Assembly: GCA_038321755.1 (NCBI GenBank)
Contig: JBBQFJ010000002.1
Coordinates: forward strand, 1-61,985
Length of the DNA stretch: 61,985 nt
Source: Acidimicrobiia bacterium
GTDB taxonomy: Bacteria; Actinomycetota; Acidimicrobiia; IMCC26256; PALSA-555
Direction of reading: 5' to 3'
The notes under the pieces are model-generated. The model was given only the letters and a program-made list of their open reading frames with translations, ran no database searches and was not told the DNA's origin. This document shows positions 1 to 61,985 of this stretch, piece after piece. How positions within the stretch are numbered: position 1 is the stretch's first letter; each line of letters opens with the position of its first letter. The position numbers and the translations under genes are program-made.

Positions 1-1439
1 CGCGCGTCGCCAAGCGTGAGCCCGGCATGAACGCGGTCGAGGTGCTCACGTCGGAGAGTCAGGAGCGGATGCTCGCGATCATCGAGCCGGCGAACCTCGA
101 CCGCGTCCTCGCACTCGCGGCGCGCTGGGAGGTGCGCGCGACTGTCGTGGGACGTGTGACCGACACCGGCCGCTTCCGGGTCTTCGACGGCCTGTTCGAC
201 GCGATCGGTGTCCCGGGCGTGAATCCGGACCCACCCCACGGCGACACCCCGTCCGAGCTGTCGTCGGACCGCGTGCCCGATGCCGACATCCCGTGCGAAT
301 CCCTCGGGGACGGGCCCGTGTACCACCGTCCAGTAGCTCGACCGTCCGGCCAGGACGCACTCGTGGCCGCCGACCCCGCGCCGGCGCTGCTCGGTCGATT
401 CCCGGACGGGTCCGATCTCTCCGGCGAGCTGCTCGCGCTGCTCGGGACCCCCACGATCGCGGACAAGTCGTGGGTCTGGCACCAGTATGACCACCAGCTG
501 TTCCTGAACACCGTCGTGGGACCCGGGGGCGACGCGACGGTGCTGCGGCTCCCCGGGACAGCGCGCGCGCTCGCGCTCGCGACCGATGGCAAGGCCCGGT
601 TCTGCCGGCTCGATCCCCACACCGGCGCACGCCTCGTCGTGCTGGAGGCGGCGCGCAACGTGGCCTGTGCCGGGGCCGATCCCCGCGCCCTCGTCAACTG
701 TCTCAACTTCGGGAACCCGGAGCATCCCGAGGTGATGTGGCAGTTCGCGGAGACGGTCGACGGCATGAGCGAGGCCTGCCGAGCGCTCGGGATCCCGGTC
801 GTCGGGGGGAACGTGAGCTTCTACAACGAGTCGCGCGGCGCCGACATCGACCCGACCCCGGTGGTCGGCGTCGTCGGTCTCATCGACGAGCTGACCGATG
901 TGCCTCCGGGGATCGCGCTCGCGCCGGGTCACGACCTCGTGACGTTGGGCGCGACCCGGGTGGAGCTTGGTGGTTCGGAGTGGGCCTTCACCGTGCACGG
1001 CCTCGACGGAGGCCCGGCGCCTGTCGCCGAGCTCGAGGCGGCGAGGGCTCTGCACACACTGGTTCGCGACCTCGTCAGCGATCGCCGGGTCGCGGCGGTG
1101 CACGACGCGTCCGACGGCGGGCTTGCGGTCACCCTCGCAGAGATGGCGATCGCCGGCGGCTGCGGGTTCGAGGTGACGGCGGAACCGGGGATCCCGACGG
1201 CTGCCTGGTGCTTCGGCGAGTCGACCTCACGCGTCGTCGTCGCGGTTGCGCCCGAGGCAAGCGACGACCTGCTCGTGCGTGCGCGCGACGCGGGGGTCCC
1301 GGCCCGCCACTGCGGAACGACGGGCGGGGACCGCCTCGTCATCACCGGATCGTGCGACGTCGCGCTGACCACCGCTGCTGCTGTGTGGCACGACGCGATC
1401 CCGGCTCGCGTGTCGGGCGACGTCCCTCAGTCGAGCTGA
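1..1439 (+). CDS. purL: phosphoribosylformylglycinamidine synthase subunit PurL, C-terminal part (5' end outside window)
   Basis: ORF 27..1439 stays open to the window edge in the same frame. PurL-like C-terminal sequence. purF and purM follow. Confidence 0.9.
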   Translation, partial: RVAKREPGMNAVEVLTSESQERMLAIIEPANLDRVLALAARWEVRATVVGRVTDTGRFRVFDGLFDAIGVPGVNPDPPHGDTPSELSSDRVPDADIPCESLGDGPVYHRPVARPSGQDALVAADPAPALLGRFPDGSDLSGELLALLGTPTIADKSWVWHQYDHQLFLNTVVGPGGDATVLRLPGTARALALATDGKARFCRLDPHTGARLVVLEAARNVACAGADPRALVNCLNFGNPEHPEVMWQFAETVDGMSEACRALGIPVVGGNVSFYNESRGADIDPTPVVGVVGLIDELTDVPPGIALAPGHDLVTLGATRVELGGSEWAFTVHGLDGGPAPVAELEAARALHTLVRDLVSDRRVAAVHDASDGGLAVTLAEMAIAGGCGFEVTAEPGIPTAAWCFGESTSRVVVAVAPEASDDLLVRARDAGVPARHCGTTGGDRLVITGSCDVALTTAAAVWHDAIPARVSGDVPQSS

Positions 1440-1470
1440 CGTCGGCGGAACACCAGTTCGGCGGGCGCGC

Positions 1471-1944
1471 TCAGCGCTCGGAGGGATGCACCGGATCGTG
1501 CGGGACGACGCCGCGATCTTCGAGGAACGAGAGCACCTGTGCCGTCGACGCGGCGATGTCGCGCCCGTGGGTGGGGACGCGCAGGTCCGGAGCGTAGGGG
1601 GCTTCGTAGTCGTCGTCGGCGCGCCCGGCGCGCGCCGCGCAGACGTCCGGCGGCGCGTCGAGGAACACTTCGAGGAACCCCGGGACCAGCTCGCGGAGGA
1701 GCTCCCGGTCGTCCCGTGCTCCGACCGGCACGGCGACGATCGTCGGGACGCCGTTGCTCGTGAGGAGGGAGCAGCACCACGCGAGCGCATCGGGTCCCTC
1801 GACGAGCCGGGCCGTGATCGAGCTCTGCTCGAGGAGGACGGCGGGCCCGCCGCGCCCGTGCAGCTCCGCCACGATCGCGGCGCCGATCGCGCGCTTGCCC
1901 GCACCGGCTCGACCGGTGAGCCATACGCACGCCGCGGCCGTCAC
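1471..1944 (-). CDS. P-loop kinase, adenylylsulfate-kinase-like
   Basis: 157-aa ORF with a Walker A motif (GRAGAGKR) near the N-terminus and the size and layout of APS kinase. The LDGD motif is not conserved. Confidence 0.5.
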   Translation of the reverse strand: MTAAACVWLTGRAGAGKRAIGAAIVAELHGRGGPAVLLEQSSITARLVEGPDALAWCCSLLTSNGVPTIVAVPVGARDDRELLRELVPGFLEVFLDAPPDVCAARAGRADDDYEAPYAPDLRVPTHGRDIAASTAQVLSFLEDRGVVPHDPVHPSER

Positions 1945-2005
1945 GCCCCCGAACCTACGTGCCGTGTCGGTGCCACGCGGCCAGAAATGAGATACTGATG
2001 GGGCG

Positions 2006-3496
2006 ATGGAGCCCCAGATCGGCCATGCGTGTGGCGTCTTCGGCGTCTACGCCCCCGGACAGCCGGTGGCCAATCTGGCGTACCTGGGTTTGTACGCCCT
2101 CCAGCATCGCGGTCAGGAGTCCGCCGGGATCGCGGTGAGCGACGGCGAGACGATCACCGTGGTCAAGGACATGGGCCTCGTCACGCAGGTGTTCGACGAG
2201 CGCCGCCTCGCGCCGCTGACCGGACATCTCGCCATCGGCCACAACCGATACTCCACGACTGGTTCGAGCACGTGGCGCAACGCGCAGCCCGTCTACCGTT
2301 CGGTCGGCGGTGACGCCGGCTTCGCGCTCGGCCACAACGGCAACCTGACCAACACGATGGAGCTCGCGGAGTCGCTCGGGATGCTGCCCGGTCTCTCGGT
2401 CCAACCGACTGAGGTCGACTCCACGACCGACTCCGCCCTGATCGCCGAGCTCGTCGCGAACGAGTACCCGTCCGAGCCGCGCTCGGATGGTCGCGACCTC
2501 GAGATCGCGCTCGAGCGGGTGCTTCCTCGCCTCGTCGGTGGGTTCTCGCTCGTGCTCATGGACGACGCGCGGCTCATCGGCGTGCGCGATCGTCACGGCT
2601 TCTGGCCGCTCGTCCTCGGTCGTGTCGAAGGTGGGTGGGTGCTCGCGAGCGAGACGGCAGCGCTCGACATCGTCGGCGCGCACTTCGTGCGTGAGGTCGA
2701 GCCGGGCGAGATGATCGTCATCGACGCGACCGGGGTGCGTGAGCACCGGTTCGCCGAACCCGACCCGAACCTCTGCCTCTTCGAGTTCGTCTACTTCGCC
2801 AGACCCGACACCTACCTCTTCGGCCGCAGCGTGCACGCGGCGCGTCAGCGGATGGGGGAGGAGCTCGCGAAGCAGGCGCCGGTCGACGCCGACATGGTCA
2901 TGCCCGTCCCGGAGTCCGGCATCCCGGCGGCCCAGGGCTACGCGCGCGGCGCGGGGATCCCGTACGGCGACGGGCTCGTGAAGAACCGCTACGTCGGCCG
3001 GACCTTCATCCAACCGAGTCAGCAGCTGCGGGCGGGCAGTGTGCGGCTCAAGCTCAACCCGCTCCCCGAGAACATCCGCGGCAAGCGGCTCGTTGTGGTC
3101 GACGACTCGATCGTCCGGGGGACGACGACGCGCCAGGTCGTGGCGATGCTGCGCGAGGCCGGAGCCGCCGAGGTGCACTTCCGTGTGTCCTCGCCGCCGT
3201 ACCGCTGGCCCTGCTACTACGGCATGGACACCGGCCGCCGATCTGAGCTCCTCGCCGCCGACCTGTCGGTCGGGGAGATCGCCGACTTCCTCAAGGTCGA
3301 CTCGCTCGCCTATCTCGATCTCGATCGCCTCGTGCGCGCAACCGGCGTCGCGGGGGGATCGTTCTGCACGGCCTGCCTCTCCGGGCACTACCCGGTGCCG
3401 GTGCCCGAGCTCGCCGACTCAAAGCTCGCACTCGAGCAGGAGGACACCGGGCTCGCCGTGTCCCTCGCGATGACTGCCGACCCGGATCGCGCGTGA
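2006..3496 (+). CDS. purF: amidophosphoribosyltransferase
   Basis: N-terminal ...HACGVFGV Ntn-amidotransferase cysteine, a PRTase motif (VVVDDSIVRGTT) and C-terminal Cys residues. Confidence 0.95.
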   Translation: MEPQIGHACGVFGVYAPGQPVANLAYLGLYALQHRGQESAGIAVSDGETITVVKDMGLVTQVFDERRLAPLTGHLAIGHNRYSTTGSSTWRNAQPVYRSVGGDAGFALGHNGNLTNTMELAESLGMLPGLSVQPTEVDSTTDSALIAELVANEYPSEPRSDGRDLEIALERVLPRLVGGFSLVLMDDARLIGVRDRHGFWPLVLGRVEGGWVLASETAALDIVGAHFVREVEPGEMIVIDATGVREHRFAEPDPNLCLFEFVYFARPDTYLFGRSVHAARQRMGEELAKQAPVDADMVMPVPESGIPAAQGYARGAGIPYGDGLVKNRYVGRTFIQPSQQLRAGSVRLKLNPLPENIRGKRLVVVDDSIVRGTTTRQVVAMLREAGAAEVHFRVSSPPYRWPCYYGMDTGRRSELLAADLSVGEIADFLKVDSLAYLDLDRLVRATGVAGGSFCTACLSGHYPVPVPELADSKLALEQEDTGLAVSLAMTADPDRA

Positions 3497-4590
3497 GTCC
3501 GACGCGCGGACGTGGTGCGGGGAGGCGCAGCAGCGCAGCGCCGGAGGCTGCAACCGCCGACCGTCTGACGTATGCCGGCGCGGGCGTCGACATCGCGGCG
3601 GGCGAGAAGGCGGTCGAGCTCATCAAGTCGCACGTCCGCTCGACGTTTCGTCCCGAGGTGGTCGGCGACATCGGGGGATTCGGCGGGCTGTTCTCGCTCG
3701 GTCGCCTCGACTACCGGGAACCGCTCCTCGTGGCGTCCACCGACGGCGTCGGCACCAAGTCGTTGATCGCCGGGCAGCTCGGGCGCTTCGAGACGATCGG
3801 TCTCGATGTGGTCGCGATGTGCGTCGACGACATCGCGACGTGCGGTGCCGAGCCGCTCTTCTTCCTCGACTACATCTCCGTGGGCAAGCTCGTCCCCGAT
3901 CACATCGACCAGATCGTGTCCGGTGTCGCCGCCGGCTGCCGCGAAGCGGGTTGTGCGCTCCTCGGTGGCGAGATGTCCGAGCACCCCGGAGTGATGGACC
4001 AGGGCGAGTTCGACCTCGTGGGCTTCGCGGTCGGGGTCGTCGAGCGCTCCACGATCCTTCCCAGCGGCGTGGAGCCAGGTGACTGCCTGATCGGCCTGGC
4101 GAGTCCAGGCCTGCGCTCCAACGGGTACTCGCTCGCCCGCAATGCGTTCGATCGCGCGGGGCGGGCGCTCGACGCGCCCGCGTGGCGCGGCGCGCGGCAC
4201 TCGCTCGGCGCCGAGCTGTTGCGCCCGAGCGTGATCTACGCGCCGGCGTTGGCGCACCTGCGCAAGCACGTCGAGGTCCACGCGTTCGCGCACATCACGG
4301 GTGGCGGGATCCCGGGCAACCTCGTGCGCGCCCTGCCCGACGATTGCGACGCGATCGTGCACCGGGGCCGATGGGAGGAGCCGCGCATCTTCTCGGTGAT
4401 CCAGGCCGCCGGGGATGTCACCGACGAAGAGATGGAGAGCGTCTTCAACCTCGGCATCGGCATGATCGGGATCGTCCCCGCGAGCGAGGCACACCGCGCG
4501 CTCGACGGCATCCGAGCCGCGGGACACGAGGCGTGGCAGATCGGCGAGGTGGTCGAGGGACACGGCCGCGTGCACGTCTCGCGCTCGTGA
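3493..4590 (+). CDS. purM: phosphoribosylformylglycinamidine cyclo-ligase (AIR synthetase)
   Basis: PurM-like sequence (DGVGTK, GGEMSEHPG). GTGA overlap with the purF stop. Confidence 0.95.
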   Translation: MSPTRGRGAGRRSSAAPEAATADRLTYAGAGVDIAAGEKAVELIKSHVRSTFRPEVVGDIGGFGGLFSLGRLDYREPLLVASTDGVGTKSLIAGQLGRFETIGLDVVAMCVDDIATCGAEPLFFLDYISVGKLVPDHIDQIVSGVAAGCREAGCALLGGEMSEHPGVMDQGEFDLVGFAVGVVERSTILPSGVEPGDCLIGLASPGLRSNGYSLARNAFDRAGRALDAPAWRGARHSLGAELLRPSVIYAPALAHLRKHVEVHAFAHITGGGIPGNLVRALPDDCDAIVHRGRWEEPRIFSVIQAAGDVTDEEMESVFNLGIGMIGIVPASEAHRALDGIRAAGHEAWQIGEVVEGHGRVHVSRS

Positions 4591-4814
4591 GCGCACCCGG
4601 CGATGATCCAAGGGATGAGCCCAGGAATGAGGACGACGAGCTCCTCACGCCGGCCGAGGTCGCCAAGATGTTCCGCGTCGACCCGAAGACCGTGACCCGG
4701 TGGCATCAGGCGGGGAAGATCTCGGCCATCCGGACGCTCGGCGGCCACCGACGCTTCTACGCGAGTGAGGTCCGGCGGTTGCTCAGCGAGGACGGGCCGC
4801 GCCCGGGCGAGTGA
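4587..4814 (+). CDS. bldC: BldC-type MerR/excisionase-family small DNA-binding protein
   Basis: LLTPAEVAKMFRVDPKTVTRWHQAGKISAIRTLGGHRRF matches the BldC HTH. In-frame GTG at 4587 overlaps the purM stop (GTGA). The longer ORF from 4182 lies inside purM. Confidence 0.8.
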   Translation: MSAPGDDPRDEPRNEDDELLTPAEVAKMFRVDPKTVTRWHQAGKISAIRTLGGHRRFYASEVRRLLSEDGPRPGE

Positions 4815-4853
4815 GCCGGAACGCGGCGTCTTGCTCTCGGATGCTGCGATCGG

Positions 4854-4926
4854 TGGCCGGGACCGGCGTCGATCCGGTGACCTCGCGCTTTTCAGGCGCG
4901 CGCTCTTCCAACTGAGCTACCCGGCC
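4854..4926 (-). tRNA. tRNA-Phe (GAA)
   Basis: Reverse complement reads GGCCGGGTAGCTCAGTTGGAAGAGCGCGCGCCTGAAAAGCGCGAGGTCACCGGATCGACGCCGGTCCCGGCCA. Cloverleaf folds with anticodon loop CT-GAA-AA. Confidence 0.9.
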
Positions 4927-4958
4927 GGGCGTGGGCGGCGACCAGGTCGTCACCCGAG

Positions 4959-5033
4959 CGGTCCTGACGGGATTTGAACCCGCGGCCTCCGCCTTGACAG
5001 GGCGGCGTGCACTCCAAACTGCACCACAGGACC
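4959..5033 (-). tRNA. tRNA-Asp (GTC)
   Basis: Reverse complement reads GGTCCTGTGGTGCAG...CCTGTCAAGG...GGTTCAAATCCCGTCAGGACCG. Anticodon loop is CT-GTC-AA. Confidence 0.9.
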
Positions 5034-5038
5034 TAGAT

Positions 5039-5113
5039 GCAACGGCTTGCGCCGTCGATTTGTGCAACGGCTCGCGCCGTCGATTTGTGCAACGGCTCGC
5101 GCCGTCGATCTGT
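5039..5113. repeat. 25-bp tandem repeat x3 in the tRNA-Glu/tRNA-Asp spacer
   Basis: GCAACGGCT(T/C)GCGCCGTCGAT(T/C)TGT at 5039-5063, 5064-5088 and 5089-5113. Each unit holds a small hairpin (ACGGC..GCCGT). Confidence 0.95.
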
Positions 5114-5141
5114 CCGCAGCGGACGGACCCGCCACCTCTCG

Positions 5142-5214
5142 TGCCCCCAGGGGAGTTCGAATCCCCGTTTCCGCCTTGAAAGGGCGGCGTCCTAGGCCAC
5201 TGGACGATGGGGGC
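5142..5214 (-). tRNA. tRNA-Glu (TTC)
   Basis: Reverse complement reads GCCCCCATCGTCCAGTGGCCTAGGACGCCGCCCTTTCAAGGCGG...GATTCGAACTCCCCTGGGGGCA. Anticodon loop is CT-TTC-AA. Confidence 0.9.
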
Positions 5215-5368
5215 TGGTCGTTCCCCCATGCGGGGAGCGACTCATCGTAGCAAGGGACCCTTCCGAGCGACCGGCCCAAGCGTGTAAGCGGCATGATGCC
5301 CGATCCGTCAGTTCCGTGCGCAGCGCCGCTCGGCGTTGCTCGTCAATTGACCCGGGAGGGCCACCACC

Positions 5369-5824
5369 ATGCGACGCTTCACGAAGCCGGCCGCGACGAC
5401 CTTGTTCGTCGTCGCACTGCTCGGCACCACGTTGGGAGTCACCGTCGGCACCGCGTCGGCCAGCGCCCCGGCCGCCAGCAAGGCCGCGTACTGCAAGGCC
5501 GTGCTGAAGGTCGGCACGGATGTCACGCCGTCGTCGAGCACCACCGTCGACAAGGCGTCGGCGAAGAGCTTCCAGAAGGCGTTCACCAAGCTGGCCAAGC
5601 TCGCGCCGACGAGTGCGATCAAGAAGCAGAACCTCACGATCGCCGCGTATTACGGAAAGCTCGCGAACGGTGACACGCCCGCGGACATCGGCTCCAAGGA
5701 AGCCGAGGCCTTCGGCAAGGCGTTCGCCAAGTTCGGCCTGTACGCCGCGACGAAGTGCATCTCGGCCGCGATCCCCGACATCACGCTTCCGGGTGGTGGG
5801 AAGGTCGAGATCCCCGGAGGCTGA
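5369..5824 (+). CDS. secreted Lys/Ala-rich hypothetical protein
   Basis: 151-aa ORF with strong GC3 bias. N-terminal signal peptide (MRRFTKPAATTLFVVALLGTTLGVTVGTASA). No recognisable domain. Confidence 0.6.
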   Translation: MRRFTKPAATTLFVVALLGTTLGVTVGTASASAPAASKAAYCKAVLKVGTDVTPSSSTTVDKASAKSFQKAFTKLAKLAPTSAIKKQNLTIAAYYGKLANGDTPADIGSKEAEAFGKAFAKFGLYAATKCISAAIPDITLPGGGKVEIPGG

Positions 5825-5872
5825 TCGTCCGGTCGACCCCGGGGCCTGATCTCCAGGCCCGATCTGGGCACC

Positions 5873-5902
5873 GGCCCGCTCGCAGCTCGCTGCGGGCGGG
5901 CC
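5873..5902. terminator. GC-rich hairpin between convergent genes
   Basis: GGCCCGCTCGCAG-CTCG-CTGCGGGCGGGCC forms a 13-bp stem with one G.T pair. It lies between the 5824 stop (+) and the 5958 stop (-). Confidence 0.5.
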
Positions 5903-5957
5903 GCGCCCGTTCGGCACTGAACGGTTCGAAGAAGTGGGCCGGTTCGAAGCGGGGCGT

Positions 5958-6731
5958 TCAGCGATGGGCGTGCACGATGGCGCGACCGTGGCGGTAGGAG
6001 TGCCGCGGGCGACCAGGTCGGATCCGGGATCCGACGGCGTTGCGGAGACGTTGGACGCGTGGCGTCACGTGCACCACCTCGCAGTTCGAGAATCCGACTG
6101 CACGGAGCATCCCGAGGAGGGCGGGAAGGTTCGGACCCCAGAAGTTCGTTGCGTCCCCGTACAGCTCGTCGCCCGGATAGAACGCCGCGGCGGCACGGGA
6201 GGTGTCGAGGAGATCCACGTGGGTCTCGAGCACGAGGCTCGCGCTCGAGACGCTCGCGACGTGCTCGAGCGCGAGCAACGGGTCGCGCACGTGGTACAGG
6301 ACTCCGAGGAAGAGCACGAGGTCATAGGGCCCTCCTGCGGTCTCGGGAGCCAGGTCGAGCACGTCGAGCTCGAGCGGCTCGACCGATGATCCGAGCGCGC
6401 GCCGGGCGCAGTCGAACCCACGACGACCGGTGCCGAGGCGCTGCCAGGCGAACTGGTCGCACGCCACAACCCGCTCGGCGCCGCGTTGCTCACACGCGAA
6501 CGAGTAGAAGCCATCCCAGGCACCGATGTCGAGCACCGACTGCCCGGCGAGCGACTGGGGCAGGGCGAGCAACGGCAGACGTGCCGGCGTCTCGTCGCGG
6601 CCGGGGGTGACGATGCCGTGACCGAGATCGATGGTGTGCCACCACTCGATGTCCTCGACCTCGTCGCGCAGCGCGTCGAGGTCGGCGGGTCCGAGTGGTG
6701 CGCCGGCGTTCCGCTCGTCGCTCGGGCTCAA
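5958..6731 (-). CDS. class I SAM-dependent methyltransferase
   Basis: VLDIGAWDGFYSF SAM-binding motif, DLVLFLGVLYHVRDP and WWHTIDLGHGIVTPG. Start chosen at TTG 6731 (TTGA overlap with the upstream stop). The ORF could extend to 6827. Confidence 0.7.
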   Translation of the reverse strand: MSPSDERNAGAPLGPADLDALRDEVEDIEWWHTIDLGHGIVTPGRDETPARLPLLALPQSLAGQSVLDIGAWDGFYSFACEQRGAERVVACDQFAWQRLGTGRRGFDCARRALGSSVEPLELDVLDLAPETAGGPYDLVLFLGVLYHVRDPLLALEHVASVSSASLVLETHVDLLDTSRAAAAFYPGDELYGDATNFWGPNLPALLGMLRAVGFSNCEVVHVTPRVQRLRNAVGSRIRPGRPRHSYRHGRAIVHAHR

Positions 6732-7390
6732 TTGCTCGCGCACGCCTTCTGGTAGATCGCGGCCGGCACGCTGCCGTTGTCGCAGTAGACGGCCTGGTCG
6801 ACCACCTGCCACGTGGTGCCGTTCCAACGCATCAGGACCGTCACCGGCGCGCCGGCAGGGGCCGACGCGCTCGTGACCGTGGGCTGGGCCACCGCCCAGG
6901 TGATCGCGCAGTTGAACGCGTTGAGCTTCACGAGCGTCTCACCGGCGAGCAGGCTCGCAGTGACCACGGGCCGGAGCGCAGCATCGGTGCACGGCGGTGT
7001 GCCCGGAGCCGGCGTCGGAGGCGCGGGCGGCGGGGGGCCGACCGGGCAGCGCGGGCTGCCGGTGGCTGCGGCGTTGCTCAGCGCGGCGCGCGTGTTGGGC
7101 CCGACGACGCCGTCGACGGCGATCCCGGCGGCCGACTGGAAGCGCCGGATGGCGCCCAGCGTGTCGGGGCCGAGCGTCCCGTCGAGGGGCCCGGCCTCGC
7201 AGCCGAGCGTGTTGAGCTCGCGCTGCAGGTCGAGCACGTCGTTGCCGTCGGCGGCCGTCGAGCCGTTGGTGGACGCCTGTTGCGCGTTCGTGGTGGACGT
7301 CCCGCCCGTGCTGACCGAGCTGCTGTCGGCTCCGCCACACGCGGCCAGGATCATCGCGAGGACGACCACGGTGACGGCGAGCCATCGCAT
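6728..7390 (-). CDS. lipoprotein with peptidoglycan-binding (PG_binding_1-like) domain
   Basis: MRWLAVTVVVLAMILAAC lipobox. LGCEAGPLDGTLGPDTLGAIRRFQSAAGIAVDGVVGPNT matches the PG-binding repeat. An alternative start at 7438 would add a TETPT repeat. Confidence 0.7.
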   Translation of the reverse strand: MRWLAVTVVVLAMILAACGGADSSSVSTGGTSTTNAQQASTNGSTAADGNDVLDLQRELNTLGCEAGPLDGTLGPDTLGAIRRFQSAAGIAVDGVVGPNTRAALSNAAATGSPRCPVGPPPPAPPTPAPGTPPCTDAALRPVVTASLLAGETLVKLNAFNCAITWAVAQPTVTSASAPAGAPVTVLMRWNGTTWQVVDQAVYCDNGSVPAAIYQKACASN

Positions 7391-7400
7391 GCGAGTCCAA

Positions 7401-7430
7401 GTCGTCGGAGTCTCGGTCGTCGGAGTCTCG
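7401..7430. repeat. 15-bp tandem duplication x2
   Basis: GTCGTCGGAGTCTCG occurs twice in a row, immediately 5' of the likely lipoprotein start codon. Confidence 0.9.
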
Positions 7431-7488
7431 TGAGTCATCGGCGTCCTCTCCCGGGCGTGTCGGCGTCGGACACTACCGTCATGGCGTC

Positions 7489-7561
7489 GGGTCGCTAGCT
7501 CAACCGGCAGAGCAACGGGCTTTTAACCCGGAGGTTCAGGGTTCGATCCCCTGGCGACCCA
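7489..7561 (+). tRNA. tRNA-Lys (TTT)
   Basis: GGGTCGCTAGCTCAACCGGCAGAGCAACGGGCTTTTAACCCGGAGGTTCAGGGTTCGATCCCCTGGCGACCCA. Anticodon loop is CT-TTT-AA. Confidence 0.9.
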
Positions 7562-7588
7562 CCCAACCGGCCGAGGAACGGGAACGCG

Positions 7589-8266
7589 TCACCCGGTCGC
7601 GGCGCGCGTCAACAAGTCGTCGTAGACGGACGGATCGTCGGCATCGACGTTCGGGAAGCCGACGCCGTACGCGCCTTCCCAGTGCATCGAGATGCCGGGG
7701 TTGTGCGCGTCGGTGCCGTCGGGCAGGAACAGATGGGGACTGCCTTTGACGTCGTCGAGCATCGAGCGCCGCCATTCGTCGATGACGCGTTGGCGTGCGA
7801 CGCCGCTGTCGAAGTCGGCGGTGAGCACCGCGGCGTCGACTCCGGCGCACCCGTCGGCGATCTCGAGGATCACGTGGCGCATCGAGATGCACTGCGAGTC
7901 GGCCCAGAACGCGTGTCGCAGTGCGCGATCGAGGTTCTCGGCTGCTCGGGGACTCTGCAGGCGCGCGGCGCGCACTGCTTCCAGCGGCGGGAGCATCGTG
8001 ACCGGCCACTCCCAGTCGCGGCGCTGCCAGAGCTGCCAGCCTGCTTCGGGATCGAGACCGCCCACCACCGGCAGCTCCGCTTCGAGCATCACCTTGCGGG
8101 TGCACGACTGGTTCGAGAGCTCGAGTGGGAACGCGAGGTGCTCGAACGCGACCTGGTCCACGAACCCCAGACGCTCACGGGCGCGATGCAAACGGTGGAC
8201 CGCCAGGTGCGCCCACGGGCACCCGATGTCGGACCACACCACGATGGTTCCTTGCGGGACTTCCAT
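7589..8266 (-). CDS. DsbA/FrnE-like thioredoxin-fold protein with a CPWA (monothiol) motif
   Basis: N-terminal VVWSDIGCPWAHLAV sits where DsbA/FrnE proteins carry CPWC. Codons read TGC CCG TGG GCG. Confidence 0.7.
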   Translation of the reverse strand: MEVPQGTIVVWSDIGCPWAHLAVHRLHRARERLGFVDQVAFEHLAFPLELSNQSCTRKVMLEAELPVVGGLDPEAGWQLWQRRDWEWPVTMLPPLEAVRAARLQSPRAAENLDRALRHAFWADSQCISMRHVILEIADGCAGVDAAVLTADFDSGVARQRVIDEWRRSMLDDVKGSPHLFLPDGTDAHNPGISMHWEGAYGVGFPNVDADDPSVYDDLLTRAATG

Positions 8267-8342
8267 CGATCATGAACCTACCCACTTCCTTGGCCCACCT
8301 CCTGGGCTTGCCACCCAGGACCGCTCGACGCTCGAGGAAGGG

Positions 8343-9482
8343 TCAGGCCGACAGCGCGGCGTCGAGCGGTGTGAGCGTCCGCCCGAGCGCGTCAGCGACT
8401 GCCGCGTTGGTGATCGCGCCACCCACGGTGTTCACGCCCATCGCGAGCTCGGGATCGTCGCTCGTCGCGCGCGCCACACCCTTGGCAGCGAGCTCACGTG
8501 CATACGGCAGCGTCGCGTTGGTGAGTGCATAGGTGGAAGTGTGGGGCACGGCCCCGGGGATGTTGCCGACCGCGTAGTGCAGGACACCGTGCTCCTCGTA
8601 GACGGGATCAGCGTGGGTGGTCTCTCGGATCCCTTCGATGCAGCCGCCCTGATCGACGGCGCAGTCGACGATCACCGCACCCGGCTTCATCCCACGAATC
8701 ATCGACTCGGCAACGACGACCGGCGCACGTCCGCCCGGCACGAGCACCGCGCCGATGACGAGATCGGCGTCGGCGCACGCACGCTCGACGGCGCCGACGT
8801 TGCTCGCGAGGGTGACGATCCGTCCTTGGTGGATCTGGTCGACCCAGCGGAGTCGATCGAGGTTCTTGTCGAGGAGCAGGACCTCGGCCTCCATGCCCTG
8901 CGCGATCCACGCGGCGTTCCAGCCCACGTTGCCGGCACCGAGGACGACGACGCGTGCCGGTCGGACGCCCGGGACACCGCCGAGCAGCACCCCCCGCCCT
9001 CCGTGCTCGCGCTCGAGGAAGTGCGCACCGACCTGCGTCGCCATGCGCCCGGCGACCTCGCTCATCGGCGCGAGCAGCGGGAGCGCCCCGGACGCGAGCT
9101 GGACCGTCTCGTAGGCGATGCCGGTCACACCGCGCTCGAGCAGTGCGTCGGCGACGAGGGGATACGCGGCGAGGTGCAAGTAGGTGAACAGCACGAGTCC
9201 GGCGCGCATGCGCGCGAACTCCTCCTCCTTCGGCTCTTTGACCTTCATGACGAGATCGGCGCGACCCCAGACGTCGTCGGCGCCGTCGATCACCTCGGCG
9301 CCGGCGCGGCGGTAGTCGTCGTCCGCGATCGAGGAGTCGACGCCGGCACCGGCCTCGACGAGGACAGGCACGCCCGCGGCGGCCAGCTCGTGCACACCGT
9401 CGGGCGTGATCGCGACTCGATGCTCTCCGTCTTTGACCTCGCGGGGGACCCCCACCGTGAGGGGAGGGTTGAGCGCGCTCAT
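8343..9482 (-). CDS. ald: alanine dehydrogenase
   Basis: MSALNPPLTVGVPREVKDGEHRVAITPDG..., VVVLGAGNVG Rossmann motif. ATGA overlap with the upstream aminotransferase stop. Confidence 0.9.
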   Translation of the reverse strand: MSALNPPLTVGVPREVKDGEHRVAITPDGVHELAAAGVPVLVEAGAGVDSSIADDDYRRAGAEVIDGADDVWGRADLVMKVKEPKEEEFARMRAGLVLFTYLHLAAYPLVADALLERGVTGIAYETVQLASGALPLLAPMSEVAGRMATQVGAHFLEREHGGRGVLLGGVPGVRPARVVVLGAGNVGWNAAWIAQGMEAEVLLLDKNLDRLRWVDQIHQGRIVTLASNVGAVERACADADLVIGAVLVPGGRAPVVVAESMIRGMKPGAVIVDCAVDQGGCIEGIRETTHADPVYEEHGVLHYAVGNIPGAVPHTSTYALTNATLPYARELAAKGVARATSDDPELAMGVNTVGGAITNAAVADALGRTLTPLDAALSA

Positions 9483-10984
9483 TCGGTCGGCGCGCCGCTC
9501 GGGCTGGCAGGGTCGCTGATGCGGGATGTGCCGACGCGCCGCGTCCCGACACCGCGGAGCACCTCCGGTGGGGTGCCGGCGTGATGGGCGCCGGCGTGAC
9601 CGAACCGATCCCACGCCTCGGAGAGCGCGGTGCGCAGCGTGGCCTCGATCCGGTCCAGCTCGGGGTCGGCGGCGATGAGCGGGGGTGAGAGCTGCACCAC
9701 GGGATCACCGCGATCATCCGCGCGGCAGATGATCCCGAGCTCGTAGAGCCGGGGTGACAGGAATCCGCGCAGCAGCTGCTCGGACTCCTCGTTCGTGAAC
9801 GATTCGCCCGTCTGCTGGTCGCGCACGAGCTCGAGCGCGAGGAAGTACCCGGCGCCGCGGACGTCACCGACGATCGGGATGTCGCGCAGGGCCTCGATCC
9901 GCTCCCGGAAGCCCGCTTCGTTGGCGCGCACATGGTTGAGCACACCCTCCGACTCCATCGCGTCGAGGTTTGCGAGCCCGACCGCGCAGCTGACGGGATG
10001 TCCGCCGAACGTGATGCCGTGGAGGAACGAAGCGTTGCCCTCGAGGAACGGCTCGGCGAGGTGATCGCGGCAGATGACCGCACCCAACGGCGAGTAGCCG
10101 CTCGTGAGGCCCTTCGCGCAGGTGATCATGTCGGGCAGGTAGTCGTAGCGCTCGGCGCCGAACCACTCTCCCAACCTCCCGAACGCGCAGATCACCTCGT
10201 CGGACACCAAGAGGACGCCGTACTTGTCGCAGATCTCGCGTACGCGCTGGAAGTAGACCTCGGGCGGGACGAAGCACCCGCCGGCGTTCTGCACCGGCTC
10301 GAGGTAGACCGCGGCGACCGTCTCGGGCCCCTCCCAGAGGATCTGCTCCTCGATCGCGTCGGTGACCGCGAGCATGAACGCCTTCTCGTCATCGGCCAGC
10401 GGGTGGCGGTAGCGATTCGTGTTGACGACGTGGCTTGCACCGGGGGTGAGTGGTTCGAAGGGAGTCTTCAGGCCGGGCAGCCCAGTGATCGCGAGCGCAC
10501 CGAGGGTCGTGCCGTGATACGCGATCTGCCGAGCGATCACCTTGTAGCGCTGCCCCTCGCCGCGAGCGCGGTGGTACTGGCGGGCGAGCTTCCACGCCGA
10601 CTCGACCGCCTCGGATCCACCGGTGGTGAAGAACACGCGATTGAGGTCTCCGGGCGCGAGCTCGGCGAGCTTGGCGGCGAGCTCGATCGCCGGCGGGTGC
10701 GCGTAGGTCCAGATCGGGAAGTACTCGAGTGTCTCGGCTTGGCGGGCGGCTGCCGCCGCGAGGTCGGCGCGGCCGTGACCGAGCTGCACGGTGAACAGCC
10801 CGGACAGCGCGTCGAGGTACTCCTTGCCGTGCGCGTCCCACACCCGACAGCCTTCGCCGCGCACGATGATCGGGACGGCGTTCGCGTCGTAGGACGCGAG
10901 TCGACTGAAGTGCATCCACAGGTGACGCTGGGCCAGCTGCTCGAGCTCCTCGGTGGTGTGGCCGTGTGCCGTGGTGTCGCTCAT
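9479..10984 (-). CDS. class III (omega) aminotransferase
   Basis: Class III PLP aminotransferase motifs (FFTTGGSEAVESA, LLVSDEVICAFGR). ATGA overlaps at both ends. Confidence 0.85.
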   Translation of the reverse strand: MSDTTAHGHTTEELEQLAQRHLWMHFSRLASYDANAVPIIVRGEGCRVWDAHGKEYLDALSGLFTVQLGHGRADLAAAAARQAETLEYFPIWTYAHPPAIELAAKLAELAPGDLNRVFFTTGGSEAVESAWKLARQYHRARGEGQRYKVIARQIAYHGTTLGALAITGLPGLKTPFEPLTPGASHVVNTNRYRHPLADDEKAFMLAVTDAIEEQILWEGPETVAAVYLEPVQNAGGCFVPPEVYFQRVREICDKYGVLLVSDEVICAFGRLGEWFGAERYDYLPDMITCAKGLTSGYSPLGAVICRDHLAEPFLEGNASFLHGITFGGHPVSCAVGLANLDAMESEGVLNHVRANEAGFRERIEALRDIPIVGDVRGAGYFLALELVRDQQTGESFTNEESEQLLRGFLSPRLYELGIICRADDRGDPVVQLSPPLIAADPELDRIEATLRTALSEAWDRFGHAGAHHAGTPPEVLRGVGTRRVGTSRISDPASPSGAPTE

Positions 10985-11454
10985 CGGGTTCCCCAGGCGT
11001 AGGTCTGCTTGTAGAGCCGTAGGTAGGTGAAGGTCTCGGTGCTGCGGACACCCGGGATCGCGCGCACCTTGTCGTTCAAGAGCCCGAGGAGGTGGTCGTC
11101 GTCCTCGCACACGACCTCGACGAGGACGTCGAAGGACCCGCTCACGAGCACGACGTAGTCGATCTCCGTGATCTCGGTGATCGCATTGGCGATGGCGCGG
11201 GTGTCGCCCTCGACGTTGAGCCCGATCATCGCGATGCGGCGGAAGCCCAACGTCATGGGGTCGGTGACGGCGACGATCTGGGTGACCCCCGACTCGATGA
11301 GCCGCTGGACCCGCTGGCGGACGGCGGCCTCCGACAGACCGACGTGCTCGGCGAGCTTCGTGTACGGCATCCGACCGTCACGCTGCAGCGCCTCGATCAG
11401 CGCCTTGTCGGTGTCGTCGATGACGACCGGGACGTCCGTCGACTCCTTGACCAT
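10981..11454 (-). CDS. Lrp/AsnC family transcriptional regulator
   Basis: LDDTDKALIEALQRDGRMPYTKLAEHVGLSEAAVRQRV HTH followed by a RAM/ACT-like C-terminal domain. Confidence 0.9.
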   Translation of the reverse strand: MVKESTDVPVVIDDTDKALIEALQRDGRMPYTKLAEHVGLSEAAVRQRVQRLIESGVTQIVAVTDPMTLGFRRIAMIGLNVEGDTRAIANAITEITEIDYVVLVSGSFDVLVEVVCEDDDHLLGLLNDKVRAIPGVRSTETFTYLRLYKQTYAWGTR

Positions 11455-11486
11455 GCCCCGACGATGGCACGACCGTGTCGGTCCGT

Positions 11487-11529
11487 GCAAGGGAATCCGT
11501 CGTCGATCAGGACTCAGATCACGGAATCC
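11487..11529 (+). promoter_or_regulatory. bipartite motif GCAAGGGAATCCGT-N19-CACGGAATCC (copy 1)
   Basis: Exact 14-mer and 10-mer shared with 27909-27951 at identical 19-nt spacing. Lies in the lrp / FAD-oxidase divergent intergenic region. Confidence 0.6.
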
Positions 11530-11586
11530 GACGATCCGACCCCTTCAGACCACGGATCACGACGTCATCGGGGGTCGGCTCGTAGG

Positions 11587-12918
11587 ATGTCGCCTGTGTC
11601 GACGCACCGTGCAGCACCGCTCGCGTCCGACTTCCGCGAGGTGCCGCTGTGGCACTCGGGCGTCACCCTCCCCGAGGGAATCCGCCGGACGTCGCCGCTC
11701 CCGACGCGGGCTGACGTGGCGATCGTCGGTGGGGGCTACTGCGGGATCATGGCCGCCGCGGAGCTCGCGCGACGCGGTCGCGACGTCGTGCTCGTCGAGG
11801 CCGACGAGCTGGGGACCGGCGCGAGCACCCGCAACGGCGGCATGGTGATCCCCGAGCTCAAGCACGGGCCCCGCTGGCTCACCCAGCGGTACGGACCGCT
11901 CGGCGGTGAGCTGATCGACGCCGTGTTCGAGGCGTTCGCGCTCGTCGAGCGCCTCGTCGACGAGTGGGAGATCGACTGCGACTACCAGCGCACGGGCGGC
12001 CTCCTCCTCGCCCACCACGAGGCCCAGGTCAGCGGCCTCGTCGAGGAGCTCCATGTCTGGCAGGACGATCTCGGTGAGGAGGCACGCTTCCTGGAGCGGG
12101 CCGAGCTGCGCAGCGAGATCGGCACCGACGAGTACCACGGCGGGCTGCTCGTCGAGCGCACCGGGGGCCTGCAGCCCGCGAAGTACCACGCCGGACTCGT
12201 GCGTCGCGCGGTCGATGCCGGCGCGGTGCTCCACGAACAGACGCGGGCGATGTCGGTCGAGGCGCGATCCGGCGGCGGGTTCCGTCTCGGCACCGATCGC
12301 GGCGCCGTGGACACCGATGAGGTGTTCGTCGCGACCAATGCGTCATCGGGCGCGCTCGTGCCATCGCTCCGCGAGCGCATCGTTCCGATCGGAAGCTTCA
12401 TCATCGCGACGGAGCCACTCGATCCCGAGCTCGCCCGGTCCTGCATACCGAACCGCCGCATGGTGTACGACGCGAAGAACTTCCTCTTCTATTGGCGACT
12501 CTCGCCGGATGGGCGCATGGTGTTCGGCGGGCGCACGAGCCTGGCTGCCACCCCGGTCGCCGCGGCCCGTGAGGTGCTCTACCGAGAGCTCCTCCGCGTG
12601 CATCCGCAGCTCACCGGCGTCGTGCTCGAGTACGCCTGGGGCGGGAACGTGGCGATCACGATGGATCGTCTCCCGCACTGCGGTCGGACGCCCATCGATG
12701 GTGGCACGAGCGTCGCGTACGCCGCGGGCTGCAACGGCACGGGGATCGCGTTGGCCACGTGGTTCGGTGAGCGGGCCGCCGCGTGGCTGACGGGTGAGGT
12801 CGCGCCACCACCGTTCGCGCAGCTCCCGTTCCCCAAGGTCCCGCTGCACGGGTGGCGGGAGCGCTATCTCCCTGCAGTCGGGTGGTGGTTCCGGGCCCGC
12901 GATCGGGTGGGCCGCTGA
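11587..12918 (+). CDS. FAD-dependent oxidoreductase (DadA / gamma-glutamylputrescine-oxidase-like)
   Basis: DVAIVGGGYCGIMAAAELARRG dinucleotide-binding motif and a DAO-family layout. Confidence 0.8.
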   Translation: MSPVSTHRAAPLASDFREVPLWHSGVTLPEGIRRTSPLPTRADVAIVGGGYCGIMAAAELARRGRDVVLVEADELGTGASTRNGGMVIPELKHGPRWLTQRYGPLGGELIDAVFEAFALVERLVDEWEIDCDYQRTGGLLLAHHEAQVSGLVEELHVWQDDLGEEARFLERAELRSEIGTDEYHGGLLVERTGGLQPAKYHAGLVRRAVDAGAVLHEQTRAMSVEARSGGGFRLGTDRGAVDTDEVFVATNASSGALVPSLRERIVPIGSFIIATEPLDPELARSCIPNRRMVYDAKNFLFYWRLSPDGRMVFGGRTSLAATPVAAAREVLYRELLRVHPQLTGVVLEYAWGGNVAITMDRLPHCGRTPIDGGTSVAYAAGCNGTGIALATWFGERAAAWLTGEVAPPPFAQLPFPKVPLHGWRERYLPAVGWWFRARDRVGR

Positions 12919-12925
12919 GTGGACC

Positions 12926-13591
12926 TCACGGAAGGTCGCGCACCAGCGTTGTGAGGGTCACGACGTCCGTGACGATCGGACCCCGCGAGTGGGCGTGGAG
13001 CCAGTCCCGGTTCGCGCGATGGAGCGGCGCTGCATCGTCGTAGCGGTTGAGTGCCACGACGACGGGTGCCGACGGCACGAGGACGTCGGAGCAGAGGCGC
13101 ACGGCGTTGATCGTCCCGAGCCCGGCCTCGGCGACCAGGACGATGAGGTCGGGCGCGAGCGCAGCAGCCAGCGTGACCGTGTCTCCGTCGTCGGCGAGCG
13201 GCGAGCGCGGTCCGCCCGCGCCCTCGACGAAGCCGACGTCGAGATCGTCCGGCCACGTGAGCTCGGCGACGAGGTCGGCGATCGAGAACCCGGGACGGCC
13301 CAGCGCGGCCGCGGCCATCGGCGGCGCCATCGCGGTCTCGTACCAGCGGTGGTCCGGGCAGACGGTCGTCGCGTCCTCGTCGGTGGCAGCCCCCAGCACC
13401 GATGCGTCGGTCTCGTCGGGCTCGCCCGGTCCGGGATCAGAGTGCGCGAACGACTGTGCCGGCTTCCGGGCCGCGACCGACAGCCCGCGCTCGCGGAGCG
13501 CGCGAGCGGTCGCCGCCGTCCACCACGTCTTGCCGATGTCGGTGCCGGTGCCAGTGACGACGACCAGCGCGCGAGGTCGACGCGAGGTCAC
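12926..13591 (-). CDS. bioD: dethiobiotin synthase
   Basis: VVVTGTGTDIGKTW P-loop. GTGA overlap with the bioF stop. Confidence 0.85.
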   Translation of the reverse strand: MTSRRPRALVVVTGTGTDIGKTWWTAATARALRERGLSVAARKPAQSFAHSDPGPGEPDETDASVLGAATDEDATTVCPDHRWYETAMAPPMAAAALGRPGFSIADLVAELTWPDDLDVGFVEGAGGPRSPLADDGDTVTLAAALAPDLIVLVAEAGLGTINAVRLCSDVLVPSAPVVVALNRYDDAAPLHRANRDWLHAHSRGPIVTDVVTLTTLVRDLP

Positions 13592-14715
13592 GCGGTGAGC
13601 GCCGTGAGCGCCCGGGCAAGCGCGTCGACCTGATCGTCGGTGTGCGCGGCCGACAGCGCGACGCGGAGGCGCGAGGTGCCGACGGGGACCGTGGGGGGAC
13701 GGATCGCCGGCACGAGCATCCCTTGGTCGAGCAGCGCTGCCGCAGCGGCGATCGTGGCCTGCTCGTCGCCGAACACGATCGGCACGATCGGCGAGGGATG
13801 GCCAGGGCGCAACCGCTCGACGTGACTGCGCAGACGAGCGCGACGCCTGTGTCCATCGGGCGACCGCAGCACCTCGACGGCCGCGAGCGCGGCCGCGGCG
13901 TCTGCGGGAGTCGACGCAGTTGTGAAGATGTACGGGCGCGCGAGGTTCACGAGCAGGTCGGTGAAGGCGGCCGGGCCCGCGGCGAAGCCGCCGAGCGATC
14001 CGAGCGTCTTCGAGAGGGTCCCGATCCGGATGATCTCGAGGTGGTCGGACTCGACCAGTGACCGTTCGAGCTCCGGACCGAGCACGGCGTGGGCTTCGTC
14101 GAGCACGAGCAGCGCGCGTCGACGTCGACACACCTCGACCAGCTCGTGCAGCGGTGCGACGTCGCCGTCCATCGAGAACACGGTGTCGGACACGACCATG
14201 CACCGGCGTTCGCCGGCGGCGACGAGCAGTGCGTCCACGTGCTCGGGGTCGGCGTGGCGGGCGACCACGGTCTCCGCCCTGGCCAGACGGCAACCGTCGA
14301 TGATCGAGGCGTGGTTGAGCTCATCGGAGACGATCAGCACGTCGGTGGTCCCGAAGGTGGTGAGCACGCCGAGGTTCGCGGCGAAGCCCGTCGGGAAGAG
14401 GACCGCTCGCTCGCTCGCCTTCCAGTCGGCGAGTGCGTGCTCGAGCTCGGAGTGGATGGGTCGTGATCCGACGATGAGGCGGGCCGACCCGGAGCCTGCT
14501 CCCCAGCGGTCGAGCGCAGCGTGCGCGGCGGCGACGACGGCCGGGTGCTGCGTGAGCCCGAGGTAGTCGTTCGACGCGAACGACACGACGGGCGTTCCGT
14601 CGGGCGCGAGCTTCCCCTCGGGTCCCGCCGCGTCGAGGTCGCGCGGCGTGCGCCACCGCCCGACCGACCGGATCTCGGCGGCCTGCTCCCGCGCCCACGC
14701 ATCCCACTCGGTCAT
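13588..14715 (-). CDS. bioF: 8-amino-7-oxononanoate synthase
   Basis: FASNDYLGL, a PLP-lysine region (TLSKTLGSLGG) and operon context. Confidence 0.9.
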   Translation of the reverse strand: MTEWDAWAREQAAEIRSVGRWRTPRDLDAAGPEGKLAPDGTPVVSFASNDYLGLTQHPAVVAAAHAALDRWGAGSGSARLIVGSRPIHSELEHALADWKASERAVLFPTGFAANLGVLTTFGTTDVLIVSDELNHASIIDGCRLARAETVVARHADPEHVDALLVAAGERRCMVVSDTVFSMDGDVAPLHELVEVCRRRRALLVLDEAHAVLGPELERSLVESDHLEIIRIGTLSKTLGSLGGFAAGPAAFTDLLVNLARPYIFTTASTPADAAAALAAVEVLRSPDGHRRRARLRSHVERLRPGHPSPIVPIVFGDEQATIAAAAALLDQGMLVPAIRPPTVPVGTSRLRVALSAAHTDDQVDALARALTALTA

Positions 14716-14716
14716 G

Positions 14717-16015
14717 TCAGGACGCCACCGCGGTCTCGTGGATCGCCTCGACGAGCACGTCGACGATGCGCTCGAGCTCAGGGGTCGTGATCGTGAGCGG
14801 GGGCATGAGGACGACGACGTCACCGAGCGGTCGGAGGAGCACCCCGCGCTGGACGGCGGCTGCGCACACCCGTCGTCCCCAGCGCGACTCGACCGACGGC
14901 GGCGCGAGCTCCACGCCGCCCATGAGTCCTTGGAGCCGGACCTCGCGCACCCCGGGCATCGGTGCGACCCGCGCCTCGAGGAGGCCGCGCAGCTCGTCGG
15001 AGCGGGCCCGGACGTTGTCGAGCACCTTCCACGAGTCGAGCAGCTCGAGATGACGGAGCGCGACCGCGCACGCGAGCGCGTTCCCGCTGTACGAGTGGCC
15101 GTGGTACAGCGTCTTCTCGGAGAGGTCAGGGCCGAGGAATGCGTCGAAGACGCGACCGCTGGCCACCGTCACCGACTGCGGGACGTACCCCGCGGTCAGG
15201 CCCTTTCCCAGCACGAGCAGGTCGGGTCGGAGGTCGCACTGCTCGGAGGCGAAGAGCGTGCCGGTCCGCCCGAACCCGGTTGCCACCTCGTCGCAGATGA
15301 GGAGGAGGTCGTGCTCTCGGCACGCCGCGGCGAGCGGAGCGAACGCCTCGGGTGCGGCGAGCTGCATCCCGGCCGCGCCCTGGACGAGGGGTTCCACGAT
15401 CACCGCGGCGAGCTCACCTGCGTGCGCTGCGATCATCGACGCGGCCGTCTCGAAGCAGCCCGGGTCGGCGAACGCCGGTGCCCGGAGCACCGGGAAGCGC
15501 AGCGGGTCGAACAGGTTGGTGCCGAAGCCGCCGTCGCCGACGGAGAGCGCGCCGATGGTGTCGCCGTGATAGGCGCCACCGAACGCGAGGAAGCTGGTCC
15601 GGCCCTCCACGCCTCGGTTCGCCCAGTACTGGAACGCGATCTTGAGCGCTTGTTCGACGGCTGAGGCCCCGTCGGACGCGAACAGGAAGTGCGGCGCCTC
15701 GACCGGGACTCGTTCGGCCAGCGCCTCGGCGAGCTCGATCACCACGCGGTTGCCGTTTCCGAGCATGGTCGAATGTGAACCGCGGTCGAGCTGCTCCCGC
15801 ACCGCATCGTCGAGTTCCGGGACGTGGTGGCCGACGGTGTTGACCCAGAGCGACGAGATCGCGTCGAGATAGCGGTTCCCGTCGACGTCGATCAGCTCGT
15901 GGCCCTCGGCGCGGTCGACGACGATGGGCGAGCTCTCGGTGTACGCCGACATCTGCGTGAACCCGTGCCACACCACGTCGGCATCCCGTTTGGTCCAGAC
16001 CGGGCCTTCGTCCAC
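14717..16015 (-). CDS. bioA: adenosylmethionine-8-amino-7-oxononanoate aminotransferase
   Basis: VWHGFTQM, LLICDEVATGFGRTG and operon context. GTG start. Confidence 0.9.
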   Translation of the reverse strand: MDEGPVWTKRDADVVWHGFTQMSAYTESSPIVVDRAEGHELIDVDGNRYLDAISSLWVNTVGHHVPELDDAVREQLDRGSHSTMLGNGNRVVIELAEALAERVPVEAPHFLFASDGASAVEQALKIAFQYWANRGVEGRTSFLAFGGAYHGDTIGALSVGDGGFGTNLFDPLRFPVLRAPAFADPGCFETAASMIAAHAGELAAVIVEPLVQGAAGMQLAAPEAFAPLAAACREHDLLLICDEVATGFGRTGTLFASEQCDLRPDLLVLGKGLTAGYVPQSVTVASGRVFDAFLGPDLSEKTLYHGHSYSGNALACAVALRHLELLDSWKVLDNVRARSDELRGLLEARVAPMPGVREVRLQGLMGGVELAPPSVESRWGRRVCAAAVQRGVLLRPLGDVVVLMPPLTITTPELERIVDVLVEAIHETAVAS

Positions 16016-16035
16016 CGTGCCATGATGCCCCCTCG

Positions 16036-17241
16036 ATGACCCTCAGAGACAAGGCCGCAGTCGTCGGCGTCGGCTCGACGCCGTACTACAAGCGTGGACG
16101 TTCGCTCCCGCAGACCCCGTTCGAGATGGCGGGGAAGGCGATGCTCACCGCACTCGACGACGCGGGACTCTCCGTCGCCGACGTCGATGGGCTCGCGCTC
16201 TACTCCTTCGGGCTGGGTGGTGACACCTCGCTGTTTGCCCAGGTGATGGGGATCCCCGAGGTCCGCTTCACCGCGATGCTCACGGGTGGGGGTGGTGGCG
16301 CGGCCGGCTCCGTCGGCCTCGCGGCCGCCGCCGTCGCGTCGGGCATGGCGACGTGCGTCGTCAGCCTGATGTCGCTCCAGCAGGCCGTGAGCCGTTTCGG
16401 CGCGTCCTACGCACCGAAGGGAAAGCCGGGTGCGCAGTACTCGGCGCCGCCGTCGCCGGAGGGGAACTTCATTCAGCCAGCCGGACTCATGGGACCGGGA
16501 CAGATGTTCGCGGTGCTCGCGCAACGTCACATGTACCGGTACGGCACGAAACGCGAGCACTTCGCGGAGGTCGCGATCTCCACGCGTGAGAACGCGCGTC
16601 GGCGCGACACGTCGATCATGCGGGACGAGCTCACGCTCGACGACTACTTCGACGCGCGCATGATCGCGGACCCACTCTGCTTGTTCGACTTCTGCCTCGA
16701 GTGCGACGGAGCGGTCGCGGTGGTCACGACGACCGCGGAGCGCGCCAAGGATCTCCGCCATCCACCCGCGTACATCCGTGCGTCCGCGAACGGTGGAAAC
16801 GGACGCTGGGGGCAGGCGATCACCTGGATGGGGATGCCCGACGAGGAGTTCGCATCCTCGGGGCACCGACCCGTGGCCAAGCGGCTCTGGGACATGGCCG
16901 GCACCGGCCCGGGCGACGTCGACGTCGCGCTGCTCTACGACCACTTCTCGCCGATGGTCATCCTCCAGCTCGAGGACTACGGGTTCTGCGGGGTCGGCGA
17001 GGGCGGCGACTTCGTGGCCGACGGAAACATCCGCTGGCCGACCGGATCGCTGCCGGTCAACACGCACGGCGGGAACCTCTCCGAGGCCTACATCATCGGC
17101 ATGACGCACGTGAAAGAGGGGGTCGAACAGGTGCGTGGTACCGCGGTGAACCAGGTCGAGGGGGCCAAGGTCGCGCTCGTGACCGGCGGCCCGGCATCGA
17201 TCCCCGTCTCGTCCCTGCTGCTCGCGAGCGAGCCGGCATGA
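16036..17241 (+). CDS. thiolase-like protein (SCP-x / lipid-transfer-protein type)
   Basis: AAVVGVGSTPYYKRG N-terminus, C-terminal NTHGGNLSEAY, and pairing with a DUF35 OB-fold gene. Confidence 0.8.
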   Translation: MTLRDKAAVVGVGSTPYYKRGRSLPQTPFEMAGKAMLTALDDAGLSVADVDGLALYSFGLGGDTSLFAQVMGIPEVRFTAMLTGGGGGAAGSVGLAAAAVASGMATCVVSLMSLQQAVSRFGASYAPKGKPGAQYSAPPSPEGNFIQPAGLMGPGQMFAVLAQRHMYRYGTKREHFAEVAISTRENARRRDTSIMRDELTLDDYFDARMIADPLCLFDFCLECDGAVAVVTTTAERAKDLRHPPAYIRASANGGNGRWGQAITWMGMPDEEFASSGHRPVAKRLWDMAGTGPGDVDVALLYDHFSPMVILQLEDYGFCGVGEGGDFVADGNIRWPTGSLPVNTHGGNLSEAYIIGMTHVKEGVEQVRGTAVNQVEGAKVALVTGGPASIPVSSLLLASEPA

Positions 17242-17678
17242 GCGCCCCCATGGCGAAGCTCCCGCCCGAAGAGCTCATCGGCCTGACGCCCGACATCTGG
17301 ACGCAGCCGTTCTGGAACGCCGCGGCCGAACATCGCCTGGTCGTCCCGCGCTGCACCACGTGCGCGACGTTCCGACTCCCACCGAGCGCGTTCTGCTGGC
17401 ACTGCCAGGCGCAGGAAGTCGAGTGGGTCGAGCACGACGGCGCCGGCGAGCTGTACAGCTTCACGATCATCCACCACCCGCTGCTCCCCGACCTCGCCGA
17501 CTCGGTGCCGTACGTCCCGGGCGTCGTCGAGCTTCCGGGGACGAACGGGTGCCGACTCGTCGGAGCGTTGCGCGACGTCCGGCTCGACGCAGTGCGCGTG
17601 GGCATGCCCGTCGAGCTGGTGTGGCGCGACGTGCGAGAGGGCGAGACGGTGCCGACGTTCCGGCCGGCCGGGCCATGA
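17238..17678 (+). CDS. Zn-ribbon/OB-fold protein (DUF35 family)
   Basis: CTTCATFRLPPSAFCWHC zinc ribbon plus an OB fold. ATGA overlap with the thiolase stop. Confidence 0.8.
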   Translation: MSAPMAKLPPEELIGLTPDIWTQPFWNAAAEHRLVVPRCTTCATFRLPPSAFCWHCQAQEVEWVEHDGAGELYSFTIIHHPLLPDLADSVPYVPGVVELPGTNGCRLVGALRDVRLDAVRVGMPVELVWRDVREGETVPTFRPAGP

Positions 17679-17724
17679 GTCCCGACGACGCGGCCGAGTG
17701 CGACACCGACGTGGAGGAGCTCCG

Positions 17725-18639
17725 ATGACCACGCTCTCCGGCGCCAAGATCCTCGTGACCGGTCCGACGGGGCAGGTCGCGCTGCCGTTGACGCTGTCGC
17801 TCGCGAAGGACAACGACGTGTGGGGCGCGGCGCGCTTCACCGATGCGAGCGCGCGTGAGCGGCTCGAGGGCGCCGGGGTCACGTGCGTGGTCACCGATCT
17901 GGCGACCACGGACTTCTCGGACTTCCCGACCGACTTCGACTACGTGCTGAACCTCGCGGTCACGCGTGGCGGCGATGCCGACTGGGACCGGGACCTCGCG
18001 GCGAACGGCGAAGCGGTCGCGCTCCTCATGGCCCGGGCCAACCCGAAGGCGTTCCTCCAGTGTTCGTCGACCGCGGTGTACGAGCACGCCGGGCCCACGC
18101 ACGCGCTGGTGGAGACCGATCCGCTCGGCGACAACCACCGCGTCATGTTCCCGACGTACAGCCTGGCGAAGATCTCGGCCGAGGTCGTCGCTCGTGCCGC
18201 AGCACGCGACCACGGAGTGCCCACGACGATCGCCCGCCTCAACGTCCCCTACGGCGACAACGGCGGGTGGCCGTCATGGCACCTCGAGTTCATGAAGGCC
18301 GGGCACCCGATCACGCTGCACCCCGAGCGCCCGAACCTGTTCAACCCGATACACGACGACGACATCTTCGCGACGCTGCCCGCCCTCCTCGAGGCCGCGC
18401 GCGTCCCGGCGACCATCGTGAACTGGGGTGGTGGGCCGGCGTCGATCGAGGACTGGTGTGGGCTGATGGGCGAGCTCACCGGGATCGAGCCGAAGTTCGA
18501 GGAGACCGACGGCACGCTCGGGAGCGTGTTCGTCGATCTCACCAAGATGCACGAGCTCGCCGGCGCGGCCCAGGTCGGATGGCGCGACGGCATCCGCCGG
18601 ATGGTGGAGGCGCGTCATCCCGAGCTCCTGAAAGCCTGA
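17725..18639 (+). CDS. NAD-dependent epimerase/dehydratase family protein
   Basis: ILVTGPTGQVA Rossmann motif. GGAGGAG Shine-Dalgarno 6 nt upstream of the ATG. Confidence 0.75.
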   Translation: MTTLSGAKILVTGPTGQVALPLTLSLAKDNDVWGAARFTDASARERLEGAGVTCVVTDLATTDFSDFPTDFDYVLNLAVTRGGDADWDRDLAANGEAVALLMARANPKAFLQCSSTAVYEHAGPTHALVETDPLGDNHRVMFPTYSLAKISAEVVARAAARDHGVPTTIARLNVPYGDNGGWPSWHLEFMKAGHPITLHPERPNLFNPIHDDDIFATLPALLEAARVPATIVNWGGGPASIEDWCGLMGELTGIEPKFEETDGTLGSVFVDLTKMHELAGAAQVGWRDGIRRMVEARHPELLKA

Positions 18640-18685
18640 TGCCCGGCCTTCGTGCGATCGACGTCGACGTCGATGGTGGCTGGGA

Positions 18686-19867
18686 TCAGGGAGCCGGGGT
18701 TCGGAAGAGCACCTTGTAGACGTCGGTGGAGTGGTCGTTGTCCGGGGCATTGGTGTTGTACGACGCGGTGAGCGCGCCACCGGGCAGCTGGAACACGCGC
18801 CCGTTGTAGGTGAAGCCGCCCGAGGGAGCGGGAGTGCTCGCGACGACCTTCCGCTGCGTCCACGGGCCGTAGGGGGTCGGCGCGCTCCACGTGTTGATCG
18901 GGTCCGGATACACGTCGCGGAGCTTTGCCGAGGCGAGGAACGTGCCATCCGCCTGCGGGATCACCCACAGTGGGGCGCTCGGTCCGTTCAGCAGAGGCGC
19001 GCCCGTGGTGGGCATCTCGAACTGCATCGGGCACGCGCCGCCGCTGCCGGGCGCGCACGGGACGCTCGTTCCCGCCAGGGTCCAGTTGTCGGGGTCGTTG
19101 CCTGCGTACCCACCGTTCCAGTACTGCCAGGTGGCGGTGGAGGGGTCGGTGCCGACCGGGACGCGTGCGACGTACTGGGAGTCCGGGTGCAGCCCGTCGG
19201 GCGTGTTCCGTCCGAAGATGTAGTGAAAGCCGTTCGCAGTCACGACTCCGTTGCCGAACTCCGGGAGCAGTCCGGCGGCCGGACTCGGCCTGACATCGAT
19301 GAAGCGGAGGTCGGGGAGCGCAAACCTCGCGATCTCGATGTCGAGCGCGATGCAACCGCACAGTCCGGGGCCGGGCACGAAGCGCTGGGCGAACACAGAG
19401 AGGATCGAGCCGTCCACGTACGCGCCCATCGGCCAGTAGTACTGACCGGCGGGTGCCGGGATCAGGTCGGTTCGTGCACCGTGGCTTCCGCCCATGATCG
19501 GCGTGAGGCAGCCGCCGGTCTGCACCACGAACGCGTTGCGCACGAGGCGGTACGGGTCCGCCATCGCGCCGTTTCGGATGTACCCGCTCCAGGTGTCCGC
19601 GAAGAGCCACAGGGTCTTCCCGTTCCCGAGGTCGACCGGTGCCCCGTTGTCGCCGGCGCCGAAGTCGGTGTTCACCGTGCGGAGCCCGTCGTGCTGCGCC
19701 TGGTAGTCGGCCGCCTGGCGCGGCGTCCCGCCCGAGCAGTACTGGGCCTGATAGGCGGGGACCGGAGGCGGGGGCGGCACGGGAACGCACGCCGCGAGGA
19801 GTGCACCTCCAACCGCGGTGAGCGTCAACAGCCACACCCGTCGTGGTGGACGACGAGGCGAACGCAC
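18686..19867 (-). CDS. secreted hypothetical protein, possibly DUF4185-like
   Basis: Signal or lipobox-like RRVWLLTLTAVGGALLAAC. DLGNGKTLWLFADTW resembles the DUF4185 motif. Start is uncertain (GTG 19867 or 19837). Confidence 0.55.
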   Translation of the reverse strand: MRSPRRPPRRVWLLTLTAVGGALLAACVPVPPPPPVPAYQAQYCSGGTPRQAADYQAQHDGLRTVNTDFGAGDNGAPVDLGNGKTLWLFADTWSGYIRNGAMADPYRLVRNAFVVQTGGCLTPIMGGSHGARTDLIPAPAGQYYWPMGAYVDGSILSVFAQRFVPGPGLCGCIALDIEIARFALPDLRFIDVRPSPAAGLLPEFGNGVVTANGFHYIFGRNTPDGLHPDSQYVARVPVGTDPSTATWQYWNGGYAGNDPDNWTLAGTSVPCAPGSGGACPMQFEMPTTGAPLLNGPSAPLWVIPQADGTFLASAKLRDVYPDPINTWSAPTPYGPWTQRKVVASTPAPSGGFTYNGRVFQLPGGALTASYNTNAPDNDHSTDVYKVLFRTPAP

Positions 19868-20049
19868 GGCATCAGGGTAGTGGTGCTCACGGCGGAAGCC
19901 AACGGGGGTCTCGACCACCCGTTGTTCAGGCCGTTGCTCTGGAGGCGGGTGTCTTGCAGGCGGTTGTGTGGTGTGGGCCGGGTGGCGGTTGTAGGTTGCC
20001 CCGACTGACGCGTCCGTCAGGTCCGGGTCATCGTGGGGGAGTTCGAGGA

Positions 20050-20922
20050 GTGAAGCCGGCACCGTTCGAGTACCACGCGCCCGAGTCGGTGGCGGACGTG
20101 GTGGCACTGCTCGCCGAGCATGCCGACGAGTGCAAGCCGCTGGCCGGCGGACAGAGCCTCGTGCCGATGCTCGCGCTGCGCCTCACCCGCTTCGAGCACC
20201 TGATCGACCTGAACCGGGTCTCCGAGCTCGTCGGGATGAGCCGGGACGACGGCGCGCTGCGGGTCGGGGCGATGACCAGACAGCGGGCCGTCGAGCGCGA
20301 TCCGGGGGTCGCCACGATTGTGCCCCTCCTGGCGCAGGCTGTCCCGTGCATCGGCCACACCCAGATCCGCAACCGGGGCACGATCGGCGGCTCGATCGCC
20401 CACGCGGATCCTGCGTCCGAGCTGCCGGCGGTCGCGCTGGCGTTGGACGCCGAGCTCGAGATCGCATCGGACCGCGGCACGCGCCGCGTCCCCGCGGCCG
20501 AGTTCTTCGAAGGAACGTGGTCGACCTGCCTCGCCGACGACGAGCTCCTCGTCGCCGCGCACTTCCCGATCTGGGAGGGGCGGTGCGGGTTCGCGTTCGA
20601 GGAGGTCGCCCGACGCAGTGGCGACTTCGCGCTGGCCGGCGTCGCGGCGGGCATCGAGCTCGGTGGTGATGGCGCGGTGCAGCGCGCCTCGCTCGGACTG
20701 CTCGGCATGGGAGGCACGCCGCTCCGAGCGAGTGCAGCCGAGGCGGCGATCCTCGGCCGCACCCCGACCGCGCCCGACCTCGACGAGATCGCGGCGCTGG
20801 CCGTTGCCGAGCTCGACCCACCCGAGGACGTGCACGGCAGCTCGGCCTATCGAGCGCGGATCGGCGCACACCTGGTTCGCACCACCCTCGCCCGAGCGAT
20901 CGAGGAGGCACGGCGCTCATGA
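20050..20922 (+). CDS. molybdenum hydroxylase FAD-binding (medium, CoxM-like) subunit
   Basis: KPLAGGQSLVPML and RNRGTIGGSIAHADP motifs. GTG start preceded by GGGGGAG. Confidence 0.85.
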   Translation: MKPAPFEYHAPESVADVVALLAEHADECKPLAGGQSLVPMLALRLTRFEHLIDLNRVSELVGMSRDDGALRVGAMTRQRAVERDPGVATIVPLLAQAVPCIGHTQIRNRGTIGGSIAHADPASELPAVALALDAELEIASDRGTRRVPAAEFFEGTWSTCLADDELLVAAHFPIWEGRCGFAFEEVARRSGDFALAGVAAGIELGGDGAVQRASLGLLGMGGTPLRASAAEAAILGRTPTAPDLDEIAALAVAELDPPEDVHGSSAYRARIGAHLVRTTLARAIEEARRS

Positions 20923-21443
20923 CCGACCAGCACAGCTCGGAGCACGCGATCAGCGTCGTGGTGAACGGTGAGGGCCGTCGGCGCACGGTCGAAGCCCGAA
21001 GGACCCTCGCCGACTTCCTCCGCGAGGACTGTGCACTCACCGGGACGCACCTCGGATGCGAGCACGGCGTCTGCGGTGCGTGCACCGTGATCCTCGATGG
21101 GGAGAGCGTCCGCTCCTGTCTCATGTTCGCGGTGCAAGCCGATGGCGCCGAGATCACCACCGTCGAGGGGCTCGCGGGCGCTGACGGTTCGCTCTCCCCG
21201 GTGCAGGACGCGTTCCGGGAGGAGCACGGGTTGCAGTGCGGATTCTGCACGCCGGGCTTCGTCGTCACCGTGACGCAGCTCCTCGCGGAGAACCCGGATC
21301 CGACCGATGCCGAGATCCTCGAGGGGATCTCAGGGAACCTGTGCCGCTGCACGGGGTACCAGGGGATCGTTCGAGCCGTGCGTCGTGCGAGCACATCGGG
21401 GTTGGGCGGGGCGGGGTCGGGCGTGGCGGGGGCGGGCGCGTGA
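20919..21443 (+). CDS. (2Fe-2S)-binding small (CoxS-like) subunit
   Basis: GCEHGVCGACTV and CGFCTPGF...CRCTGY motifs. ATGA overlap. Confidence 0.9.
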   Translation: MTDQHSSEHAISVVVNGEGRRRTVEARRTLADFLREDCALTGTHLGCEHGVCGACTVILDGESVRSCLMFAVQADGAEITTVEGLAGADGSLSPVQDAFREEHGLQCGFCTPGFVVTVTQLLAENPDPTDAEILEGISGNLCRCTGYQGIVRAVRRASTSGLGGAGSGVAGAGA

Positions 21444-23782
21444 GCCAGGTCACCGATCACACCGCGGGCCGGTTCGTCGGGCAGCGGATCAAGCGGCGGG
21501 AGGACCCGCGCCTCCTCACCGGGCACGGCGCGTACGTCGACGACGTCCAGGTGCCGGGGATGCTGCACGCTTCGTTCGTGCGCAGCGACCTCGCGCGGGC
21601 GCGGATCACGGGCATCGACACGGCCGCCGCACTCGCCCTCCCGGGCGTGCACGCAGTGCTCACCGGGGCAGATCTCAACCCGGGTGCAGGATCAAGACAG
21701 CCGAGCATGTTCCAGGGCGACGCGCCGCCGTCGCCGTGCGCGCCCGTCCCCTTGTTGGCCGACGGCGACGTGCGTTTCGTCGGAGATCCCGTCGCCATCG
21801 TGATCGCCGAGAGCCGCTACCTGGCCGAGGACGGGTGTGAGCTCGTCGAGGTCGGCTACGAGGAGCTGCCGCCGGTCATCGATCCCGAGCTCGCGATGAC
21901 CGAGACCGAGCACCTCGTCCACCCCGAGCTGGGGTCGAACGTCGCGATGAGCATCCCCACGCCTCCGGACGCGGAGCTCGACGCGATCTTCGAGTCGGCC
22001 GCGCACGTCGTGCGCGAGACGTTGATCCAACACCGCCACACGAACGTCCCGATGGAGACGCGTGGTGTGGTCGCCGGGTACGAACCGGCGACCGGCGAGC
22101 TCGAGGTCACCCTCTCGACGCAGAACCCGCACGAGGCGCGCCAGGTGTGCAGCCGGCTCACCGGCGTGCCCGAGCACCGCGTACGAGTGATCGGCGCTGA
22201 TGTCGGTGGCGGGTTCGGTCAGAAGTTCTTCATGCAGCGCGAGGAGGAGATCGTCACCGCCGCTGCGGTGAAGCTCGGGCGGATCATCAAGTGGATCGAG
22301 GACCGACGCGAGAACCTGATCGCGTCGAACCACGCGCGAGCTGACCGCATCACGGTCGAGGTAGCAGTCGATGCCGACGGGCGCATGCTCGCGGCGAAGC
22401 TCGACCACCTCGAGGACTGCGGCGCCTACCCGATGGGTGGCACCGGTGGTGTCGGCCCGTTCGTGGCGATGCTCTTCCCCGGTCCGTATCACATCGGTCG
22501 GCTTGGCTTCGTGAGCACATGCGTCTGGACGAACACCTGTGGCCGGGGCGCGTACCGCGGCCCGTGGATGCTCGAGACCGTGGCGCGCGAGGAGATCATC
22601 GACCTGATCGCACGTCAGATCGGGATGGACCCGCTCGAGGTCCGGCGCGTGAACGTGCTGCAGATGGACGAGCTGCCGCACACGACGCCGATGGGCATGG
22701 AGCTCGACCACGTGACGCCTGCGGAGACGCTCGAGCAGGCGGTCGCGATCATTGGATACGACGCGTTCCGTGAGGAGCAGCATGCCGCCTACGAGCGTGA
22801 CGGAACGCTCCGCGGCATCGGCATCGGGCTCTATGTGGAACCCACGAGCATGGGGTCGGGCTCGCTCGGGGTCGAGACCGCGACCGTTCGCGTGCAGCCG
22901 AGCGGCAAGGTCACGGTGATGCTCGGGACGGGCTCACACGGCCAGGGCGTGGAGACGACGATGGCGCAGGTCGTCGCCGAGCACCTGGGCGTCGCGCTGG
23001 ACGACGTCGTCGTGGTCCAGGGCGACACCGCGTCGTCACCGTTCGGCGGTGGGACGGGTGGCAGCCGCACCGCCGTCGTCGCGGGTGGCGCGACTCGTGA
23101 GGCCTCGATCGAGGTGCGGCAGAAGGCCGTGGAGATCGCGGCGCACCTGCTCGAGGCTGCGCCGGAAGACCTCGAGGTCGAGGACGGGCGCGTCTCCGTG
23201 CGGGGCACACCGACCCGCGGCGTCGATCTCGCAGAGATCGCGCGCGTCGCGTACAACTCCCCGGCGGAGCTCCCGGACGGTGCCGTCCCGAACCTCGAGG
23301 CGACGGTGAGCTACCAGGCTCCGCCGATCACGTGGTCGAACGCATGCCACGTCTGCACGGTGGAGGTGCACCCCGAGACGGGGATCGTCAAGATCCTGCG
23401 GTACGTCGTGAGCGAAGACTGCGGCGTGATGATCAACCCGATGATCGTCGAAGGGCAGATCGCGGGGGGTGTCGCCCAGGGCATCGGCGGCGTCCTCTAC
23501 GAGCACCTCGTGTACGACGAGTACGGCACCCCACTCACCACGACGTTCCTCGATTACCTCGTCCCGACCGCGAGCGAGGTGCCCGTGATCGAGTACGGAC
23601 ACGTCGAGACCCGCTCACCGACACCCGGCGGCCACAAGGGCATGGGCGAGGGCGGGGCGATCGGCTCACCCCCTGCCGTGTTCAACGCCGTGGCCGACGC
23701 GCTCGCGCTGCGGGGCGCGAAGGTCACGGCGCAGCCGCTGACGCCGACCGCGATCATCGAAGCCCTCGACGCCGCCGAGTGA
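21440..23782 (+). CDS. molybdopterin-binding large (CoxL-like) subunit, xanthine dehydrogenase family
   Basis: RIKRREDPRLLTG N-terminus, GGGFGQK, and a GAYRGPW loop in place of the CO-dehydrogenase AYXCSFR. GTGA overlap. Confidence 0.9.
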   Translation: MSQVTDHTAGRFVGQRIKRREDPRLLTGHGAYVDDVQVPGMLHASFVRSDLARARITGIDTAAALALPGVHAVLTGADLNPGAGSRQPSMFQGDAPPSPCAPVPLLADGDVRFVGDPVAIVIAESRYLAEDGCELVEVGYEELPPVIDPELAMTETEHLVHPELGSNVAMSIPTPPDAELDAIFESAAHVVRETLIQHRHTNVPMETRGVVAGYEPATGELEVTLSTQNPHEARQVCSRLTGVPEHRVRVIGADVGGGFGQKFFMQREEEIVTAAAVKLGRIIKWIEDRRENLIASNHARADRITVEVAVDADGRMLAAKLDHLEDCGAYPMGGTGGVGPFVAMLFPGPYHIGRLGFVSTCVWTNTCGRGAYRGPWMLETVAREEIIDLIARQIGMDPLEVRRVNVLQMDELPHTTPMGMELDHVTPAETLEQAVAIIGYDAFREEQHAAYERDGTLRGIGIGLYVEPTSMGSGSLGVETATVRVQPSGKVTVMLGTGSHGQGVETTMAQVVAEHLGVALDDVVVVQGDTASSPFGGGTGGSRTAVVAGGATREASIEVRQKAVEIAAHLLEAAPEDLEVEDGRVSVRGTPTRGVDLAEIARVAYNSPAELPDGAVPNLEATVSYQAPPITWSNACHVCTVEVHPETGIVKILRYVVSEDCGVMINPMIVEGQIAGGVAQGIGGVLYEHLVYDEYGTPLTTTFLDYLVPTASEVPVIEYGHVETRSPTPGGHKGMGEGGAIGSPPAVFNAVADALALRGAKVTAQPLTPTAIIEALDAAE

Positions 23783-23785
23783 GCC

Positions 23786-23832
23786 TTCTTGGCACGTTGA
23801 CCGACAACAGGTGTCGGTGAGCGTGCCAAGAA
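23786..23832. terminator. compound hairpin between convergent genes
   Basis: TTCTTGGCACG...CGTGCCAAGAA (11 bp, perfect) encloses ACCGACA-ACAGG-TGTCGGT. Locally lower GC. Confidence 0.55.
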
Positions 23833-23857
23833 CCCGCTGGTGCGGGGAGGGACGGGG

Positions 23858-24973
23858 TTAGGGCGCGCCGTCGAGGATGCCAGTGAGGCCGTACTTCGGG
23901 AACTCCCCGAGGAACATGTACTCGTGGAGGCCGTAGCCGACGTCGCCGGTGCTCGTCTCGAAGCGGGACGCGGCATCGACGATGCCGTAGAACCGCTCCG
24001 CATCCTGCTCGGTGTCGAGCGTGACGCCCTGCACCACGAGCTCGGGGCCGTGGTACATGCCGTGCTTCCAGTCGGGCTCGGGCCCGTACCCCGTGCCGAT
24101 CGCGATGTGCGACTCGATGAGCGGCGTGACCTCGATGTCGAACGCGCCGCTCGGCGCGTTCGGGAACGAGAGCTTGCTGCGGCGGATCCGGCGCGTCCCG
24201 GAGATGAACTCGTGAGCGTGCTCCGGTCGGCCGAGGTACTCGATCGGACGCCCGGGGTCGTTCCAGACCTTCTTGGCGGTCTCGAGGTCACGTGACCCGT
24301 CGGGCTTCTCGGAGCACATGTAGACGATCGCGTAGTCATCGAACTGGATCGGGTCGTAGTTCCACATGCTCATCGCGAACGGACCTTCGGCGAGGATGCC
24401 AGGCGGCTCCGGATCGCCGATCGGGCGCACGCCCCACGAGCGGTCGCGCGTCCCCTTCCAGTTCGGACCGGTGACCTCGATGTGGTCGTCGTCGACGAGG
24501 ATGTGGCCGGCCCAGAATCCTGTCTGCGCGAACCGCTGCGTGTCGAAGGTGATGCGCTCCATCTGGCGGATGTAGTGGCGCGGCTCGAGCATCGGGACGA
24601 TCGAACCGGTGAACGTCAGGTCGAACGACACGCCGTGCTCGTTGGGCTCCAGGACGAAGCGGACCTGCTTGAGTCCCTCGATGACCTCGAGGGAGAAGGG
24701 ACCCACGGTGGTGTCCATGCGGTCGTTGCCGAGCGGCCGCGACGCCCGCACGATCCGGTGCTCGGTGCCGCGGCGCACGAGCACGAAGGCGTCCTGCACC
24801 GAGAGGTTGGGGTACTGCCCGAAGCCGGTGATCAGCATCACCTCGCCGGTCGAGTCGTGCAGCATGTTGTAGTAGCGGTCGTAGAAGTTGCGGTCCGACG
24901 TGGCGGGGTGCCGCAGCACCTCGGCGACCTGGTGGATCGGGTAGTCGTCGTACGGCGAGAGCGCTGAAGTCAT
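23858..24973 (-). CDS. conserved hypothetical protein (YPIHQ / TRDRSWG motifs)
   Basis: 371-aa ORF with good GC3 bias. I cannot name a domain. The motifs are reminiscent of AttH/CrtC-like beta-sandwich proteins. Confidence 0.65.
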   Translation of the reverse strand: MTSALSPYDDYPIHQVAEVLRHPATSDRNFYDRYYNMLHDSTGEVMLITGFGQYPNLSVQDAFVLVRRGTEHRIVRASRPLGNDRMDTTVGPFSLEVIEGLKQVRFVLEPNEHGVSFDLTFTGSIVPMLEPRHYIRQMERITFDTQRFAQTGFWAGHILVDDDHIEVTGPNWKGTRDRSWGVRPIGDPEPPGILAEGPFAMSMWNYDPIQFDDYAIVYMCSEKPDGSRDLETAKKVWNDPGRPIEYLGRPEHAHEFISGTRRIRRSKLSFPNAPSGAFDIEVTPLIESHIAIGTGYGPEPDWKHGMYHGPELVVQGVTLDTEQDAERFYGIVDAASRFETSTGDVGYGLHEYMFLGEFPKYGLTGILDGAP

Positions 24974-25005
24974 GAAACGTGTTCTAGTCGAGCGCTGCCG
25001 CCCGG

Positions 25006-25075
25006 TCAGGCGGCGAGGGCCTGCTCTTCTCTCAAGCGGCGAGGGCCTGCTCTTCTCTCAAGCGGCGAGGGCCTG
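25006..25075. repeat. 26-bp tandem repeat (2 full copies + 18-nt partial) spanning the stop codon of the 25058-26416 gene
   Basis: TCA(G/A)GCGGCGAGGGCCTGCTCTTCTC at 25006-25031 and 25032-25057. The copy from 25058 (18 nt) is the actual 3' end of the gene. Confidence 0.95.
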
Positions 25076-26416
25076 GCAGAACGTCCCGAAGGCCTCGACG
25101 TAGGCATCGATGTCGGCCTCGGTGTGCTGGACGGAGATCGTCCACTGCTCTTCGTCCCCGGGCGTCATGAAGACGCCCCGGTTGAGCACCCAGGGGAACG
25201 ACGCCGCGTACAGCTCGGTGCGGGTGTCGAGGAAGTCCCGGTAGTTCTGCAGCGGCTCGGATCGGTAGGAGATGCACCCCTTGGCGCCGAGGTCGACCGT
25301 GTGGGCCGGGATCCCGTGCTCGGCGATCGCCTTCGCGCATCCCTCGGCGAGACGGGTGCCGAGCTCCGACAACCGCGCGTACGCGTCCGGTGTGAGCACC
25401 TCGGTGAGGGCCGCGAGCCCGGCGGCGGCCACGAGCGGGTTGCCGTTGAACGTCCCCTGTTGCGCGGCACCGTGCTCGATGACGTCCATCACGTCGGCGC
25501 GCCCACCGAACGCAGCAGTCGGTGTGCCGCCGCCGATCGCCTTCGCGAAGCACGCGAGGTCGGGCTGGACGCCGAAGCGCTCGATCGCACCGCCCGCGGC
25601 GACGGTCGCGCCCGACTTCACCTCGTCGAAGATGAACACGACGCCGTGCTTGGTGCACAGGTCCCGGATCGCTTCGAGGTATCCGGGCTGCGGGAGGACC
25701 ACGCCGATGTTCATCATGATCGGTTCCATGATGAGACAGGCGAGCTCGCTCCCACGATCAGCGAAGAGTCGCTCGGCTGCCGGCACGTCGTTGAACGGAA
25801 CTGCGACCGTCCACTTGGCCATCTCGGTGGGGATGCCCTTGGACATCGGCGTCGAGACGGGAGCCTCGCGTCCACCCATCGCGTCCGCGCCGGGGACGAC
25901 GGAGAACATCACGGTGTCGTGATGCCCGTGGTACGAACCCTCGATCTTCGCGACGACGTCGCGCCCGGTCGCCGCACGCGCGACCCGGATCGCGTCCATG
26001 GTCGCCTCGGTACCGGAGTTCGCGAATCGGATCTTGTCGAGGTGGAAGCGTCGGCACAGCTCTTCTGCGAACGCGACGGTCACCTCGGTGGTGACGGCGA
26101 AGTGCGTCCCGGAGCGCGCGGCACGCTCGATCGCCTCGACGATCGTCGGGTGCGCGTGCCCGACCACGTTGGCACCGAACCCGCCGTGGAAGTCGACGTA
26201 CTCCGACCCGTCGACGTCCCACACGTGCGAGCCCATGCCGCGAGCGAGGTAGATCGGGTACGGATCCCCGGCCTGGAACGAAGAAGCCACGCCCATCGGC
26301 ATGTGCTGAGAAGCCCGCTCGAAGAGCGCCTTCGACGCCGATGTCCGAGTCAGCAGCTGCGGCGTCTCGTCAGCGACGATCGCCCCAGCATTGGTCGAGA
26401 ACCTGTCCGTCATCAT
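25058..26416 (-). CDS. class III aminotransferase (glutamate-1-semialdehyde-aminomutase-like)
   Basis: FANSGTEATMDAIRVARAATGR, EGSYHGHHD and IFDEVKSG motifs. Confidence 0.85.
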   Translation of the reverse strand: MMTDRFSTNAGAIVADETPQLLTRTSASKALFERASQHMPMGVASSFQAGDPYPIYLARGMGSHVWDVDGSEYVDFHGGFGANVVGHAHPTIVEAIERAARSGTHFAVTTEVTVAFAEELCRRFHLDKIRFANSGTEATMDAIRVARAATGRDVVAKIEGSYHGHHDTVMFSVVPGADAMGGREAPVSTPMSKGIPTEMAKWTVAVPFNDVPAAERLFADRGSELACLIMEPIMMNIGVVLPQPGYLEAIRDLCTKHGVVFIFDEVKSGATVAAGGAIERFGVQPDLACFAKAIGGGTPTAAFGGRADVMDVIEHGAAQQGTFNGNPLVAAAGLAALTEVLTPDAYARLSELGTRLAEGCAKAIAEHGIPAHTVDLGAKGCISYRSEPLQNYRDFLDTRTELYAASFPWVLNRGVFMTPGDEEQWTISVQHTEADIDAYVEAFGTFCQALAA

Positions 26417-26426
26417 CTGCTCCCGT

Positions 26427-27848
26427 TCACCACTTGACCATCACGTGCTTGAGCTCCGTGTACGCCTCGATCGCGTAGATCGACATGTCCTTGCCGTACC
26501 CGGACTGCTTGAATCCACCGTGGGGCATCTCGGAGACGATCGGGATGTGGTCGTTGACCCACACCGTGCCGAACTTGAGGAGCGCCGACATCTTCATGGC
26601 GCGCCCGGCGTCCTTGGTCCAGACGCTCGCCGAGAGCCCGTAGTCGATGTCGTTCGCCCACGCGAGCGCCTGGTCGTCGTCGCTGAACTGCTGCACGGTG
26701 ACGACCGGACCGAAGACCTCCCGCTGGATGATCTCGGAGTCCTGCGCCGCGCCGACCACGACGGACGGCTCGTAGAAGAAGCCGGCCCCGTCGATGGCCT
26801 TCCCCCCGACGGTGACCTCGGCGCCGGCTTCCCGGGCGCGGTCGACGAAACCGGTCACGCGCTCGCGTTGCTCGGCGGAGATCACGGGACCCATCGCGAC
26901 GTCGGGGTCGTGCGGGTCGCCCGTCTTGATGCCCCGGACGGCTTCGGTGAGGCTTGCGACGAAGCGGTCGTGCACCTTCGGTCCGGCGAGGACGCGACAC
27001 GGAGCGGTGCAGTCCTGTCCGGAGTTGTAGTAGCTGGCCTCGGCCAACGTCGCGACGACGGCTTCCAGGTCGGCGTCGTCGAACACGATGACGGGCGCTT
27101 TGCCGCCGAGCTCCAGGTGGACGCGGGTGAGGTTGTCTGCCGCCTCGCGCGCGATGAGCTTGCCCGTGTTGACGTCGCCGGTGAGCGACACCATCGCGAC
27201 CTTGGGGTGCGTCACCAGTGATGCACCCGCGGTCTCCCCCTGACCCGTGACGACGTTCAGAACGCCCGGAGGCAGGATGTCCGCGGTGATCTCGGCGAGC
27301 CGCAGTGCCGTGAGCGGGGTGAGCTCCGACGGCTTCAAGACCACCGTGTTGCCGGCTGCGAGCGCGGGACCGAGCTTCCACGTCGCCATGCCGAGCGGAT
27401 AGTTCCACGGCGCGATCGAACCGACGACGCCCAGCGGGTCGCGACGCAGGAAGGAAGTGTGGCCCTCCATGTACTCGCCCGCGGCGCGTCCTTCGAGGAA
27501 GCGCGCGCCGGCGGCGAAGAAGCGCCAGTTGTCGACGGCGAGATCCATCTCGAACTCGATGATCGACTCGGGCTTCCCGACGTTGTCGATCTCGAGCGCG
27601 TTGATCGTCGGGAGGTCTGCTTCGATCGCGTCGGCGACCTTCGACAGGAGCTCGGAGCGGTTGCGCGGTGGGAGCTGACCCCACTCGGCGAACGCGGCGT
27701 CGGCAGCAGCGACCGCGGCGTCGACGTCGGCTGCGTCGCTCGCCGGCACCTCGGCGATGACCTCGCCCGTTGCCGGGTTCAGCACCTGGTCGGTCGCGCC
27801 CGACTTCGCGTCGACCCACGCGCCACCGATGAAGTTCTGGTACGCCAT
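26427..27848 (-). CDS. NAD-dependent aldehyde dehydrogenase (aminobutyraldehyde-dehydrogenase-like)
   Basis: ALDH motifs LELGGKAP and [11 protein letters not shown]. Start at [11 protein letters not shown]. Confidence 0.9.
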
Positions 27849-27908
27849 CGCCTGGTTCCTCCTGGAGTCCGTTCTGACCACGATGTTGCAGGGTCAGGTG
27901 TACCCCGC

Positions 27909-27951
27909 GCAAGGGAATCCGTTGTCGCTGAGCCGAAGGAGCACGGAATCC
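27909..27951 (+). promoter_or_regulatory. bipartite motif GCAAGGGAATCCGT-N19-CACGGAATCC (copy 2)
   Basis: Same 14-mer, spacing and 10-mer as 11487-11529. Here the halves extend into a 14/15-bp inverted repeat, CGCAAGGGAATCCGT / ACGGAATCCCTTGCG. Confidence 0.6.
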
Positions 27952-28011
27952 CTTGCGGAGCGCCCTACCGCCGTGCCTAGGCTGCGGCGTCCGGGGAAGG
28001 GAACAACGCTC

Positions 28012-29214
28012 GTGGCCGACGACATGACCCAGCGCAGCGCCGCAGGCCAGTCGGGCGCGGACGGTGCTGCTGCGGATGTCGTCATCGGGATCGACAGGGT
28101 CACGAAGCGGTTCGGCGACTTCACCGCGGTGCGCGAGGCCGACTTCGGGATCCGGCGGGGCGAGTTCTTCTCCATGCTCGGGCCATCGGGCTGTGGCAAG
28201 ACCACGACGCTCCGCATGATCGCCGGGTTCGAACAGCCGAGTGCCGGCCGCATCACGTTGGAGGGCAAGGACGTCTCGCGCGTGCCTCCCTACAAGCGGA
28301 ACGTCAACACCGTCTTCCAGCACTACGCGCTCTTCCCGCACATGACAGTGTTCGACAACGTGTCGTTCGGGCCGCGCAGCAAGCGCGTGTCGAAGGGCGA
28401 GACGAAGAAGCGCGCGCGCGAGCTGCTAGAGGTAGTGCGCCTCGGGGACTTCGCCGACCGCAAGCCCGGGCAGCTCTCCGGAGGTCAGCAGCAGCGCGTC
28501 GCGCTGGCACGCGCACTGGTCAACTATCCGAGCGCGCTCCTGCTCGACGAACCGCTCGGGGCGCTCGACCTCAAGCTCCGACAAGCCATGCAACACGAGC
28601 TCAAACGCATCCAGCGCGCGGTCGGGATCACGTTCGTGTACGTGACCCACGACCAGGAAGAAGCGCTCACGATGTCGGACCGCATCGCGGTGATGAGTGA
28701 AGGCATCGTCGAGCAGATCGGCACGCCGGAGGAGATCTACAGCTCGCCATCGTCCGTGTTCGTCGCCGGCTTCATCGGGGTCGCGAACCTCCTGCCGGCG
28801 AGGGTCGACCGCATCGCCGGCGAGAACGCGGAAGTCACGCTGACCGGCAGCAGCCACGCCGTGGTGCCCATCAGCGCGGCGGTGCCCGAGGTGGGTGCGA
28901 CGGCGACTGTCATGGTCCGTCCCGAGCGGATCCACGTGCAGATGGCCGAGCCGACTGGTGACGCGCCGCGCGTCCGGACGACGGTGGCCGATCTCACCTT
29001 TCAGGGGCCGCTCGTCCGGGCGCAGCTCGCGTGCGCCGACGGGACCCTCGTGGTCGCGCACGTCGGCCCCGACGACGACCTGCCGATGCTTCGCCCCAAC
29101 GACGTCGTGTGGCTCACCTGGGAGGCGGACGCAGCCCGTCTCCTCCCGGGGCTCGACGCGACCCATGGGCGCAGGTCCGAGCTCCAAGAGCTCGAGAGGG
29201 CACCGGCGGGGTGA
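28012..29214 (+). CDS. potA: spermidine/putrescine ABC transporter ATP-binding protein
   Basis: [24 protein letters not shown] and a PotA-type C-terminal domain. GTG 28012 follows a GGGGAAGGGAA purine tract. ATG 28024 is an alternative start. Confidence 0.9.
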
Positions 29215-29287
29215 GGACCGAACGCAGCACGAGCACGCAAGGGCTGGGAGCAAGTTCACCGGGCGGCCGAACCAAGAGGAGCATGAG

Positions 29288-30445
29288 ATGAGCACTCGCA
29301 AGCGTACGGGGACTGCGAAGGGGATCACTCGACGGGAGTTCATCGGCCGTGGTGGCGCGACCGTCGGTGGCCTCGCGCTCGGAGCGACGCTGCTCGGGAG
29401 CGGCGCGAACGCGTTCGCGTCGCGCCTCGGTGACGCGAGCCCCGGCGGTCAGCTGTCGGTGCTGAACTGGCCGCTCTACGTCGACAAGAAGTCGCTGAAG
29501 GTCTTCGGGAACCAGACCGGGACCGACCTGAAGTACTCGGAGAGCCTCAACGACAACAATGAGTTCTTCGCCAAGTACCAGCGACAGTTCAGCCAGGGTC
29601 AGTACCCGGGCTTCGACATCGCGGTCCCGACGAGCTGGATGGCCAAGCGCCTCATCGAGCTCGGGTACGTGCAGAAGCTCCCACTCACCGACATCCCGAA
29701 CGCGAGCAACCTCTCGGCCGGGTTCCAGAATCCGCCGTGGGACCCGACGGGTGAGTACACGCTCCCGTGGCAGACCGGCATGACCGGCCTCGCCTACAAC
29801 ATCAAGGTCACGGGTCGCGAGCTGACCAGCATCGCGGACCTCTACGACCCGAAGTTCAAGAACAAGGTCGGGATGCTCACCGAGATGCGCGACACGGTCG
29901 GCCTCGCCTGTCTCGGTGAGGGCATCGACCCGGCGACCATCACCTACAAGCAGGCCGAGCCCGCGATGAAGCGGCTCCAGAAGGCCGCGGACAGCGGGCA
30001 GATCCGTCGCTTCACCGGGAACGACTACCAGGACGACCTCGTCGCCGGGAACTTCGCGGTGTGCATCGGCTGGTCCGGGGACGTCGCGCAGCTGACGCTC
30101 GACAACAAGGATCTGCGGTTCGTGATCCCGAGCGAAGGCGGCCTGCGCTTTGCGGACACGATGACGTGGATCAAGACGGCGAAGCGGGAAGCGCAAGTCG
30201 CCGCGTGGATGAACTATTTCTACGACGTCGACAACGCGGCCCGCGTCGCTGCCTTCGTCCAGTACATCTCGCCCGTCGACGGGATCCAGAGCGCGCTCAC
30301 CACGATCGATCCGAAGTTGGGGGAGAGCCCCCTCATCTTCCCGCCCGAGGACGTGCAGGCGCGGTTGAAGACTTTCAACCAGGACCTGAGCTCCAAGGAC
30401 GAGGCGAAGTTCGACGCCCGCTTCGCCGAGATCACCGGGTCCTAG
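29288..30445 (+). CDS. potD: polyamine ABC transporter substrate-binding protein with Tat signal
   Basis: TRREFIGRGGATVGGLALGA twin-arginine signal. PotD/PotF-like body. Confidence 0.8.
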   Translation: MSTRKRTGTAKGITRREFIGRGGATVGGLALGATLLGSGANAFASRLGDASPGGQLSVLNWPLYVDKKSLKVFGNQTGTDLKYSESLNDNNEFFAKYQRQFSQGQYPGFDIAVPTSWMAKRLIELGYVQKLPLTDIPNASNLSAGFQNPPWDPTGEYTLPWQTGMTGLAYNIKVTGRELTSIADLYDPKFKNKVGMLTEMRDTVGLACLGEGIDPATITYKQAEPAMKRLQKAADSGQIRRFTGNDYQDDLVAGNFAVCIGWSGDVAQLTLDNKDLRFVIPSEGGLRFADTMTWIKTAKREAQVAAWMNYFYDVDNAARVAAFVQYISPVDGIQSALTTIDPKLGESPLIFPPEDVQARLKTFNQDLSSKDEAKFDARFAEITGS

Positions 30446-30450
30446 CGCGA

Positions 30451-31332
30451 GTGGCCAAGGGGGCCGTGCTCACCGGGGAGAAGAAGGCGCGCTTCGCGCC
30501 ATACGGGCTCCTCAGTCCGGGGATCATCTGGCTGATCCTCTTCTTCCTCGTGCCGGTGTTCACGCTGGTGCGGATGTCGCTCTCGGAGCGACCGAACCGC
30601 TTCCTGCCGTCGGAGCTGACGTTCGCGTGGGACTGGTCGAACTACACGGACTCCCTGTCGAAGTTCTCGGAGCAGTTCGCCCGCTCGTTCGTGTACGCCG
30701 GCATCGCGACCGCGCTCTGCATCGCCATCGGGTACCCGCTCGCGTACGTCATCGCGTTCCGGGGTGGGCGCTACAAGAACCTGTTGCTCGGGCTCGTCGT
30801 GATCCCGTTCTTCACGACCTTCCTGATCCGCACGATCGCGTGGAAGACGATCCTGGGTGACGAAGGTGTGGTCGTGTCCGTCCTGCGCAGCCTGGGGGTG
30901 CTCGGCCCCGCCCAGGGACTCCTGGCGACCCCCGGCGCGGTCATCGGCGGGCTGACGTACAACTTCTTGCCCTTCATGATCCTCCCGATCTACGTCAGCC
31001 TCGAGAAGATCGACCGCGAGCTCGTCGCGGCGGCGAGCGACCTCTACTCGACGCCGGCACGCGCGTTCCGGAAGGTCGTGCTCCCGCTCTCGCTGCCAGG
31101 GGTGTTCGCGGGAAGCCTCCTCACGTTCATCCCCGCGTCCGGCGACTTCATCAACGCGACGTTCCTCGGGAGCCCGAAGACCTCGATGATCGGCAACGTC
31201 GTCCAGAACCAGTTCCTGGTGCAGCTCGACTATCCGACCGCGGCCGCGCTGTCGATGACCTTGATGGTCATCATCACGGTCTTCGTCCTGCTCTACGCGC
31301 GGTTCCTCGGGACCGAGGACCTGACCGGATGA
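30451..31332 (+). CDS. potB: polyamine ABC transporter permease
   Basis: BPD_transp_1-type permease with multiple TM segments, in operon order. Confidence 0.8.
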   Translation: MAKGAVLTGEKKARFAPYGLLSPGIIWLILFFLVPVFTLVRMSLSERPNRFLPSELTFAWDWSNYTDSLSKFSEQFARSFVYAGIATALCIAIGYPLAYVIAFRGGRYKNLLLGLVVIPFFTTFLIRTIAWKTILGDEGVVVSVLRSLGVLGPAQGLLATPGAVIGGLTYNFLPFMILPIYVSLEKIDRELVAAASDLYSTPARAFRKVVLPLSLPGVFAGSLLTFIPASGDFINATFLGSPKTSMIGNVVQNQFLVQLDYPTAAALSMTLMVIITVFVLLYARFLGTEDLTG

Positions 31333-32267
31333 CCGCCACCGCCGTGCGGCCCCCCGACGCTCCGGAACCGGCGATCGAGCCGGAGATGGAGAACGTCTTC
31401 CCGCCGCCGTGGCTGCGCAGGCTCGGTTCGCGCTTCCTGAACTTCTACGCGGGTCTCGGGCTCTTCTATCTGTTCCTCCCGATCTTCGTGATCGTCGCCT
31501 TCAGCTTCAACGCGCCGAAGGGTCGGTTCAACCTCGTGTGGCAGCACTTCACCCTCGACAACTGGAAGCACCCGTTCGCGGTGCCCGAGCTCATCGACGC
31601 GTTCGTGCTCAGCCTCAAGATCGCCGCGATCGCCACGGTGGTCGCCGTCATCTTCGGAGCGCTCGTGTCGCTCTCGCTGTGCCGCTACAAGTTTCGCGGC
31701 AGTGGCGCCGTGAACATGCTGCTCGTGCTCCCCCTCACGACGCCCGAGATCGTGCTCGGCGCGTCGCTCGGCGGCATCTTCATCCTGCAGACCTACCCGG
31801 AGCCGGTGCCCCAGACGCTGGGTGAGGGCACGATCATCATCGCCCACATCATGTTCTGCGTGAGCTTCGTCGCGCTCACGGTCAAAGCACGCCTCCGTGG
31901 TTTCGACTGGACGCTCGAAGAGGCAGGTTCTGATCTGGGTGCCGGACCGATGCGCGTGTTCACGAAGGTGACGTTGCCGCTGATGCTCCCCGGGATCCTC
32001 GCCGCGGCGCTCCTGTCCGTCGCGCTGTCGCTCGACGACTTCATCATCACCCTGTTCAACGCGAGCCCCGACAACGTGACGTTCCCGCTCTACATCTATG
32101 GCGCGCGCCAGCGGGCGCTCCCGCCGCAGATCAACGTGCTCGCGACGATGATCCTCGTCGTGAGCGTCCTGCTGCTCGTCTCGGGAACGCTGTTCAGCAC
32201 ATTGCGCTCGCGGCGCGCTGGCGCGAACGCCGCGACACCGATGATGATCATGCCGCCCGAGGACTGA
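31329..32267 (+). CDS. potC: polyamine ABC transporter permease
   Basis: Second permease. ATGA overlap with potB. Confidence 0.8.
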   Translation: MTATAVRPPDAPEPAIEPEMENVFPPPWLRRLGSRFLNFYAGLGLFYLFLPIFVIVAFSFNAPKGRFNLVWQHFTLDNWKHPFAVPELIDAFVLSLKIAAIATVVAVIFGALVSLSLCRYKFRGSGAVNMLLVLPLTTPEIVLGASLGGIFILQTYPEPVPQTLGEGTIIIAHIMFCVSFVALTVKARLRGFDWTLEEAGSDLGAGPMRVFTKVTLPLMLPGILAAALLSVALSLDDFIITLFNASPDNVTFPLYIYGARQRALPPQINVLATMILVVSVLLLVSGTLFSTLRSRRAGANAATPMMIMPPED

Positions 32268-32292
32268 ACGCTCACTCGATGGAGGGGGTTGC

Positions 32293-33885
32293 GTGACAAC
32301 CACGGATGTCGGCAAGGGGGGCGATCGACTCGCGGTCGACAAGGGCCTGAAGGTCGGCGCGATCGGGCTGATGTCCGCCGTCGTCATCGGCGTCGCCTCG
32401 ACCGCACCGGGCTACAGCCTCGCGGCGGGGCTCGGGTTCGTCACCCAGGAAGCGGGGAACCAGGGTCCCGCGATCATGTGGGTCGCGTTCCTGCCGATGT
32501 TCTTCATCGCGGCCGCGTACTACTACATGAATCGCGCGGATCCCGACTGCGGTACGACCTTCACCTGGGCCACGCGGGCACTCGGGCCGCGCACGGGATG
32601 GATCGGCGGCTGGGGGATCATCGTCGCTGACCTCGTGATCATGCCCAGCCTCGCTGGCATCGCCGGGATCTACACCTTCCTCCTGTTCGACGCTGACGGG
32701 CTTGCGAACAACAAGTGGTGGGTGCTCCTCGCCGGGCTGATCTTCATCTTCCTCATGACGCTCATCTGCGTGATCGGTATCGAACTGAACGCACGCATGC
32801 AGTTCTTCCTGCTCGCCGCCGAGATCATCGTGTTGGTGATCTTCGCGGGAGTGGCGTTCTACAAGATCTTCTCGGGCGAGATCGCCGGGAGTGTCGATCC
32901 TCAGCTCGAATGGCTCAACCCGTTCGCGATCGATTCGTCCTCTGCCCTCGTGGGTGGGCTCGTGATCGCGATCTTCCTCTACTGGGGTTGGGATACGGCG
33001 GTGACGATCAATGAGGAGACAGACGACCCGGCGAAGACGCCGGGTCGAGCCGCCGTCATCTCGACGCTCGTCTTGATCGGCATCTACCTGGTCGTGTCGA
33101 TCGCCGCGCAGGGGGTGCAGGGCGCCGACTTCCTCAGTGCGAACGCGGACGACGTGCTGAGCGCGACGGGCAACCTGGTACTCGGCTCGCCGTTCGACAA
33201 GTTGCTGATCATCGCGGTGCTGACGTCGGCCGCAGCCTCGACTCAGACGACGATCCTTCCCGCGGCGCGCAGCGAGCTCTCCATGGCCGCTCACAAGGCT
33301 GCGCCGGCATGGTTCGGGAAGGTGAGTCCGAAGTACCTGACCCCCACGAACGCGACGTGGTTCTTCGGGTTCTTCTCGATGGCGTGGTACGCGATCTTGA
33401 CCATCGTGAGCGAGGACGTGCTCGGCGCGTCGATCGCGGCGGTCGGGCTGATGATCGCGTTCTATTACGGGATGACCGGCTACGCCTGCGTCATCTACTA
33501 CCGCAAGTTCATCTTCAAGAGCGTGAAGAACTTCTTCTTCGTCGGGGTGGCCCCGCTCCTCGGTGCGACCAGTCTGACGTACATCTTCGTCAAGGCATCG
33601 AGCGACCTCGCCAAGGACACCGATTCGTACGGGTCGGTCGGTGGACTCGGGCTCGCGTTCGTCGTCGGCATCGGACTCCTGCTCGTCGGGTTTCCATTGA
33701 TGCTGGCGTGGTGGGGAGTTGCCCCCGCGTTCTTCCGGCGGGGACGCGATCCGCATCCGCACCCGGCGCCCGACGGGACCGGCGCTGCAGTCCCGCGCAT
33801 CCTCGATGCGGGTCCGATCCTCGATCGGGATCTCGACGACGGCAAGGCGCCGACCGCAGGCAACGAGCACCCTGGAGGCGAGTGA
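32293..33885 (+). CDS. APC-family amino acid/polyamine permease
   Basis: About 12 TM segments and an APC-like N-terminus (GAIGLMSAVVIGVASTAPGYS). GTG start after GGAGGGGG. Confidence 0.85.
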   Translation: MTTTDVGKGGDRLAVDKGLKVGAIGLMSAVVIGVASTAPGYSLAAGLGFVTQEAGNQGPAIMWVAFLPMFFIAAAYYYMNRADPDCGTTFTWATRALGPRTGWIGGWGIIVADLVIMPSLAGIAGIYTFLLFDADGLANNKWWVLLAGLIFIFLMTLICVIGIELNARMQFFLLAAEIIVLVIFAGVAFYKIFSGEIAGSVDPQLEWLNPFAIDSSSALVGGLVIAIFLYWGWDTAVTINEETDDPAKTPGRAAVISTLVLIGIYLVVSIAAQGVQGADFLSANADDVLSATGNLVLGSPFDKLLIIAVLTSAAASTQTTILPAARSELSMAAHKAAPAWFGKVSPKYLTPTNATWFFGFFSMAWYAILTIVSEDVLGASIAAVGLMIAFYYGMTGYACVIYYRKFIFKSVKNFFFVGVAPLLGATSLTYIFVKASSDLAKDTDSYGSVGGLGLAFVVGIGLLLVGFPLMLAWWGVAPAFFRRGRDPHPHPAPDGTGAAVPRILDAGPILDRDLDDGKAPTAGNEHPGGE

Positions 33886-34310
33886 TGGCTGGCGAGATCG
33901 TCCTCGGATACGACGGATCGGCGGGCGCAAAGGCGGCGCTGCCGCAGGCAGTGGACCTCGCCAAGGCGTTCGGGGTCCCGCTCGTGCTCGCGTTCGCGCA
34001 CGGTGCGAACCCCGTGGGGGGCGTCGGCGGCGACCTGTCGCGCAAGTCGGCGGAGGTCGGGCAGCGCTTCCTCGATGAGGGTGCGGCCCTCGTGCGCGCA
34101 GCAGACCCGAGCGTCGAGATCACGAGCGAGCTCGTGAACGCGATGCCGGTCGAAGCACTCGCCAGTCTGGCGGAGCAGTCGAGCGCCCGCATGCTCGTCG
34201 TGGGCGGCAACGGTCGCGGTCCGCTCATCGGGACCTTGCTCGGCTCGACCGGCTACAAGCTCCTCAACCAGACCCTCGTGCCCGTGCTGGTGGTGCAGCC
34301 GCCTGACTGA
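33885..34310 (+). CDS. universal stress protein
   Basis: IVLGYDGS...MLVVGGNGRGPLIGTLLGSTGYKLLNQTLVPVLVV. TGATG overlap with the permease stop. Confidence 0.8.
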   Translation: MAGEIVLGYDGSAGAKAALPQAVDLAKAFGVPLVLAFAHGANPVGGVGGDLSRKSAEVGQRFLDEGAALVRAADPSVEITSELVNAMPVEALASLAEQSSARMLVVGGNGRGPLIGTLLGSTGYKLLNQTLVPVLVVQPPD

Positions 34311-34340
34311 TGTGCCTGACTGATGTTGCCTGATCGATGG
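34301..34340. repeat. 13/14-bp tandem repeat x3 spanning the USP stop codon
   Basis: GCCTGACTGATGT / GCCTGACTGATGTT / GCCTGATCGATGG. The first unit contains the TGA at 34308-34310. Confidence 0.9.
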
Positions 34341-34356
34341 CGGCGAATGCTGTCGC

Positions 34357-34779
34357 TCAGTCGCTGACCCCAGTGGCACCCGCGTCCCGGAGCGACGCGC
34401 GCAGCTTCGCCGCCTCGACCTCGAGCTGCTCCGGGGTCGCGGTCGTGGCGCGGTCGAGGTGGAGATCGGCCTCGCCGACCATGATCGGGATCACGTGCAG
34501 GTGCACGTGGGGCACCTCGAGCCCCGCGATCAGCAAGCCGACCTTCGCCGGGTCGTAGACCTGCTGCTCGGCCCGCGCGATCGTCTGCGCCACGGTCGTG
34601 AGATGGCACACGAGATCGGCATCCAGATCGATCCAGTGACCCACCTCGCGGATGGGCACCACGAGCGTGTGTCCCGGCTGCACCGGGTTGATCGAGAGGA
34701 ACGCGACGCACTCGGCGTCGCGCCAGACGAACGTTCCGGGGAGCTCGCCCTCGATGATGCGGGTGAAGAGCGTCGCCAT
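34357..34779 (-). CDS. HIT-family (histidine triad) protein
   Basis: HVHLHVIP histidine triad. Confidence 0.9.
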   Translation of the reverse strand: MATLFTRIIEGELPGTFVWRDAECVAFLSINPVQPGHTLVVPIREVGHWIDLDADLVCHLTTVAQTIARAEQQVYDPAKVGLLIAGLEVPHVHLHVIPIMVGEADLHLDRATTATPEQLEVEAAKLRASLRDAGATGVSD

Positions 34780-34861
34780 GCACAGAGGTTAGGTGTCGAC
34801 GCGCTCAGGAATCGCCGGGCGACGATCAACTTTCGGCCCCCGCGATGCCGATACGAGTCTG

Positions 34862-36352
34862 ATGGCTGCCGTCGCCGACCCGACCACTCCTGCCGATCCG
34901 TCGAGTTCGGCGCCGGGCGCTCGCGAGGTGCGCTGCTCGGCCGCGTACCCCTTGCCGCAGCTCCACCCGGTTCCCGACTTCGTGGGGCTCCCGTCCGGGC
35001 GTCGTTACGTGACCGTGCAGTCGAAGTTCGTGATCGCCCAGGGCGTCGCGACCTTCTGGACGGCGATCGCCGTGGCGATCTCGCTGGCGGTCGCGCAAGG
35101 TCTCGCCGACCTCGTGTCCTGGCCGTACGCCGTGCTGCTCCTCGCCGCCGTGGTCTGGATCCCGGCGTACCTCGCCGCGTTCTCCGCGATCACCCTCGTC
35201 CTCGACGACCCACCCTCGCTGAAGGTCGTGCGCCCGGGCACCCCGGTCACCGTGCTGATCCCCGTGCTCGACGAGCGCACTGCACTCGTCGCCACCCTCG
35301 CGTACCTCGCGGCGCAGGACTACGACGGTCCGGTGCACGTCATCGTGGTCGATCGCGGCTCGACGGACGACACGGCGTCGGAGGCACGCCGCGCCGCGAT
35401 CCGCCTCGGGCTCGATGCCGAGGTGCTGGTGGAGCCGGGCGGCGACCGTGCGTCGGCGCGCAACGCGGGGTTGGCTCGCGTCTCGACGCCGTTGCTCGTG
35501 ACCGTCGATCCCGGCGCGTACCTGCACCCTTCCGCCGTGCGGCTGCTCGTCGCCCGCCTCTCGAGCTCGCCGACGGACACGGTTGCGGTGGCGGGCGACG
35601 CGGTCGTCCGGAACCAACGCGAGGGCGTGGGGGCCGAGCTCCTCGCCGAGGAGTACGCGCTCGGCGCGAACGCAGTGCAACGAGTGCACGCGCTCTTCCA
35701 GGGTGCGCTGGTCGCCGAGGGTGCCTGCAGCGTGTTCCGGACGGACGCGGTGCAGGCGGTGAACGGTTGGGCGACCGGTGCAGCCCAGGACGTGCAGCTC
35801 ACCTGGCGGTTGCTCGAGCGGGGCTGGCGCGTGTTCCACGAGCCGCTCGCGCTGGCGTTCACGACGGAACGGATCACGATTGCCAGCGCGGCCCGTCGGC
35901 GTGCTCGTCACGCCTGGGGCCTCCTGGCCGCGCTCCACGAGCCCGGGCGGCGGCCGTTGCGCTTCCCGTTCAGTCGCTTCCTCACCGCGGTCGGCGTCGC
36001 GACGCCCGTGCTCGACCTCGTGTTCACGATCGCGTGGGTGCAGGCGGTCGTGTTCCTCGCGTTCGGACAGCTCAGTCTGGTGGGCTTCTACGTCTTGTTC
36101 GTCCTCCCGTTGTCGCTGGCATCGCCGGCGCTCGTGCGGAGGTATCAGCGCGAGGTGCTCGACGAGGCCGACCTCGCGGTCAAGCAACGCCGGGGAGTGG
36201 CGCTCTTCGCGCCGCTGCTCTGGACGCAGGCGGTCCAGTCGCCGGTCGGGGTGTGGTCCGAGCTCATGGAGATCCACCGGCTCCGGGACGAGGGACCGCA
36301 GGACGTCACGCGTGTCCCGTTGCGCGTCCCGAAGGCACGCGCTCGCACCTAG
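34862..36352 (+). CDS. membrane-embedded family-2 glycosyltransferase (processive synthase-like)
   Basis: N- and C-terminal TM segments. VLIPVLDE, VVDRGSTDDT, VDPGAY, AQDVQLTWRLLERGWRV and RRRARHAWG (Q/RxxRW-like) motifs. Start is ATG 34862 or 34793. Confidence 0.8.
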   Translation: MAAVADPTTPADPSSSAPGAREVRCSAAYPLPQLHPVPDFVGLPSGRRYVTVQSKFVIAQGVATFWTAIAVAISLAVAQGLADLVSWPYAVLLLAAVVWIPAYLAAFSAITLVLDDPPSLKVVRPGTPVTVLIPVLDERTALVATLAYLAAQDYDGPVHVIVVDRGSTDDTASEARRAAIRLGLDAEVLVEPGGDRASARNAGLARVSTPLLVTVDPGAYLHPSAVRLLVARLSSSPTDTVAVAGDAVVRNQREGVGAELLAEEYALGANAVQRVHALFQGALVAEGACSVFRTDAVQAVNGWATGAAQDVQLTWRLLERGWRVFHEPLALAFTTERITIASAARRRARHAWGLLAALHEPGRRPLRFPFSRFLTAVGVATPVLDLVFTIAWVQAVVFLAFGQLSLVGFYVLFVLPLSLASPALVRRYQREVLDEADLAVKQRRGVALFAPLLWTQAVQSPVGVWSELMEIHRLRDEGPQDVTRVPLRVPKARART

Positions 36353-36375
36353 CGGCTGGGGCTAGCGTCGCCGCC

Positions 36376-37161
36376 ATGTTGCATCCGGAAGTCGACAACG
36401 CCGCGACGCGAGCCATGCACTCGGTCGAGGGTCGCACCATCATCGTCACCGGCTCCGGCCAGGGCGTCGGCCGCGGGATGGCCAACCACCTGGCCAAGGC
36501 CGGTGCCAACGTCGTCGTGGCGGAGTGGAACGCCGAGAAGATGCGCCGCACGGTCGAGGAGCTGACCGGCATCGGCGCGAAGGCCATCGGCGTCGAGGTC
36601 GACATCATGCAACGGGAGCAGATCGAGGCGATGGTCGCGCGCGCCGTCGAGGAGTTCGGCACCGTCGACGGCATCATCAACAACGCGCAGACGTTCCGCG
36701 CCAACGCGTCGGTCGCGACCGTCGAGGCCGACGACGTCGAGGTCTTCTACCGCTCCGGCGTGCTCGGCACGCTGTGGGCGATGCAGGCGGTGTACCCCCA
36801 CATGAAGGCTGCAGGTTGGGGTCGCATCGTGAACTTCGGCTCGTCGATGGGGCGGGTCGGAGGCGCTGGGTTCGGTGCGTACAACGCGTCGAAGGAGGCG
36901 ATTCGCGGGCTCTCGCGCACTGCGGCCCGCGAATGGGCGGCGGACGGCATCATCGTGAACATCATCGCTCCGGCGGCTGCGCCACCGCGAGCCGTCGGGA
37001 GCGAGCACTACGAAGAGTTCATGCGCACGTCCCCGATGGGTCGCAACGGCGATCCCGAGCTCGACGTCGGGTCGATCGCGCACTTCCTCTGCTCCGACGG
37101 TTGCCGCTTCGTGACCGGCCATACGTTCATGGTCGACGGTGGCAACTTCCTCTGGTCCTGA
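36376..37161 (+). CDS. SDR-family oxidoreductase
   Basis: VTGSGQGVGRG and YNASK motifs. Confidence 0.85.
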   Translation: MLHPEVDNAATRAMHSVEGRTIIVTGSGQGVGRGMANHLAKAGANVVVAEWNAEKMRRTVEELTGIGAKAIGVEVDIMQREQIEAMVARAVEEFGTVDGIINNAQTFRANASVATVEADDVEVFYRSGVLGTLWAMQAVYPHMKAAGWGRIVNFGSSMGRVGGAGFGAYNASKEAIRGLSRTAAREWAADGIIVNIIAPAAAPPRAVGSEHYEEFMRTSPMGRNGDPELDVGSIAHFLCSDGCRFVTGHTFMVDGGNFLWS

Positions 37162-37177
37162 GCTGGTCCTGAGCTGA
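37152..37177. repeat. 11-bp tandem repeat x2.4 spanning the SDR stop codon
   Basis: CTGGTCCTGAG CTGGTCCTGAG CTGA. The first unit contains the TGA at 37159-37161. Confidence 0.9.
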
Positions 37178-37193
37178 TTCGGAGCCGACCGCG

Positions 37194-37763
37194 ATGACCC
37201 ACCCCAAACCCGACTGGTCGAACGCGTGGCCGGTCGTGGGTGTGCGGCAGGGTGAGCCCGAACCGTCACCGGGTGTCGATGCCCTCCGCGGTGAAGGGTT
37301 TCGCGTCGTGCTCGACGTGGAGTCGATCCCGTCCGACGCGGATGCCTACCAGGACCATCTGAACAACCACGCAGCGGTCCGGATGTTCAACGAGCTGCGC
37401 ATCGCGTACGTTGCCGCAGAGCTCGCGCCCGACTGGCCGCGGTTCATCCGGCGGAACGGCTCCACCGTGGTCGTGCGCGAGCTGCACGTCGAGTACCAGA
37501 GCGAGGGGCGGATGCACGAGCGCTTCGTCGGCGCGACCCGCTGGGGTGGCCGTCGTGGGAAGTCGGGGCTGGTCGAGCAGCGCCTCGTGGAGGCGACGAC
37601 CGGTCGGCCACTCGCGCGTGCCTGGGTGGTGCAGCTGTACGTCGCCCCAGGTGGGGTCGAGGCGTTCCCCGACTGGCTCTGGGATCGGATCGGCGAGGTC
37701 GAGGGTGGACCGATCCCCGTCCTCGACGCTCCGACCCGACGGACGTGGGGACCTCCCGCTTAG
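37194..37763 (+). CDS. hotdog-fold thioesterase-like protein
   Basis: DADAYQDHLNNHAAVRMFNELR resembles the 4HBT/acyl-CoA thioesterase catalytic region. Assignment is tentative. Confidence 0.5.
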   Translation: MTHPKPDWSNAWPVVGVRQGEPEPSPGVDALRGEGFRVVLDVESIPSDADAYQDHLNNHAAVRMFNELRIAYVAAELAPDWPRFIRRNGSTVVVRELHVEYQSEGRMHERFVGATRWGGRRGKSGLVEQRLVEATTGRPLARAWVVQLYVAPGGVEAFPDWLWDRIGEVEGGPIPVLDAPTRRTWGPPA

Positions 37764-37773
37764 GAACGGCCTT

Positions 37774-39144
37774 CTAGATGCTCGCGGTGCGACAGGCCCG
37801 CTCGCCGTCGGTGAACCCGGTGCGGAACGCCGCGACCCGGGAGAAGGCCGACCCTCGCTCGGTGTCGTTGTCGGTCCGACCCGCGACGGTGAACGTCTGG
37901 ATCGCTTCGTCGAGGTCACCGGCCGAGAGCGCGGCGTGCTTGCCGTCGGAGTTGCGATCACCGCTCGCGACGCTGCCCGTCCAGGCGCCGGTCAGGCAGT
38001 CGGCGCGCAACCGCGCCGTGTTGCTCCCGATCTCCTGGCCGGTCGCGTGCTGCGTTGCGGACGACCAGGCGGCGGCAACGAGCATCCCGGCGCCGAAGTC
38101 GCCGACATCGGAGTACAGCGTGTCGAACGACGCGCGGTCGTACGAGATGGTGTTCGTGTCGGCGCAGTACGTGGCGCCGTCGTCGAGTACGCCCCCGTCC
38201 GAGCCACCGGAGCACGATGGCGCTCGCCCGTCGTACGCCTCGACCTTGGGAGCCGGTGCGTCCTTGCCGAGCTGGTCGCTCCAGTAATCGGTGAGGTCAT
38301 CGGTCACGAGCTTCTGAACCTGGTCCTGGGCGATGTTGCCGCCGCTCGACGCGTCCTCCTGGCTGGTGAACCCGGTCTCGGTCACCGATGGCGGGTCGTT
38401 CTCGTAGTCGCGGCAGGCGGATGCACCACCGTGATACCCGTCCTGGAACGCGCTCACCCGGTCGAACGCGTTGCCGTGCGCGCCGCTCTGGCCGCCGTCG
38501 GTCCCGACCGGGTCGCGGAAGACGAGATACCCGCCGAGCGCGGTGTCGAGGTCGCCGGAAGCGAGGCGGAGTGAGGAGTCGCCGCCGTTCGCGATGTGGC
38601 GCGTCCAGGCGCCGGCGAAGCAGTCGGCCTGCATCTCCACGTACACGGTGGCACCCAGGTCGGTGTTGGCGCGGGCTTGGATCGCGTGACCCCACTCGTG
38701 CGCGAGCACCAGCGCCACGGCGAAGTCGCCGAACTGGTCGCGGAGCTTCGGGAGCAGCGTCTCGACGTCATACGCGACGAAGTCGCCCTGCGAGCAGTAG
38801 AAGGCGTTGCCCTTCACCTCTTCGTACGGGGTGGTGCCACGCCCGGCCGCATTGCAGGCCGGTGGCGGGTTCGAGCTGGAGTAGGCGAACAAGCGGTCGT
38901 CGGGGATTGCCTGGTAGGTCACGTCGTAGGTGGCGGTGAGCTGCTTGGCCCAGAACTGCTGGATGCTCGCGATCGACTGATCCACGCTGGCGGTGAACCG
39001 GCCCGACTCGGCGGTCGCGGATCCGCTGCCGGGCCCGGCCACGCTCACGACGACGGCGATGACCGTCGACAGTGCGAGGGCGCTGAGGGTGCTGAGGCGG
39101 CGTCGCCGGGTGGCGCGGCGTTGCCGACGAGATCTTCTGCTCAT
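37774..39144 (-). CDS. secreted neutral zinc metallopeptidase (YpfJ-like) with a degenerate second lobe
   Basis: Signal peptide. LVLAHEWGHAIQ zinc motif in the first half. A homologous second half carries LVAAAWSSATQ instead. Confidence 0.8.
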   Translation of the reverse strand: MSRRSRRQRRATRRRRLSTLSALALSTVIAVVVSVAGPGSGSATAESGRFTASVDQSIASIQQFWAKQLTATYDVTYQAIPDDRLFAYSSSNPPPACNAAGRGTTPYEEVKGNAFYCSQGDFVAYDVETLLPKLRDQFGDFAVALVLAHEWGHAIQARANTDLGATVYVEMQADCFAGAWTRHIANGGDSSLRLASGDLDTALGGYLVFRDPVGTDGGQSGAHGNAFDRVSAFQDGYHGGASACRDYENDPPSVTETGFTSQEDASSGGNIAQDQVQKLVTDDLTDYWSDQLGKDAPAPKVEAYDGRAPSCSGGSDGGVLDDGATYCADTNTISYDRASFDTLYSDVGDFGAGMLVAAAWSSATQHATGQEIGSNTARLRADCLTGAWTGSVASGDRNSDGKHAALSAGDLDEAIQTFTVAGRTDNDTERGSAFSRVAAFRTGFTDGERACRTASI

Positions 39145-39205
39145 GGTGGGAAAAACGAAGGATCGAGCAGCCGGGTTCCCGACCCGCCGGATTCCCAGCG
39201 ACTTC

Positions 39206-40012
39206 TCAGGTACCGAGATGCTCCAGCAGGTCACCGAGGGCGGCGACCGCTCGGGAGCAGGCTGCCTCGTAGCCCTCCTCGTCGATCCGGGGTCCGATGA
39301 GCTCGAGATCGAACGACCCCGCGTACCCGCCGGCCAGGACCTGACCGAGGATCCGCTCGAGGGGGATGTCGCCGTCACCCGGGACGAGCCGGTTCGGCGT
39401 GGAGAGGGTGCCGATCGCGAAGTCGCTCACCTGCACGATCCGGAAGGTGTCGACGCCCGACTCGATCGTGCCGCCGAGACCGCGCTCGGCCCAGCAGGCG
39501 TTGGTCTCGACGCACACGCCGATGCCGAGTCTGCGGGCGAGGTCGACGACGTCGGCCAACGTGTGCACGAAGCCGACATCGACGCGCAGCGAGTTGGTGT
39601 GCTCGAGCCCGAACGGGATGCCCCGTGCGTGGGCATCGGCGATGACTGGCGTGAGCGCCTGCTCGAGCGCGTCGGCGGCCGCCTCCCACGTGAGCTGCCC
39701 CGCGGGCCCGGTCGTGAGGATCATGCACTCGGCGTCGACGGCCTCCGCGGCATCGACCGCGCGGCGCACCCGATCGCGTTGCCCGTCCCACTGGGACGGG
39801 TCGTCGAGGTGGAACGGGCCGATCCCGATCAGGTTGGTCACCCGCAGCCCCGCGTCGCGCAGCCGACGGGCACCGGCGTCGATCCCCGCGGCCTCGAGCT
39901 TCGCGAGTGACGCCCCGATCGCGGTGATCCCTGCCCGCTCGTAGAACGCGAGGTCTTCGTCGAGGCTCCACTGGAACGTGGAGATCGCCGACAGTGAGAC
40001 GCGGGGATGCAC
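39206..40012 (-). CDS. sugar phosphate isomerase/epimerase (xylose-isomerase-like TIM barrel)
   Basis: AP_endonuc_2-like pattern (ECMILTTGP, FGLEHTN, DLELIG). GTG start. Confidence 0.75.
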   Translation of the reverse strand: MHPRVSLSAISTFQWSLDEDLAFYERAGITAIGASLAKLEAAGIDAGARRLRDAGLRVTNLIGIGPFHLDDPSQWDGQRDRVRRAVDAAEAVDAECMILTTGPAGQLTWEAAADALEQALTPVIADAHARGIPFGLEHTNSLRVDVGFVHTLADVVDLARRLGIGVCVETNACWAERGLGGTIESGVDTFRIVQVSDFAIGTLSTPNRLVPGDGDIPLERILGQVLAGGYAGSFDLELIGPRIDEEGYEAACSRAVAALGDLLEHLGT

Positions 40013-40021
40013 GGTTGCTCC

Positions 40022-40810
40022 CTACCCCAGCGCCGCGGCGCGGGCGTTGCTGCCGCCACCGTCGAGCTGGAGGTTGATCCCGGTGAGGTACTCGGACTCC
40101 GAGCTGGCGAGGTACACCGCGGCATGGGCGATGTCGGTCGCCTCGCCGAGGCGCGTGAGGTGCATCCCTTCGAGTCGGGTGCGGCGGTCGTCGGGCATGT
40201 CGGCGTCGCGGCGTTCGTTCCGCACGTACCCGGGGCTGATGGTGTTGCACCGGATGCGGTTCGACGCCTCTTCCACCGCGATCGCACGCGTGAGCGCGTT
40301 GAGCCCGCCCTTGCTCGTCGCGTAGGCGGCCAGTCCTCCGCTCGGCTTCTCACCCTGGCGGGAGGAGATGTTGATGATGGCGCCGTGTCCGGCCGCCCGC
40401 AGGTGTGCGATCGCCGCGCGGCACAGCCACATCGGTGCAGTGACGTTCACCCGAAGCGTTCCCTCCCACGCCGCGGTGCTCATCTCCGCGACAGTGGAGT
40501 CGCCCCCGGCTGCCGCGATCTGGTCGACCACGCTCGCGACCGCGTTGTTCACGAGCACCGTGAGTCCGCCGAGCTGCGACGCCGACTCGGCGACGAGTCG
40601 TGCGCAAGCGTCCTCGCCGCCGAGATCGGCCGCGAGGAAGCGGGCATCGCCCCCGGCTGCCGTGATCTCGTCGACCACCGCGGCACCGCGGGTGGCATCC
40701 CGGCCGTGGACGACGACGCGCGCGCCCTGCGCCGCGAACTCGATCGCGATGGCCTTGCCGATGCCGGACGTCGATCCGGTGACGAGCGCGAGCTCCCCGT
40801 GCAGTCGCAC
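40022..40810 (-). CDS. SDR-family oxidoreductase
   Basis: VTGSTSGIGKA and YATSKGG motifs. GTG start preceded by GGGAGGGGGGAGGA. Confidence 0.85.
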   Translation of the reverse strand: MRLHGELALVTGSTSGIGKAIAIEFAAQGARVVVHGRDATRGAAVVDEITAAGGDARFLAADLGGEDACARLVAESASQLGGLTVLVNNAVASVVDQIAAAGGDSTVAEMSTAAWEGTLRVNVTAPMWLCRAAIAHLRAAGHGAIINISSRQGEKPSGGLAAYATSKGGLNALTRAIAVEEASNRIRCNTISPGYVRNERRDADMPDDRRTRLEGMHLTRLGEATDIAHAAVYLASSESEYLTGINLQLDGGGSNARAAALG

Positions 40811-40883
40811 GACGTCCTCCCCCCTCCCGCGGGCCCTTGCTGCAGGCCCTTCCTGCAAGCTCTGGCCGGTCGGCGAATCTACC

Positions 40884-40928
40884 GGCTGCCGACGAGGCGG
40901 CTGCCGACGAGGCGGCTGCCGACGAGGC
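40884..40928. repeat. 15-bp tandem repeat x3 in a divergent intergenic region
   Basis: GGCTGCCGACGAGGC at 40884-40898, 40899-40913 and 40914-40928. Confidence 0.95.
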
Positions 40929-41060
40929 GGCGGCATGCTGGGCGGGCGCCCGGTGAGATCGCCCGCCCGAACCCACGTTGTGACCCCCGTGGTGGGGGCG
41001 TAACCTGAGGTCGCCCAGAAAATCGCGAGATGGAACCCGCGCGCCCTGGCGCTGTTGCTG

Positions 41061-42182
41061 ATGTTGTCGAAGTTGGTCCTGTTGTCGAATCCCGAGTGCC
41101 CCACCGCCGCCACCTCCGCGCGGCGCGGCTTCCGGCTCCGAGCCCTGGCGGCCCTGCTCGCGCTCGCGGCCGTCGCGCTGCCCGCGATCTCGGCCGGCGC
41201 GGCCCCGGTCGATGACGCCCGGACTCAGGTCGCCGACGCCCAGCGGGCGGCCGACGCGGCCGCCGCCCGCTACGAGACGGCGATCGGCCACCTCGAGGAG
41301 CTCGACGGGAAGATCTCCGAGCTCGAGGCCCGGATCGCCGCGGGTCGGACCGAAGCTGCCGCGCTGCGCCTCCTCGCCAAAGCGCGTGCGGTGCGTGCCT
41401 ACGTCGGGCGCGACACCCTGACGGGGGGCGGGTTCATCCTCGACGGGGGTGACCCGCTCGACGAGATCCGCCGCGAGAAGCTGCTGGCCCGCACGAAGGC
41501 ACGCGACGACGCGTCCGTCGAACGGCTGCGCGTCGTCACGAGCGATCTGGACGACCAGCGCCGCGCGCTCGAGGACCGCAAGGCCGAGCAGGAGCGGGTC
41601 GTCGCGCAGGTGACGGCTGAGCAGGCCACCGTGCAGGCCCAGCTCACGACCGCGCAGCACGCGCTGGACCTGCTCGAAGAGCAGCTGCGGCAGGAGCAGG
41701 AAGCGGCGAAGGCCCGAGAGCTCGCCACCGCGGTCGCCCGCGACGCGAGCTCACGCGCGGGGAACGGCAAGGACTACTCAGGTGCGTACGTCGCGACCGG
41801 CATCGTGTGCCCGGTCCGTGGCGCGGTGTCGTTCATCGACTCCTGGGGCTTTCCCCGCCATCAGGGCCCGCACATGGGCGTCGACCTCATGGCGGCGTCG
41901 GGGACGCCCGACGTCGCGGTCGTGTCCGGCAACGTGACGTTCAAGTCGGGTGGCACGTCCGGGCTCGGCGCGTACCTCCGAGGTGATGACGGCAACCTTT
42001 ACTACTACTTCCACCTCTCTGCGTACGAGGGTGCGGCACGGCACGTCGCCCAGGGCGAGGTCATCGGGTACGTCGGGAACACGGGCGATGCGAAGTACAC
42101 CGCGTCGCACACCCACTTCGAGGTCCACCCCGGCGGCGGAGCGGCCGTGAACCCCTACCCATCGGTGCGACCAGTCTGCTGA
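41061..42182 (+). CDS. secreted M23-family peptidase with N-terminal coiled coil
   Basis: Signal peptide, long heptad-like region, HMGVDL ... GNTGDAKYTASHTHFEV. ATG 41061 (TTG 41055 is an alternative). Confidence 0.85.
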   Translation: MLSKLVLLSNPECPTAATSARRGFRLRALAALLALAAVALPAISAGAAPVDDARTQVADAQRAADAAAARYETAIGHLEELDGKISELEARIAAGRTEAAALRLLAKARAVRAYVGRDTLTGGGFILDGGDPLDEIRREKLLARTKARDDASVERLRVVTSDLDDQRRALEDRKAEQERVVAQVTAEQATVQAQLTTAQHALDLLEEQLRQEQEAAKARELATAVARDASSRAGNGKDYSGAYVATGIVCPVRGAVSFIDSWGFPRHQGPHMGVDLMAASGTPDVAVVSGNVTFKSGGTSGLGAYLRGDDGNLYYYFHLSAYEGAARHVAQGEVIGYVGNTGDAKYTASHTHFEVHPGGGAAVNPYPSVRPVC

Positions 42183-43060
42183 TCGAGCGCGCCGTCCAGG
42201 CTCGTCTCGAGTGGGACTTCGGGCGTGACGGCGCCGCGGCGGCGACCGGCGACCAGTGAGACGACGCCGAAGATGAGTGCGGCGGTGAGGACGATCGAAC
42301 CACCGGGCGCGAGATCCCACTGGCGGGCGGCGGCCAGGCCGGCCACGACCGAGACGAGGCCGACACAGACCGACAGGACGACCGTGGCTCGGAACGACCG
42401 GGCGACGAGCCGGCTGCTCGCGACGGGAAGCACCATCAGGGCGGCGATCAGGAGCACACCGACCACTCGCATCGCCGCGACGACGGTGACGGCCGTGAGC
42501 ACGGAGAGCAGCGCGTTGGCGCCATCGACCGGGATCCCCGCCACTCGGGCCGACTCCTCGTCGAGGACGATGGCGAAGAGCGCCCGACCGAAGATCGCCA
42601 TCGCCAACACGATCACGACGCCGAGCACCGCGACCACGCGGACGTCGGACGGGCTCACCGTGAGGATCGAGCCGAAAAGGTAGGGGATCACGTTCACACT
42701 GCCGCCACCGGTCCGGCTGACGAGCACAACGCCGAGGGCGATGCCGCCGTAGAAGAAGAGCGCGAGCGCGAGGTCGCCGGTCGCCCGCCCCCGAGTCCGC
42801 AGCCACTCGATTGCGAGCGCGCCGACGACGGCCACGATCAGCGCGCTCCAGACGGGCCAGACCTCGAGGAGGAGGCCCGCGGCCACACCGGCGAACGCCA
42901 TGTGGCCGATGCCGTCGCCCATGAGCGACAGCCGCTTCTGCACCAGGAACACACCGATGAGCGGCGCGCACGCGCCGACGATCAAGCCGGTCCACAGCGC
43001 GAGCTGCATGTAGTCGCGCTCGAACGGCCACGGGAGGTCGAGCACCGCGAGCACGCTCAT
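42155..43060 (-). CDS. metal ABC transporter permease (ABC-3, ZnuB/MntB type)
   Basis: Eight or more hydrophobic segments. ABC-3 family pattern (MGDGIGHMAFAG). Confidence 0.85.
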   Translation of the reverse strand: MSVLAVLDLPWPFERDYMQLALWTGLIVGACAPLIGVFLVQKRLSLMGDGIGHMAFAGVAAGLLLEVWPVWSALIVAVVGALAIEWLRTRGRATGDLALALFFYGGIALGVVLVSRTGGGSVNVIPYLFGSILTVSPSDVRVVAVLGVVIVLAMAIFGRALFAIVLDEESARVAGIPVDGANALLSVLTAVTVVAAMRVVGVLLIAALMVLPVASSRLVARSFRATVVLSVCVGLVSVVAGLAAARQWDLAPGGSIVLTAALIFGVVSLVAGRRRGAVTPEVPLETSLDGALDQQTGRTDG

Positions 43061-43070
43061 CGCACCGCGG

Positions 43071-43107
43071 CCCTCATCCGCTCGCCCTCATCCGCTCGCC
43101 CTCATCC
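43071..43107. repeat. 14-bp tandem repeat x2.6 spanning the stop codon of the ABC ATPase gene
   Basis: CCCTCATCCGCTCG x2, then a partial CCCTCATCC that contains the real stop (TCA 43102-43104, minus strand). Confidence 0.9.
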
Positions 43108-43881
43108 CAGGCCCTCGAGCCACATGGGCAAGTCGTCGCGGTGCACACCCAGGCTCACGCCGGTGGCGGTGAGCTCGTCCGGCGGGCCGTCGAAGACGAT
43201 GCGTCGCTTCATCACGATGATCCGGTCGAGGTCGTCCGCGACCGCCCCGAGCTCGTGGGAGACGAGGAGCACGGCCGCTGCGTGATCGCGCACGAGGTGG
43301 ACGAGCGAGTCGCGGAACAGCTGTTGAGACTCGACATCGACGCCGGCGATCGGTTCGTCGAGCACGAGGAGCTCCGGCTCGCTCGCGAACGCCTTCGCGA
43401 TCAGGACCCGCTGCTGCTGTCCGCCCGAGAGCTCGCGCACCGGACGGCGGCGGAGGTGGTCGAGCGCGACCGACTCGAGCGCGTGGTCCACCGCGGCGCG
43501 GTCGATGGCGGTCCCGCGTCGCCACCAGCCGCGCCGAGCGAGCCGCCCGGTCGCGACGACCTCCTCGACCGTCGCCGGGAGATCCGGTGCGAGGGTGTGG
43601 CGTTGGGGCACGTACCCGACCCGCCCGCGGTCGGGCAGTCGGCGCGGGTCGGCACCGAGGCACCGGACGGTGCCGCCGTCGGGTCGGAGGAGACCGAGGA
43701 GCAGACGGAGCAGGGTCGACTTCCCGGACCCGTTCGGGCCCACGAGGGCGGCGAACTCCCCGGGGCCGATGGCGAACGACACGTGGTCGACCGCCGGTTC
43801 CGCGCCGTAGCTGAACGTGACGTCATCCGCCGCCAGCACCGAGGCCGGGGTGGGGACGGGCACCGGGGTGGGGACGGGCAC
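43102..43881 (-). CDS. metal ABC transporter ATP-binding protein (ZnuC/MntA type)
   Basis: [23 protein letters not shown] and LLVLDEP motifs. GTG start 43881, or the duplicated GTG at 43863. Confidence 0.85.
   Translation of the reverse strand: MPVPTPVPVPTPASVLAADDVTFSYGAEPAVDHVSFAIGPGEFAALVGPNGSGKSTLLRLLLGLLRPDGGTVRCLGADPRRLPDRGRVGYVPQRHTLAPDLPATVEEVVATGRLARRGWWRRGTAIDRAAVDHALESVALDHLRRRPVRELSGGQQQRVLIAKAFASEPELLVLDEPIAGVDVESQQLFRDSLVHLVRDHAAAVLLVSHELGAVADDLDRIIVMKRRIVFDGPPDELTATGVSLGVHRDDLPMWLEGLG
43845..43880. repeat. 18-bp tandem duplication x2 covering the start-codon region of the ABC ATPase gene
   Basis: CCGGGGTGGGGACGGGCA x2 on the plus strand. On the minus strand this gives GTGCCCGTCCCCACCCCG twice (VPVPTP VPVPTP), each with a GTG. 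Confidence 0.9.
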
Positions 43882-43921
43882 CGAGCAATCGTACGTCCGG
43901 ATGGCACGAAAGAGGGAACGG

Positions 43922-43942
43922 TAATAAGATTGATTCTCATGA
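43922..43942. promoter_or_regulatory. AT-rich Zur-box-like element overlapping the substrate-binding-protein start codon
   Basis: TAAGATTGATTCTCA matches the actinobacterial Zur core TGAAAATGATTTTCA at 11 of 15 positions. It is the only AT-rich patch locally. It contains a TAAGAT -10-like hexamer 8 nt before the ATG. Confidence 0.4.
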
Positions 43943-44886
43943 ACCTTCCGAAGCGCACGTCGGGTCTGGTCGCGCCGGCTGCCGCGCTCGCGGCCCTGCT
44001 GCTGCTCGCCACCGGTGCTGCCGGAGCCACGGCGCCGAGTGCGGCGACGCGCACCGACGTGGTCGCCGCGTTCTACCCGCTGGCGTTCGTGGCGTCGGCC
44101 GTCGGCGGGAGGTACGTCGATGTCTCGAACCTCACGCCACCGGGCGTCGAGCCGCACGACCTCGAGCTCACGCCTGATGAGGTCGACGCACTGCAGGACG
44201 CGGGCCTCGTGATCGTCATGGGGAAGGGCTTCCAGCCCGCGGTCGAGAAGGTCGCGGGGGAGCGCGACCGGGGCACGCTCGAGGTGCTCAGGCGGTTGCC
44301 GATCGACAGCCCGGGTAAGCGGGTCGCGAACGAGGGCGAAGCGAACGGTCGTGCCCTCGACCCGCACGTGTGGCTCGACCCCGTGCTCATGGGCAAGTTG
44401 GTCGGGGAGGTCCGCGGCGCGCTCGCGAAGGTTGACCCGGCGCGCGAAACGGCGTTCGACGCGAACGCGGCGAAGCTCCAGACGAAGCTCGCCGCGCTCG
44501 ACGCCGAGTACCGCGCCGGCCTCGCGACGTGTCAGCGCGACCTCATCGTCACCTCGCACGAAGCGTTCGGCTACCTCGCCGGTCGGTACGGCCTCCGGCA
44601 GGAGGGGATCTCCGGGCTCGCACCCGACGCCGAGCCGAGCGCGAAGCGCCTCGGCGAGCTCAGCGACCTCGCCGCCCGGAAAGGCGTCACCACGATCTTC
44701 ACCGAGGAGCTGGTGTCACCGAAGGTCGCGGAGACGCTGGCCCGTGAGGCCGGTGGCTTGCGCGTCGCCGTGCTGAACCCGCTCGAAGGCCTGACCGACC
44801 GCGACGTGCGCCGCGGCGACGACTACTTCGCCGTGATGCGGGCCAACCTTCGCAAGATCCAGCGCGCGCTCGGCTGCACCACCTGA
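43939..44886 (+). CDS. metal ABC transporter substrate-binding protein (TroA/ZnuA/MntC cluster-9 type)
   Basis: Signal peptide. DPHVWLDP and SHEAFGYL motifs. Confidence 0.85.
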   Translation: MNLPKRTSGLVAPAAALAALLLLATGAAGATAPSAATRTDVVAAFYPLAFVASAVGGRYVDVSNLTPPGVEPHDLELTPDEVDALQDAGLVIVMGKGFQPAVEKVAGERDRGTLEVLRRLPIDSPGKRVANEGEANGRALDPHVWLDPVLMGKLVGEVRGALAKVDPARETAFDANAAKLQTKLAALDAEYRAGLATCQRDLIVTSHEAFGYLAGRYGLRQEGISGLAPDAEPSAKRLGELSDLAARKGVTTIFTEELVSPKVAETLAREAGGLRVAVLNPLEGLTDRDVRRGDDYFAVMRANLRKIQRALGCTT

Positions 44887-44916
44887 GTGGGGGCCGCGGT
44901 CGCGGGCGGCGACGGC

Positions 44917-45381
44917 TCAGTCGGCGTTCGCGACCCTCGTGCCCACACCGACGCGTGGGGCGGGGAAGTCACCGTCTGGCCGTTGGATCCAGCGCTCCAC
45001 GCCCACCTCGCAGCTCTGGATCACCTTCCACGAGAGCACGCGCTTGGTCGGTGGTGCCGTGAACGAGATCGCGAAGGCGCTCGTTGCGCCTGAGGGCATC
45101 GAGCTGCCTGAGAACGTGATCGTCCTCGCGGTCGCCGTGGTCTGCCAGCCGTCCTTGGGCTCGGCCGTTGCGTTCTTCACTCCACGGGGCACGCGGAACC
45201 GCATGCTGATGATCGGCGAGACCTCGCATCCGTGCTCGGGGGTGAAGCCGACGGTGACCGTCTTCCCCGGCTTGACGCTGCTCGGGTCCGGTTCGACGTG
45301 GGCGCCCGCGGGGATCGCGGTCACCAGCAGCGCGCCGGCTCCGATGGCTGCAGCGATGACTGCTCGTCGAAGTCGGTGCAT
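44917..45381 (-). CDS. YcnI-like (DUF1775) secreted copper-binding protein
   Basis: The signal peptide ends ...IPAGA/HVEPDP, giving an N-terminal His in the mature protein. DGWQ motif and size are typical of DUF1775. Confidence 0.7.
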   Translation of the reverse strand: MHRLRRAVIAAAIGAGALLVTAIPAGAHVEPDPSSVKPGKTVTVGFTPEHGCEVSPIISMRFRVPRGVKNATAEPKDGWQTTATARTITFSGSSMPSGATSAFAISFTAPPTKRVLSWKVIQSCEVGVERWIQRPDGDFPAPRVGVGTRVANAD

Positions 45382-45441
45382 GGAGGTGCTCCTCGGGTTC
45401 GGCCGGCCGTGAACGGCATCGTGAGGTAGTCGCTCGTTCTC

Positions 45442-46476
45442 ATGCCCTGGTTCCCGCTGACCTGGTCCGGCAGTGCGGTGCCGGCAGTGCGGCCCGGCCT
45501 GGTGAAGCCCGACCGTGGGAAGATCGCTCCCGACGGGCATCGGAATCGATCGAGGCGCGAAGTGGGAGCTGGGCACGACCACGGGCATCCGACCGGCGTG
45601 CTTGGAGCGCGTCGCCGGGCCCTGTGGATCGCACTCGGTGCCAACGCCGCCTTCCTCGTGGTCGAGGTCGGCGCAGCCATCGCGTTCGGGTCGCTGGCGC
45701 TGCTCGCCGACGGTGTCCACATGATCTCCGACGTCGCGGCACTCGGGATCGCACTCGTCGCCCAGCAGCTCGCAACCGCTCGCGCCTCGTCGCGCCACAC
45801 GTACGGACTCGTGCGGGCCGAGGTCATCGGCGCCCAGGTGAACGCCGTCCTGCTGTTGGCCGCCGCCGTCTACATCGTGATCGAGGCGATCGGTCGCCTC
45901 GACGACCCGGGCACGATCAACGGTGCCGGCGTGATGGTGGTCGCCGCCGTGGGCCTCGTCGTCAACGTGGGGAGCGCGTGGGTGATCGCGCGGACCGCGG
46001 GCGCGAGTCTCAACATGAGGGGAGCGTTCTGGCATCTCGTCGGCGACGCACTCGGGTCACTCGGTGCGCTGATCGCGGGCGCCGCGGTCGTGCTGTTCGG
46101 TGCCGAATGGCTCGACCCGGTCATCTCGCTGTTCATCGCCGCGCTCGTGGTCGTCTCCGCGCTCGCGCTGCTCCGCGACGTCGGACGGGTCCTGCTCGAA
46201 GGTGTGCCCTCGGGGCTGCAGGTCGACGAGGTCGAGGCCGCGCTCGCGGGGAGCAACGGTGTCGAGGCGGTGCACCACCTGCATCTCTGGTCGCTCGGCT
46301 CCGAGACCCCCGCCCTGTCGGCGCACGTCGTGCTGACGGGTGAGCCGTCACTGCACGAGGCCCAGACCCGCGGCGACGTTCTCAAGGAGATGCTCGTCGA
46401 TCGGTTCGGGATCGCGCACGCAACGCTCGAGCTCGAGTGCCATGACTGTGGGGCCGAGCACGGCCCGCACGCCTGA
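45442..46476 (+). CDS. cation diffusion facilitator (CzcD/ZitB-like) exporter
   Basis: HDHGH N-terminal tract, LLADGVHMISD and HLWSL motifs. The true start may be GTG 45562. Confidence 0.85.
   Translation: MPWFPLTWSGSAVPAVRPGLVKPDRGKIAPDGHRNRSRREVGAGHDHGHPTGVLGARRRALWIALGANAAFLVVEVGAAIAFGSLALLADGVHMISDVAALGIALVAQQLATARASSRHTYGLVRAEVIGAQVNAVLLLAAAVYIVIEAIGRLDDPGTINGAGVMVVAAVGLVVNVGSAWVIARTAGASLNMRGAFWHLVGDALGSLGALIAGAAVVLFGAEWLDPVISLFIAALVVVSALALLRDVGRVLLEGVPSGLQVDEVEAALAGSNGVEAVHHLHLWSLGSETPALSAHVVLTGEPSLHEAQTRGDVLKEMLVDRFGIAHATLELECHDCGAEHGPHA
45467..45494. repeat. 14-bp tandem duplication x2
   Basis: CCGGCAGTGCGGTG CCGGCAGTGCGGCC, in the YcnI/CDF divergent region or the extreme 5' end of the CDF ORF. 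Confidence 0.9.
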
Positions 46477-46478
46477 CC

Positions 46479-47672
46479 TCAGTCCGGCGTCACCTGACCG
46501 GTCGGGCTCGGCACGGACGGCGTCGAGCGAGTCAGTCGACGGCGTGGTGGGCGATCGGGGCGAAGACGCAGGGCGCCGGCCACTGCGAGACCGAGGCCGA
46601 GGCCGAGCGCCAAGGTGACCGTCAGCCGGGCCACGGCCGGCGACAGGGTGGTCGGCAGCTGTGACTTGGTGAGCACGGTGATGTCGGCGAGCCCGCCCGC
46701 GAGCACGACGAACAGCCCCGCGATGAGGACGAGGGGTGCAGCCGCGCTCAGCCCGCGCCGGACCAACCAGATGAGCGCGAGTACGGCGACGACGATCCCC
46801 CCGAGCGCGTAGACGCTGGCGGCGAGCTTCGTCCCACCGCTCACCGTCGTCGCACCCCACCCGCCGACCACGTGCAGCGTCTCGCTCAGTGCGACCACCA
46901 CCAGGGTGGTGCCGATGGCGATCGACGCGAAGCGGCTGCGGCTCAGGGCGACGATCGTCAGCGCGAGCACGACGGCTGCGGCGATCCACGGCCAGGGCGA
47001 CGGTCCGGGCACCCACCGGACGTCGCCCCGCACCGAGATCGTCCCGGCGCTCCGACGGAGCTGGACCTCGAAGCGCTGGACCAGGTGGGGTGACGCCGGG
47101 TCGGTCTGGACCACCGGCGCTTCGCCGCTCCCCATCCAGTGCGCACGGTGGTCGTGCCATCGGGCGGTCGTGCCGTCGGACAGCTTGTGCCACTCCGGGG
47201 TCGCCTCGGGATCGGCGATCTTCGGGACCGGCGCGGAGGCCGTTCCGTTCCTGGTGCGGTTGAGGTACACGGCCGGGGAGCGGCGGTTCTCGAAGACGCC
47301 GCGCGGACCGACCCGCAGGTACGGCTCGTCGTCGTAGCCCACGACGGTCACATCGGCGTCGCTGGTGTTGCGCAGCTCCAGCCGGTTGCCGAGGTCGACC
47401 GCGCTCACGTGGATCCCCCGCACGGCCGGGCGAACCGAGAGCACGCGCGTCTCGTAGTTGCTGGGGCGGACGCCACCGATCCCGTGCGCGTCGGCTCGAT
47501 CGGGTGAGACGACGACGGCCGCAATCCCGAGCAGCACCGCCACCGCGCCGATGCGGCCGACGGTCCTCAGGAAGCCGCCCGTCCTCGAGCCGCCGGTCAG
47601 GGAGCCGCCGGTCAGCGAGCCGCCGGTCAGGGAGCCGCCGGTCAGGGAGCCGCCGGTCAGTGAGAAGGTCAT
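46479..47672 (-). CDS. uncharacterised polytopic membrane protein with His-rich extracytoplasmic domain
   Basis: ATGA overlap with the ECF sigma stop. (GGSLT)n N-terminus, signal-like segment ...SPDRADA/HGIGG, WHDHRAHW motif, then about 5 hydrophobic segments. No family recognised. Confidence 0.65.
   Translation of the reverse strand: MTFSLTGGSLTGGSLTGGSLTGGSLTGGSRTGGFLRTVGRIGAVAVLLGIAAVVVSPDRADAHGIGGVRPSNYETRVLSVRPAVRGIHVSAVDLGNRLELRNTSDADVTVVGYDDEPYLRVGPRGVFENRRSPAVYLNRTRNGTASAPVPKIADPEATPEWHKLSDGTTARWHDHRAHWMGSGEAPVVQTDPASPHLVQRFEVQLRRSAGTISVRGDVRWVPGPSPWPWIAAAVVLALTIVALSRSRFASIAIGTTLVVVALSETLHVVGGWGATTVSGGTKLAASVYALGGIVVAVLALIWLVRRGLSAAAPLVLIAGLFVVLAGGLADITVLTKSQLPTTLSPAVARLTVTLALGLGLGLAVAGALRLRPDRPPRRRLTRSTPSVPSPTGQVTPD
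47574..47663. repeat. 15-bp in-frame tandem repeat x6 (5 good + 1 degenerate)
   Basis: GCCGCCGGTCAG(G/C/T)GA units on the plus strand. They encode GGSLT repeats at the N-terminus of the 46479-47672 ORF. Confidence 0.95.
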
Positions 47673-48202
47673 CCCGCTTCTTCGGCCGCACGCAGCGCGT
47701 CGATCAGGTCGCCGCGTGCACGCGCCACGCGGGAACGGATCGTGCCGACGGGAACACCACACACGGACGCGGCCTCTTCGTAGGAGGCGCCGACGAGCTG
47801 CGTGAGCACGAACGCCTCCCGGCGCTCGGGCCTGAGCCCAGCGACGAGTGCGTCGAGCGCGTGCGCTGCAGATTCGTCAGGCGTCGTGGCGCCATCAGTG
47901 CCGGCCTCGAGTCGCATCCGCCCGTCGAGGCGTCGTCGCCGGCCGCGAGCGCGCAGCGAGTCGGCGCACGCGCGCCGTGCGATCGTGAGCAACCAGGTGC
48001 GCGCACTTGCGTCGGCTCGGTAGGCCGCGAGCGCCCGCCACGCGCGGACGTACACGTCCTGCGTGACATCGTCCGCTTCCGACGGATCGGTGAGGTGCGC
48101 GACGAGACGCCACACTTCGCCCTGGCTCTGGCGCACGAAGGCACCGAGGGCGAGGCGGTCGCCGTCGCGGGCCGCTACGGCCAGCCGCGTGAGCTCATCC
48201 AC
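47669..48202 (-). CDS. ECF-type RNA polymerase sigma factor
   Basis: Region 2 (DVTQDVYVRAWRAL) and region 4 (SYEEAASVCGVPVGTIRSRVARAR). GTG start 48202. Confidence 0.85.
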   Translation of the reverse strand: MDELTRLAVAARDGDRLALGAFVRQSQGEVWRLVAHLTDPSEADDVTQDVYVRAWRALAAYRADASARTWLLTIARRACADSLRARGRRRRLDGRMRLEAGTDGATTPDESAAHALDALVAGLRPERREAFVLTQLVGASYEEAASVCGVPVGTIRSRVARARGDLIDALRAAEEAG

Positions 48203-48256
48203 CGTCGACCGACGATACTGGGGAACCTCGGGCCGCCAGGAGTCGACTACCTGACC

Positions 48257-48880
48257 ATGGACTGTGAACGAACCAGGATCGAGATATCGGCGCGGCTCGA
48301 CGGCGAGGCGCCGAGCGCGCCGTCGGAGGCCGTCGCCACCCACCTCAGCATGTGCGCCCCGTGCCGTGCGTACGAGCTGGAGGCGACCGCGCTGCACCGC
48401 CAGGTGCGAGTCGCACGGGCGCCCGAGGTGCCGGACCTCACCGCCCGCATCCTCAGTGCCATCGGCGCGACGGAGCCGACGCCCGCGCCCAGCCATCTCG
48501 ATGCGTGGCGCCTCGGGCTCGCGTTCATCGGTGTCGTCCAGATCGGCCTCGGCGTGCCCGCGCTCCTCTTCGGCGCCGACGCCGGCCTGCCGGTGCACAC
48601 CGCTCGCCATCTCGGGTCCTTCGCCATCGCGCTCGCGGTCGGCTTCCTCTTCGCGGCGTGGCGGCCGAGCCGGGTGGCCGGGCTCTTCCCCGTCGCGGCG
48701 GCGTTGGTGGCCTGCCTCGTCTTCACCTCGATCGTCGACATCGCGAGCGGACGAGCCGCGCCGGGAGGGGAGCTCGGCCATGTGACCGAGCTCTTGGGTC
48801 TCGCGCTGCTCTGGCTCGTCCGGCGCTCGGCGCCCGACGAGGCTTCCGACGTGCGCGCGGTCGCACTGGGGCCGGCGTGA
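48257..48880 (+). CDS. zf-HC2 anti-sigma factor, polytopic membrane type
   Basis: N-terminal HLSMCAPC (H-x3-C-x2-C) followed by about 4 TM segments. Divergent from the sigma gene. Confidence 0.7.
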   Translation: MDCERTRIEISARLDGEAPSAPSEAVATHLSMCAPCRAYELEATALHRQVRVARAPEVPDLTARILSAIGATEPTPAPSHLDAWRLGLAFIGVVQIGLGVPALLFGADAGLPVHTARHLGSFAIALAVGFLFAAWRPSRVAGLFPVAAALVACLVFTSIVDIASGRAAPGGELGHVTELLGLALLWLVRRSAPDEASDVRAVALGPA

Positions 48881-50715
48881 TGCTCCGTCGTGCATTCGCG
48901 GTGCTCGCGCTCGCGGGGGGCATGGTGCTCCTCGTCGCGTCGCCCGCGTTCGCGCACGCCGAGCTCCTCGAGTCGAACCCGGCTCCCGGCGCGGTGCTGG
49001 TCAGTTCGCCGGCGAACATCACCTTGAACTTCACCGAGTCGGTCCGCGCCGACAACGGCGGGATCCGCGTCTTCGACACGGACGGTGAGCGGGTCGACAA
49101 GGGCGGCACGAAGACGTCGGGCGCCACCGTTCGCCTTCCCGTCCCGAAGCTCGACGACGGTTCCTACATCGTCACGTGGCGGGTGATCTCATCGGACTCC
49201 CACCCGATCCAGGGCGCGTTCACCTTCCAGGTCGGCGCCGGCGGTGGACCGGCCGCGACGAGTCGTGAGGTCACCGGCCTCGCGACGAAGCTCCTCGGCC
49301 AGCAGGGCGGCGACGCGGTCGTCGGTGCCGTGTACGGCGTCGTGCGTGGGCTCGTGTTCGCGGCCCTCGCGATCCTCATCGGGGGCGCGTTCTTCGTCGC
49401 GCTCGTCTCGCCCCGCGCGCGCACGTCGAAGCTGGCGCGACGCATCATCGGGTTCGGGTGGCTGTTGACCTTCGCGGCGACGATCGCCGGGTTGTTGCTC
49501 TACGGCCCGTACGTCTCGGGCCTCGGGCTCGGCGACTCCTTCTCGTCGAGCCTGCTCGACCAGACGGTCGGCGAGCGCTTCGGGCAGATGTGGCTCGCGC
49601 GCATCGTCATCCTGTTGTTGATCGCACCGCTCCTCCGGTTGCTCTTCCGCGCTCCCCGAGATGACGCTGCTGCGGTGGGTGCAGCGGCTGAGGGCGAGCC
49701 CTCTCCCCTTCCGACGTGGTGGTACGGCGTCGGCGGTCTGGCCGCCGTCGCGCTCGCGTCGACCCCCGGTCTGTCCGGCCACGCGATCTCCGGCGACTGG
49801 GTCACGGCTGCGGTCGTCGCGGACACGCTGCACGTGTTGGCGATGGCGGTCTGGCTCGGCGGCCTGGTCATCCTCGCGGCCGTGACGCTCCGGAGTCGCG
49901 CGATGGAGCAGATCCGAGCCGCCGTCCCGCGCTTCTCGCGTGTCGCGCTCACGTGCGTGATCGTCCTGGTCGGTACCGGCGCGTTCCAGACCTACCGACA
50001 GGTCGGCAGCCTCGACGCGCTCCGGAGCACCGACTACGGGCGCATCCTGGCGGTCAAGCTCGTGCTCTTCGCGGCAGTGATCGTCTTCGCCGCGTTCAGC
50101 CGTGAGGTCGTGTTCCGCCTCTTCGGCGAGTACGAGACTGCGCCGCCGCAGGTCCCGGCTGTGGCCGGCGGGTCGGACGACGACCAGGTCCCCGCGACTG
50201 CCGGCGACGAATCGTCCGACGGCGGCGCGCTCGATGACGAGTACTACGAGATCGACGAAGAGGTCGAGCTCCGCCACCTCCGTCGCTCGGTGTGGGCGGA
50301 GGCGATCCTCATGGTCGGCGTGCTCGTCGTCACCGCGCTGCTCGTGAACGCGGCTCCGGCGAAGACCGCGTTGGCCGATACGGCCGACGGCGGTGCGGTC
50401 GGCGTCACGATGAAGTCGAAGAAGGTCTGGGTCGACTTCACCGCGACCCCGGGCACGAAGGGCACCAACGAGATCCACGTCAACACGCTGAACCCCGCGG
50501 GTGCCCCGCTCGACGTCCAGGACCTCACCGTCACGATCGCGCTCCCCGAGAGCAAGATCGCTCCGATCACCATGCCGCTCCGGCGACTCAGCCCGGGCCA
50601 CTACTACGCGCCGGCGTTCGACGTCCCGCTCGAGGGTGACTGGCGCGTCACCGCGAACCCATTGGTCTCGGAGTTCGAGCAACCCACCTTGCGCGGCACG
50701 GTGACCTTCGGCTGA
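48880..50715 (+). CDS. CopC-CopD fusion protein with YtkA/FixH-like C-terminal domain
   Basis: Signal ...SPAFA/HAELLESNPAPGA (CopC N-terminal His). SDSHPIQG. Multi-TM CopD body. C-terminal beta-sandwich-like domain. Start overlaps the anti-sigma stop (GTGATG). Confidence 0.85.
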   Translation: MLRRAFAVLALAGGMVLLVASPAFAHAELLESNPAPGAVLVSSPANITLNFTESVRADNGGIRVFDTDGERVDKGGTKTSGATVRLPVPKLDDGSYIVTWRVISSDSHPIQGAFTFQVGAGGGPAATSREVTGLATKLLGQQGGDAVVGAVYGVVRGLVFAALAILIGGAFFVALVSPRARTSKLARRIIGFGWLLTFAATIAGLLLYGPYVSGLGLGDSFSSSLLDQTVGERFGQMWLARIVILLLIAPLLRLLFRAPRDDAAAVGAAAEGEPSPLPTWWYGVGGLAAVALASTPGLSGHAISGDWVTAAVVADTLHVLAMAVWLGGLVILAAVTLRSRAMEQIRAAVPRFSRVALTCVIVLVGTGAFQTYRQVGSLDALRSTDYGRILAVKLVLFAAVIVFAAFSREVVFRLFGEYETAPPQVPAVAGGSDDDQVPATAGDESSDGGALDDEYYEIDEEVELRHLRRSVWAEAILMVGVLVVTALLVNAAPAKTALADTADGGAVGVTMKSKKVWVDFTATPGTKGTNEIHVNTLNPAGAPLDVQDLTVTIALPESKIAPITMPLRRLSPGHYYAPAFDVPLEGDWRVTANPLVSEFEQPTLRGTVTFG

Positions 50716-50717
50716 GG

Positions 50718-51287
50718 ATGAGCACCGACACCGCCAACACGCTGTTCACCGCACTTACGTTCGTCGCGAACGTTGCCTTCCTCGCGCTCGCCCTCGTCGG
50801 GATCGCCGCACTCGTCTCGTCCGCAGGTCGGCGCCTCGCGGGGCGCGTGGTCGTGAGGCTGGGTCCGTACGCTCGGGGCGCGGCGGCGGCGGTCGCCGTC
50901 GTCACGATGCTCGGGAGCCTCTACTACTCGGAGATCGCCGGGTTCCTCCCGTGCGAGCTGTGCTGGTACCAGCGCATACTCATGTACCCGCTCTCGGCGA
51001 TCCTCGTCATCGGGGCGTTGCGTCGTGATCGCGGCGTGGTCTGGTACGCAGCGCCGTTCGTGGCTGTCGGCGCACCGCTGGCGCTCTACCACTGGCTCGT
51101 CGAACGTGTGCCGTCGTTCGCGGAGAGCACGTCGTGCTCGGTGCTCGTGCCGTGCGCGATTCCATACTTCGAGGAACTCGGGTACCTCACTCTGGCGTTC
51201 ATGGACATGAGTGCCTTTTTGCTGATCGGCGCCCTGCTCGTCATCGACTGGCGAGCGCATCGGGGAGCCAAGGAGACCACGACATGA
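50718..51287 (+). CDS. DsbB/BdbC-like disulfide bond formation protein
   Basis: PCELCWYQRILMYP motif, 4 TM segments and a second Cys pair (STSCSVLVPC). Confidence 0.75.
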   Translation: MSTDTANTLFTALTFVANVAFLALALVGIAALVSSAGRRLAGRVVVRLGPYARGAAAAVAVVTMLGSLYYSEIAGFLPCELCWYQRILMYPLSAILVIGALRRDRGVVWYAAPFVAVGAPLALYHWLVERVPSFAESTSCSVLVPCAIPYFEELGYLTLAFMDMSAFLLIGALLVIDWRAHRGAKETTT

Positions 51288-51916
51288 CTCGACGAATCAC
51301 TCGATTGGCGACGTTGGGTCTGGTGATCGCCGCGATGGTGGCCATCGCCGCGGTTCCCGCATCGGCCAAGAGCACGAAGACCGAGGTGAGCAAGAAGGTC
51401 GTGGTCAGCGGTGCCGCGCTCGCGACCTCGGACGCGGTGGGCACCTCCAAGGACCCGGCGATCGGCAAGACCGGGCCCACGCTCAGCGGGCAAGGTTTCG
51501 ACGGCATGAAGGTCAGGATCGGCGGGACGTCCGAGCACGGCCGTGTACTCATCTTCGTCGCGCACTGGTGCCCGCACTGCCAGGCCGAGGTCCCCAAGAT
51601 CGTGAAGCTCGCGAAGCAAGGCAAGCTCGCAGGGATCGACCTCCAGACGATCGCGACCGACACGAACAAGGAGCTCCCGAACTACCCGCCCTCGAAGTGG
51701 CTCTCCCGGGAGAAGTGGCCCTTCACGCCAGTGCTCGCCGACGACGCGAAGGACTCGGCCCTGCAGGCATACGGCGGGACGAGCTTTCCGTTCTTCGTGC
51801 TCCTGGACGCGAACAACAAGGTCGTCGTCCGGACCAGCGGTGAGATCCCGCCGGCCGCACTCGCACAAGCGGTGAAGAACCTCGCGGCAGGGAAGCCGGT
51901 CTTCGGCTCGAACTAG
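51284..51916 (+). CDS. TlpA/ResA-like membrane-anchored thioredoxin
   Basis: FVAHWCPHCQAE motif and an N-terminal anchor. ATGA overlap with the DsbB-like gene. Confidence 0.8.
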   Translation: MTRRITRLATLGLVIAAMVAIAAVPASAKSTKTEVSKKVVVSGAALATSDAVGTSKDPAIGKTGPTLSGQGFDGMKVRIGGTSEHGRVLIFVAHWCPHCQAEVPKIVKLAKQGKLAGIDLQTIATDTNKELPNYPPSKWLSREKWPFTPVLADDAKDSALQAYGGTSFPFFVLLDANNKVVVRTSGEIPPAALAQAVKNLAAGKPVFGSN

Positions 51917-52371
51917 GAGCAGTCGCGGCAGCGACCGACGAGGTCGATGCGATGGTGCTCGGTCGTGAAGCCCGTCGCGCGGTCGATCTCGGACACGGCG
52001 GCGTGCAGCGACGCCTCCAACCCGGCTGACGCCGGCACATCCTCGACGGCTCCGCAGGACGAGCACACGAGGTGGTGGTGGTGGTCGCCGGTGAGGTCCT
52101 CGGCGAGCTCGAACCTTGCGTGCTCGTCGTTCGTGACGAGGCGATGCACGACTCCAGCCTGCTCGAGGACGACGAGGTTGCGGTAGACGCTGCTCTGGGC
52201 GAGCCCGCCGCGCTCGTCGAGGATCTCGGGGATCGTGAGCGGACGTGTCGCATCGCGCAGCACGTCGACGAGCGCAGAACGGTTTCCGGTCATGCGTTGG
52301 TTGACCCGCCGGAGCCGGACCGCGACCTGCTGTTCCAGCGGCTCGGGACCCTCGGGTACCCGGGCGCGCAC
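51913..52371 (-). CDS. Fur-family metalloregulator (Zur-like)
   Basis: Winged helix (RSALVDVLRD...PLTIPEIL), HHHHLVCSSCG and CRDC motifs. Start is GTG 52371 or ATG 52293. Its stop shares CTAG with the tlpA-like stop. Confidence 0.8.
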   Translation of the reverse strand: MRARVPEGPEPLEQQVAVRLRRVNQRMTGNRSALVDVLRDATRPLTIPEILDERGGLAQSSVYRNLVVLEQAGVVHRLVTNDEHARFELAEDLTGDHHHHLVCSSCGAVEDVPASAGLEASLHAAVSEIDRATGFTTEHHRIDLVGRCRDCS

Positions 52372-52407
52372 GTCGGTCCCCACGGGTCGAGTGTACCGTC
52401 GAGGCCG

Positions 52408-53175
52408 GTGGACCCGACCGAGCGCTTCGCCGAGCTGGTGCGCGCATCTGATCGCGACGTTCCGCTCGCGGAAGCTGCGATGCTGATCGCAGCGCATGAT
52501 CATCCGGTCGACGTCGACGCGCAGCTCACGATTCTCGACGAGCTCGCGCGCGATGCACCACCCACGTGCGAGCAGCTCGCGCGCCACCTGTTCGTCGAGC
52601 TCGGGTTCGCCGGGAACGAGACCGACTACCGCGACCCTCGTAACTCGTACCTCGACGAGGTCCTCCGCCGCCGTCTGGGGATCCCCATCACGTTGAGCGT
52701 CCTCATGATGGAGATCGGGCGCCGGCGCGGCCTCACGCTGGTCGGGGTCGGGATGCCCGGGCACTTCCTCGTCGGCGGTGACGACGACGCCTTCTACGAC
52801 CCGTTCCATGGTGGGCTGCGGCTCGACGAGCAGGGGTGCCGTTTGCTCTTCGAGGCGACGCAGGGCACGGCACCGTTCCTGGCGCAGTACCTGCAGCCCG
52901 TCGGTCCGCGAGCGATCCTCGCCCGGATGCTCGCGAACCTGGTCCAGGGATCCGCCGGGAGTCAGCCCGCGACGGCTGTGTGGGCGGTCCGCCTTCGCCT
53001 CCTGCTCCCGGGCCTCTCGTTCGCCGAGCGACGTGACGGCGCCGCGCTCCTCGGCCGACTCGGGCGCTTCCACGAAGCGGCGAACGCACTCGATGGTCTC
53101 GCCGCCGAACTCGAGGGCGACGCCGCCGCGCGGCTCACGCGCGACGCCGCCCGACTGCGCGCTCGCGCGAACTGA
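52408..53175 (+). CDS. transglutaminase-like/TPR protein (SirB1/YchA-like)
   Basis: NSYLDEVLRRRLGIPITLSVLMMEIGRRRGL...GMPGHFLV is typical of the SirB1 N-terminal transglutaminase-like family. Confidence 0.65.
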   Translation: MDPTERFAELVRASDRDVPLAEAAMLIAAHDHPVDVDAQLTILDELARDAPPTCEQLARHLFVELGFAGNETDYRDPRNSYLDEVLRRRLGIPITLSVLMMEIGRRRGLTLVGVGMPGHFLVGGDDDAFYDPFHGGLRLDEQGCRLLFEATQGTAPFLAQYLQPVGPRAILARMLANLVQGSAGSQPATAVWAVRLRLLLPGLSFAERRDGAALLGRLGRFHEAANALDGLAAELEGDAAARLTRDAARLRARAN

Positions 53176-53189
53176 GACCGCGTGCAGGG

Positions 53190-53840
53190 GTGCACGACAC
53201 CGCCGGTAGCGTCGTGGTCGTGGAACCGTCCGCGACTCCGATGTTCCCGCTCGGCAACGTGCTGTTCCCGCACGGGCTGCTGCCGCTGCACGTGTTCGAA
53301 GACCGATACCGCGCGCTGGTCGAGCAGTGCCTCGCCGCGGATTCGCCGTTCGGCGTGGTGCTCATCGAGCGCGGCAGCGAGGTCGGCGGCGGCGACGTGC
53401 GCTTCCCCGTTGGGACGTTGGCCCGGATCGTGCAGGCCGGTCGCTTCGACGACGGACGCTTCGCGCTCATCGCCGCCGGTGTGCAGCGGTTTCGAGTTCG
53501 GGAGTGGTTGCCCGACGACCCGTTCCCGCGAGCGCACGTCGACGTGCTCGACGATCACGCCGCGCCCGACGGCGCGGTGCTGATCCCCGAGACCACGATG
53601 CTGCTGCGCCGGGTGCTCGCGCTGCACGCGCAGCTCGGTGCTCCCGTGCCGAGCGAGGACGTGGACCTCGACCCCGACCCGGTGCTGGCGTCGTACCAGG
53701 GGTCGGCCCTCGCACCGATCGGCCCACTCGATGCGCAAGGACTGCTCGAGCTCGACGATGCCGGTGCCCGCCTCGCTCGCCTGATCGAGCTGCTCGCCGA
53801 CGAGGCCTCGGTGCTCCAATTCAGGCTCGCCGCAGAGTGA
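53190..53840 (+). CDS. LON substrate-binding (N-terminal) domain protein
   Basis: MFPLGNVLFPHGLLPLHVFEDRYRALV. No ATPase or protease domains are present. Confidence 0.8.
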   Translation: MHDTAGSVVVVEPSATPMFPLGNVLFPHGLLPLHVFEDRYRALVEQCLAADSPFGVVLIERGSEVGGGDVRFPVGTLARIVQAGRFDDGRFALIAAGVQRFRVREWLPDDPFPRAHVDVLDDHAAPDGAVLIPETTMLLRRVLALHAQLGAPVPSEDVDLDPDPVLASYQGSALAPIGPLDAQGLLELDDAGARLARLIELLADEASVLQFRLAAE

Positions 53841-53868
53841 TCGCGGCAGGGCGCATACGCTGAGGGTC

Positions 53869-54051
53869 ATGGAGTCCGACGTCCCGAGCGAACCGAATGA
53901 ACCGAACGAGGCGTCCGTGACCGAGGCGCGGCCCGCGTCGCCCAGCGGCCGCGATCCCGACCTGTTGGCGCTCGAGGGGTTCGAGGCGAAGTTCGCCGAG
54001 CTCGAGACCGAGCTCGAGCGGGTGGAGCGCACCGCCGACCACACCTCCTGA
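53869..54051 (+). CDS. small acidic hypothetical protein (60 aa)
   Basis: High GC3 bias. Predicted helical, acidic C-terminus (FEAKFAELETELERVER). Tightly packed before moaD. Confidence 0.45.
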   Translation: MESDVPSEPNEPNEASVTEARPASPSGRDPDLLALEGFEAKFAELETELERVERTADHTS

Positions 54052-54055
54052 CGCG

Positions 54056-54298
54056 ATGGTGCGGCTGCGGCTCTTCGCGTCAGCGCGCGAGGCCGCGGGT
54101 CGTGCCGAGGATGCCTTCGACGCCGAGACGCTCGGCGACGCGCTCGAGCAGGCCCGCCTCGCGTACGGGGAACCGTTCGTGTCCGTCCTCGGGACGGCTC
54201 GGGTCTGGGTGAACGGTGACGAGCCGGCCGACGGCGTCGCCACGATCCTGCGTGATGACGACGAGATCGCCGTGCTCCCGCCCGTCAGCGGGGGCTAG
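54056..54298 (+). CDS. moaD: MoaD/ThiS-family beta-grasp sulfur-carrier protein
   Basis: 80 aa. MVRLRLFASAREAAG... ends ...AVLPPVSGG, with the C-terminal Gly-Gly. Confidence 0.8.
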   Translation: MVRLRLFASAREAAGRAEDAFDAETLGDALEQARLAYGEPFVSVLGTARVWVNGDEPADGVATILRDDDEIAVLPPVSGG

Positions 54299-54330
54299 GC
54301 AGGTAGTCGTCCCCGCTCCGCGCCCCGACT

Positions 54331-55176
54331 TCAGGCAGTCGCGTGCACGATCCAGACCGAGCCGGTCATGCGGATGCCCTCGTCGGTCGCGAAGGGCGCT
54401 ACCGCTTCGCGCATCGCGGCGAGTGCGCGCACACGCGTCTCGCCCGTCACGTCGCCGAGGATCCCGCGCGCGAACCGGTTGTTGCACATGAACTCGAACG
54501 CGTCGTCGAAGGTCGCCGGGCCACCGACGAGCAATGGCGCGTCGACCGATTCGCTGCTCGTGTCGGTGAAGCCGGCTCGCTCGAGCGCACCCGCCAGGGA
54601 GCCCGGCTCGCCGAAGCGGAAGGGCCCCGGCGTGTCCGGGCCGGGCAGCTCCGGCGCGGGGAGGTGCTGCAGCAGCGCGCCGTTGGGGACGAACACCCAC
54701 TCGTTCTCGAACAAGGTCCGCCAGCACGCGAACGTGATCCGTGCACCGGGAGCCATGGTCGCGCGGATGTTCGTGAAGGCCGCGACCGAGTCGGCGAAGA
54801 ACATGATGCCGAACCGGCTGATGGCAGCGTCGTAGGGGCCGCCCAATGGGTCGGTCTGTGCGTCCGCGACCGTGAAGGTCGCGTTGGCGACGCCGCCCGA
54901 TGCGGCGCGCGCGCGAGCGTTCTCGAGCATGGGTGCCGAGAGGTCGACGCCGGTCGCCGCGCCGTCACCGACGAGCCCCGCCGCGGCCAACGTGGTGATC
55001 CCGTTGCCACACCCGATGTCGAGCACTTGGTCGCCGGCGCCGAGTGCCGCAGCCCCGAGCAGGAGGTCGGCGAACGGCGCCAGCATCCCGTCGTAGCGCT
55101 CCGCCTCGTCGACCCATTCACGCGAGTCCGCACCGTTCCAGAACTCGCGCATCTCCGCGTTGGCGTCACTGCCCAT
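54331..55176 (-). CDS. class I SAM-dependent methyltransferase
   Basis: VLDIGCGNG motif and a Methyltransf_11/25-like layout. Confidence 0.8.
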   Translation of the reverse strand: MGSDANAEMREFWNGADSREWVDEAERYDGMLAPFADLLLGAAALGAGDQVLDIGCGNGITTLAAAGLVGDGAATGVDLSAPMLENARARAASGGVANATFTVADAQTDPLGGPYDAAISRFGIMFFADSVAAFTNIRATMAPGARITFACWRTLFENEWVFVPNGALLQHLPAPELPGPDTPGPFRFGEPGSLAGALERAGFTDTSSESVDAPLLVGGPATFDDAFEFMCNNRFARGILGDVTGETRVRALAAMREAVAPFATDEGIRMTGSVWIVHATA

Positions 55177-55211
55177 GGGCGGAGCGTAGAACCTCGAGAG
55201 CAGGGGTTCGA

Positions 55212-55829
55212 CTACGTGAGTGAGAGGTCGATCGTCCGTGCCTTCTCGAAGCGCGCCGCGACGTCCGGCCAGCTCACCAGCTCCCAGAAGGCGTCGACCC
55301 ACTCGGCCTTCCGGTTCTCGTACTGCAGGTAGTAGGCGTGCTCCCACATGTCGAGCACGAGGAGGGGCGGCCCGCCCTGCCCGACGTTGCCCTGGTGGTC
55401 GTAGATCTGCTCGACGATCAGCCGCCCGCCGAGCGGCTCCCACGAGAGGGCGGCCCAGCCCGAGCCCTGCACGGCGGTGGCGGCCTCGGACAGCTGCGCC
55501 TTGCACTCGTCGAAGCTCCCGAGCTTGTCGTCGATCGCGGCGGCGAGCTCGCCCTCGGGCATGCCGCCACCGTCGGGCGACAGGTTGCGCCACAAGGTCG
55601 AGTGCAGGATGTGGCCCGAGAGGTGGAAGGCGAGGTTCTTCTCGAGCTGGTTGATCGTCCCGAAGTCGCCGCTGCTGCGCGCCTGCGAGAGCTTGTCGAG
55701 GACCGCGTTCGCCCCGTCGACGTACGCCTTGTGGTGCTTGTCGTGGTGGAGCTCGAGGATCCGGGCCGAGAGGTGGGGCTCGAGCGCGGAGTAGTCGTAG
55801 CCGAGCTCGGGGAGCGTGTACTGCGCCAT
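55212..55829 (-). CDS. sodA: Fe/Mn superoxide dismutase
   Basis: [28 protein letters not shown] and DMWEHAYYL. Confidence 0.95.
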
Positions 55830-55904
55830 GGGGTTGGTCCTTCCGTGTCTCTGCGTCTGCTGCATCCGTTCTACCCGAGGCGATCCGCTGGTAACCTGAT
55901 CCCG

Positions 55905-56423
55905 ATGTCGGAGCCGCGACGCCGACGTGCTGACGTCATCCTCGATCCCGCGTACTTGGAGGGTCTCTCCGACAAGTCGCTCGAAGATGTTCGGGCCATG
56001 CACGACGAGTGCTTCGAGGTCGAGACCGAGCTCTCCTTCGTCCGACGTCTTGCCCAGGGGCGGATCGACATCATGACCGCCGAGCTCGAGCGCCGCGCGT
56101 CGGGGGGATCGATAGCGGATCTCGTCGCGGCGCTCCCGGAGATCCTGACCGATCCGCACCCGCGCTCAGACCCGGCCTCCAGTCGTCTTCCTCGCCATCT
56201 CGCACCGGCGCCGGCCATCGAGTGGAAGCGCGGGCTCGAGCACCTGATCACCGACGCGACCCTGTTGAACCTCCCGACGCTTCCCGACGACGAGGTGCGC
56301 GAGCGGATGGTGAAGCTTCGTGAGCTCGAGCAGGAGACGTCCGGACGTCGCCGATCGCTGAATGCGGTGATCGACCTGCTCGACGCGGAGATCGCCTCGC
56401 GGCACGCGCTCGGCCGTTCCTGA
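55905..56423 (+). CDS. RsiG-like coiled-coil protein (putative c-di-GMP-binding anti-sigma factor)
   Basis: E40-x3-S-x2-R-x3-Q-x3-D55 matches the RsiG signature exactly ([16 protein letters not shown]). A second copy at E142-D157 has Q replaced by N. Confidence 0.6.
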
Positions 56424-56438
56424 CCGTCGGCTCGGGCA

Positions 56439-56831
56439 GTGACCGACACGATCGAGCAGCGGCTCCACGACCTGGGTGAGTTCATCCGGGACCAGCGGCA
56501 CAGCGCGAGCCTCTCGATGCGCAAGCTCAGTGAGCTCGCCGGGATCTCCAACCCGTACCTGAGTCAGATCGAGCGTGGGCTCCGAAAGCCGAGTGCCGAG
56601 ATCCTCCAACAGATCGCGAACGGTCTGCGCATCTCGGCCGAGACCCTCTACGTGCGAGCCGGGTTCCTGGAGCAGCGCGACGAGGCGGTGCCCGATCTCG
56701 AGCACGAGATCCGACGGGATCCGACCCTGTCGGATCGGCAGAAGGACGTGCTCCTCGAGGTCTACCGCTCGTTCCGGTCCGACGATCGGGACCAGCGAGC
56801 CGAGGGCAAGCCGGATCGCGCCGACCAGTAG
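56439..56831 (+). CDS. XRE-family helix-turn-helix transcriptional regulator
   Basis: LSMRKLSELAGISNPYLSQIERGLRKPS. GTG start. Confidence 0.85.
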   Translation: MTDTIEQRLHDLGEFIRDQRHSASLSMRKLSELAGISNPYLSQIERGLRKPSAEILQQIANGLRISAETLYVRAGFLEQRDEAVPDLEHEIRRDPTLSDRQKDVLLEVYRSFRSDDRDQRAEGKPDRADQ

Positions 56832-56844
56832 GATTGTGCTTCCT

Positions 56845-58074
56845 ATGTCCGTGCGCCGCGTTGCAATGCTCAGCGTGCACACGTCGCCATTCGCCCAACC
56901 GGGGACCGGCGACGGCGGAGGCATGAACGTCTACGTCAGCTCCCTCGCCTCGGCGTTGGCCGCGGCCGGGGTCGAGTGCGACGTGCTCACCCGAGCCGAG
57001 CACCCCGGCCAGGACAAGATCATCGAGGTCGAGCCCGGGTTCCGGGTGGTGCACCTCGATGCGGGCCCCACCTCCCCAGTCGGCAAAGGAGAGCTGCTCG
57101 GTCTCCTCGACGAGCTCGTGGACGCCGCACGGGCGCATCTCACGAGCATCGCCGAGCCGTTCGACGCGCTGCACTCCCACTACTGGATCTCCGGCGCGGT
57201 GGGTCACCGCCTGAAGCACGAGCTCGATCTTCCGTTGGTCGGAACGTTCCACACGCTCGCTCGCACGAAGGTCGCGGCCGGGATCGAGGATGATCCGCAC
57301 GACCGGTTCCGCATCGAGAGCGAAACGATCGCGTGTCTCGATCGCATGATCGCGTCCACGGCCGACGAGCGTTCCGAGCTGATCAGCGCGTACGACGCCG
57401 ATCCGGAGCGGATCGAGGTCATCGCACCAGGGGTCGACCACGCCATGTTCTCGCCGGGCGATGCCGCGGCGGCCCGACGTCGTCTCGACCTCCCCACCGA
57501 CCGCCCGGTCCTGCTGTTCGTCGGTCGCATCCAGGCGCTCAAGGGCGTCGACGTCGCGATCCGCTGCTTGGCGTCGATGGAGGACACCCGAGCGATCCTC
57601 GCGATCGTGGGCGGCCCGAGCGGGGCCGAAGGTGACGCCGAGGTGCGCAGGTTGCACGCACTCGCGAGCGAGCTCGGCGTCGACGACCGCATCCGCTGGG
57701 AGTCGCCGCAGCCGCACCCGGCCCTCGCCGACTGGTACCGAGCCGCCGACGTCTGTCTCATGCCGTCGCGGACCGAGTCGTTCGGCCTGGTCGCGCTCGA
57801 AGCTGCCGCGTGCGGCACCCCGGTCGTCGGGGCGAAGGTCGGCGGCCTGTGCTCGCTCATCGACGACGGTCACACCGGGTTCCTCGTCGACGGACGCGAC
57901 GGTCACGACTTCGCAGTGCCGGTCGAGCGTCTGCTCGCAGACGCAGGGCTCGCGGCCGACATGGGCGTGAATGCGGCGGCACGTTCGCGTCGCTACACGT
58001 GGAGCATGACCGCCGCGCGCTTGCGACGGGTGTACGCCGACCTGGCCGCACGCGACCTCGTCTCCTGCACCTGA
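56845..58074 (+). CDS. mshA: D-inositol-3-phosphate glycosyltransferase (mycothiol biosynthesis)
   Basis: VAMLSVHTSPFAQPGTGDGGGMNVYV N-terminus, GT4 fold and E-x7-E region (PSRTESFGLVALEAAACGTPVV). Confidence 0.9.
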   Translation: MSVRRVAMLSVHTSPFAQPGTGDGGGMNVYVSSLASALAAAGVECDVLTRAEHPGQDKIIEVEPGFRVVHLDAGPTSPVGKGELLGLLDELVDAARAHLTSIAEPFDALHSHYWISGAVGHRLKHELDLPLVGTFHTLARTKVAAGIEDDPHDRFRIESETIACLDRMIASTADERSELISAYDADPERIEVIAPGVDHAMFSPGDAAAARRRLDLPTDRPVLLFVGRIQALKGVDVAIRCLASMEDTRAILAIVGGPSGAEGDAEVRRLHALASELGVDDRIRWESPQPHPALADWYRAADVCLMPSRTESFGLVALEAAACGTPVVGAKVGGLCSLIDDGHTGFLVDGRDGHDFAVPVERLLADAGLAADMGVNAAARSRRYTWSMTAARLRRVYADLAARDLVSCT

Positions 58075-58094
58075 CCAGTGCACGCGCACGAGGA

Positions 58095-58643
58095 GTGAGC
58101 GGGAACGATCCGCTCGAGCTCGCGGCGCGCGAGCGAGCGGCGCACGACCTGCTCGCAACCCACCTCGAAGGTCCGGTCGCGGCCGAGCCCTGGATCCAGA
58201 CCGTCGAGTACGACCCGGAGCTCCGACGGTGGTACGTCCGCTTCGGCTGTGACGCACGCGACGCAACCACGATCTACTTCGACCTGCACCAACGCACCCT
58301 GCGCTTCGAGGTGTACTTCCTCCCTGACCCACCCGCGCTCCCTGACCCACCCGCGCACGCGACGAACCACCTCGATCTCTACCGCTACCTGCTCCAGCGC
58401 AACCACGAGCTCTACGCAGCGCGCTTCTCGATCGGACCGGACGGCGACGTCTACCTCACCGGTCGCGTCGCGCTGGAGCACCTCACCGTCGAGGAGCTCG
58501 ACCGCGTGCTCGGCGTGCTCTACGAGATCGTCGACCGCACGTTCCCGACCGCGGTCCGCATCGCCTACCCGCGTGCCGCGGCCCGGCGTGCGACACCCGA
58601 CGACGCGCCGCGTGCCGAAGGTGGCGACCCAGACGGCGGTTGA
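58095..58643 (+). CDS. YbjN-domain protein
   Basis: The mshA-ybjN pairing is typical of Actinobacteria. WYVRFGCD...TIYFDLHQRTLRFEVYF. The GTG start abuts AGGAG, so the start is uncertain. Confidence 0.65.
   Translation: MSGNDPLELAARERAAHDLLATHLEGPVAAEPWIQTVEYDPELRRWYVRFGCDARDATTIYFDLHQRTLRFEVYFLPDPPALPDPPAHATNHLDLYRYLLQRNHELYAARFSIGPDGDVYLTGRVALEHLTVEELDRVLGVLYEIVDRTFPTAVRIAYPRAAARRATPDDAPRAEGGDPDGG
58322..58357. repeat. 18-bp in-frame tandem duplication x2 inside the ybjN-like gene
   Basis: CCCTGACCCACCCGCGC(T/A) x2, encoding PDPPAL PDPPAH. Confidence 0.95.
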
Positions 58644-58676
58644 TCGTCACCGCAACGCGCGCGACGATGCCTCCTC

Positions 58677-58692
58677 GGCACCGACGGGTGCC
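58677..58692 (+). terminator. short GC hairpin after the ybjN-like gene
   Basis: GGCACC-GACG-GGTGCC, 34 nt after the stop codon. No U-tract. Confidence 0.3.
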
Positions 58693-58832
58693 GATTGCAG
58701 TGGGCCCGAGGTGCAGGGTGGCGAGTCCCGTTCGGGGAAGTGCGGGGCGAGTCCGAGCGTTCCTCGGGCCCGCTCGCGTGACCAGCCAACTGGAACACCC
58801 CGATTCGAGCAGGACGGTTAGCCTCGTGTCGC

Positions 58833-59633
58833 ATGTCGACCCTCGCGCTGCTCGGTGGCGGTCGGATGGGCGAGGCGCTCGTGCGCGGTCTGCTCGATTC
58901 GGGATGGGACGCCGACGCGCTCGCGGTCGCGGAGGTCGACGCCGACCGTCGTCGTGACCTCGAGCTGCAGTTCCCCGGGATCCGGGTCGCGCCGAGCCCG
59001 GCGTGGGCAGTCGCGGATGCCGACGTCGTGATCGTCGCGGTGAAGCCCGGCGACGCACGGGGTGCGCTGGAGCAGAGCCTCCCGAGCCTGGCGGCCGACA
59101 CGCTCATCGTGTCAATCGCTGCCGGCGTGCGGATCGCGACCCTCGAGGCCGCGGCACCGGGTCGCCCCGTCGTGCGCGCGATGCCGAACACGCCCGCCGT
59201 CGTGCGCCGAGCCGCGACGGCGATCGCGGGCGGGGCGCACACCACGGAGGATCATCTGGCGACCGCCGAACGCATCCTCGGCGCGGTGGGGATCGTCGTC
59301 CGGGTCCCGGAATCACATCTGGATGCGGTCACCGCGTTGTCGGGATCGGGGCCGGCCTACGTGTTCCTCATCGCCGAGGCGCTCACCGATGCCGGCGTCC
59401 TCGCCGGGTTGCCCCGCCCCGTGGCAGATGCCCTGACCCGCGAGACGCTGCTCGGCGCGGCCACCCTCCTGGCCGAGGGCGAGCAGCCCGAGCAGCTCCG
59501 GGCCGCCGTCACCTCACCCGGAGGGACGACGGCGGCCGGATTGCACGTGCTCGAGTCCCACGGGGTCCGGGCCGCGATCCTCGACGCAGTGCTCGCAGCC
59601 GCGGCCCGCTCGCGGGAGCTCGGCGAAGGATGA
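58833..59633 (+). CDS. proC: pyrroline-5-carboxylate reductase
   Basis: LLGGGRMGEAL, MPNTPA, SGSGPAYVF and TSPGGTT motifs. Confidence 0.95.
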   Translation: MSTLALLGGGRMGEALVRGLLDSGWDADALAVAEVDADRRRDLELQFPGIRVAPSPAWAVADADVVIVAVKPGDARGALEQSLPSLAADTLIVSIAAGVRIATLEAAAPGRPVVRAMPNTPAVVRRAATAIAGGAHTTEDHLATAERILGAVGIVVRVPESHLDAVTALSGSGPAYVFLIAEALTDAGVLAGLPRPVADALTRETLLGAATLLAEGEQPEQLRAAVTSPGGTTAAGLHVLESHGVRAAILDAVLAAAARSRELGEG

Positions 59634-60493
59634 CCCGCCGCAACCGGAGCAAGCGCCCGCCGCGCCTCGACCCGCTGCCGCGAGCGACGGCCGCGTCGGC
59701 CCCGGCACCACCGACCCGGCGTCGGCTCCTGGTGGCCGCGCACGTCGCCGGTCCGCACGCGCGCCTGGGTCGCAGCGAGGTCGCCGGAGTGCTCGGGCGG
59801 CTCGTCGCCGGGCACCCCGACGCGACCTTCGGTCTCGATCTCGGGCGGATCACCAGGGACGAGGCGTGGGCCGCCGTCGATGCGTGTTGGGGGTACGACG
59901 GCGACCAGCCGCGAGCGCAGATCCAGCCGGAGTGCACGCTGCGGGGTCTCGACGATGCTGCTGAGCGTCTGCGCGCGGTCGTGGCAGCCGGTGGTCGTGT
60001 CGCACTCGCGACCGGACGACCAGCGTCGCTCCTCGGCCTGTACCGCGCACTCGCCGCGCACCTCGCGGACGCGGGCGCCGAGGTCCTCGCCTTCGAGGCG
60101 TTCGGTCCCTACGCGGGCAACCGGTCGATCTGGTGGAGCGACCGGGTCGCGGTCGTCACCGATGGCGGCGGGATCCTGGCCGACGATGGCGTCGCGGCCG
60201 GTGAGGAGTGGCTCTTCGCGGTCGGCCGACCGGACCTCGTCGTCGCCGATCGCGGCTTCGCTGCCGCGGCACTCGCCGCGGGGCACGAGACGGTGACCTT
60301 TGCCGACCTCGATGCGGCGGTGTTCGGGGTGGCGGCGCGCCGTGGGCTCCCGGTCCGCCTGGTGCCCCTCGATGAGCGTCGCCCCCCGGAGGCCTACGCC
60401 CCGATCGTGGCTGCGCTCACAGCCCCTCCGCCACACTCGACAACTCCTGCACCGCGCGCCTACTCTCTGCCCGAGAGCGGGGGAGAGGGGTGA
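59630..60493 (+). CDS. conserved hypothetical protein translationally coupled to proC
   Basis: ATGA overlap with the proC stop and GTGA overlap with the next gene. Basic N-terminus. No domain recognised. Confidence 0.6.
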   Translation: MTRRNRSKRPPRLDPLPRATAASAPAPPTRRRLLVAAHVAGPHARLGRSEVAGVLGRLVAGHPDATFGLDLGRITRDEAWAAVDACWGYDGDQPRAQIQPECTLRGLDDAAERLRAVVAAGGRVALATGRPASLLGLYRALAAHLADAGAEVLAFEAFGPYAGNRSIWWSDRVAVVTDGGGILADDGVAAGEEWLFAVGRPDLVVADRGFAAAALAAGHETVTFADLDAAVFGVAARRGLPVRLVPLDERRPPEAYAPIVAALTAPPPHSTTPAPRAYSLPESGGEG

Positions 60494-60693
60494 GCCGCGT
60501 GGCGCAGTCCTTTGCGAAGGCGCGCTTCCTGACAGTGCAGGAAGTAGCAGACATGCTGCGGGTGTCGTCGATGACGGTGTACCGCTTGATCAAGGCGGGA
60601 GATCTGCCGGCCGTTCGCGTCGGAAGGTCGTTCCGAGTGCGCGACACCGACGTCGACGGCTACCTCGCGTCCCGGTTCACCCAGGCGGGCTAG
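60490..60693 (+). CDS. excisionase-family helix-turn-helix DNA-binding protein
   Basis: FLTVQEVADMLRVSSMTVYRLIKAGDLPAVRVGRSFRV. Position next to proC is conserved in Actinobacteria. Confidence 0.85.
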   Translation: MSRVAQSFAKARFLTVQEVADMLRVSSMTVYRLIKAGDLPAVRVGRSFRVRDTDVDGYLASRFTQAG

Positions 60694-60738
60694 TCCGCCC
60701 AGGCGGGCGAGGAGCCCTCGGGCTACTACCTTGGCGAC

Positions 60739-61551
60739 GTGCCCCGCCCCGTCGCGTTCCTGACCGACTACGGGCTGCGCGACGAGTTCGTCGGGGTGTG
60801 CAAGGGAGTGATGCTGGGCATCGCCCCCGACCTGACGATCATCGACCTCACCCACGAGCTCGAGCCCCACGACGTCCGGGGTGGCGCGCTGGCCCTGGTG
60901 CGCTCGGTGCAGTACCTGCCTGAGGCGTCGGTGGTGCTCGCGGTCGTCGATCCGGGCGTCGGGACGGATCGGCGGCTCCTCGCGGTCGAGACCGAGGTCG
61001 CGACACTCCTCGGACCCGACAACGGGTTGCTCGCTCCTGCCGTGGCCATGCTCGGTGGCGCCGGGCGGGTCGTCTCGATCACCAGTGAGGAGCACCGTCT
61101 CCTCGCTCCCGGGCCGACGTTCGCGGGTCGCGACGTGCTCGCGCCAGCGGCGGCCTCCCTCGCGACCGCGACTCCCCTCGAGGCCCTCGGGGACCCGGTC
61201 GATCCGGCGACTCTCGTGCCCGGGCTCCTGGGCCTCCCGAACGTCACGGACAGTGGCGCACTCGATGCCGAGGTTTGGTGGATCGACCGGTTCGGCAACT
61301 GCCAGCTCAACGTCGGGCCCGAGGAGCTCGTCGCCCTCGGCGCCGAGCCCGGCGGCCTGATCCAGGTCGAGGCGGGCGACCGGGCGAAGTCGGCTCGCTG
61401 GGTGCACACCTACGCCGACGCCAAGCCGTCCGAGCTGGTGGTCGTCGTCGACTCCTACGGGCTCTGCTCGCTCGCCCTCGATCGTCGCTCCGCCGCCGCG
61501 GAGTACGGCCTCCACTCGGGTTCCGGCGTCACGCTCACCCCGCCCCCCTAG
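60739..61551 (+). CDS. SAM hydroxide adenosyltransferase / chlorinase-fluorinase family (DUF62) protein
   Basis: VAFLTDYGLRDEFVGVCKGVM and VVDPGVGTDRR motifs. GTG start. Confidence 0.85.
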   Translation: MPRPVAFLTDYGLRDEFVGVCKGVMLGIAPDLTIIDLTHELEPHDVRGGALALVRSVQYLPEASVVLAVVDPGVGTDRRLLAVETEVATLLGPDNGLLAPAVAMLGGAGRVVSITSEEHRLLAPGPTFAGRDVLAPAAASLATATPLEALGDPVDPATLVPGLLGLPNVTDSGALDAEVWWIDRFGNCQLNVGPEELVALGAEPGGLIQVEAGDRAKSARWVHTYADAKPSELVVVVDSYGLCSLALDRRSAAAEYGLHSGSGVTLTPPP

Positions 61552-61560
61552 GCCGCCAAG

Positions 61561-61606
61561 CCCGAGCGCCCATCCCGGAAACGCCCGAGCGCCCATCCCG
61601 GAAGAG
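61561..61606. repeat. 23-bp tandem duplication x2
   Basis: CCCGAGCGCCCATCCCGGAA(ACG/GAG) x2. It lies between the DUF62 stop and the Shine-Dalgarno of the small ORF. Confidence 0.95.
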
Positions 61607-61619
61607 AAGGAGCACCGCC

Positions 61620-61712
61620 GTGCGACCAGGCACCACGATCGCCATCGTCATCCTGCTGGTGCTGATCCTGGGCGCCGCGTTCGCCCAGTTCGTACTCCGG
61701 TTGAGCCCGTGA
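61620..61712 (+). CDS. 30-aa hydrophobic small protein
   Basis: AAGGAG Shine-Dalgarno (61607-61612) 7 nt before the GTG. VRPGTTIAIVILLVLILGAAFAQFVLRLSP forms one TM helix. High GC3. Confidence 0.45.
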   Translation: MRPGTTIAIVILLVLILGAAFAQFVLRLSP

Positions 61713-61799
61713 CGCCCTGCCATGGGGGCTGGGGTAAAGGCCAGGGAAAATCTCACTCTCCGTGGTTGATGAGCCTCAAGGAGGGTGCAGCCCGCGACG

Positions 61800-61931
61800 A
61801 TGCGAGAGAAGATCCGGTTCGCGGGCGTGGGTAACGTGATCGTCACCGAGCAATCGGGGACGGTCACCGGCCTCCCAGCCCGCCCCAAGGCCCACGTCCG
61901 CGGCCGGCTCCTTCTACGATCCCCCGCGTGA
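61800..61931 (+). CDS. possible 43-aa small ORF
   Basis: ATG..TGA with GC3 near the level of real genes (MREKIRFAGVGNVIVTEQSG...). AAGGAG lies 16 nt upstream, a long spacing. No homology recognised. Confidence 0.25.
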   Translation: MREKIRFAGVGNVIVTEQSGTVTGLPARPKAHVRGRLLLRSPA

Positions 61932-61944
61932 ACCTCCCCGCCCT

Positions 61945-61985
61945 TGATCGGCCTCCTGTGATCGGCCTCCTGTTGATCGGCCTCC
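61945..61985. repeat. 14/15-bp tandem repeat, at least 3 copies, running off the window edge
   Basis: TGATCGGCCTCCTG / TGATCGGCCTCCTGT / TGATCGGCCTCC... Confidence 0.9.

Follow-up and report, generated by a model that had tools for sequence, protein, structure and literature searches.

Which genes does the ECF sigma/anti-sigma pair of this Acidimicrobiia locus control, and to which signal does it respond? The pair sits in a nine-gene cluster, and the place of every gene in the 62 kb window (the whole stretch of DNA analyzed, 61,985 nt) agrees with a preliminary description made from the sequence; coordinates and translations were reproduced, and Pfam and NCBIfam searches gave domain matches for eight of the nine. 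Encoded on the minus strand are a YcnI-like DUF1775 secreted copper-binding protein (44917-45381; Pfam DUF1775, E 3.8e-14, 53.7 bits against a cut-off of 25), a 397-residue membrane protein, here called unk, that matched neither Pfam nor NCBIfam (46479-47672), and the SigC-like (ECF36) sigma factor (47669-48202; Sigma70_r2 and r4_2). The plus strand carries a ZAS anti-sigma factor (48257-48880; Pfam zf-HC2), a YcnJ-type CopC-CopD-(YtkA/FixH-like) copper importer that we call copCD (48877-50715; CopC, CopD and a weak FixH/YtkA-like C-terminus), a DsbB/BdbC-like membrane thiol oxidoreductase (50718-51287) and an exported TlpA/ResA-like thioredoxin-fold protein (51284-51916). A CDF exporter and a Fur-family regulator complete the nine. 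The gene coupling that had been pointed out is present exactly as claimed: sigma and unk overlap by ATGA (47669-47672, minus strand), anti-sigma and copCD meet in GTGATG (48877-48882), and dsbB and tlpA overlap by ATGA (51284-51287). No CopA-, CsoR- or multicopper-oxidase-type resistance gene and no efflux ATPase is found among the annotated cluster genes.

A promoter search bears on the question of control. The window holds just two copies of the pattern GGGAACC-N16-CGACTACCT, each an exact match to all 16 bases and each in the right orientation in front of a cluster gene: at 48221-48252 (plus strand) before the anti-sigma–copCD–dsbB–tlpA operon, and at 45424-45455 (minus strand) before ycnI. 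Even with up to three mismatches allowed, only 0.6 matches would be expected in 62 kb. These boxes match the experimentally defined C. glutamicum sigma-C consensus, GGGAACT / CGACTA (PMC5483222). In the first promoter CGAC ends 9 nt ahead of the anti-sigma start codon, which implies that the operon mRNA is leaderless; at ycnI some 45 nt separate the end of the -10 element from the ATG, with a GAGGAG ribosome-binding site in between. In 84 related loci 37 anti-sigma genes were found, and every one of them is preceded by GGAAC-N17-CGAC, in most cases at a distance of 9-11 nt from the ATG; the background density of the motif is 0.044 per kb. The motif also precedes ycnI in nine loci, in two of which the boxes are conserved and the spacers vary, and in four of the nine it precedes a separately encoded dsbB as well; in three loci it stands before copCD and in two before unk. 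Because an identical ECF-type promoter fronts each unit, and is conserved at orthologous places, the divergent pair very probably controls both the CopCD–DsbB–TlpA operon and ycnI, as had been proposed.

The sigma factor itself belongs to a described type. Among named NCBIfam models SigC scores highest (138 bits, below the equivalog cut-off of 219), followed by SigM at 86 bits, and its best PDB matches are the sigma-2 (74 bits over 92 aa) and sigma-4 (57 bits over 51 aa) domains of M. tuberculosis SigC. Judged from these matches and the ECF Hub description, its closest relative is SigC (ECF36), a group already known with a four-TM ZAS anti-sigma at position −1, and it is not an orphan type. 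A housekeeping-type -10 hexamer, TATCGT (TANNNT; 48212-48217, minus strand), lies 9 nt upstream of the sigma GTG, and we take it as the putative promoter. Of 33 related loci that have the divergent pair, most keep a TANNNT at this site, and one also stands upstream of unk in related loci that have no sigma gene. This implies a leaderless sigma-unk transcript that is not driven by the ECF, and since a housekeeping-type box precedes it, the sigma gene is probably not autoregulated.

The anti-sigma factor offers a candidate for signal perception. Hydrophobic segments and the positive-inside rule predict four TM helices. In an alignment of 37 sequences C3, H29, C33 and C36 are invariant and predicted to be cytoplasmic, so that all four zinc ligands are kept, and D108, H114, H118, D161, E172 and H175 are invariant on the predicted outer face. 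These six His/Asp/Glu residues look like a metal site, and we regard them as candidate ligands. Against a copper site, they could instead bind zinc, a Zur/Znu/CDF module being adjacent, or simply be structural.

The proteins encoded by the two units carry copper-specific or thiol-redox features. Three cluster proteins, unk among them, were said to mature with an N-terminal His, and the predicted junctions are all in the sequence: AGA|HVEP in the YcnI-like protein, AFA|HAEL in CopC and ADA|HGIG in unk. The translation of the YcnI-like protein holds H28 at the predicted mature N-terminus, together with E49 and W131; His, Glu and Trp are the defining residues of YcnI, which binds Cu(II) (PMC8424229). 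The mature CopC domain, in which the D-x-H ligands (SSDSH) are retained, is predicted to start at H27; in alignments this His falls on residue 1 of solved CopC structures, and likewise on that of the CopC domain of B. subtilis YcnJ (9c14). YcnJ imports copper with high affinity when the metal is scarce (PMC13344008). The DsbB-like protein (Pfam DsbB, 49 bits; the BdbC-like model PRK03113, 113 bits, under its 124-bit cut-off) has a CELC and a C-x5-C cysteine pair, and the TlpA-like protein, with Redoxin, AhpC-TSA and Thioredoxin matches, bears a CPHC active site within WCPHC.

Gene content, the identity and conservation of the promoters and the type of the anti-sigma come directly from sequence and comparison; where the transcripts begin, that sigma and anti-sigma interact, which way the signal runs, where metal is sensed and what unk does are inferred. 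We favor, as a reading with somewhat better than even prospects, a SigC-type (ECF36) switch that drives a copper-starvation-induced uptake regulon with negative feedback. A housekeeping-type promoter would give a leaderless mRNA for sigma and unk, so that the sigma factor would always be made, and the four-TM zinc-finger anti-sigma would keep it inactive at the membrane. Upon release, sigma would read GGGAAC(C/T)-N16-CGACTA promoters and transcribe two units, a leaderless operon for the anti-sigma, the YcnJ-type CopC-CopD-YtkA importer, the DsbB-like oxidoreductase and the CPHC thioredoxin-fold protein, and ycnI. The induced operon begins with the anti-sigma gene, which would make the feedback negative, with no positive autoregulation. 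The inducing signal would most likely be copper scarcity, sensed at the invariant outer-face His/Asp/Glu cluster of the anti-sigma, possibly joined by the His-tipped ectodomain of unk. M. tuberculosis requires SigC when it is starved of copper (PMC7924339), and copper deprivation activates the sigma-C regulon of C. glutamicum (PMC7337898).

The same wiring could carry the opposite sign, with the switch firing on copper excess or on copper-driven thiol or envelope stress, and CopC, YcnI and the DsbB/CPHC-thioredoxin pair sequestering copper and repairing mis-oxidized extracellular cysteines, as in Scs/Cop resistance systems. CopC and CopD were originally named as resistance proteins, Proteobacterial ECF291 ties them to a metal-resistance sigma factor, and DsbB-like and CPHC thioredoxin-fold proteins are within the regulon. 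In some anti-sigmas, such as RsrA, the ZAS motif HxxxCxxC responds to redox state, and a weak NCBIfam match to RsrA turns up among the cluster proteins, although most ZAS proteins are not known to be redox sensors. We nevertheless consider this reading unlikely, given an importer with the three-domain architecture of YcnJ, tied to starvation, a sigma type tied to copper starvation in two organisms, and a cluster that lacks an efflux ATPase, CsoR or a multicopper oxidase.

Two other signals can be weighed against copper itself. For C. glutamicum SigC the stimulus that has been proposed is not copper itself but a defect of electron flow in the aa3 oxidase (PMC7337898), a proposal that counts against direct copper sensing here. 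By analogy, and given a promoter specificity identical to that of C. glutamicum sigma-C, the sigma factor might answer respiratory-chain failure from an inactive heme-copper oxidase, in which case the anti-sigma would read a cue from the membrane or the redox state, with copper uptake as one output of several. Yet every regulon member found by the motif is an extracytoplasmic copper-handling or thiol-redox protein, no cyd or cta gene was seen within the ±10 kb examined, and the six invariant outward residues of the anti-sigma resemble a metal site, all of which makes the respiratory signal quite improbable. Zinc has slimmer prospects still: a neighborhood devoted to zinc or to mixed metals and mainly under the Fur/Zur-like regulator, in which sigma pair and unk respond to zinc, would fit a Fur-family gene that occurs in 34 of the 84 related loci, in six directly upstream of unk or sigma-unk, and the adjoining CDF and Znu genes with a Zur-box-like site at znuA. 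Against it, CopC and YcnI bear copper-specific ligand sets, and the only Zur-box-like AT-rich palindromes detected lie at znuA and, for two loci, in front of CDF.

The preliminary description listed these zinc genes in or beside the island, and their membership in the sigma regulon is not supported. The CDF (ZitB/CzcD-like) exporter (45562-46476, plus strand; Cation_efflux and ZT_dimer; TIGR01297, 250 bits), present in 18 of the 84 loci, the Fur-family, Zur-like regulator (51913-52371, minus strand; Pfam FUR; GTG start at 52371 read from the sequence) and the Znu genes have no SigC-type motif upstream in the window. The regulator is convergent with tlpA, their stop codons sharing CTAG; it carries GDHHHHLVCxxCG ... 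CxxC and is about equidistant from PerR (2fe3) and S. coelicolor Zur (3mwm). A Zur-box-like AT-rich palindrome overlaps the znuA start codon (43923-43941, plus strand), and the palindromes upstream of CDF in two related loci are of the same kind. A scan for AT-rich palindromes, which GC-rich operators would escape, detected no such box close to sigma, unk, copCD or ycnI in any of the loci. Since CDF, Fur/Zur and Znu lack the SigC-type promoter and have Zur-box-like sites at znuA or, in two related loci, at CDF, they look like a neighboring zinc module outside the sigma regulon.

The comparison of the 84 loci (±10 kb) also shifts the center of the cluster. The arrangement recurs in many species-level genomes and is not a product of chance. 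The most conserved core is unk divergent to copCD; about 45% of loci have between these two genes the sigma pair around which the island was said to be built, and the others lack it. As many relatives retain unk and copCD but have no sigma pair nearby, the switch is dispensable for the core function, which counts against the favored reading. Frankia sp. EI5c has unk, ycnI and copCD in one same-strand cluster. Where flanks were long enough, copCD lies within the fetched flanks of unk in 57 of 73 loci (78%).

By homology, unk is a member of a large unannotated family (2170 clusters at 50% identity, E<=1e-3). It has a signal peptide, an AxA|H cleavage site and five predicted TM helices, and its ectodomain, an Ig-like beta-sandwich, contains the motifs GY..EPYLR and WHDHR; the AxA|H junction is at least 90% conserved in an alignment of 94 sequences, down to 31% identity. 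AF2 pLDDT is 91.6 from residue 31 on and 94.5 for the ectodomain, and the predicted fold has no match in the PDB at E<=0.001. A window-specific 15-nt tandem repeat of 6.5 copies (47567-47664, minus strand) encodes (TGGSL)n in the pre-protein N-terminus. As it makes up the first ~30 residues, which homologues, covering ~80% of the query, do not have, the ATG of the sigma/unk overlap is a plausible but unproven start.

How far this wiring is new depends on the part considered. The ECF type and the link of SigC to copper starvation were known, whereas the direct wiring of ECF36 to a YcnJ-type importer, YcnI, DsbB/TlpA and a new protein family is undescribed. The closest sequence relatives, M. tuberculosis SigC and C. 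glutamicum sigma-C, share the boxes GGGAAC(T/C) and CGACTA, the physiological link to copper starvation and a sigma gene apparently not autoregulated. Both, however, lack a separate anti-sigma, whereas here a cognate four-TM ZAS is first in the induced operon, and their targets (cydABDC/ctaA/ctaB/cg2556 in C. glutamicum, ctpB/nrp in M. tuberculosis) differ from the importer, YcnI and DsbB/TlpA of the window. B. subtilis ycnKJI likewise combines a CopC-CopD-YtkA fusion importer and a Cu(II) protein of the DUF1775/YcnI type, each of which has a His ligand at its N-terminus, but is controlled by the one-component repressor YcnK (and CsoR) rather than an ECF pair; the window YcnI lacks a C-terminal membrane anchor, and DsbB, the CPHC protein and unk are additions. 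CorE (ECF238, Myxococcus) and CnrH-like ECF291 with CopC/CopD neighbors also link ECF sigmas to copper or other metal genes, but they belong to other ECF groups and phyla; CorE senses metal through its own C-terminal extension, and ECF291 has CnrYX-type one-TM anti-sigmas and controls efflux or resistance. The thiol-redox pair resembles BdbC/BdbD and TlpA/ResA in joining a DsbB-family membrane protein with both cysteine pairs to an exported thioredoxin-fold CxxC protein, but its exported partner combines a Redoxin/TlpA-like fold with a DsbA-like CPHC motif, and no description of such a pair co-regulated with a copper importer under an ECF sigma was found in the literature searched. A sigma factor and membrane anti-sigma wired to a copper-importer operon, next to the His-tipped membrane protein unk, give a concrete handle on copper sensing by the SigC-type group.

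ECF36 is restricted to Actinobacteria, and its ECF Hub subgroups (Casas-Pastor et al. 2021 supplement) match the window exactly in the four-TM ZAS at position −1 and the intergenic motif. The Hub states that context conservation ‘does not extend beyond’ the sigma/anti-sigma pair, whereas in our Acidimicrobiia set copCD, unk and often dsbB-tlpA are conserved around it. The Hub also reads the ECF36 motif as GTC-Xn-GTTCCCG on the sigma strand and states a disagreement with Toyoda & Inui. Read on the other strand the motif is CGGGAAC-Xn-GAC, which we recognize as the sigma-C-type promoter of the anti-sigma gene and which agrees with the sigma-C consensus.

A preliminary description of this locus proposed a sigma-controlled copper and thiol-redox module, and our analysis largely upholds this proposal with two corrections: the neighboring zinc genes are best excluded from the module, and the sigma factor is of a type that has already been described. 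All nine genes listed for the island were re-derived from the sequence and scanned against Pfam and NCBIfam. On the minus strand lie a DUF1775/YcnI gene (44917-45381), a gene for a 397-aa membrane protein that matches no Pfam or NCBIfam family (46479-47672; here called unk), an ECF sigma factor (47669-48202), and a Fur-family regulator (51913-52371). The plus strand carries a ZitB-like CDF exporter (45562-46476), a zf-HC2 anti-sigma (48257-48880), a CopC-CopD fusion with a weak FixH/YtkA-like C-terminus (48877-50715; copCD), a BdbC-like DsbB (50718-51287), and a Redoxin/TlpA-like protein with a CPHC motif (51284-51916; tlpA). The three overlap junctions were found exactly as had been claimed, and the three junctions between a signal peptide and a mature N-terminal His are present in the sequence. 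In two places convergent genes leave no room for a terminator, as the stop codons of tlpA and fur share CTAG (51913-51916) and those of the CDF gene and unk lie 2 nt apart (46474-46481). The window has a G+C content of about 70%, and its nearest relatives are Acidimicrobiia MAGs.

The 177-aa sigma factor contains only Sigma70_r2 and Sigma70_r4_2 in Pfam, making it a two-domain ECF factor. Its best named NCBIfam model is M. tuberculosis SigC, at 138 bits under a 219-bit equivalog cut-off, followed by SigM at 86 bits, and its best PDB relatives are two SigC domains (74 bits over 92 residues and 57 bits over 51 residues). SigC has been placed in ECF36, a group restricted to Actinobacteria whose anti-sigmas have a zinc finger and four TM helices and are encoded at position −1 (bioRxiv 10.1101/2019.12.11.873521, supplement file 4). 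The window anti-sigma fits this description, with a zf-HC2 match in Pfam and a gene that diverges from the sigma gene across 54 bp. Across an alignment of 37 sequences, C3, H29, C33, and C36 are invariant, giving H-x3-C-x2-C plus an upstream Cys, and four conserved hydrophobic segments follow this zinc-finger motif. Also invariant are D108, H114, H118, D161, E172, and H175, all on the outer face of the membrane in a topology predicted by the positive-inside rule, and together these six residues look like a metal site. By homology, then, the sigma factor and its partner appear to be of the known SigC/ECF36 type, with the sigma itself below the equivalog cut-off. Relatives of the locus come from Acidimicrobiia, Actinomycetes, or Frankia records, with a few MAG titles naming other taxa.

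A promoter shared within the island marks out a regulon: an identical SigC-type site stands before the anti-sigma gene and before ycnI. The gap between the sigma and anti-sigma genes holds GGGAACC-N16-CGACTACCT, its end 9 nt upstream of the anti-sigma ATG, and this motif occurs only twice in the 62-kb window, the second time on the minus strand upstream of ycnI (45424-45455). Both sites share the same 16 specified bases and the same spacing, while the chance expectation in the window is only 0.6 matches even at three mismatches. Both are kept in the two closest syntenic loci, where the spacers have diverged. Looser matches at 1524, 19094, and, with three mismatches, 24234 lie in coding regions or have no cluster gene downstream, and we dismissed them as chance.

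To set these sites in a wider context, 80 species-level genome loci were fetched via an alignment of unk, and their genes were annotated by tblastn. A GGAAC-N17-CGAC motif, with a background density of 0.044 per kb, is found upstream of every anti-sigma gene in the related loci (37/37), nearly always 9-11 nt from the ATG. The same motif lies upstream of ycnI in nine loci, of copCD in three, of unk in two, and of dsbB in all four loci where dsbB-tlpA is separate from copCD. The experimentally determined C. glutamicum sigma-C promoter has a −35 of GGGAACT and a −10 of CGACTA (PMC5483222), and these boxes are those of the window promoters, whose use by the window sigma is predicted. We therefore consider it very probable that these operons are targets of the window sigma. 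In the literature we searched, neither an ECF36-controlled YcnJ/YcnI/DsbB/TlpA regulon nor the unk family is described.

By the same comparison, the motif listed for ECF36 in the ECF classification was read on the wrong strand. The ECF36 entry gives a conserved motif, GTC-Xn-GTTCCCG, and says that it “differ[s]” from the motif of Toyoda & Inui (bioRxiv 10.1101/2019.12.11.873521, supplement file 4). This motif is the reverse complement of the SigC-type promoter of the divergent anti-sigma gene (compare 48221-48252 in the window); it belongs to that gene, and thus agrees with Toyoda & Inui on the other strand. The entry also holds that ECF36 context conservation “does not extend beyond” the sigma/anti-sigma pair (bioRxiv 10.1101/2019.12.11.873521, supplement). 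In the window locus and at least 30 relatives with the same sigma type, we find the anti-sigma embedded in a copper-importer operon.

Expression of the sigma gene itself appears to follow a different logic. The sigma strand carries TATCGT (48217-48212), a hexamer of the form TANNNT, at 9 nt from the GTG start codon. Of the 33 related loci where the pair is divergent, most have a TANNNT in the same position, and one is also kept upstream of unk in loci without the sigma gene. The sigma gene is probably constitutive, and the same supplement suggests that ECF36 sigmas are not autoregulated (bioRxiv 10.1101/2019.12.11.873521). The circuit would then lack positive autoregulation, and since the sigma would induce its own inhibitor, it would be subject to negative feedback. 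The predicted housekeeping −10 of the sigma gene and the ECF −35 stand back to back, 4 nt apart (48212-48226), which may set two RNA polymerase holoenzymes in competition over the 54-bp stretch. The promoter positions near the start codons imply that both divergent transcripts are leaderless, with transcript starts placed from the motifs. Leaderless mRNAs are common in Actinobacteria.

The predicted targets encode a putative YcnJ-type copper importer and its companions. The CopC domain scores 91.8 bits in Pfam; its H27 aligns with the first residue both in solved CopC structures and in the CopC domain of B. subtilis YcnJ (9c14), and its predicted D-x-H Cu(II) ligands are found where SSDSH aligns with SVDTH. 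The CopD part matches PF05425 at 58.3 bits against a cut-off of 32.1, and NF033808 at 100.7 bits, under the 195-bit equivalog cut-off. The C-terminus of the fusion (residues 531-594) matches only FixH, at 23.6 bits against a cut-off of 23, and the Pfam and NCBIfam scans returned no YtkA model there. The window YcnI (PF07987, 53.7 bits) has H28 after AGA, E49 21 residues further on, and W131 near the C-terminus. The monohistidine brace of YcnI is built from the N-terminal His, a Glu, and a Trp (PMC8424229); phmmer of the window YcnI against solved structures gave no match, and the equivalence of H28, E49, and W131 is by position only. DsbB matches PF02600 at 49 bits and PRK03113 at 113 bits, under the 124-bit cut-off, and its translation contains the cysteine pairs CELC and C-x5-C. 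The tlpA product matches Redoxin (41 bits) and AhpC-TSA (35.5 bits), and with its WCPHC and N-terminal hydrophobic segment is predicted to be an exported thioredoxin fold. The proposed regulon links thiol-redox enzymes to copper import.

The least familiar member of the island is unk, which belongs to a large unannotated family (1118 matches among close relatives; 2170 clusters at 50% identity, E≤1e-3). AlphaFold predicts a signal peptide, an Ig-like β-sandwich, and five TM helices, at a pLDDT of 91.6 when modeled from residue 31 and of 94.5 when the ectodomain is modeled alone. PDB fold searches with unk from residue 31 and with the ectodomain gave no match at E≤0.001, and none to CopC, YcnI, PCuAC, or LPMO folds. 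The hits ranked best reached E-values of 0.02 and TM-scores of 0.18-0.33; they were pentameric ligand-gated channels and Ig-like sandwiches of DUF3244, and we regard them as unusable. Conserved features of the family are an AxA|H junction (≥90% conserved), GY..EPYLR, and W..WHDHR, of which the D and H of WHDHR are nearly invariant. Genomic context ties the family to copper import: copCD falls inside the fetched flanks in 57 of the 73 loci with at least 3 kb of upstream flank. In about 30 loci copCD–anti-sigma diverges from sigma–unk, in about 18 copCD diverges directly from unk, and in a few the order is fur then unk, or fur then sigma and unk. In Frankia sp. EI5c, unk, ycnI, and copCD form a single same-strand cluster. 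We conclude that unk takes part in copper uptake, perhaps as chaperone, sensor, or partner of CopD, and its family emerges as a likely new participant in the uptake of copper by bacteria.

The position of unk, at +1 and translationally coupled to the sigma gene, raises the alternative that unk is itself the anti-sigma. We rejected this as the main reading because unk has a cleavable signal peptide and stays beside copCD in loci without the sigma gene, and because a true ZAS protein is present. A more elaborate proposal is that unk founds a new family of membrane-anchored histidine-brace cuproproteins that work with CopCD/YcnI in copper capture and, where the sigma pair is present, serves as an extracytoplasmic copper receptor that sets the four-TM ECF36 anti-sigma. 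We consider this unlikely as a whole; if true, it would give SigC-type sigma factors their first mechanism of direct copper sensing, and would account for what has been lost from SigC in M. tuberculosis and C. glutamicum, where it has no anti-sigma.

Variation among unk loci adds further detail. Three loci without the sigma/anti-sigma pair, L014 (~9870-9905) and L015 and L017 (~9860-9935), keep a housekeeping-type box, CCAGTA(T/A)CGTC, upstream of unk, and the first sigma codons remain there (MDELTR, VDELAR, and VDELTR). These residual codons suggest scars of a secondary deletion of the pair, and since L015 and L017 keep the SigC-type motif upstream of copCD, a sigma encoded elsewhere is implied. 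At two loci, L001 and L004, fur, sigma, unk, and CDF genes occur with neither an anti-sigma nor copCD within 10 kb. Apparent sigma–unk fusions (homologs P0045, P0013, and P0016) look like frameshift or read-through calls in long-read assemblies rather than real genes. P0045, called as one 529-aa ORF on a 3.55-Mb long-read contig (L001, 10001-11590), is probably a frameshift artifact and not a tethered sigma, as its sequence diverges after ...RSRVARAR. Another homolog, P0256 (813 aa), is fused to a DyP-type peroxidase, echoing DyP genes in actinobacterial copper loci; in C. glutamicum, a DyP-type peroxidase gene, cg1881, lies next to copC. Among the scanned members of about 500 aa, P0145 and P0178 (about 500-514 aa) have a C-terminal extension with weak SCP2-like matches, and most others gave no match. 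In the window, the most N-terminal residues of unk, before the signal-peptide core, form a (TGGSL)n stretch encoded by a 15-nt tandem repeat in 6.5 copies with 86% matches (47567-47664, minus-strand coding). This repeat is absent from homologs and gives unk an unusually long n-region, casting some doubt on the start codon used.

SigC is important for virulence in M. tuberculosis and for control of the respiratory chain in Corynebacterium; since both model organisms lack an anti-sigma, its mode of activation is an unsolved question. Our comparative definition of the regulon, together with the few invariant outward-facing residues of the anti-sigma, makes SigC sensing directly testable. Our best guess for the inducing condition is copper starvation. 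SigC supports M. tuberculosis growth in copper-poor medium (PMC7924339), the C. glutamicum sigma-C regulon is reported to be activated by copper deprivation (PMC7337898), and YcnJ imports copper during starvation and supplies heme-copper oxidases with it (PMC13344008). These links from two organisms, the role of YcnJ, and a cluster within which we find no efflux or detoxification gene favor starvation over induction by copper or thiol stress, a reading that the thiol-redox genes among the predicted targets might otherwise accommodate. Less probably, the sigma responds to an indirect respiratory signal, as proposed for C. glutamicum sigma-C; against this, the targets identified by motif are all copper-handling or thiol-redox proteins outside the cytoplasm, with no cyd or cta gene within ±10 kb, and the six invariant anti-sigma residues resemble a metal site. 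On balance, we moderately favor the full mechanism, in which a SigC-type switch of copper uptake answers a copper-starvation signal.

A third rival, zinc sensing, which we consider unlikely, draws on the zinc genes next to the cluster. We found no SigC-type promoter at the CDF, Fur/Zur, or Znu genes. In the related loci, fur is a neighbor in 34/84 and the CDF gene in 18/84. The Fur protein (PF01475, 68.7 bits) has a GDHHHHLVCxxCG segment identical to that of S. coelicolor Zur, and by overall sequence it is about equally far from Zur and PerR. In this 70% G+C genome, the znuA start codon is overlapped by AATAAGATTGATTCTCATG (43923-43941), a partial AT-rich palindrome that is likely a Zur box; boxes resembling it, AATGAGAATCATGCTCAAT, precede the CDF gene in two related loci (L019 and L027). 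A scan for AT-rich palindromes near cluster genes, which GC-rich operators would escape, found none apart from those at znuA and before the CDF gene in those two loci; Fur control of the copper genes is, within that scope, unsupported. The CDF, Fur/Zur, and Znu genes are best read as an adjacent zinc module. Near the island there are also two perfect short tandem repeats: a 15-nt unit in 3.3 copies at 40883-40931, which encodes PPRRQ- or RRLPT-type repeats depending on the frame, and an 18-nt unit in 2.2 copies at 43845-43883, which encodes (PVPT)n at the 5' end of znuC.

Follow-up and report, generated by a model that had tools for sequence, protein, structure and literature searches.

An unnamed actinobacterial family of membrane proteins with an outward histidine motif, encoded beside CopC-CopD and tentatively linked to copper acquisition

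Gene organisation of the locus

The open reading frame under study, hereafter the target, lies on the reverse strand of a 61,985-nt window, by which we mean the whole stretch of Acidimicrobiia DNA that was analysed. Its ATG shares the tetranucleotide ATGA with the TGA stop of the upstream ECF sigma gene (...GCGGGATGACCTTC...), and both parts of this overlap, already reported for the 397-aa frame in a sequence-only reading of the same DNA, can be read in the sequence. The target has 1,118 homologues at E≤1e-3 and is thus a real gene. The same reading had called the surroundings a copper island, which agrees with the presence of CopC-CopD (hereafter CopCD) and of a DUF1775/YcnI gene among the neighbours:

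44917 to 45381, reverse strand: YcnI-like DUF1775 protein, with a leader ending in PAGA/H
46479 to 47672, reverse strand: target, 397 aa plus stop, comprising a leader, a beta-sandwich ectodomain, a membrane domain of five helices and a basic tail at the C-terminus
47669 to 48202, reverse strand: SigC-like ECF sigma factor, with a GTG start at 48202 and a stop that overlaps the start of the target
48257 to 48880, forward strand: zf-HC2 (ZAS) membrane anti-sigma factor, with the conserved outer loop DAGLPVHTARHxGSF
48880 to 50715, forward strand: YcnJ-type CopC-CopD protein with a FixH/YtkA-like C-terminal domain
50718 to 51287, forward strand: DsbB-family disulfide oxidoreductase, in the same operon as CopC-CopD
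51284 to 51916, forward strand: secreted thioredoxin-fold protein (Redoxin, ResA/MauD-like)
51913 to 52350, reverse strand: Fur-family regulator

The anti-sigma factor also bears an E..H motif. Alongside the Fur-family gene the window further carries ZnuABC-type and ZitB-like CDF genes, which also border the target in many other Acidimicrobiia loci.

Architecture of the protein

The target can be divided into the following parts, all of them on the reverse strand:

47487 to 47672: leader (residues 1-62), with a long n-region, a hydrophobic helix (32-55) and the c-region SPDRADA
47567 to 47664: tandem array with 6.5 copies of a 15-bp unit, located in the n-region of the leader and translated as (GGSLT)n
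46995 to 47486: ectodomain (residues 63-226), beginning with His63, an Ig-like beta-sandwich that is better conserved in the family than any other part
47136 to 47159: motif W172-H-D-H-R-A-H-W179, in which W172, H173, D174 and R176 are general and H175 and H178 lineage-specific
46566 to 46994: five-helix membrane domain (residues 227-369), with E264, H267, D330, S337-Q338 and R349 conserved

Most of this layout had been anticipated from the letters. The announced (GGSLT)5-6 repeat is the 15-bp array, which is not conserved in relatives; the closest of these (L091, 90% identical) has the leader MRALLRTIARIG instead, and a GTGA overlap replacing ATGA, so that the repeat is a private expansion of the n-region. 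The signal-like hydrophobic segment said to end in SPDRADA/HG is present, and its P-A-x-A/H end is 93-98% conserved family-wide. The extracytoplasmic domain exists too, although it measures about 164 aa and not the 190 or so first proposed. The expected number of about five transmembrane helices was likewise borne out, at residues 227-244, 249-274, 279-306, 308-334 and 345-369.

The positive-inside pattern fits an ectodomain outside and a C-terminus inside. On the cytoplasmic side there are only short loops, each of about 4 residues, and a basic tail of 28 aa. The conserved residues of the membrane domain all lie near the outer ends of the helices, and only one membrane histidine is partly conserved (59%). 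The protein has no cysteine, and Cu(I)-type Cys or Met motifs are absent from it. AlphaFold2 models the ectodomain as a beta-sandwich with pLDDT above 85 for most blocks; the N-terminal residues are of low confidence in both models (pLDDT <50 at 56-62 and at ectodomain residues 1-7). The ectodomain is better conserved than the membrane domain (scores of 0.55 vs 0.42), and in some members it is found alone with a single C-terminal anchor.

A conserved histidine after the leader

We assessed conservation on 113 family representatives sharing at most 50% identity. The c-region of the leader has Ala at both -3 and -1, and the end of the leader is nearly constant in this set: P(-4) 93%, A(-3) 96%, A(-1) 98% and H(+1) 96%. 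The histidine that directly follows the AxA motif is the best-conserved feature of the whole family. Judging from the conservation of this motif, signal peptidase I probably removes the leader of the target.

The second hallmark of the family is the motif W-H-D-x-R-x-x-W in the beta-sandwich, whose residues W172, H173, D174 and R176 are 88-98% conserved in the same representatives. The positions H173-D-H175-R-A-H178 hold His in 88-89% at each of the three sites. Both H63 (96%) and H173 (88%) are conserved, the modelled N-terminus having a pLDDT <50. In one subfamily (Arg-variant) the motif reads WRDRRRW, with Arg at H173, and the joint replacement of H173, H175 and H178 by Arg/Gln there suggests that the three form one site. 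Members from Micromonospora have WHDQRALW and thus lack H175 and H178; because of these and of the Arg-variant, the set of ligands is uncertain. The sequence-only reading had proposed an N-terminal His together with an H-x-H-x2-H cluster. The general part of this is H63 and H173, whereas the full cluster is not a constant of the family.

Searches for relatives

Clustering at 50% identity divides the family, which is spread across Actinomycetota, into at least 2,910 clusters. It is new to description: it has no name and its members are annotated as hypothetical everywhere. Scans of the target against Pfam and NCBIfam gave 0 matches each at E≤10; the Pfam models left without a match include zf-HC2, DUF1775 and PF04234, which served as the CopC model in the membership comparison. 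The Pfam scan of 113 family members returned scattered chance matches (Ribosomal_L39, Acyl_transf_3 and similar) and no CopD. Among PDB sequences, the single protein and the profile alike brought up only eL39, a spurious match made via the basic/aromatic WHDHRxHW stretch. Pentameric ligand-gated channels, retrieved when the full-length model was compared with the PDB by Foldseek, show a superficial beta-sandwich/helical-bundle likeness (E≥0.017, TM about 0.2).

When the ectodomain alone was searched against the PDB with Foldseek, the top match was a generic Ig-like DUF3244 (E 0.09), the best LPMO was GbpA (2xwx_A; E 0.6, TM 0.17) and CopC was absent among the matches. The view that the protein cannot be placed in any family therefore held against Pfam, NCBIfam, PDB sequences and PDB structures, and the folds put forward for it at the same time (CopC, YcnI, PCuAC, LPMO) found no similarity in the Foldseek comparison with the PDB.

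We also compared the two domains by hhalign with profiles of CopC, CopD, YtkA and YcnI built from neighbouring genes. The ectodomain gave probabilities of 0.2-0.7% with the CopC domains of neighbouring genes and the YcnI/DUF1775 comparison (PF07987) gave 0.1-0.2%; the membrane domain gave 1.7% with 54 CopD domains (PF05425), and the YtkA profile was negative with the domains of the target. A full-text search of the literature for the motif WHDHR returned nothing relevant. We found no support for 'phage holin family protein', the NCBI name of homologue P0008. The long homologues P0013, P0016 and P0045 are read-through or merged gene calls and not fusions; some other members are fused with a YtkA-like domain (hhalign E 9e-5) or with a Tat-signal Dyp peroxidase.

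Genomic associations across Actinomycetota

We surveyed 74 Acidimicrobiia loci, counting CopCD within 8 kb of the target. CopCD was found at this distance in 53 of them, and was divergent and adjacent in 50. The sigma gene is translationally coupled to the target in 43/74 loci, so that the coupling seen in the window, which the sequence-only reading had made central, extends to many relatives but not to all. At least 23/74 loci keep the target without an adjacent sigma or anti-sigma gene, as do Plantactinospora and the loci L093, L089 and L090. Sigma and anti-sigma have been deleted repeatedly with retention of the target, and the scars of these deletions are seen. The sigma-target pair occurs without nearby anti-sigma or CopCD in 8 loci. 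Another pattern, found in 14/74 loci, has Fur (sometimes sigma) adjoining the target and no CopCD within 8 kb; in these CopCD-less loci the Fur gene immediately precedes either sigma-target or the target, and is co-directional.

Other gene orders were also observed. In a paralogue locus (L075) the order is target->YcnI->CopCD. That of Micromonosporaceae is YcnI<-CopCD<-anti-sigma <-> sigma->MauE->DsbA->target. In L093 it is YcnI->Dyp->CopCD->target->cupredoxin, with the start of the target overlapping the CopCD stop. Members of the Arg-variant subfamily sit within a CopCD operon. The linkage to CopC-CopD is thus found in Acidimicrobiia, Micromonosporaceae, L093, the Arg-variant operons and L075, and also in an assembly with a protein that carries the NCBI label Streptomyces sp.; the copper context is thereby far firmer than the window by itself suggests. 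Outside Acidimicrobiia the neighbourhood loses Fur, Znu and CDF, and keeps CopCD, YcnI and the sigma/anti-sigma pair. Translational coupling of the target to CopCD or to DsbA occurs in other lineages. YcnI, a disulfide-forming pair, Dyp peroxidase and cupredoxin recur as partners in at least three distantly related actinobacterial lineages. In summary, the YcnJ-type CopC-CopD importer is a steadier partner of the target than the sigma factor, whose coupling, though real, is not obligatory.

The sigma factor and the promoters

The top-scoring models of the sigma factor are PRK12535 and then SigC, the latter second by a wide margin over the third. Its NCBIfam SigC score is 138 bits in the window and 162 bits in Micromonospora, both under the cut-off of 219, and we call it SigC-like. 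The control elements of the locus are:

48203 to 48256, between divergent genes: control region of 54 bp separating sigma and anti-sigma
48222 to 48248, forward strand: ECF-type promoter GGAAC-N17-CGACT, ending 8 nt before the anti-sigma ATG
48210 to 48221, reverse strand: conserved CCAGTATCGTCG with a TAnnnT -10-like element, ending 9 nt before the sigma GTG
45428 to 45454, reverse strand: second ECF-type motif (GGAAC-N17-CGACT), which lies 46 nt before the start of YcnI

A conserved ECF-type motif (GGGAAC-N16-CGACTAC) lies upstream of the anti-sigma gene in 40 loci, plus Micromonospora, and such a motif precedes YcnI in 9 loci (the window and 8 others). Hence the ECF-type promoter precedes the anti-sigma-CopCD operon and YcnI, and not sigma-target. 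Both the sigma-target and the anti-sigma transcripts are predicted to be leaderless. A promoter and terminator scan of 46300-48500, based on the E. coli-type consensus, found none. The SigC promoter consensus of C. glutamicum, which may resemble GGGAAC-N16-CGAC, was not counted as evidence.

In both M. tuberculosis and C. glutamicum, SigC has been connected with copper limitation, and it is reported not to be auto-regulated (PMC7924339, PMC7337898). The latter property of the SigC-type (ECF36) factors of Mycobacterium and Corynebacterium matches the missing ECF motif upstream of sigma here. The arrangement is otherwise different: sigC of M. tuberculosis is monocistronic and has no known anti-sigma, whereas here a ZAS anti-sigma is encoded divergently and the target is co-transcribed with sigma.

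Comparison with known copper systems

Histidine-brace proteins (LPMOs, X325/Bim1-type proteins, CopC) have an N-terminal His exposed by cleavage of a leader and a second His on a beta-sandwich; the conserved H63 and H173 of the target would be the counterparts of these. Bim1, a membrane-tethered brace protein for copper import under limitation, is a functional analogy to the target. The LPMO fold is unmatched by the target, as seen with GbpA (E 0.6), and no catalytic role is indicated. The term histidine-brace-like, which had been applied to the target, is one of sequence; no likeness to the CopC, YcnI, PCuAC or LPMO folds was found.

The target can also be compared with YcnI (DUF1775), a Cu(II) chaperone encoded in the ycnKJI operon of B. 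subtilis, which has a secreted, beta-rich domain tethered to the membrane (PMC8424229, PMC12362106). Its mature N-terminal His comes right after the leader; the target shares the P-A-x-A/H motif, from which the same cleavage is predicted. YcnI is likewise encoded beside a CopC-CopD importer, and its overall layout, as that of actinobacterial CopC, is the layout of the single-anchor members of the family. However, it has one anchor helix, whereas most members carry the five-helix domain, and it has no sequence or profile kinship with the target (hhalign 0.1-0.2%). The two are not substitutes, because a true YcnI is separately encoded in the same loci.

YcnJ/CopC-CopD has the same order of parts as the target, i.e., an outside domain of the copper-binding type starting with His and then a polytopic domain (PMC13344008). 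The YtkA-like domain at its C-terminus is paralleled in some members of the family, and the two share operons. In contrast, CopC and CopD are unrelated to either domain of the target (hhalign ≤1.7%), and the CopD membrane domain is larger than the five helices of the target, whose conserved polar residues occur only at the outer face.

Possible roles of the target

The outward His-rich domain is conserved and the copper-import neighbours are near-constant, so the target is probably a missing part of scarce-copper acquisition or sensing. Our preferred but tentative interpretation, to which we give a probability of roughly 0.45, is that this unnamed Actinomycetota family belongs to the CopC-CopD (YcnJ-type) copper-acquisition module as a partner for Cu(II) capture and hand-off. 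The target would be exported by Sec and its leader cut after P-A-x-A. His63 would then become the new N-terminus of an Ig-like beta-sandwich of ~164 aa on the outer face of the five-helix domain. Cu(II) may be bound by the free amino group and imidazole of His63 plus His173, and His175, His178 and His196 probably add to the site in this lineage. The tethered protein would capture copper and pass it to the CopC domain of CopCD and/or to YcnI. This hand-off is modelled on Bacillus subtilis, where YcnI hands Cu(II) to YcnJ (PMC12362106), which sustains respiratory oxidases during copper starvation (PMC13344008). Sigma and target, made together from the conserved promoter of non-ECF type, could provide a basal supply; the anti-sigma-CopCD-DsbB-thioredoxin operon and YcnI, with their conserved ECF-type promoter, could provide an inducible one, with copper limitation as the presumed signal. 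The five-helix domain exceeds what anchoring needs, and capture and hand-off leave the five helices unaccounted for. The low confidence of the modelled N-terminus, the lack of fold or profile similarity to CopC, YcnI, CopD, YtkA or LPMO, the variation at H173, H175 and H178, the 14/74 loci with no CopCD within 8 kb and the zinc-type genes of the window also speak against this interpretation.

The target might instead be a copper sensor, in line with the signal-input partner of the sigma/anti-sigma pair considered in the sequence-only reading, its ectodomain reporting extracytoplasmic copper and its five helices controlling the ZAS anti-sigma, thereby setting the activity of the SigC-like sigma. 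We regard this as unlikely, and we are slightly more doubtful of the fuller proposal that a histidine-brace-like domain makes the target the missing extracytoplasmic sensor of a three-part SigC-type ECF pathway inducing CopCD/YcnI. The coupling to sigma in 43/74 loci and the place in the sigma operon in Micromonospora speak for sensing, as do the 8 loci that keep the pair alone and the polar residues gathered at the outer membrane face. The ECF-type promoter of the output genes is missing before sigma-target, as expected for sensing parts that exist beforehand. No sensor of SigC is known (PMC7924339), and the ZAS anti-sigma is nearly devoid of an outside domain. Yet the anti-sigma bears a conserved outer loop with His of its own, besides its E..H motif, and the target lacks a cytoplasmic domain that could bind regions 2 and 4 of sigma. 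It persists without sigma/anti-sigma in at least 23/74 loci, in Plantactinospora and in L093, L089 and L090; deletion scars mark losses of sigma with the target retained, and its YtkA-like and Dyp fusions and single-anchor forms fit copper handling better than sensing.

It is still less probable that the target is a copper-dependent or redox enzyme, such as a membrane-bound cupric reductase or oxidase making copper ready for CopD, or an independent five-helix importer. An N-terminal His on a beta-sandwich also marks oxidative histidine-brace enzymes (PMC10952591), and the succession of an outside and a membrane domain, sometimes with a YtkA-like one, parallels YcnJ (PMC13344008). The steady linkage to thiol-disulfide oxidoreductases and Dyp peroxidase, and the conservation of E/D264, H267, D330 and R349, could be read in the same sense. 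However, these membrane residues lie only at outer helix ends and no polar path across the membrane is evident; the Cys-free protein offers Cu(I) neither a Cys nor a Met motif, and its single membrane His (59%) is too little for haem-based electron transfer. The target is also unlike CopD (hhalign 1.7%), solved transporters or LPMO, and the single-anchor members do without the membrane domain altogether.

We think it very improbable that the target serves the homeostasis of zinc or another metal under the Fur-family regulator, with copper neighbours kept by inherited gene order only. In its favour are the Fur-family gene directly upstream and co-directional in the 14 CopCD-less loci, the ZnuABC-type and ZitB-like CDF genes that border the target here and in many other Acidimicrobiia loci, and a His-rich site that could bind zinc. 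Against it, the Fur protein fits no specific Zur model well (28 bits, cutoff 167), Fur, Znu and CDF vanish outside Acidimicrobiia while CopCD, YcnI and sigma/anti-sigma remain, and other lineages show translational coupling of the target with CopCD or with DsbA.

Conclusions

Copper import in bacteria is far less understood than export, and the roles of CopCD/YcnJ and YcnI were assigned only recently. How Actinobacteria, including M. tuberculosis, register copper shortage through SigC is an open question (PMC7924339). The family described here, which numbers thousands of sequence clusters and occurs in genera that can be cultured, Micromonospora among them, is a conserved candidate component of the copper module. 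Its characterisation could add a new type of copper-binding domain and explain a step in the delivery of copper to respiratory oxidases. It could also give a tractable model of copper-limitation signalling, with a SigC-like sigma, a ZAS anti-sigma and a defined promoter. Should the target turn out to be a sensor, a three-part ECF pathway would turn on the CopCD/YcnI importer at copper shortage.

A widespread family of actinobacterial membrane proteins

The target gene overlaps with its ATG the TGA of an upstream ECF sigma gene (…GCG GGA TGA / ATG ACC TTC…), as already seen in the sequence-only reading. The features discussed here are as follows.

46479..47672, minus strand: target ORF, translation of 397 aa
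47567-47664, minus strand: (GGSLT)n-coding tandem array, 15-bp unit, 6.5 copies, target N-terminus
48202, minus strand: GTG, likely start of the ECF sigma gene (Sigma70_r2 + r4_2)
45428-45454, minus strand: second copy of an ECF-type motif, 46 nt upstream of the YcnI-like gene

The window protein had zero matches in Pfam-A and NCBIfam at E<=10, and a Pfam scan of 113 diverse family members gave scattered chance matches only. Searches of PDB sequences, with the single sequence or the profile, returned nothing besides a spurious match to eL39. We found 1,118 homologues by a word-indexed search (E<=1e-3), all named 'hypothetical' and none with a precomputed Pfam domain; when 1.84 billion cluster representatives were searched exhaustively with a profile, 2,910 clusters matched at E<=1e-3, of which 878 reached E<=1e-30. 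The family spans the phylum Actinomycetota, because its named members range from Acidimicrobiia MAGs to essentially all Micromonospora, Plantactinospora, Melissospora, Cryptosporangium, Parafrankia, a Streptomyces sp., and Euzebya. It is real, widespread, and unnamed, a new family within a known kind of system. A few database entries are misleading: the name 'phage holin family protein' (P0008) is without support, two entries (P0013, P0016) run on into the antisense frame of the CDF gene, and one gene call (P0045) merges sigma and target.

A predicted extracytoplasmic sandwich on five membrane helices

After the GGSLT repeat, the ORF encodes a hydrophobic segment ending in SPDRADA|HG, an ectodomain with W-H-D-H-R-A-H-W, and five hydrophobic helices. 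All the elements first described, including the ATGA overlap, are present, except that the ectodomain has ~164 aa instead of about 190. The repeat was found in none of the homologues; even a 90%-identical relative, with leader MRALLRTIARIG and a GTGA overlap with sigma, lacks it. By this comparison it is a private expansion in the n-region of a leader portion that is probably discarded, a location that would explain why it is tolerated.

An AlphaFold2 model built with 26 homologues (mean pLDDT 83, pTM 0.75) predicts these parts.

Residues 32-55: leader helix
Residues 56-62: low-confidence linker
Residues 73-220: beta-sandwich
Residues 227-244, 249-274, 279-306, 308-334, 345-369: five membrane helices

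The ectodomain modelled in isolation gave the same sandwich (pLDDT 82.5). Lys and Arg cluster in the segments predicted to face inwards (RSRF, …VRR, and the tail, which has 6 K/R), against 0-1 in the outside loops; this pattern puts the sandwich outside and the C-terminus inside in the predicted topology. Foldseek searches of the PDB gave nothing significant for the full-length model (E at least 0.017, TM about 0.2) or for the ectodomain (best match a generic Ig-like DUF3244, E 0.09), which, with the sequence searches, upholds the view that the protein fits no family; the likeness of the full-length model to pentameric channels (E at least 0.017) is superficial only. Profile-profile comparison with the neighbour-encoded CopC, CopD, YtkA/FixH-like, and YcnI domains was negative (probability <=1.7%). 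The fold comparison proposed earlier, with CopC, YcnI, and LPMO, thus yielded no relative: the protein did not qualify as a member of CopC, DUF1775, CopD, or the LPMO fold.

Conservation in 113 representatives (pairwise identity at most about 50%)
Leader end: P(-4) 93%, A(-3) 96%, A(-1) 98%
H63 (+1): 96%
N129, W161: invariant
G112, Y113, S132: 99%
E116, Y118: 96%
L119: 98%
N138, P150: 97%
W172 96%, H173 88%, D174 96%
H175 89%, R176 98%, H178 88%
H196: 70%
Membrane E/D264 65%, H267 59%
Membrane D330 72%, R349 99%

The protein has no Cys, and its ectodomain is better conserved than its membrane domain (mean 0.55 vs 0.42). The three histidines of the H-x-H-x2-H cluster are common in the family, but they switch jointly to Arg/Gln in one subfamily (WRDRRRW), and Micromonospora keeps only H173 (WHDQRALW in 65/119 sequences). 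Because H175 and H178 vary between lineages in this way, the general candidate ligand set narrows to H63, H173, and D174. The protein shares with histidine-brace proteins the signature of an N-terminal His on a beta-sandwich, and the putative ligands match a brace in composition, not demonstrably in geometry; the brace-like N-terminus proposed earlier stands for its conserved residues and not for an LPMO fold. Four single-anchor forms (P0507, P0509, P0513, P0527) consist of the ectodomain and one C-terminal anchor helix and keep AxA|H and WHDHRIHW, so the ectodomain is an autonomous module. These short forms (including L092 7001-7759) have 224-257 aa; one, with the source label MYXO-CTERM, lies between two unannotated genes with no copper genes nearby.

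Linkage to copper import across lineages

In the window, a YcnI-like DUF1775 gene (-) and a ZitB-like CDF gene (+) precede target and sigma (-). Divergent from sigma (+) are genes for a zf-HC2 anti-sigma, a CopC-CopD importer (CopCD), DsbB, and a ResA/MauD-like thioredoxin, followed by a Fur-family regulator (-). The importer ends in a FixH/YtkA-like domain (50470-50660, residues about 530-593) and therefore has the three-domain YcnJ layout, not the two-domain CopCD layout. Among GTDB species representatives, 74 related loci had enough upstream sequence and were compared.

Arrangements among the 74 loci
Complete divergent order of the window: 33
CopCD divergent from target, sigma and anti-sigma absent: 17
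Fur->sigma->target, anti-sigma and CopCD absent nearby: 8
Fur->target: 6

In 53/74 loci CopCD is at most 8 kb from the target, and the linkage is also seen outside Acidimicrobiia, so that the copper-island setting is well borne out. Micromonosporaceae have YcnI<-CopCD<-anti-sigma <-> sigma->MauE->DsbA->target, and Plantactinospora the same order minus sigma and anti-sigma. One operon (L093, 1886-8516) reads YcnI->Dyp peroxidase->CopCD->target->cupredoxin, and here the start of the target gene overlaps the stop of CopCD; its YcnI-domain protein has 516 aa, and the cluster is unusually complete for copper trafficking. A paralogue (L075, 4651-7699) shows target->YcnI->CopCD, with a different ECF sigma (SigM/SigE-like), its own zf-HC2 anti-sigma, a cytochrome c-like protein, a YCPYC-motif protein, and DsbB upstream. 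Arg-variant members close a CopCD operon (L089 1035-8131; L090 881-8074), in the order unknown protein->CopCD->unknown proteins->Rce1-like protease->Peripla_BP_6->unknown protein->target; they carry WRDRRRW where others have WHDHRxHW. Two fusions point the same way: one protein (P0139) carries in addition a sixth helix and a domain resembling YtkA (hhalign E 9e-5, probability 59%), and another (P0247) extends into a Dyp peroxidase with a Tat signal. Across lineages, the target is steadily accompanied by YcnJ-type CopCD, YcnI, and a disulfide-forming pair, and in some by Dyp peroxidase and cupredoxin.

Coupling to sigma is looser than first proposed. Sigma is adjacent in 43/74 loci, but in L025 (about 7830-8000) and P0010 the target leader carries an in-frame fused remnant of sigma, its first 16 codons (MDELTR..AARDGDR). 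These deletion scars, in which the target and its upstream element are kept, show that sigma and anti-sigma were lost secondarily and the target retained.

Putative promoters of the sigma and importer operons

The sigma/anti-sigma spacer is strongly conserved (54 bp in the window, 48203-48256). Its anti-sigma strand reads GGGAAC-N16-(T/C)CGACTAC-N5-6-ATG, whose first two elements we read as the -35 and -10 boxes of an ECF-type promoter, positioned so that the transcript would be leaderless or nearly so. The motif stands upstream of the anti-sigma in 40 loci, its version in Micromonospora and Plantactinospora differs little, and it ends 5-8 nt before the ATG (48203-48256; L087 5049-5156; L088 about 5500-5560), a position conserved between Acidimicrobiia and Micromonosporaceae that implies such transcripts for anti-sigma and CopCD. 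About one match is expected by chance in the window alone, and the weight of the motif therefore rests on positional conservation. As it also precedes YcnI in the window and 8 other loci, YcnI probably shares the regulon. The window copy lies inside the CDF ORF as listed, at its 5' end, and that gene probably starts further downstream.

The sigma strand carries another conserved element, CCAGTATCGTCG, which includes TATCGT, a hexamer of the form TAnnnT whose end is 9 nt upstream of the GTG. It is kept upstream of the target where sigma is deleted, and GGGAAC has decayed there. From this distribution, the importer genes appear to be under ECF control and sigma-target not.

The window sigma scores best with the NCBIfam models PRK12535 (157 bits) and SigC (138 bits), and that of Micromonospora likewise (166 and 162 bits); the next model reaches about 77-87 bits, and all these scores are below the curated cut-offs. 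SigC of M. tuberculosis is linked to copper limitation, its gene reportedly not auto-regulated and with no known anti-sigma factor (PMC7924339); in C. glutamicum, too, SigC is linked to the response to copper deprivation (PMC7337898).

A tentative role in copper acquisition

In B. subtilis, the CopC domain of YcnJ receives Cu(II) from YcnI (PMC12362106), and YcnJ supports haem-copper oxidases under copper starvation (PMC13344008). By analogy, the target would work most like YcnI or the CopC part of YcnJ. Our leading reading, to which we give a probability of about 0.45, is that the protein binds Cu(II) outside the cytoplasm as a membrane-tethered partner of the CopCD importer; it would be made at a basal level jointly with sigma, whereas the importer itself would be induced. 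The earlier description thus held, and its interpretation in part.

The target might instead be a copper sensor controlling the anti-sigma factor, as the operon and promoter logic would favour. This is unlikely, as the target persists without the sigma pair, and the YtkA-like and Dyp fusions and single-anchor forms count against it. The anti-sigma (48257-48880) has four predicted membrane helices, and its E..H motif and outer loop (DAGLPVHTARHxGSF, strongly conserved) could together serve as a separate metal-sensing site. Somewhat less probable still is that the five-helix domain acts as an enzyme or transporter: its conserved residues all seem to lie at outer helix ends, by the helix limits of the model. 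A role with zinc or another metal under the Fur-family regulator is improbable: Fur, Znu, and CDF neighbours are limited to Acidimicrobiia, where they most likely reflect inherited gene order. In the window, the Fur-family regulator, ZnuABC-type genes, and ZitB-like CDF surround the copper module (42155-46476 and 51913-52350); in loci without CopCD, Fur is directly upstream of sigma-target.

The family is large, conserved, completely unannotated, and present in culturable organisms, and it sits where copper-limitation sensing in Actinobacteria still lacks an explanation.
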